From positions 1 to 15,903 of the forward strand of contig JAYUUO010000065.1 in NCBI GenBank assembly GCA_043754515.1: a stretch of 15,903 nt of DNA, in the 5' to 3' direction. Positions 1 to 15,903 of this stretch are shown piece after piece. Made by a program: the position numbers and the translations under genes. The DNA is from Armatimonadota bacterium (lineage in GTDB: Bacteria; Armatimonadota; Armatimonadia; Armatimonadales; Armatimonadaceae). Positions within the stretch are counted from its first letter, which is position 1. Every line of letters starts with the position of its first letter. The notes beneath the pieces were generated by a model. The model ran no database searches. It was not told where the DNA came from and was given only the letters and a program-made list of their open reading frames with translations.

Positions 1-1
1 C

Positions 2-526
2 CGGCTTCAGCCACTTGAGGTAGAGCGCGGCGAGTTCGCCCCGCCGCTTGGTGCCCTGCGTCTGCGCGAAGCGAACGTCAAAGATCACGTCGAACGGGGC
101 GTCCGGCTCATAAGCATATACGTCGCCGGAGGTCAAAGTCATTGTGCCTCCTGGGCAGTATTCCTTCGCGACGCGTAAGGCACTCTTTGCCGCGTTATGG
201 CTCAGAAACGTATGGCCATTTTCCGTCACGTCCTCGCGCTCGGTGAACAATCGGCCGAGGATTTCGGCATCCCCTTCTCTCCCCGCCACATAGTTACAGG
301 CGAACGGTGATATATCCTGCGCGGTGACGGCGTAGCCCAGGTGCGCTAGCCCCAGCGGTAGGCACGATATGCCGTTCGCCGGGACGAATATCGTCCGGTA
401 GCCGCGCTCGGCGATGAACCCTCTCACATGATTGATGACAGACTCGCTACGTATAACGTACTCCCAGAGGGCCTTTACCTTGTCGGCGAGAGTACGCTCC
501 CAATATCTAATCCCAACCGCGCACAT
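2..526 (-). CDS. Class I SAM-dependent methyltransferase (TPMT-like), 3' end runs off the window; possibly the frameshifted C-terminal part of the upstream SUKH ORF
   Basis: Not in the ORF track; translated by hand from ATG 526-524: MCAVGIRYWERTLADKVKALWEYVIRSESVINHVRGFIAERGYRTIFVPANGISCLPLGLAHLGYAVTAQDISPFACNY...SGDVYAYEPDAPFDVIFDVRF...YLKWLKP(G). It has a motif I-like IFVPANG, post-I VTAQDIS, GD/FDVI motif II and LKPG motif III. The frame is open to the window edge. Confidence 0.75.
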   Translation of the reverse strand, partial: MCAVGIRYWERTLADKVKALWEYVIRSESVINHVRGFIAERGYRTIFVPANGISCLPLGLAHLGYAVTAQDISPFACNYVAGREGDAEILGRLFTEREDVTENGHTFLSHNAAKSALRVAKEYCPGGTMTLTSGDVYAYEPDAPFDVIFDVRFAQTQGTKRRGELAALYLKWLKP

Positions 527-1136
527 TGTTCTCGTCCCACGGCATCACCGCGTTCTTCTCGGCCCACCTCACCCTTTCCAGCAGTTCTTCGTGCAACACG
601 CCGGGCGCGGACTCCGGCTTTATTGCGGATCCATCGTCCTTTCGACGGAGATACACCGCCCCCCCAGTGACGCGATCAATAGCAAGGTCCGTCCCGCGCC
701 AGCCCGTCTTCAAGGTATGGCAGGTGCCGATCAGCACAAACCGATCGGGGACATTCGTGCGGCGCGGCGCGGCTTCGACATCGTGACGAGAGTATTCCTC
801 CGACAGGCCGATGCCCCGAATCATCAAGTTGCGAAAGAGGCCCCCGCCGCAGTGCGAAAGGATCCAGCGGTAGTCGTCGGGGAAGGCGACGCCCAGTCGT
901 TGCTCGGCGGCGGCTATTTCGGCTTCTCCGACGGCTCCAAAGGCGTGGTAGGCGTCTAGGAACGATGGCGTCGCCATCGCGGTGACGAGATAATTTCGCT
1001 CCGCCGCGACAACGAACTCGCTTTTGGCGACGACGACCTTGATCACGCCGAGTTTTGGCCACAGTGCCCTTCCTATCTCATATATGCCTCTGCCACACAA
1101 CACACATAGTACGCCTGTTAATATGGGGGGCAGCAT
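507..1136 (-). CDS. SMI1/KNR4 (SUKH) family protein; start uncertain (ATG 1136 or ATG 977)
   Basis: GAVGEAEIAAAEQRLGVAFPDDYRWILSHCGGG matches the SUKH core (EI..AE..LG..FP.DY..L....GG), followed by FVLIG and LAID...G.VY. The ORF-track start at 1238 overlaps the rfbA promoter and is unlikely. Confidence 0.75.
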   Translation of the reverse strand: MLPPILTGVLCVLCGRGIYEIGRALWPKLGVIKVVVAKSEFVVAAERNYLVTAMATPSFLDAYHAFGAVGEAEIAAAEQRLGVAFPDDYRWILSHCGGGLFRNLMIRGIGLSEEYSRHDVEAAPRRTNVPDRFVLIGTCHTLKTGWRGTDLAIDRVTGGAVYLRRKDDGSAIKPESAPGVLHEELLERVRWAEKNAVMPWDENNVRGWD

Positions 1137-1209
1137 GAGAGTCAGTTCGCCGCTTAGTCGGGGCAATCCTTTGCGGCGGTGTGTTTCGGGCGCGAACCGC
1201 CAACGCCGA

Positions 1210-1238
1210 TTGACAGCCACCGTTCCTGCCGTTATCAT
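1210..1238 (+). promoter_or_regulatory. Sigma70-type promoter for the rfbA operon
   Basis: TTGACA (1210-1215), 17-nt spacer, TATCAT (1233-1238); ATG at 1248. Confidence 0.8.
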
Positions 1239-1247
1239 AAAGTCCTT

Positions 1248-2135
1248 ATGAAAGGCATTGTTCTCGCCGGGGGTAGCGGCACGCGACTATATCCGGTGAC
1301 GCTCGGGGTGTCCAAGCAACTCCTCCCGATTTACGACAAGCCGATGGTCTATTACCCGCTCGCGACACTGATGCAGGGCGGGATCCGCGACATCCTTCTG
1401 ATCTCCACGCCGCACGACTTGCCGCAGTTCGAGCGGCTACTCGGTGATGGCTCGCAGTTCGGCGTTTCGATCAGTTATGCCGCGCAAGCCGCGCCCGAAG
1501 GTCTCGCGCAGGCGTTTCACATCGGGCGTGACTTCGTCGCGGGCGGTCCGGCGGCACTCGTGCTAGGTGACAACCTGTTCAACGGCGACAAATTATCGGA
1601 GCAACTCGCGGACGCGGCAAGCGCGGCGAAGCGCGAGGGCGGCGGCGCGACGGTGTTCGGCTACCGCGTCTCCGACCCCGAGCGGTACGGCGTGGTGGAG
1701 TTCGACGCCGCAGGTCGGGCCATTTCGCTTGAGGAAAAGCCGACGAAGCCGAAGTCCTCCTACGCCGTGGTCGGGCTGTATTTCTACGACGCGCGGATTA
1801 CCGACATCGCCGCGAGCATCGCGCCCTCCCCACGCGGCGAGTACGAGATCACCGACGTCAACAAGGTATACTTGGCGAGCAATCAACTGCACGTGGAACG
1901 GCTCGGGCGCGGCACGGCGTGGCTCGACACCGGAACGCACGACTCGCTCCTGGAAGCGTCGAACTATATCGCCGCCATCGAGCACAGGCAGGGCCTCAAG
2001 ATCGCTTGTTTGGAAGAGATCGCCTACGGGTGCGGGTGGATTGACGCGGATACCGTGGAGCGACAGATCGCCCGCCTCGGCAAGACCGAGTACGCCGCGT
2101 ACCTACGCCGCCTGCTGAGCGTTCAGGAAGGATAA
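1248..2135 (+). CDS. rfbA: Glucose-1-phosphate thymidylyltransferase RfbA/RmlA
   Basis: [54 protein letters not shown] and [10 protein letters not shown] are canonical RmlA motifs; the real start is ATG 1248. Confidence 0.97.
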
Positions 2136-2138
2136 ATT

Positions 2139-2699
2139 ATGCAACCCGCCGAACGCCTCTCCCCCGCCGATCTATCGCAACGCTTCGCGTCGCTGGTCTC
2201 CACGCAGGAGTACCCGAAACGCGTCCTGCTCGAAGGGGTTCAGATCATTGACCTGCGTCTCCTGAACGACGACGGCGGCTCGTTCGCGGAGGTCGTTCGC
2301 TTCGACGGGAACGGGCGTTTGTTGCAGATCCCGGCGTTCCAGGTGCGGCAATCGTCCTACTCGCAGGTGCTACCGGGCGCGATCAAGGCGTTCCACCTGC
2401 ACTACAATCAGGAGGACGTCTGGTTCGTGCCGCCGACCGACCGGTTGCTGATCGGGCTGGTGGACGCCCGCGCCGCCTCGCCCACCACGGGGCAGACGAT
2501 GCGCTTCGTGATGGGCGGCGGCAAGGCGCAACTCCTGTATATTCCGCGCGGGATCGGGCACGGTTGCGCGAACCTGGGCACCGCCGCCGCGACGATTTTG
2601 TACTACGTCAATCAGCATTTCGACATTGCGGACCCAGACGAGCGGCGGTTGCCGTGGGATATGCTCGGTGCCGACTTCTGGGAGATAACGCAAGGCTAA
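2139..2699 (+). CDS. rfbC: dTDP-4-dehydrorhamnose 3,5-epimerase family cupin (RfbC/RmlC, SpsL-like)
   Basis: D..G.F.E, GAIKAFHLH...Q.D.WF, L.D.R..SPT.G and LYIPRGIGHG cupin motifs; 3 nt downstream of rfbA. Confidence 0.88.
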   Translation: MQPAERLSPADLSQRFASLVSTQEYPKRVLLEGVQIIDLRLLNDDGGSFAEVVRFDGNGRLLQIPAFQVRQSSYSQVLPGAIKAFHLHYNQEDVWFVPPTDRLLIGLVDARAASPTTGQTMRFVMGGGKAQLLYIPRGIGHGCANLGTAAATILYYVNQHFDIADPDERRLPWDMLGADFWEITQG

Positions 2700-2704
2700 A
2701 ACCT

Positions 2705-2956
2705 ATGGCTACCACCGAAAAATGTCACCATTGCGGCGGCTCCGACCTCGCGGCGGGCACGCTACAGTCCGGGAACGTTGACGCACGGGTCGTTATCGCG
2801 GGGCACCCGGACGGCTTTTTAGATGTGATCCCGTACACGAAATCGCCGATCCGCGCCGTCGTCTGCCGGTCGTGCGGCTACACGATGCTGTTTGCGACGC
2901 AACTCACCGACCTTCTCGCGATAGAACCGGAAGCACCTAAAAATGTCGGTTTTTGA
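2705..2956 (+). CDS. Small zinc-ribbon protein (83 aa), function unknown
   Basis: ATG 2705, 5 nt after the rfbC stop: MATTEKCHHCGGSDL...AVVCRSCGYTMLFA, two CxxC knuckles; overlaps the next gene by 14 nt. Confidence 0.8.
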   Translation: MATTEKCHHCGGSDLAAGTLQSGNVDARVVIAGHPDGFLDVIPYTKSPIRAVVCRSCGYTMLFATQLTDLLAIEPEAPKNVGF

Positions 2957-3515
2957 GGACGAGCCGGACGTATTCGCCGTGCCCGACGACTTCCCCCGCG
3001 TGCACTGGAAGCGCGAATGGGCGACGTTCGTGGCGTGCGAGAGCGAGGCGGGCGAGCCGACCGGCATCGCGCGTCCCGCCGCGCTCGTGTTCCCGTTCTA
3101 CGGAGACCGGGTCGTGCTCGCCGACATTGTGTCGCGGGGCTGGTGCATCCCGTCCGGCCATCTGGAGGCGGGCGAAACGGCGGAGGACGCCGTGCGCCGC
3201 GAATCGCTCGAAGAGTCGGGCGCGACGCTCGGCAAGACGGAGTACATCGGTTACTTCGTGCTGACCGACGCGGAAACCGGCGTCGTCCGGCACGCGCCGA
3301 CATTCATCGCGTCCGTGACGGCCATCGGAGCCATCCCCGACGGGACCGAGAGTCGCGGGTCCCAGCTAGCCGACGTCGAGGACGTCGCGACGCTCTACTT
3401 CGCATGGGACGCGCTACTCGCCGCCGTTTTCGCACATGCCTACTCCGAAAAGCAGACACGGCTTCGGGACGGAGTGTCGCTTTCCGACTTCATTACAGGG
3501 GGGAACACCGGATGA
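2943..3515 (+). CDS. Nudix hydrolase
   Basis: RGWCIPSGHLEAGETAEDAVRRESLEESGA is a complete Nudix box (GX5EX7REXXEEXG). Confidence 0.92.
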   Translation: MSVFEDEPDVFAVPDDFPRVHWKREWATFVACESEAGEPTGIARPAALVFPFYGDRVVLADIVSRGWCIPSGHLEAGETAEDAVRRESLEESGATLGKTEYIGYFVLTDAETGVVRHAPTFIASVTAIGAIPDGTESRGSQLADVEDVATLYFAWDALLAAVFAHAYSEKQTRLRDGVSLSDFITGGNTG

Positions 3516-3558
3516 AGCCGATGACATCTCCGTCAGCATCGCGGACAACAAACAAATC

Positions 3559-5700
3559 ATGAAACGCTTACTCGTTACCGGCGGGGCTGGATTCATCGGC
3601 TCGAACTTCGTGCGCTACATGCTCGGGAAGTACCCCGACTACCGCATCACGGTGCTGGACGCGCTCACGTACGCGGGGAACCTGGATAACTTCCACGACA
3701 TCCAGAACAACCCGAACTTCCAGTTTTTCAAGGGCAATATCGAGGATCCGGTGATCGTGGACAACCTCGCCCGGAACGTTGATTCAGTACTAAATTTTGC
3801 GGCCGAATCCCACGTAGACAGAAGCATTGACAACCCCGGCGCGTTTATCGAGACCGACGTGCGCGGCGTCTATGTGCTGCTCGAGGCCGCTAAAAAGTAC
3901 AATCACGAGCGGTATCTGCAAATATCCTGTTACGACGAAGCAACGCGCGCTCTGACCAAGAATGGACTGAAGCACTACTCGCAAATCAAGCCGGGAGAAA
4001 TAGTTCTTTCTCTCAATCTAGAAACCAAACTCATCGAAGAAAAAGTCGTCGACGAGGTCATTGTTCAGGATTACGACGGCGATATGGTGCGATTCAAAAG
4101 TAGTCGGATTGATCTGATGGTAACGCCAAACCATCGTATGCTCTTCACTACGCCGAGCCTTCCAGGAGTAATACGTACCGAAACCGCCGCGGAACTTTCC
4201 GAGCGGTCACTGGCACAGGCACCGCTCGGCGAGTGGCAGGGCAGATCGGAGGGGACGGTTTGCGTCGCTGGTATCGGCGCGGTAGATACAACAGACTTAT
4301 TCTATCTTTCTGGTTTGTTTATCGGTGATGGATTTACAGCGAAGCAGGAGCAGTTGCGCCCGAACAAAACGGGCTTGACCCGCGCGGAATATATCCGGTC
4401 AGGGCGTGATGCGAGCGGCCGCTTCATGCGGACAGGCAAGATTGGAACGGCCGAAACTACGACGATTACCTGTCACCGTATATTTTTCGATATTCCGGTT
4501 CATGATAAAGGGCGGAAACGCCTAGAAGAAACATTAAAACGCCTTGGTATTTCGTGGTCGGCGCATTCTGGAAGAGCGGGTGAGCATGTCTACTTTTCCT
4601 CCCAATCGTGGAGTGAATATTTTGCCCAGTTTGGGAAAGGGGCTGCAAACAAAACTATCCCTTCTTGGATGCTGTCGTTCGACGTTATTGCCCTCAAAGC
4701 ATTGTTTGACGGACTTATGGACAGCGACGGCCACTACCCTTTGCTCGGGAATGTCAATCCTCGCTTTTCTACCTCATCGTTCTACCTGATGACTTCGGTT
4801 CTAGAACTCGGTTTCAAGTTGGGATACCTGCCACGATTTACGGAGCGGGACAAAAGCGCATTCACAATCCTCAAAACCGGTCGGGTCATTCGACCAACGA
4901 TGCCTGCCTATATGGTATTTTTTCGCTCTGAGAACGTCGGTCTGAATAAAAACGTCGCTGTCAGGGAATCGTACCGCGGCAAGATATGGTGTCTGCGCGT
5001 GCGTGATAACAAAAACTTCATCGTCGAGCGCGGCGGCACGCTGACTTTCTGCGGCAACACCGACGAAGTGTACGGCAGTATTGACACCGGCTCCTTCAAG
5101 GAGGGAGACCCGCTGGAGCCGAACTCGCCCTACTCCGCGAGCAAGGCGGGCGGCGAACTGCTGGTACGCGCCTACCACGTCACGTACGGCGTTCCGACCA
5201 TCGTCACGCGCGGGTCGAACACGTTCGGGCCGTTCCACTATCCCGAGAAACTGATCCCGCTGATGATCACGAACGCCATAGACGACCTACCGCTCCCGGT
5301 CTACGGCGACGGCAAGCAGGTGCGCGACTGGATGTATGTGCTGGATCACTGCGCGGGGATTGATCTTGCCCTGCACGCCGGAACACCCGGCGAGATATAT
5401 AATGTCGGCGGGGGCAACGAGCGGTTCAACATAGACGTCGTGCGGGCGATTCTCGCGCACCTCGGCAAGGGCGAAGACCTTATCCGCTACGTGCGCGACC
5501 GTCCAGGACACGACCGCCGTTACGCGATTGACTGCGCGAAACTCGGCGCGCTGGGCTACGCGCCGGAAACCTCTTTTGACGCGCGGCTAGAGGAGACGGT
5601 GCGCTGGTACGTAGACAACGAGGCGTGGTGGCGCAAGATCAAAGAAAAGCAGGACGAGTACAAAAAATTTGCCGAACGCTGGTACGCCGACCGGCAGTAG
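3559..5700 (+). CDS. rfbB: dTDP-glucose 4,6-dehydratase RfbB/RmlB precursor containing an intein (713 aa; 336 aa after splicing)
   Basis: MKRLLVTGGAGFIGSNF, LTYAGN, FAAESHVDRSI, QIS|TDEVYG (split by the intein), PNSPYSASKA, YPEKLIP, RDWMYV.DH, DRPGHDRRYAID. The real start is ATG 3559. Confidence 0.96.
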   Translation: MKRLLVTGGAGFIGSNFVRYMLGKYPDYRITVLDALTYAGNLDNFHDIQNNPNFQFFKGNIEDPVIVDNLARNVDSVLNFAAESHVDRSIDNPGAFIETDVRGVYVLLEAAKKYNHERYLQISCYDEATRALTKNGLKHYSQIKPGEIVLSLNLETKLIEEKVVDEVIVQDYDGDMVRFKSSRIDLMVTPNHRMLFTTPSLPGVIRTETAAELSERSLAQAPLGEWQGRSEGTVCVAGIGAVDTTDLFYLSGLFIGDGFTAKQEQLRPNKTGLTRAEYIRSGRDASGRFMRTGKIGTAETTTITCHRIFFDIPVHDKGRKRLEETLKRLGISWSAHSGRAGEHVYFSSQSWSEYFAQFGKGAANKTIPSWMLSFDVIALKALFDGLMDSDGHYPLLGNVNPRFSTSSFYLMTSVLELGFKLGYLPRFTERDKSAFTILKTGRVIRPTMPAYMVFFRSENVGLNKNVAVRESYRGKIWCLRVRDNKNFIVERGGTLTFCGNTDEVYGSIDTGSFKEGDPLEPNSPYSASKAGGELLVRAYHVTYGVPTIVTRGSNTFGPFHYPEKLIPLMITNAIDDLPLPVYGDGKQVRDWMYVLDHCAGIDLALHAGTPGEIYNVGGGNERFNIDVVRAILAHLGKGEDLIRYVRDRPGHDRRYAIDCAKLGALGYAPETSFDARLEETVRWYVDNEAWWRKIKEKQDEYKKFAERWYADRQ
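3928..5058 (+). mobile_element. Intein with LAGLIDADG (DOD) homing endonuclease, 377 aa
   Basis: Block A CYDEATRALTKNG (Cys1); block B VTPNH; LAGLIDADG motifs LFYLSGLFIGDG (4297-4332) and LFDGLMDSDG (4702-4731); block F KIWCLRVRDNKNFIV; ends FCGN with Thr at +1. Removing it restores QISTDEVYG. GC is lower than in the extein. Confidence 0.95.
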
Positions 5701-5720
5701 GCGCGGGCCGGAATTCGTGG

Positions 5721-6842
5721 TCATTGGATCGTGGTCGTCAAGGGGCTATGCCACGCCATCACGGACACCCCCAGCCCACCTACTTGCGGGTCAATCGTTA
5801 GCACGTCGCCGACCTGCGTGAACCCGCCCGTGATCATTGCTTCAGCGTTCGTTAGCAGGTGTCCGTCGAGATCGAGGAGCGGCACGATCTTTTCGCCCAG
5901 CGCGACCGCCAGATGTAGTGCCGCCCCGATGCCGATGTGGGTCTCCATCATGCAACCGAAAAGGCACACGCCACCCGCTTCGTATGCCGCCCGCGCGATC
6001 GCTTCCGCCCCGGATAAGCCGGACTTCGCCAGTTTCAGCACCACCCCGCCGCAAATCCCGTCGCCGATCAGACGCCGCGCGTCCTGCGCGTCGTGGCACG
6101 ACTCGTCGGCATAGACCGGGATCACCGCCAGGAGGCTTCGATGCACTGTCGCCATCGCCGCGTCATCCCCCGCCGGGGTCGGCTGCTCAAACAGCTCTAT
6201 GCGCGGGAAAAGGTCTGTCAAGCCGTCGAAGAGCCAGAGCGCGGCGGCCGGGTCGAAAGCCTGGTTCCCGTCAAGTCGGAGGGTGGCGTCGGGTGCCGCT
6301 TCCGCGACGGCGCGGACACGCGCGATGTCTTCCGCCATATCGCCGGAACCGACTTTGAGCTTGAGGGCGCGGAACCCCGAACGCGCGGCTTCTGCGGCAC
6401 GGAGCCCCGCCTCGACCGGCGTCAGTATCGGGAGTGACAGGTCCGTCACGCGCGAGACGAGCGGGTTCGCCACCGCGTCCGGGTTCAGTAGGCGGTAGAG
6501 CGGTACCCCTAGGGCGCGTGCCACCGCGTCCCGCACCGCTATCTCGACCGCGCTGCGTGCGCCGGGGAAGTCCGCGAGTTCGTGCAAAGCGCGGGCCAGC
6601 ACCGCGTCCGGCGACTCCGGCGCGTGGTGTTCGAAGAAGCGGCGTAGCACGTCCACGACCGAGGCCTGCGTTTCGCCGGTGACATAGGTAGCGGGCGCGG
6701 ACTCACCTAGCCCGATAAACTCTCCGTCTAGCGTGATTGTCATCAGCACGTTGCGCGCGATGGTCGTCAGCCGCTTCGCCGAGCGGTACGGCGAGCGCAT
6801 CGGCACATCCCACGCGCGGGCACTCCAGTTCGTGATCATCAT
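5721..6842 (-). CDS. Dipeptide epimerase (L-Ala-D/L-Glu epimerase family, enolase superfamily)
   Basis: GLGESAP..YVTGET, KLKVG (KxK), LDGNQ, EQP, ADES, LKLAKSG, GCMME and DLDG motifs; likely start ATG 6842 or 6839. Confidence 0.9.
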   Translation of the reverse strand: MMITNWSARAWDVPMRSPYRSAKRLTTIARNVLMTITLDGEFIGLGESAPATYVTGETQASVVDVLRRFFEHHAPESPDAVLARALHELADFPGARSAVEIAVRDAVARALGVPLYRLLNPDAVANPLVSRVTDLSLPILTPVEAGLRAAEAARSGFRALKLKVGSGDMAEDIARVRAVAEAAPDATLRLDGNQAFDPAAALWLFDGLTDLFPRIELFEQPTPAGDDAAMATVHRSLLAVIPVYADESCHDAQDARRLIGDGICGGVVLKLAKSGLSGAEAIARAAYEAGGVCLFGCMMETHIGIGAALHLAVALGEKIVPLLDLDGHLLTNAEAMITGGFTQVGDVLTIDPQVGGLGVSVMAWHSPLTTTIQ

Positions 6843-6850
6843 AGGCGAGT

Positions 6851-6859
6851 ATGGTAGCA
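6851..6859 (-). promoter_or_regulatory. Possible extended -10 promoter for the epimerase gene
   Basis: The minus strand reads TGcTACCAT, 8 nt before ATG 6842; no good -35 element. Confidence 0.4.
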
Positions 6860-6918
6860 CGAATGATGCACAAACCGCGCGGAAAGTTTGTCGCCCAGTG
6901 TGTCAGGCGAACCAGTCC

Positions 6919-6947
6919 TTGACACCCGGTAGGCGACGTGGCACAAT
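6919..6947 (+). promoter_or_regulatory. Sigma70-type promoter for purS-purQ(-crp-tmk)
   Basis: TTGACA (6919-6924), 17-nt spacer, TGg extension and CACAAT (6942-6947); ATG at 6958. Confidence 0.75.
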
Positions 6948-6957
6948 ACGAATCGTT

Positions 6958-7206
6958 ATGCCTAAAGTTACCATCCACGTTATGCCGAAGCCCACGATCC
7001 TGGACGCGGAGGGGCGCACCGTGCGCGACGCGCTCCACAGCCTCGGTTTCGCGGGCGCGGACAACGTGCGCATCGGCCGTCACATCGAACTGTCCCTGCC
7101 GGACGCGACGGACGCAGAGACAGCGGCGAGCGAGGCGAGGGCGATGTGCGACAAACTGCTGGCGAACCCCGTGATCGAGGATTATCACATCGAGGTCGGG
7201 GCTTGA
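6958..7206 (+). CDS. purS: Phosphoribosylformylglycinamidine synthase subunit PurS
   Basis: 82 aa: V.PKPTILDAEG..V..AL..LGF...VRIGRHIEL...MCDKLLANPVIEDY; directly upstream of purQ. Confidence 0.95.
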   Translation: MPKVTIHVMPKPTILDAEGRTVRDALHSLGFAGADNVRIGRHIELSLPDATDAETAASEARAMCDKLLANPVIEDYHIEVGA

Positions 7207-7946
7207 GCGATCCCCTCAAGATCGGCGTCGTCGTGTTCCCCGGGTCGAACTGCGACCGGGACGCCGGATGCGCCTGGGCGTCTGACCTCGCGCTCGGCGA
7301 GACGGTATACCTGTGGCACGCGGAGACCCACCTACCCGCTGATCTAGCGGCGGTGATCGTGCCGGGGGGGTTTTCGTACGGGGACGCGCTCCGGGCGGGC
7401 GCGATTGCCCGGTTCGCCCCGATCATGGGCGCGGTCGCGGACTTCGCGAAAGACGGCGGGTTCGTGCTGGGAATCTGCAACGGCTTTCAGATTCTGTGCG
7501 AAGCGGGGATGTTGCCTGGCGCACTCGTACGTAACGAGCAGATGCGCTTCGTCTGCCGACACGTCAACCTGCGCGTCGAGACGACCCGCTCCCCGTTCAC
7601 GGCACAATACGCGAAGGGCGAGGTGGTCGCGGTACCCGTGGCGCACGGCGAGGGCCGGTACGTTTGCGACGACGCGACGCTCTCGGCACTCCAAGAAAGC
7701 GACTCCATCCTGTTCCGCTACTGCGCGGCGGACGGCAGTATCACCGGCGACGCGAACCCGAACGGTTCGCGCGACAACATCGCGGGGATAGTCGGCGGGG
7801 TTCGTCGCAACGTGCTGGGCATGATGCCCCACCCCGAACGCGCGGTGTTGACCCGCCTCGGGAGCGAGGGCGGGACGAAGTTGTTCACCAGCCTGCGCGA
7901 GTCGTTGATTATCGCGGACGTCGAACCGGTTATGCTGATCGCCTGA
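7203..7946 (+). CDS. purQ: Phosphoribosylformylglycinamidine synthase glutaminase subunit PurQ
   Basis: VVVFPGSNCDRD, PGGFSYGD, LGICNGFQIL, AHGEG.Y, NPNGS..NIAG and GMMPHPER; the probable TTG start overlaps the purS stop (TTGA). Confidence 0.96.
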   Translation: MSDPLKIGVVVFPGSNCDRDAGCAWASDLALGETVYLWHAETHLPADLAAVIVPGGFSYGDALRAGAIARFAPIMGAVADFAKDGGFVLGICNGFQILCEAGMLPGALVRNEQMRFVCRHVNLRVETTRSPFTAQYAKGEVVAVPVAHGEGRYVCDDATLSALQESDSILFRYCAADGSITGDANPNGSRDNIAGIVGGVRRNVLGMMPHPERAVLTRLGSEGGTKLFTSLRESLIIADVEPVMLIA

Positions 7947-8001
7947 ACGCCATCTATCGAAAGGTTTGGCGCGGGACCGCCGACCGCGCTGTCGCATACA
8001 A

Positions 8002-8685
8002 ATGTCACTTAATCAAGCCCTCGCGGCGATTCCCCTGTTCTCGGATCTTGCGGAAGAGCAACTCTCGCTGGTCTCCCATTACCTGAAGCGATTCACCTTC
8101 GACGAGCGTGAGGTGATCGTTAAGCGCGACTCCCCCGGCGACGCTCTTTTCATCATCGTGGCGGGGAAGGTGAAGGTCTCCTACGTCGAAGAGGAGGACG
8201 AGACGATCATCGCGGTGCTTTCCCCCGGCGACTTCTTCGGCGAACTCTCGATCATTGACGGCGAAGGGCGTTCCGCCGACGTCTCGGCCGTGGAGCAGAC
8301 CGAGGTGCTGATCCTCTCTGCGACGGACTTCAAGCAGTGTCTGGACACCATGCCCGCCATCGCCTTTTCACTCCTGAAGGAGATCGCGGGGCGGCTCCGT
8401 CGCTCGACGACCTGGATCCGGGTTCTGTCGTCGCAGGACGTTTACGGTCGGATCGCGCAACAGCTCCTTTCGCTCTCCGACCTACACGGCACCGACATGC
8501 CCGATGGCGGGCGCAGGATCAATCTGCGGCTGACGCAGAACGACCTGGCCGGTATCGTCGGCGCGTCTCGCGAGTCCGTCAACAAGGCACTCGGCTATTT
8601 CAAGCAGAAGAACTGGGTCACGGTAGACACGTCCTACCACATCACCGTATTCAACCGCGAAGCACTGGCGAAGCGATGTCAGTGA
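8002..8685 (+). CDS. Crp/Fnr family transcriptional regulator (cNMP-binding domain plus HTH)
   Basis: IPLFSDL, FFGELSIIDGEGRSADV (phosphate-binding cassette GE..RS), HTH LTQNDLAGIVGASRESVNKAL; start ATG 8002. Confidence 0.93.
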   Translation: MSLNQALAAIPLFSDLAEEQLSLVSHYLKRFTFDEREVIVKRDSPGDALFIIVAGKVKVSYVEEEDETIIAVLSPGDFFGELSIIDGEGRSADVSAVEQTEVLILSATDFKQCLDTMPAIAFSLLKEIAGRLRRSTTWIRVLSSQDVYGRIAQQLLSLSDLHGTDMPDGGRRINLRLTQNDLAGIVGASRESVNKALGYFKQKNWVTVDTSYHITVFNREALAKRCQ

Positions 8686-8689
8686 ACCA

Positions 8690-9304
8690 ATGAGCGGCGT
8701 TTTTCTGACGTTCGAGGGGGGCGAGGGCGCGGGCAAGACGACGCAGATCGCGCGGCTCTCTGGCGCGCTCGTCGCCCGCGGCCACGCGGTGGTGTGTACG
8801 CGCGAGCCGGGGGGCGACCCTGTCGGGGAGCGGGTTCGCGCCCTGCTTCTGGACCGGGACGCGGCACCGGTACCCGCCGCCGAACTCCTCCTGTTCGCCG
8901 CCGCCCGCGCACAGAACGTCGCGACCGTAGTTCGCCCCGCCCTGGAGAGAGGGCAGGTCGTGCTGTGCGACCGATTCACCGATTCCACGCTCGCGTACCA
9001 GGGCCACGGTCGCGGGCTACCCCTCGCGGCGATCCGCGCCGTAAACGAGATCGCGACCGGTGGTCTCATTCCGCTACGTACCTTCCTGTTCGATCTTGAT
9101 CCGGCGGTCGGGCTTGCCCGCCAATCGCCCGACGCGCAGAATCGTTTAGACCGGGAGCGGCGCGACTTTCACGAGCGGGTTCGGGCGGGGTTTTTAGCGG
9201 CGGCGCGCGCCGACCCGGACCGATTCGTGGTTCTGGACGCGACGCGGGACCCCGAAGCGCTGTTCGCCGAACTGCTCGACGCGACGCTGACACTTCTGGC
9301 GTGA
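8690..9304 (+). CDS. tmk: Thymidylate kinase
   Basis: FLTFEGGEGAGKTTQ P-loop, TREPGG, ELLLFAAARAQ, CDRFTDSTLAYQG.GRG and FHERVR.GF. Confidence 0.96.
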   Translation: MSGVFLTFEGGEGAGKTTQIARLSGALVARGHAVVCTREPGGDPVGERVRALLLDRDAAPVPAAELLLFAAARAQNVATVVRPALERGQVVLCDRFTDSTLAYQGHGRGLPLAAIRAVNEIATGGLIPLRTFLFDLDPAVGLARQSPDAQNRLDRERRDFHERVRAGFLAAARADPDRFVVLDATRDPEALFAELLDATLTLLA

Positions 9305-9332
9305 CCGTAGCCCCGCGCGCCGTGTCCAACGT

Positions 9333-9361
9333 TTGACGCGCTACGCGGCGGCGCGTATACT
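9333..9361 (+). promoter_or_regulatory. Sigma70-type promoter for the FHA/PP2C/kinase operon
   Basis: TTGACG (9333-9338), 17-nt spacer, TATACT (9356-9361); ATG at 9377. Confidence 0.75.
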
Positions 9362-9376
9362 GCGAGTACACACACT

Positions 9377-10573
9377 ATGGACATTCTGGAACGATTGAAC
9401 CGCCGCTTCGGCTCGTGGTACGAGGGGCTGTTCGGGGGTGGCGAAACACTCGACACCGAACTGCGCCCGAAGGATATTTTGCGGCGTATTCTGACGGCGA
9501 TGGAGGACGGGCGGCGCGAGGGTTTGGACGGCCAGGTATATGTGCCGAACGCCTACACGTTGCGCTTCGCCGTGGTCTCCGACGCCGAGCGCGACTACCT
9601 ACGCGCTTTTCTGAGCGCGGAGGAGCTGGCGACCGCCGTCGCGCGCGCGATTTCCCAGCACGGCTACCGCACCCGAGGGGCATTGCTATTCGTGATTGAG
9701 GAGGCGGATGCCGCCGACCCGAACACAGGGCGCGTGTCGGTCGCCTGCCGGTTCGATACCGCCGTGACCTCGCCCCCCGAAGTGACCGGCGAGCAACCGG
9801 CGGTGGTCCCCGCCCCGCAGGTCGGGGCTCCTTCCCCTCTGCCGGTTCCCACTCGTGAACCGCGCGTGACTGTCCTGGAGGAGGAGCCGGGCACGGTTCC
9901 CGCCGCGTTCGCGCACGGCGGGGCGATTCTCGCTACCCTGTTGGTCCGCTCCGGCGAGGGGCGGTCGCTCGAAGCGTTCCCGCTCACCCCGCGCGGCGTG
10001 CTAATCGGGCGTAGCCGACAGGGCGGGAACGACATAGTGCTGAACGACTCACAGATATCGAAGCGGCACGGGCACATCGCGTTCGAGAACGGCGGCTTCG
10101 TCTACTATGACGACAAAAGCACGAACGGTAGCCACATGAACGAGGCGCAACTCGCGCCCGGCGTGGCGCACCGCATTGAGTACGGTGGAGTAATCCGTCT
10201 CGGCGAGACCACCCTCACGCTCCGCCCAGCGGGAGGCGAACCCGCGCCCGCTGCCCTACCCGCTTCGCGGTTCGCCCCGTCGCAGGGCGTGTCGCTCGTA
10301 TCCCGGGACGGCGTCGTGGAGCGGCTGGCCTCCGAAATGACGGTGGGCCGTGGCGTGACCGCCGATCTGGTTCTCGCCGGTCCCACCGTTTCCGACAAGC
10401 ATGCCCGCATTAAAACGTCCGACACCGGGCGGCTCACGGTGGAGGATTTGAACACACCGACCGGGACGTTCGTGAACGCCGAGCGGATCCCACCCCTCTA
10501 TCCCGTGACGTTGCGCGATGGCGACACGGTAGTTTTTGGTGGCGGTTCGCCTTATACGGTACGGATCGGATAA
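9377..10573 (+). CDS. FhaA-like protein: N-terminal DUF3662/FhaA_N-like domain, Pro-rich linker, two FHA domains
   Basis: The N-terminus MDILERLNRRFGSWYEGLF...LRPKDI.RR...AM...YVPNAY resembles FhaA_N. FHA1: IGRS..NDIVL.D.QISKRH...DDKSTNG. FHA2: VGRG..ADLVL....VSDKHA...EDLNTPTGTFVN. Confidence 0.88.
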   Translation: MDILERLNRRFGSWYEGLFGGGETLDTELRPKDILRRILTAMEDGRREGLDGQVYVPNAYTLRFAVVSDAERDYLRAFLSAEELATAVARAISQHGYRTRGALLFVIEEADAADPNTGRVSVACRFDTAVTSPPEVTGEQPAVVPAPQVGAPSPLPVPTREPRVTVLEEEPGTVPAAFAHGGAILATLLVRSGEGRSLEAFPLTPRGVLIGRSRQGGNDIVLNDSQISKRHGHIAFENGGFVYYDDKSTNGSHMNEAQLAPGVAHRIEYGGVIRLGETTLTLRPAGGEPAPAALPASRFAPSQGVSLVSRDGVVERLASEMTVGRGVTADLVLAGPTVSDKHARIKTSDTGRLTVEDLNTPTGTFVNAERIPPLYPVTLRDGDTVVFGGGSPYTVRIG

Positions 10574-10574
10574 G

Positions 10575-10697
10575 ATGGAAGCGACGGGGAACGCGAGCCT
10601 GATTTTGTTCCTGCGCATTCTGTTCGCGGCTCTGCTGGTGCTGTTCGCCGCTCTGTTACTGTTTCTGAACGCCCGCAACAACGGAACGAACCGCTAA
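10575..10697 (+). CDS. Small single-pass membrane protein (40 aa)
   Basis: Below the ORF-track size cutoff; ATG 1 nt after the FhaA-like stop: MEATGNASLILFLRILFAALLVLFAALLLFLNARNNGTNR*. It has one long hydrophobic helix and fills most of the gap before the PP2C gene. Confidence 0.7.
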   Translation: MEATGNASLILFLRILFAALLVLFAALLLFLNARNNGTNR

Positions 10698-10729
10698 ATA
10701 CCACGCTCCGACAGGATTTTCTCCCGAAG

Positions 10730-12421
10730 ATGACTTCCCCTTCCTCCCACCCCGCTATCCGCCTCGACATCGCCGCCCTCACCGACAAGGGCGTCAAGCG
10801 GGCGGCGAACGAGGACGCCTACGGGCTATTCGATCTACCCTCCGTCAGCGCGACTATTGTGGTCGCTGATGGCATGGGCGGTTTGCAGTCAGGGGATGTC
10901 GCCTCGGGCGAGGCCGTCTCCGTCATGGAGGCGACGCTAAGGGAGCGGATCGGCGCGGGGGACACGCCGGGCGACGCGTTCGCCGAGTCGTTCGCCCGAG
11001 CGAACGAGCGGGTATTCGCCATAGCGGAAGCGGTGCGGCTCCGGTCAGAGGAGACGGCGAAACAGGCGGAGGCAGACATGCCAACCGCGAAGCGCGGCGA
11101 CTATAGCAAGACGGCACCCGCCCCTAAATCGTCCACGCCGCTGATGGGCACCACGGTGGTCGCCGGAATAATCCGGGGTGACGTTCTTACGGTCGCTCAC
11201 GCGGGCGACTCGCGCCTGTACCGGCTACGGGGTGGTGTGCTGGCGGCATTGACCTCCGACCATTCGTTCGTGGCCGAGCGGGTGCGGGCGGGTGATATTT
11301 CCGAGGAGGAGGCGCGGGTGTCGCGCTTCCGTAACATGATCACGCGCGCCGTGGGCATTGACGCCGCCATCCAGCCGGAAGTGAAGACAGAAACGCTGGA
11401 ACCCGGCGACACGCTCCTGTTCTGCACCGACGGGCTGAATACGATGATTGACGACGCGGAGATCGGCTCGATTCTAGCCCGCGCCGATTCCGCGAAGGGG
11501 GTGATTACCTCCGAGCGGATCGCAACCGCGCTCGTGGACGCGGCGAACCGGCGCGGCGGCTCGGACAACATCACGGTGGTCGTGGTACGCGTGCTCGGCG
11601 CGGACAGCGATTCCCCCGCCGCCCCCGTACCACTTGCCCCCGCCGCCGCGAAGAAGCCCGAGCCGCGTCCCGCCCCCGCCATGGAACGCCGCGTGGATAA
11701 GCGACCCGAGGTCATGGATATGGAGGCAACCCGCGCACCCGGCAGGAATCGTGGCAGTGTCCCGCCGTTCGTCGCCCTTCTCGCCTTCATCGGCGTACTG
11801 ACGCTGGGGGTCGGCGCGATCCTCGCCGCTTCCAAAGAAGTACGTCAGAACATCGGCCACGCCCTCGCCCCCCGCCCCGCGCCGGTGTCTCTCGACACGC
11901 CGGTCGGCGAGATCCGCGACGGGGTGATACACATCAAAGACTACACGAAGATGACCTACAAGGCACCGGTTCCCTTCGGCGATAGGATATTCTCCGCGCG
12001 CGGCGACCTACTTGCCTACTCCCCCCGCGCCGGGATATTTTTCGTGACGGATTCGGGCGGGCAGATGGCTTACCTCTCGAAGGCGGGGCAGGTGATGAAA
12101 CCCATCGCCTCCTTCGTACCCCAACCACCGCCCCCGAAGCCGGCCCCGGCGTCGCGCGTATTCTTCGCGGCGGATTTACAGGGCAACACGTACATCTCCT
12201 ATCCGGCGCGTAAACTCATCGAGAAGTACGACCGGAACGGGGTGAAGAGATGCAGGATCACGAGCACGGAGTCGCCGGAGGCATTGGTGGTTGACGAGGA
12301 CGGCAATCTGTACGTGATCTATGACGGCACCATCAAGAAACTCGAGGCGGTGATGCCGACGGCGGGCACTACTCCAGCGGTCGGCACTCCGACGAAACCA
12401 AAAGCGTCGGCGAGTCCGTAG
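10730..12421 (+). CDS. PP2C/PPM-family Ser/Thr phosphatase (Stp1/PstP-like) with a TM helix and a C-terminal NHL/beta-propeller-like domain
   Basis: TDKG.KR..NED, VADGMGG, MGTT, AHAGDSRLY, LTSDHS, RNMITRAVG, CTDGL and GGSDNIT; TM FVALLAFIGVLTLGVGAILAA (~11768-11830); blade-like AADLQGNTYI and PEALVVDEDGNLYV. Confidence 0.92.
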   Translation: MTSPSSHPAIRLDIAALTDKGVKRAANEDAYGLFDLPSVSATIVVADGMGGLQSGDVASGEAVSVMEATLRERIGAGDTPGDAFAESFARANERVFAIAEAVRLRSEETAKQAEADMPTAKRGDYSKTAPAPKSSTPLMGTTVVAGIIRGDVLTVAHAGDSRLYRLRGGVLAALTSDHSFVAERVRAGDISEEEARVSRFRNMITRAVGIDAAIQPEVKTETLEPGDTLLFCTDGLNTMIDDAEIGSILARADSAKGVITSERIATALVDAANRRGGSDNITVVVVRVLGADSDSPAAPVPLAPAAAKKPEPRPAPAMERRVDKRPEVMDMEATRAPGRNRGSVPPFVALLAFIGVLTLGVGAILAASKEVRQNIGHALAPRPAPVSLDTPVGEIRDGVIHIKDYTKMTYKAPVPFGDRIFSARGDLLAYSPRAGIFFVTDSGGQMAYLSKAGQVMKPIASFVPQPPPPKPAPASRVFFAADLQGNTYISYPARKLIEKYDRNGVKRCRITSTESPEALVVDEDGNLYVIYDGTIKKLEAVMPTAGTTPAVGTPTKPKASASP

Positions 12422-12446
12422 AACGATAAGGGAGGCGAGGCGACAA

Positions 12447-14291
12447 ATGGCAGCGGGTTCCATAGGCAAATACGAGCGTCTGGATGTGCTGGGGCATGGC
12501 ACGTCCGGCGTCGTTTATCTCGCCTGGGACACACTGCTTCGCCGACAAGTCGCCCTAAAAGAGATCCGCGCCGACGGGCCGGAGATGGAGCGGCTTCTGG
12601 ACGAGGCGCGCGTATTGGACCGACTACGGCACCCCAATATCGTGCGTATTCATTCGGTGGACGTCGCGCCCGACAACGTGGTTTTGCTTGATATGGAACT
12701 GATACGGGGGCGCAACCTCGCGTCGCTGATCAAGGAACGCGCGGGGGTGCCGTTCCCCCCGGATGAGGCGGCGCGGATCGCGCTCCCCGTTCTAGACGCC
12801 CTCGGATACGCGCACGAACGGCGGATCATTCACCGCGACGTCAAGCCCGCCAACATCCTACTCGGGGACGACGGCACGGTCAAACTCACCGACTTCGGCC
12901 TCGCAGAAGCATTGGGCACCGGCTCGGTCGCGGGCGGTGGCGGCACGTATCCGTACATGGCACCCGAAGATTTCGCCGAGGACGCGGCGAGCGACCGCCG
13001 CTCCGATTTGTGGGCAGTCGGAGTACTTCTCTACGAGATGCTCACCGGCAGACGGCCGTTCACCGTCGCGCGGATCAAGGACCCGTTCGCGTGGAAGCGG
13101 ACGGTCGAGCAGGACGAGCCACCCGTCCCGACCGACGTGAACGCGAGTCTCGCCCCGGCCTGGAACGTGATTCTTTCCCGCGCTCTAGCAAAAAACAAAG
13201 AGGAGCGGTGGGGTGCCGCGCGGGAGTTCATGGACGCCGTGTCGCGCGTCAGCGGAGTGTCCACGGAGTCGGCTCCGGCGGCGCAAGAGGAATCCGCCTC
13301 GGAGCCGCCCCGGACGCGCCGCTACGAGCCCCCGCCCGTCGTCGGCGTCCCCCGCCCCCCGGCTAGCGTTCCGCGCCCGCCGATGCCCATCTTCGCGCCG
13401 CCCGCGCCCGGCATGAGGGGCGGCGCGTTCGTGTTCGCCGCGACGGGCGAGATCGTTTACACGCTGGATGAGCTGCTCGCGATGGCGGCGCGGAACTGGG
13501 ACGAGTCGCGCCGCGCCTTGCTTGAAGGGCGCGTCGAAGGTTTTTTGCGTGGCATCGGCGAAGTTTATGTCGCGGATCTCGCCGGGGAGATGTTCCAGCG
13601 AAGTCACGCGGGCGAGTCGCCGGACCGGCTTTTGAAAGAGTTTCTGGAGCGGGCGCGGGGCGAGGAGTTGGCACCGCAACGCACCACTCCGAAGTTCGCC
13701 GAAGCGGAGATGGGAACCGTGGCGGCGCGCCCCGTGCCCCCCGGCGGCGATAACGTTTCGCGAGAACGGGACGCAGGCGTGGACGCGGTCGGGTCGCCAC
13801 CGGCCTCCTCTCCCGACGATCAGGGGGGGCCGAAGCCGGGAAAATCACCCGGCACCCGGTGGTGGTACTGGCCGGTTCTCGCGCTGTCTTCCGCCTCGCC
13901 CGGTGTCGCGGTGCTCGCCCTCGCGCAACCCGGAGCACGGCACGCGGGGGACCCGACCGGTCTGTTGTTGCTGGCGGGCGCGACATCCGGCGTGTTCTGC
14001 GTGATGCTGGTGCTGATCGCTATGGGGACGCGCATGGCGTGGTCGGCTCGGCTACTGCCGCTGGTGCCGATGGGTATCGGCGGGCTGTGCATGGGCGGAT
14101 TGATCGCGCGGTCGAACGCATCCGGCGCGAACTTAACGGCGCGAGACCTCGTCCTGATCGCCTCGCCGGTCGCGTTTCTCGTCTTGCAGGCAGCCACCGC
14201 CCGTGTTTTATGGCGCCTGTGGCTCGGTTTCCTAATTGCGGTCGCCGCCGCCACAGTACTGGTTTTCGCATCGGGGCAGTTGAACTTTTAG
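12447..14291 (+). CDS. Hanks-type Ser/Thr protein kinase with a C-terminal multi-TM region
   Basis: LGHGTSGVVY, VALKE, HPNIV, HRDVKPANIL, DFG, YMAPE, SDLWAVG and G..PF; Pro-rich linkers; about 5 hydrophobic helices at the C-terminus; GGAGG upstream. Confidence 0.95.
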   Translation: MAAGSIGKYERLDVLGHGTSGVVYLAWDTLLRRQVALKEIRADGPEMERLLDEARVLDRLRHPNIVRIHSVDVAPDNVVLLDMELIRGRNLASLIKERAGVPFPPDEAARIALPVLDALGYAHERRIIHRDVKPANILLGDDGTVKLTDFGLAEALGTGSVAGGGGTYPYMAPEDFAEDAASDRRSDLWAVGVLLYEMLTGRRPFTVARIKDPFAWKRTVEQDEPPVPTDVNASLAPAWNVILSRALAKNKEERWGAAREFMDAVSRVSGVSTESAPAAQEESASEPPRTRRYEPPPVVGVPRPPASVPRPPMPIFAPPAPGMRGGAFVFAATGEIVYTLDELLAMAARNWDESRRALLEGRVEGFLRGIGEVYVADLAGEMFQRSHAGESPDRLLKEFLERARGEELAPQRTTPKFAEAEMGTVAARPVPPGGDNVSRERDAGVDAVGSPPASSPDDQGGPKPGKSPGTRWWYWPVLALSSASPGVAVLALAQPGARHAGDPTGLLLLAGATSGVFCVMLVLIAMGTRMAWSARLLPLVPMGIGGLCMGGLIARSNASGANLTARDLVLIASPVAFLVLQAATARVLWRLWLGFLIAVAAATVLVFASGQLNF

Positions 14292-14319
14292 TGCCGATCC
14301 CGGCACACATCGGAACATT

Positions 14320-15858
14320 ATGATGACACCACGTAAGTATATCGGCTGGGGCTTACTCGCCCTGCTCGTCCTGGGCGTCGGCAACTTCGCCGTCGGAAAC
14401 ATCCAGACCAAAGGCTCCTTGGGCAAGATCGCACAGGGCGGCGCGCAGACCGCTGTCGGCGTACGCGAGTTGATGGAGCGGAACGTGCTATTTGACGCGT
14501 TACAGGGTGGGGCACCGCCGAAGACGCGTCTCGCCGCTATCGCCGCGCTCAGCGAACTCGCGCGGGATGGTAAAAATTCGGGGGCATTCAAGCAGCTCTT
14601 GCAGATGCTGAAGGATCCCGACACGGAGACCACGCAGGACAAAACGCACCCGGTGCGCGACGCCGCGCAGGGCGCGGTGGCGTCGGTCGGCGCGCTCTAC
14701 CCGGACCTGTTGCTGGACGCTGCCAAAGATCCTGACGGCAACATCCACGATCAGTCGCGCACCGCTTTGAAGACCATCGGCGCGAAGATGCAAACGCAGA
14801 TGGCCGCGCGTCTGGGTGACGCCGCGCTCCGGGCACCGCTCGGCGAGATACTCGCGGGCATCGGCCCCCAAACGGTACCCCTGGTGACGCCGTATCTCGC
14901 GCCCGCCGAACTCGACAAACTCAAGGACAAGCCGGACGATCTGGAGACGGCGAAACTCCAGCTCATCGAGATCCTCGGCAAGTATCAAGTTCAGCCCGCC
15001 GCCGAAGCCGTACTACCGTTCGCGAAAGACCCTGATCCCAACGTCCAGCGCGGCGTACTGACCGCTCTCGCCAACATCGCGAGTCCGGTCGGCGAGCCGG
15101 TCTTACGCGCCGCGTTGATGAGCCCCCAGACCGACGCCTCCTCGCGTGCCGCCGCCGCCGCGACCCTGGGCGCGTTCGGCACCACGGATGCGAACGACGC
15201 GATGGTGTCCGCGCTTTCTGACTTCGACATCGCGGTCGCGGACGCCGCCGCGTCGGGCCTCGCCCGCGCGGCCGTGACGGACGAGGCGACCGCCCGCGTC
15301 GCGATCACCCGCGCCCTGTCCTCCCCCGACCCCGCGGTGCGCTCCCGCGCGGCGTCCGCGACCAGAGGCATGTCGCAAGGCGACCTCGCGACGAAGGCGA
15401 TCACAGACGCGGACCCCAGCGTCCGCGCCGCCGCTGCCGTTTCGCTGGGCGATATTCTCGCCCGGCGGGGCGCGAAATCCCCCGCCCCGACTCAGGGCGA
15501 GATAGTGCCGCTCGTGGGCGCGCTACGGGATAAGGAAGGCGTGGTCGCCGACGCCGCGCAGATGGCACTGGCACGGGTGGGAGCCGCCTCCGTGCCGGAA
15601 GTGGTAGCATTGCTCGCGGACAAAGAAGACACGGTCGCCTACTACGCCGTTCGCACCCTCGCCCAAATCGGTCTGCCCGCGTTCGATGCGGTGGCGCAAG
15701 CCGCGCGGACCGGACAGCCGGGCGCGCGGTGGGCGGCGGTGACGCTGGGCGAACTGGGTGACCCACGCGCGAAGCCGGTGCTGGAGTCGTTGAAGGCGGA
15801 CACGGACGCACCCACGGCGGCGGCGGCGGTTGACGCACTGGCGAAGATAAGCGGCTAA
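14320..15858 (+). CDS. HEAT-repeat (PBS lyase-like) protein with an N-terminal signal or membrane anchor
   Basis: Repeated L.D.D..VR..AA..LG units (e.g. KDPDPNVQRGVLTAL, SSPDPAVRSRAA, TDADPSVRAAAAVSLG, WAAVTLGELGDPRA); N-terminal RKYIGWGLLALLVLGVGNFAVG. Confidence 0.88.
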   Translation: MMTPRKYIGWGLLALLVLGVGNFAVGNIQTKGSLGKIAQGGAQTAVGVRELMERNVLFDALQGGAPPKTRLAAIAALSELARDGKNSGAFKQLLQMLKDPDTETTQDKTHPVRDAAQGAVASVGALYPDLLLDAAKDPDGNIHDQSRTALKTIGAKMQTQMAARLGDAALRAPLGEILAGIGPQTVPLVTPYLAPAELDKLKDKPDDLETAKLQLIEILGKYQVQPAAEAVLPFAKDPDPNVQRGVLTALANIASPVGEPVLRAALMSPQTDASSRAAAAATLGAFGTTDANDAMVSALSDFDIAVADAAASGLARAAVTDEATARVAITRALSSPDPAVRSRAASATRGMSQGDLATKAITDADPSVRAAAAVSLGDILARRGAKSPAPTQGEIVPLVGALRDKEGVVADAAQMALARVGAASVPEVVALLADKEDTVAYYAVRTLAQIGLPAFDAVAQAARTGQPGARWAAVTLGELGDPRAKPVLESLKADTDAPTAAAAVDALAKISG

Positions 15859-15903
15859 ATCTTGCACGAACGGGAAAAGGGTCGCTCCCCGCGGGTATGG
15901 GCG

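Follow-up and report, generated by a model that had tools for sequence, protein, structure and literature searches.

The window, by which we mean the whole stretch of 15,903 nucleotides from an Armatimonadota genome assembly that was analysed, carries rmlA, rmlC, a small ORF, a Nudix gene and then rmlB; all features given below with coordinates lie on the forward (+) strand. The first gene of this cluster, at 1248–2135, encodes glucose-1-phosphate thymidylyltransferase (TIGR01207, 459.5 bits, over the cut-off), and the second, at 2139–2699, an RmlC-like epimerase that passes the cut-off of PF00908 and falls below that of TIGR01221; rmlD was found on another contig (C207) of the same assembly, and rmlA, rmlC and rmlD are all intact. 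The fifth is an open reading frame of 713 aa (3559–5700) whose outer parts, an N-extein of 123 aa (3559–3927) and a C-extein of 213 aa (5059–5700), form a protein of 336 aa once joined. The N-extein bears the GGAGFIG NAD-binding motif at residue 8 and AAESH at residue 81 and ends in Ser123 (QIS). The C-extein starts with TDEVYG, supplying Thr124 (the +1 residue), Asp125 and Glu126, and continues to Tyr148-x3-Lys152 (5131–5145).

The host protein scores 432.5 bits against TIGR01181 (cut-off 365.1), and the Pfam profiles run continuously over the junction, PF16363 from 1–128 on to 129–331 and PF01370 from 2–114 on to 115–240. GxxGxxG at 8, [ST]DE at 124–126 and YxxxK at 148–152 are all present, and in alignments to solved RmlB/DesIV chains the first C-extein residue falls on residue 127 of 1r66, 149 of 6bi4 and 134 of 1bxk. 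The catalytic signature of these short-chain dehydrogenase/reductases (SDRs) is [ST]DE...YxxxK, whose Asp and Glu act as acid and base (PMC8987622). A sequence-only reading of this DNA, made by a model from the letters and translations, had identified Thr124 as both the +1 nucleophile and the catalytic threonine, and the alignments and the signature bear this out. Judged from its sequence the gene is RmlB, dTDP-glucose 4,6-dehydratase, and its predicted activity is supported by the rmlA and rmlC context. It is the one RmlB that passes the family cut-off in the whole assembly (92.7% complete), and its closest relatives among the matches listed carry the Armatimonadota label. The exteins are under strong purifying selection (dN/dS 0.07 versus the congener G002) and retain all catalytic motifs.

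Between Ser123 and Thr124 lies an insert of 377 codons (3928–5058), in frame and free of stops, with Cys as its first residue and Asn as its last. Its sequence and predicted fold are those of a full-length intein, from Cys1 to Gly376-Asn377, with a GC content at third codon positions (GC3) of 0.56 as against 0.80 in the exteins. The N-terminal Hint part, at approximately residues 1–111 (3928–4260), contains Cys1, the block B residues Thr66 and His69 (4123–4134) and, at B12, Met rather than Trp. LAGLIDADG motif 1 (residues 124–135; 4297–4332) has the acidic Asp134 (GDG) and motif 2 (residues 256–268; 4693–4731) the acidic Asp267 (SDG), each conserved as Asp in 116 of the 118 alleles of the census described below; Lys242 (4651–4653) is a conserved endonuclease lysine which we take to be that of block D. 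Just after motif 1, a basic loop of ∼45 aa with NKTGL and RDxxGRF (4336–4473), modelled at low pLDDT, is predicted to be a DNA-contacting extension. The C-terminal Hint part (4957–5058), placed by alignment to the Mja KlbA and PI-PkoII inteins, has Cys355 (4990–4992) at F4, Lys362 at F13, Cys375 at G5, Gly376 at G6 and Asn377 at G7.

In the HMM check proposed in the sequence-only reading, the insert by itself stays under the Pfam cut-offs (Intein_splicing, 24.2 of 35.8 bits; LAGLIDADG_3, 15.7 of 22.5); it also has no NCBIfam match and no PDB sequence match. Of the aligned members of its family, however, 38 of 40 match Intein_splicing and 26 of 40 match LAGLIDADG_3 at E ≤ 0.01. A five-sequence profile retrieves the Mja KlbA (E 2.4e-4) and PI-PkoII inteins. 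An AlphaFold2 model built on a five-sequence alignment (pLDDT 69, moderate in the endonuclease region) superposes on the 6zgq Hint domain in VIA-align (131 residues, Z 16.3, rmsd 2.2), and Foldseek returned PI-SceI (E 3.5e-12) and I-DmoI (E about 3e-4); the predicted fold is thus a Hint domain with a double LAGLIDADG endonuclease. The model has this architecture in common with PI-SceI, PI-PfuI, PI-PkoII and Tli/PhoVMA, from which the RmlB intein differs in sequence (10–19% identity) and in its ∼45-aa RDxxGRF loop, and it is shorter than PI-SceI. A genome-wide PF14890 search did not list this intein, which indicates that standard HMM cut-offs miss inteins such as this one.

A protein database search returned 323 intein homologues, of which 120 were listed. 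The same TDE junction ends all 120 and the N-junction is also present in 118; the two without the N-terminal part were excluded, leaving a census of 118 alleles. Across these, Cys1, Thr66, His69, Lys242, Cys355, Gly376 and Asn377 are invariant, G5 is always Cys or Ser, and Asp134, Lys242 and Asp267 are jointly kept in 114. Their lengths range from 354 to 384 aa, with no mini-inteins in a search that favoured full-length forms. Independent contigs from two other studies span the N-junction and one spans the C-junction. Since the junctions are shared by the listed homologues and bridged by contigs of other studies, the insert is a genuine element and not a product of chance or of assembly. The original call of an intein holds on its in-frame length, predicted fold and invariant splicing residues; the claim that both LAGLIDADG acids are intact was correct, and the flanks of the empty target that it predicted match the sequence.

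The features of a class 1 intein are present, namely Cys1, the block B Thr/His pair, the C-terminal Asn377 and Thr at +1, with TDE following in 118 of 118 alleles. The usual assisting residues are absent, G6 being Gly376 and F13 Lys362 instead of His, and F4 Cys355 instead of Asp, a set of atypical residues that the sequence-only reading had overlooked. Passages of PMC4031507 state that the assisting histidines are not required in all inteins, that ∼5% of functional inteins are without His at G6, and that Cys is the second commonest residue at F4. The Gly-Asn terminus, found in all 118 alleles, is also that of the class 1 inteins Ceu ClpP, Pno RPA2, Cre RPB2 and Candida ThrRS, which share Cys1 and LAGLIDADG motifs with the RmlB intein in the covered part of PMC1635734; these are likened by description and not by sequence, occupy different hosts, and differ from the RmlB intein with its +1 Thr. 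Given these precedents for each departure, splicing by the class 1 route is likely.

A class 3 mechanism was considered and rejected. Class 3 inteins have no N-terminal nucleophile and carry a Trp-Cys-Thr (WCT) triplet (PMC2807308, passages covered), and the RmlB intein is like them in its Cys at F4, its +1 Thr and a hydroxyl or thiol at G5. Unlike them it has Cys1, a canonical Thr/His block B, Met at B12 (Trp in none of the 117 alleles that were read of the 118) and Cys or Ser, not Thr, at G5; Cys1 together with the B12 and G5 residues rules this class out.

In the mechanism that we envisage, Cys1 would attack the Ser123-Cys1 bond with the help of Thr66 and His69, and the N-extein would then be taken over by Thr124. 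Asn377, for which G6 and F13 offer no histidine of the customary kind, would cyclise with the help of Cys355, Lys362 or Cys375, and an O–N shift would restore the 336-aa RmlB and free Thr124 for catalysis, so that this residue would serve first as splicing nucleophile and then as the catalytic threonine of the enzyme. The unspliced precursor would have 377 residues wedged in the RmlB active site. Because the sole detected rmlB is interrupted at its catalytic threonine, RmlB output, and with it the synthesis of dTDP-6-deoxysugars (surface-sugar precursors), would depend on splicing; the strict dependence that had been proposed from the sequence is a sound deduction from the single RmlB over the cut-off, tempered by the 92.7% completeness of the assembly.

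Our main reading, to which we give a probability of roughly 0.8, is that a full-length LAGLIDADG intein separates Ser123 from the catalytic Thr124 in the only detected RmlB, that it likely splices by class 1 chemistry, and that it likely spread by homing. Among 61 relatives searched, the RmlB site was read at 30 loci, six of them filled (G000, G002, G012, G018, G038 and G006, the last cut by a contig end) and 24 empty. A full-length intein match occurs in five of 401 genomes of the phylum; in a further 26 the matches are weak and fall on inteins of other genes. Two further candidates were discarded: a supposed second intein-bearing SDR on contig C255 of G000 proved to be two separate intein-free genes, and a long frame in G051 an upstream open frame.

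A distribution of this kind can be read in another way, which we consider unlikely: a real, splicing intein would have been acquired once by the ancestor of the order, inherited vertically, lost precisely many times, and would no longer be mobile here. The phylogeny of the exteins speaks against it, since in a tree of 28 alleles (G006 and L011 excluded) the five whole filled alleles need five changes and form one group in none of 200 bootstrap trees, and the starred branches force at least four changes. So does the divergence between G000 and its congener G002, which differ at 102 of 128 fourfold sites in the intein (saturated; saturation 0.74), as against 59 of 139 in the exteins (saturation 0.64) and fourfold divergences of 0.38–0.58 in six neighbouring genes; saturation in the intein beside unsaturated exteins suggests separate acquisitions in the two genomes. 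For L065 and L067 the fourfold excess of the intein is not significant (p 0.06). Nor is the intein adapted to its hosts in composition: every one of 26 rows, a set that includes duplicates, has a lower GC3 in the intein than in the exteins. The intact endonuclease residues and the lack of mini-inteins among the 118 listed alleles likewise argue against a lineage of immobile copies, and the endonuclease core has dN/dS of 0.08–0.24 in the 10 pairs, of 16, that allowed a computation, the window's own allele being saturated and giving no value. In favour of inheritance are two Armatimonadota pairs, L001 with L064 and L065 with L067, that are kept in both the intein and the extein trees and that inheritance with repeated loss fits as well. 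Three empty alleles (L012, L013 and L016) also share with the filled L005 AT-rich third-position tracts around the site (uncorrected p from 1.6e-5 to 4e-3 in a test of 28 alleles), as if an intein had been lost there; in the window's own allele a co-conversion tract is borderline (GC3 near the site 0.61 versus 0.80, p 0.057).

Movement by homing also accords with the range of hosts, the element being widespread among uncultured microbes. In a scan of GTDB, the matches listed at the same site (L064–L081) include contigs labelled Chloroflexota, Omnitrophota, Clostridia, Actinomycetota, Planctomycetia, Gammaproteobacteria, Acidobacteriota, Methanosarcinales and one Asgard archaeon, taxon labels that can be wrong for contigs of metagenome-assembled genomes. 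In eight contigs of different phylum labels (L069–L074, L076 and L079) the inteins are 62–79% identical and the exteins 43–68%, and four viral contigs (L144 and L146–L148) have the intein at the same RmlB site. Alleles without the intein would be cut by the endonuclease at their catalytic codon and would gain a copy of the intein in the repair that follows; the insertion site would be retained in that the TDE motif can hardly change and only precise loss would be tolerated, and phages with SDR genes would be plausible carriers.

Less can be said for movement of the copy in the window at present. Pieces of the intein near-identical to it were found in eight of eight sequencing runs (seven independent studies and one possible source), and no contig of these runs, contigs being assembled in a way that drops rare variants, joins position 3927 to 5059 as an empty allele would. 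The intein may thus be fixed in this species, as would also be expected had it lost its mobility. One run labelled as RNA (X15) is probably DNA, and none of those listed is recorded as an RNA run. The suggestion in the sequence-only reading that the element may still be mobile consequently holds for the lineage, which has clearly been mobile over evolutionary time, and is weakened for this allele by the missing empty form; this copy is likely mobile still.

A role for the host is less probable still than loss of mobility. Here the intein would be domesticated as a conditional switch, with Cys1, Cys355 and Cys375, or a slow last step without histidine, gating splicing by redox or cold, and hence dTDP-6-deoxysugar and surface-glycan synthesis. 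Interruption of a single-copy gene right at its catalytic residue would suit such a switch, as would the invariant Cys355, the Cys or Ser at G5 of every listed allele and the origin of near-identical copies from glacier, ice and freshwater runs, and there are reports of conditional splicing by other inteins (PMC4513877 and PMC6195587). Against this, the 24 empty loci among the 30 of relatives include that of a congener, and Cys at F4 is found throughout related inteins of unrelated hosts. The genome also carries a further eight inteins among its replication and nucleotide genes, and so looks permissive to inteins generally; the element would be selfish and not a regulator of its host. Scarcely credible is a non-splicing insert, whether a Hint element that is dead or capable of cleavage only or else a chimera of the assembly, that leaves the gene inactive, for the sub-threshold Pfam scores and the missing histidines at G6 and F13 that might point to it stand against fully kept catalytic motifs in exteins under purifying selection, junction residues conserved in the 118 listed alleles and spanned in independent runs, and intact rmlA, rmlC and rmlD.

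Neither the host enzyme nor, probably, the insertion site is new. The sequence-only reading had assigned nucleotide-sugar enzymes to a minority host class, in line with the ∼83% of bacterial intein hosts that are replication/repair and nucleotide metabolism proteins in Novikova et al. (2016; PMC4760082, passages covered). The rarity that it implied finds no support, given the RfbB inteins in a published table, the 323 homologues, all 120 listed ones at this site, and a second, unrelated intein at the same codon. The supplement of PMC4760082 has two inteins in RfbB/RmlB (COG1088), the same host enzyme as here, both archaeal (Archaeoglobus profundus and Methanothermus fervidus); it also has eight WcaG inteins (Cyanobacteria), one in GMD and 10 in UDP-glucose dehydrogenase, likewise nucleotide-sugar enzymes and likened by host enzyme only, and the passages of that paper covered contain no bacterial RfbB intein and give no insertion sites. 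The M. fervidus intein (P0346), of the Ser1...His-Asn type and inserted at Glu83|Thr84, shows hardly any similarity to the present intein (best local score 26.6 bits). At least one of 94 genomes in the order of an Archaeoglobales locus (L092), namely G427, has at the same Ser|Thr-Asp-Glu site an intein of ∼505 aa, which is archaeal and Ser1...His-Asn where ours is bacterial and Cys1...Gly-Asn; on account of this intein, the site is probably already in the published list, by way of an unrelated element. We found no paper on this Cys1 lineage, this site or the wider SDR pattern in a literature search over titles and the beginnings of abstracts, and the covered part of PMC7765530 holds nothing relevant to the lineage or the site.

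RmlB itself is a hotspot for inteins across the proteins surveyed. In a set of 107 new long RmlB-like proteins, intein sites were seen at Glu83|Thr84 (18), at Ser123|Thr124 (19) and near Asn177 (two), and the 19 at Ser123|Thr124 comprise four of the present Cys1 lineage and 15 of an unrelated Ser1 type of ∼510 aa. The congener G003 is empty at Ser123|Thr124 and filled at Glu83|Thr84, and in one protein (P0062) a second intein follows the catalytic Tyr. Inteins of 'Ter Ndse' epimerases are also present in InBase.

Beyond RmlB, an exhaustive search at E ≤ 1e-30 gave 154 cluster representatives, and the hosts of the best 150 of these are 95 SDRs, 13 NadE proteins and 42 others. The C-junction is readable in 85 of the SDRs from the best 150 and, with its place fixed by the motif or by the spacing to the conserved YG, lies at the catalytic Ser/Thr register in 70, one codon earlier in eight and one later in seven; 32 of those SDRs are RmlB-type. 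In nine hosts that were spot-checked, the best matches were to RmlD, PseB (two), Gmd (two), RmlB-like models (two) and NAD synthase, with none for one, and all matches except that to NAD synthase were below cut-off. In a 28-row alignment the RDxxGRF loop after motif 1 occurs in most SDR- and NadE-type members, shortened in some of both, and is absent from ThyX- and NrdD-type relatives. Its position suggests contact with DNA, and an ESM Atlas search with the loop gave no match at or above 0.9. We propose tentatively, as a possibility that falls somewhat short of a probable one, that inteins of a single lineage, in bacteria, archaea and phages alike, have spread at the catalytic Ser/Thr codon through the whole superfamily of nucleotide-sugar SDRs (RmlB, Gmd, RmlD, PseB/PglF-like, CDP-glucose-dehydratase-like and others) and have also entered NadE, by homing between paralogues aided by a lineage-specific RDxxGRF DNA-binding loop. 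Surface-glycan enzymes would then be a large and overlooked group of intein hosts, with two unrelated inteins in competition for a single RmlB codon. Ectopic movement of inteins between non-allelic sites is raised in passages of PMC1635734.

Taken as a single locus, this is an ordinary selfish element in an already listed host enzyme, a genuine class 1 intein with a LAGLIDADG endonuclease that is probably mobile and has unusual residues at its C-terminal end. Its splicing domain, without both C-terminal histidines and using Thr at +1, would be of interest for mechanism and as a tool if splicing is efficient, and the two unrelated inteins at one RmlB codon offer a pair for testing site competition. 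The tracking of the SDR catalytic codon across the family is the part worth following up, for the family is a series provided by nature, with one homing intein shifted among paralogous targets that differ in sequence, and by a codon in either direction, which makes ectopic spread directly testable.

The Ser|Thr-Asp-Glu site of rmlB that carries the 377-aa LAGLIDADG intein of the window also holds a Ser1 intein that is unrelated to it and some 500-515 aa long, found at L234:223-2736 in genome G427 and in P0267, P0275, P0287 and other RmlB-like proteins. A single rmlB codon is thus the insertion point of two intein lineages. In the congener G003 this site is empty, and a different intein (379 aa, Ser1...His-Asn; L031:2821-3957, minus strand), of the same type as the M. 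fervidus intein, interrupts rmlB at Glu83|Thr84 instead. Additional sites occur in the RmlB-like proteins P0062, P0170, P0270, P0367 and L181, lying beyond the catalytic Tyr or at either of two points in the TRGSNT stretch, and some of these proteins carry two inteins.

Beyond the SDR family, to which RmlB belongs, the nearest inteins reside in NAD synthase (NadE; L082, L084, L087-L093 and P0191), where they are inserted at Phe|Thr-Lys-Tyr-Gly, and most of those aligned have the RDxxGRF loop, the basic stretch that follows LAGLIDADG motif 1 in the rmlB intein lineage. This lineage is also present in SDR genes on viral contigs (L144-L148), one of which (L144, 219 kb) places the intein-bearing gene within a sugar-biosynthesis cluster. 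The source genome of the window itself, G000, contains eight further inteins on contigs C1, C107, C116, C213, C273 and C280; as named from reading the sequences, without a profile scan, their hosts are GyrA (three inteins) and GyrB, DnaB, DnaE, a RecD-like helicase and ribonucleotide reductase (one each).

Between rmlC and rmlB (2705-3515) lie a small ORF, which encodes two CxxC motifs, and a gene for a Nudix hydrolase; the Nudix gene is likewise found near rmlB in the congeners G002 and G003. The rmlD gene of G000 is separate from these rml genes, on contig C207. In another genome, G444, rmlB is split into two frames about 1.2 kb apart (C1:2059491-2061664), possibly by an insertion sequence. 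Elsewhere the window encodes an SMI1/KNR4-family protein (507-1238, minus strand), an enolase-superfamily gene opposite rmlB followed by a PurQ-like glutamine amidotransferase, a Crp-family regulator and thymidylate kinase (5721-9304), and a signalling cluster of consecutive genes for an FHA-domain protein, a PP2C phosphatase, a Ser/Thr kinase and a HEAT-repeat protein (9377-15858).

In sequencing runs X5 and X6, where contig depth is below 5, a C-extein patch (5076-5399) that begins 18 nt past the intein-C-extein junction is ~5% divergent, while the intein of these strains is near-identical to that of the window; the patch is possibly a recombination tract. Among alleles of one genus, both filled (L005) and empty (L012, L013, L016), third positions from codon -10 to +8 of the site are AT-rich, unlike those around the site in L018. 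This bias could have been left by earlier homing and loss, or could reflect recoding that escapes cleavage.
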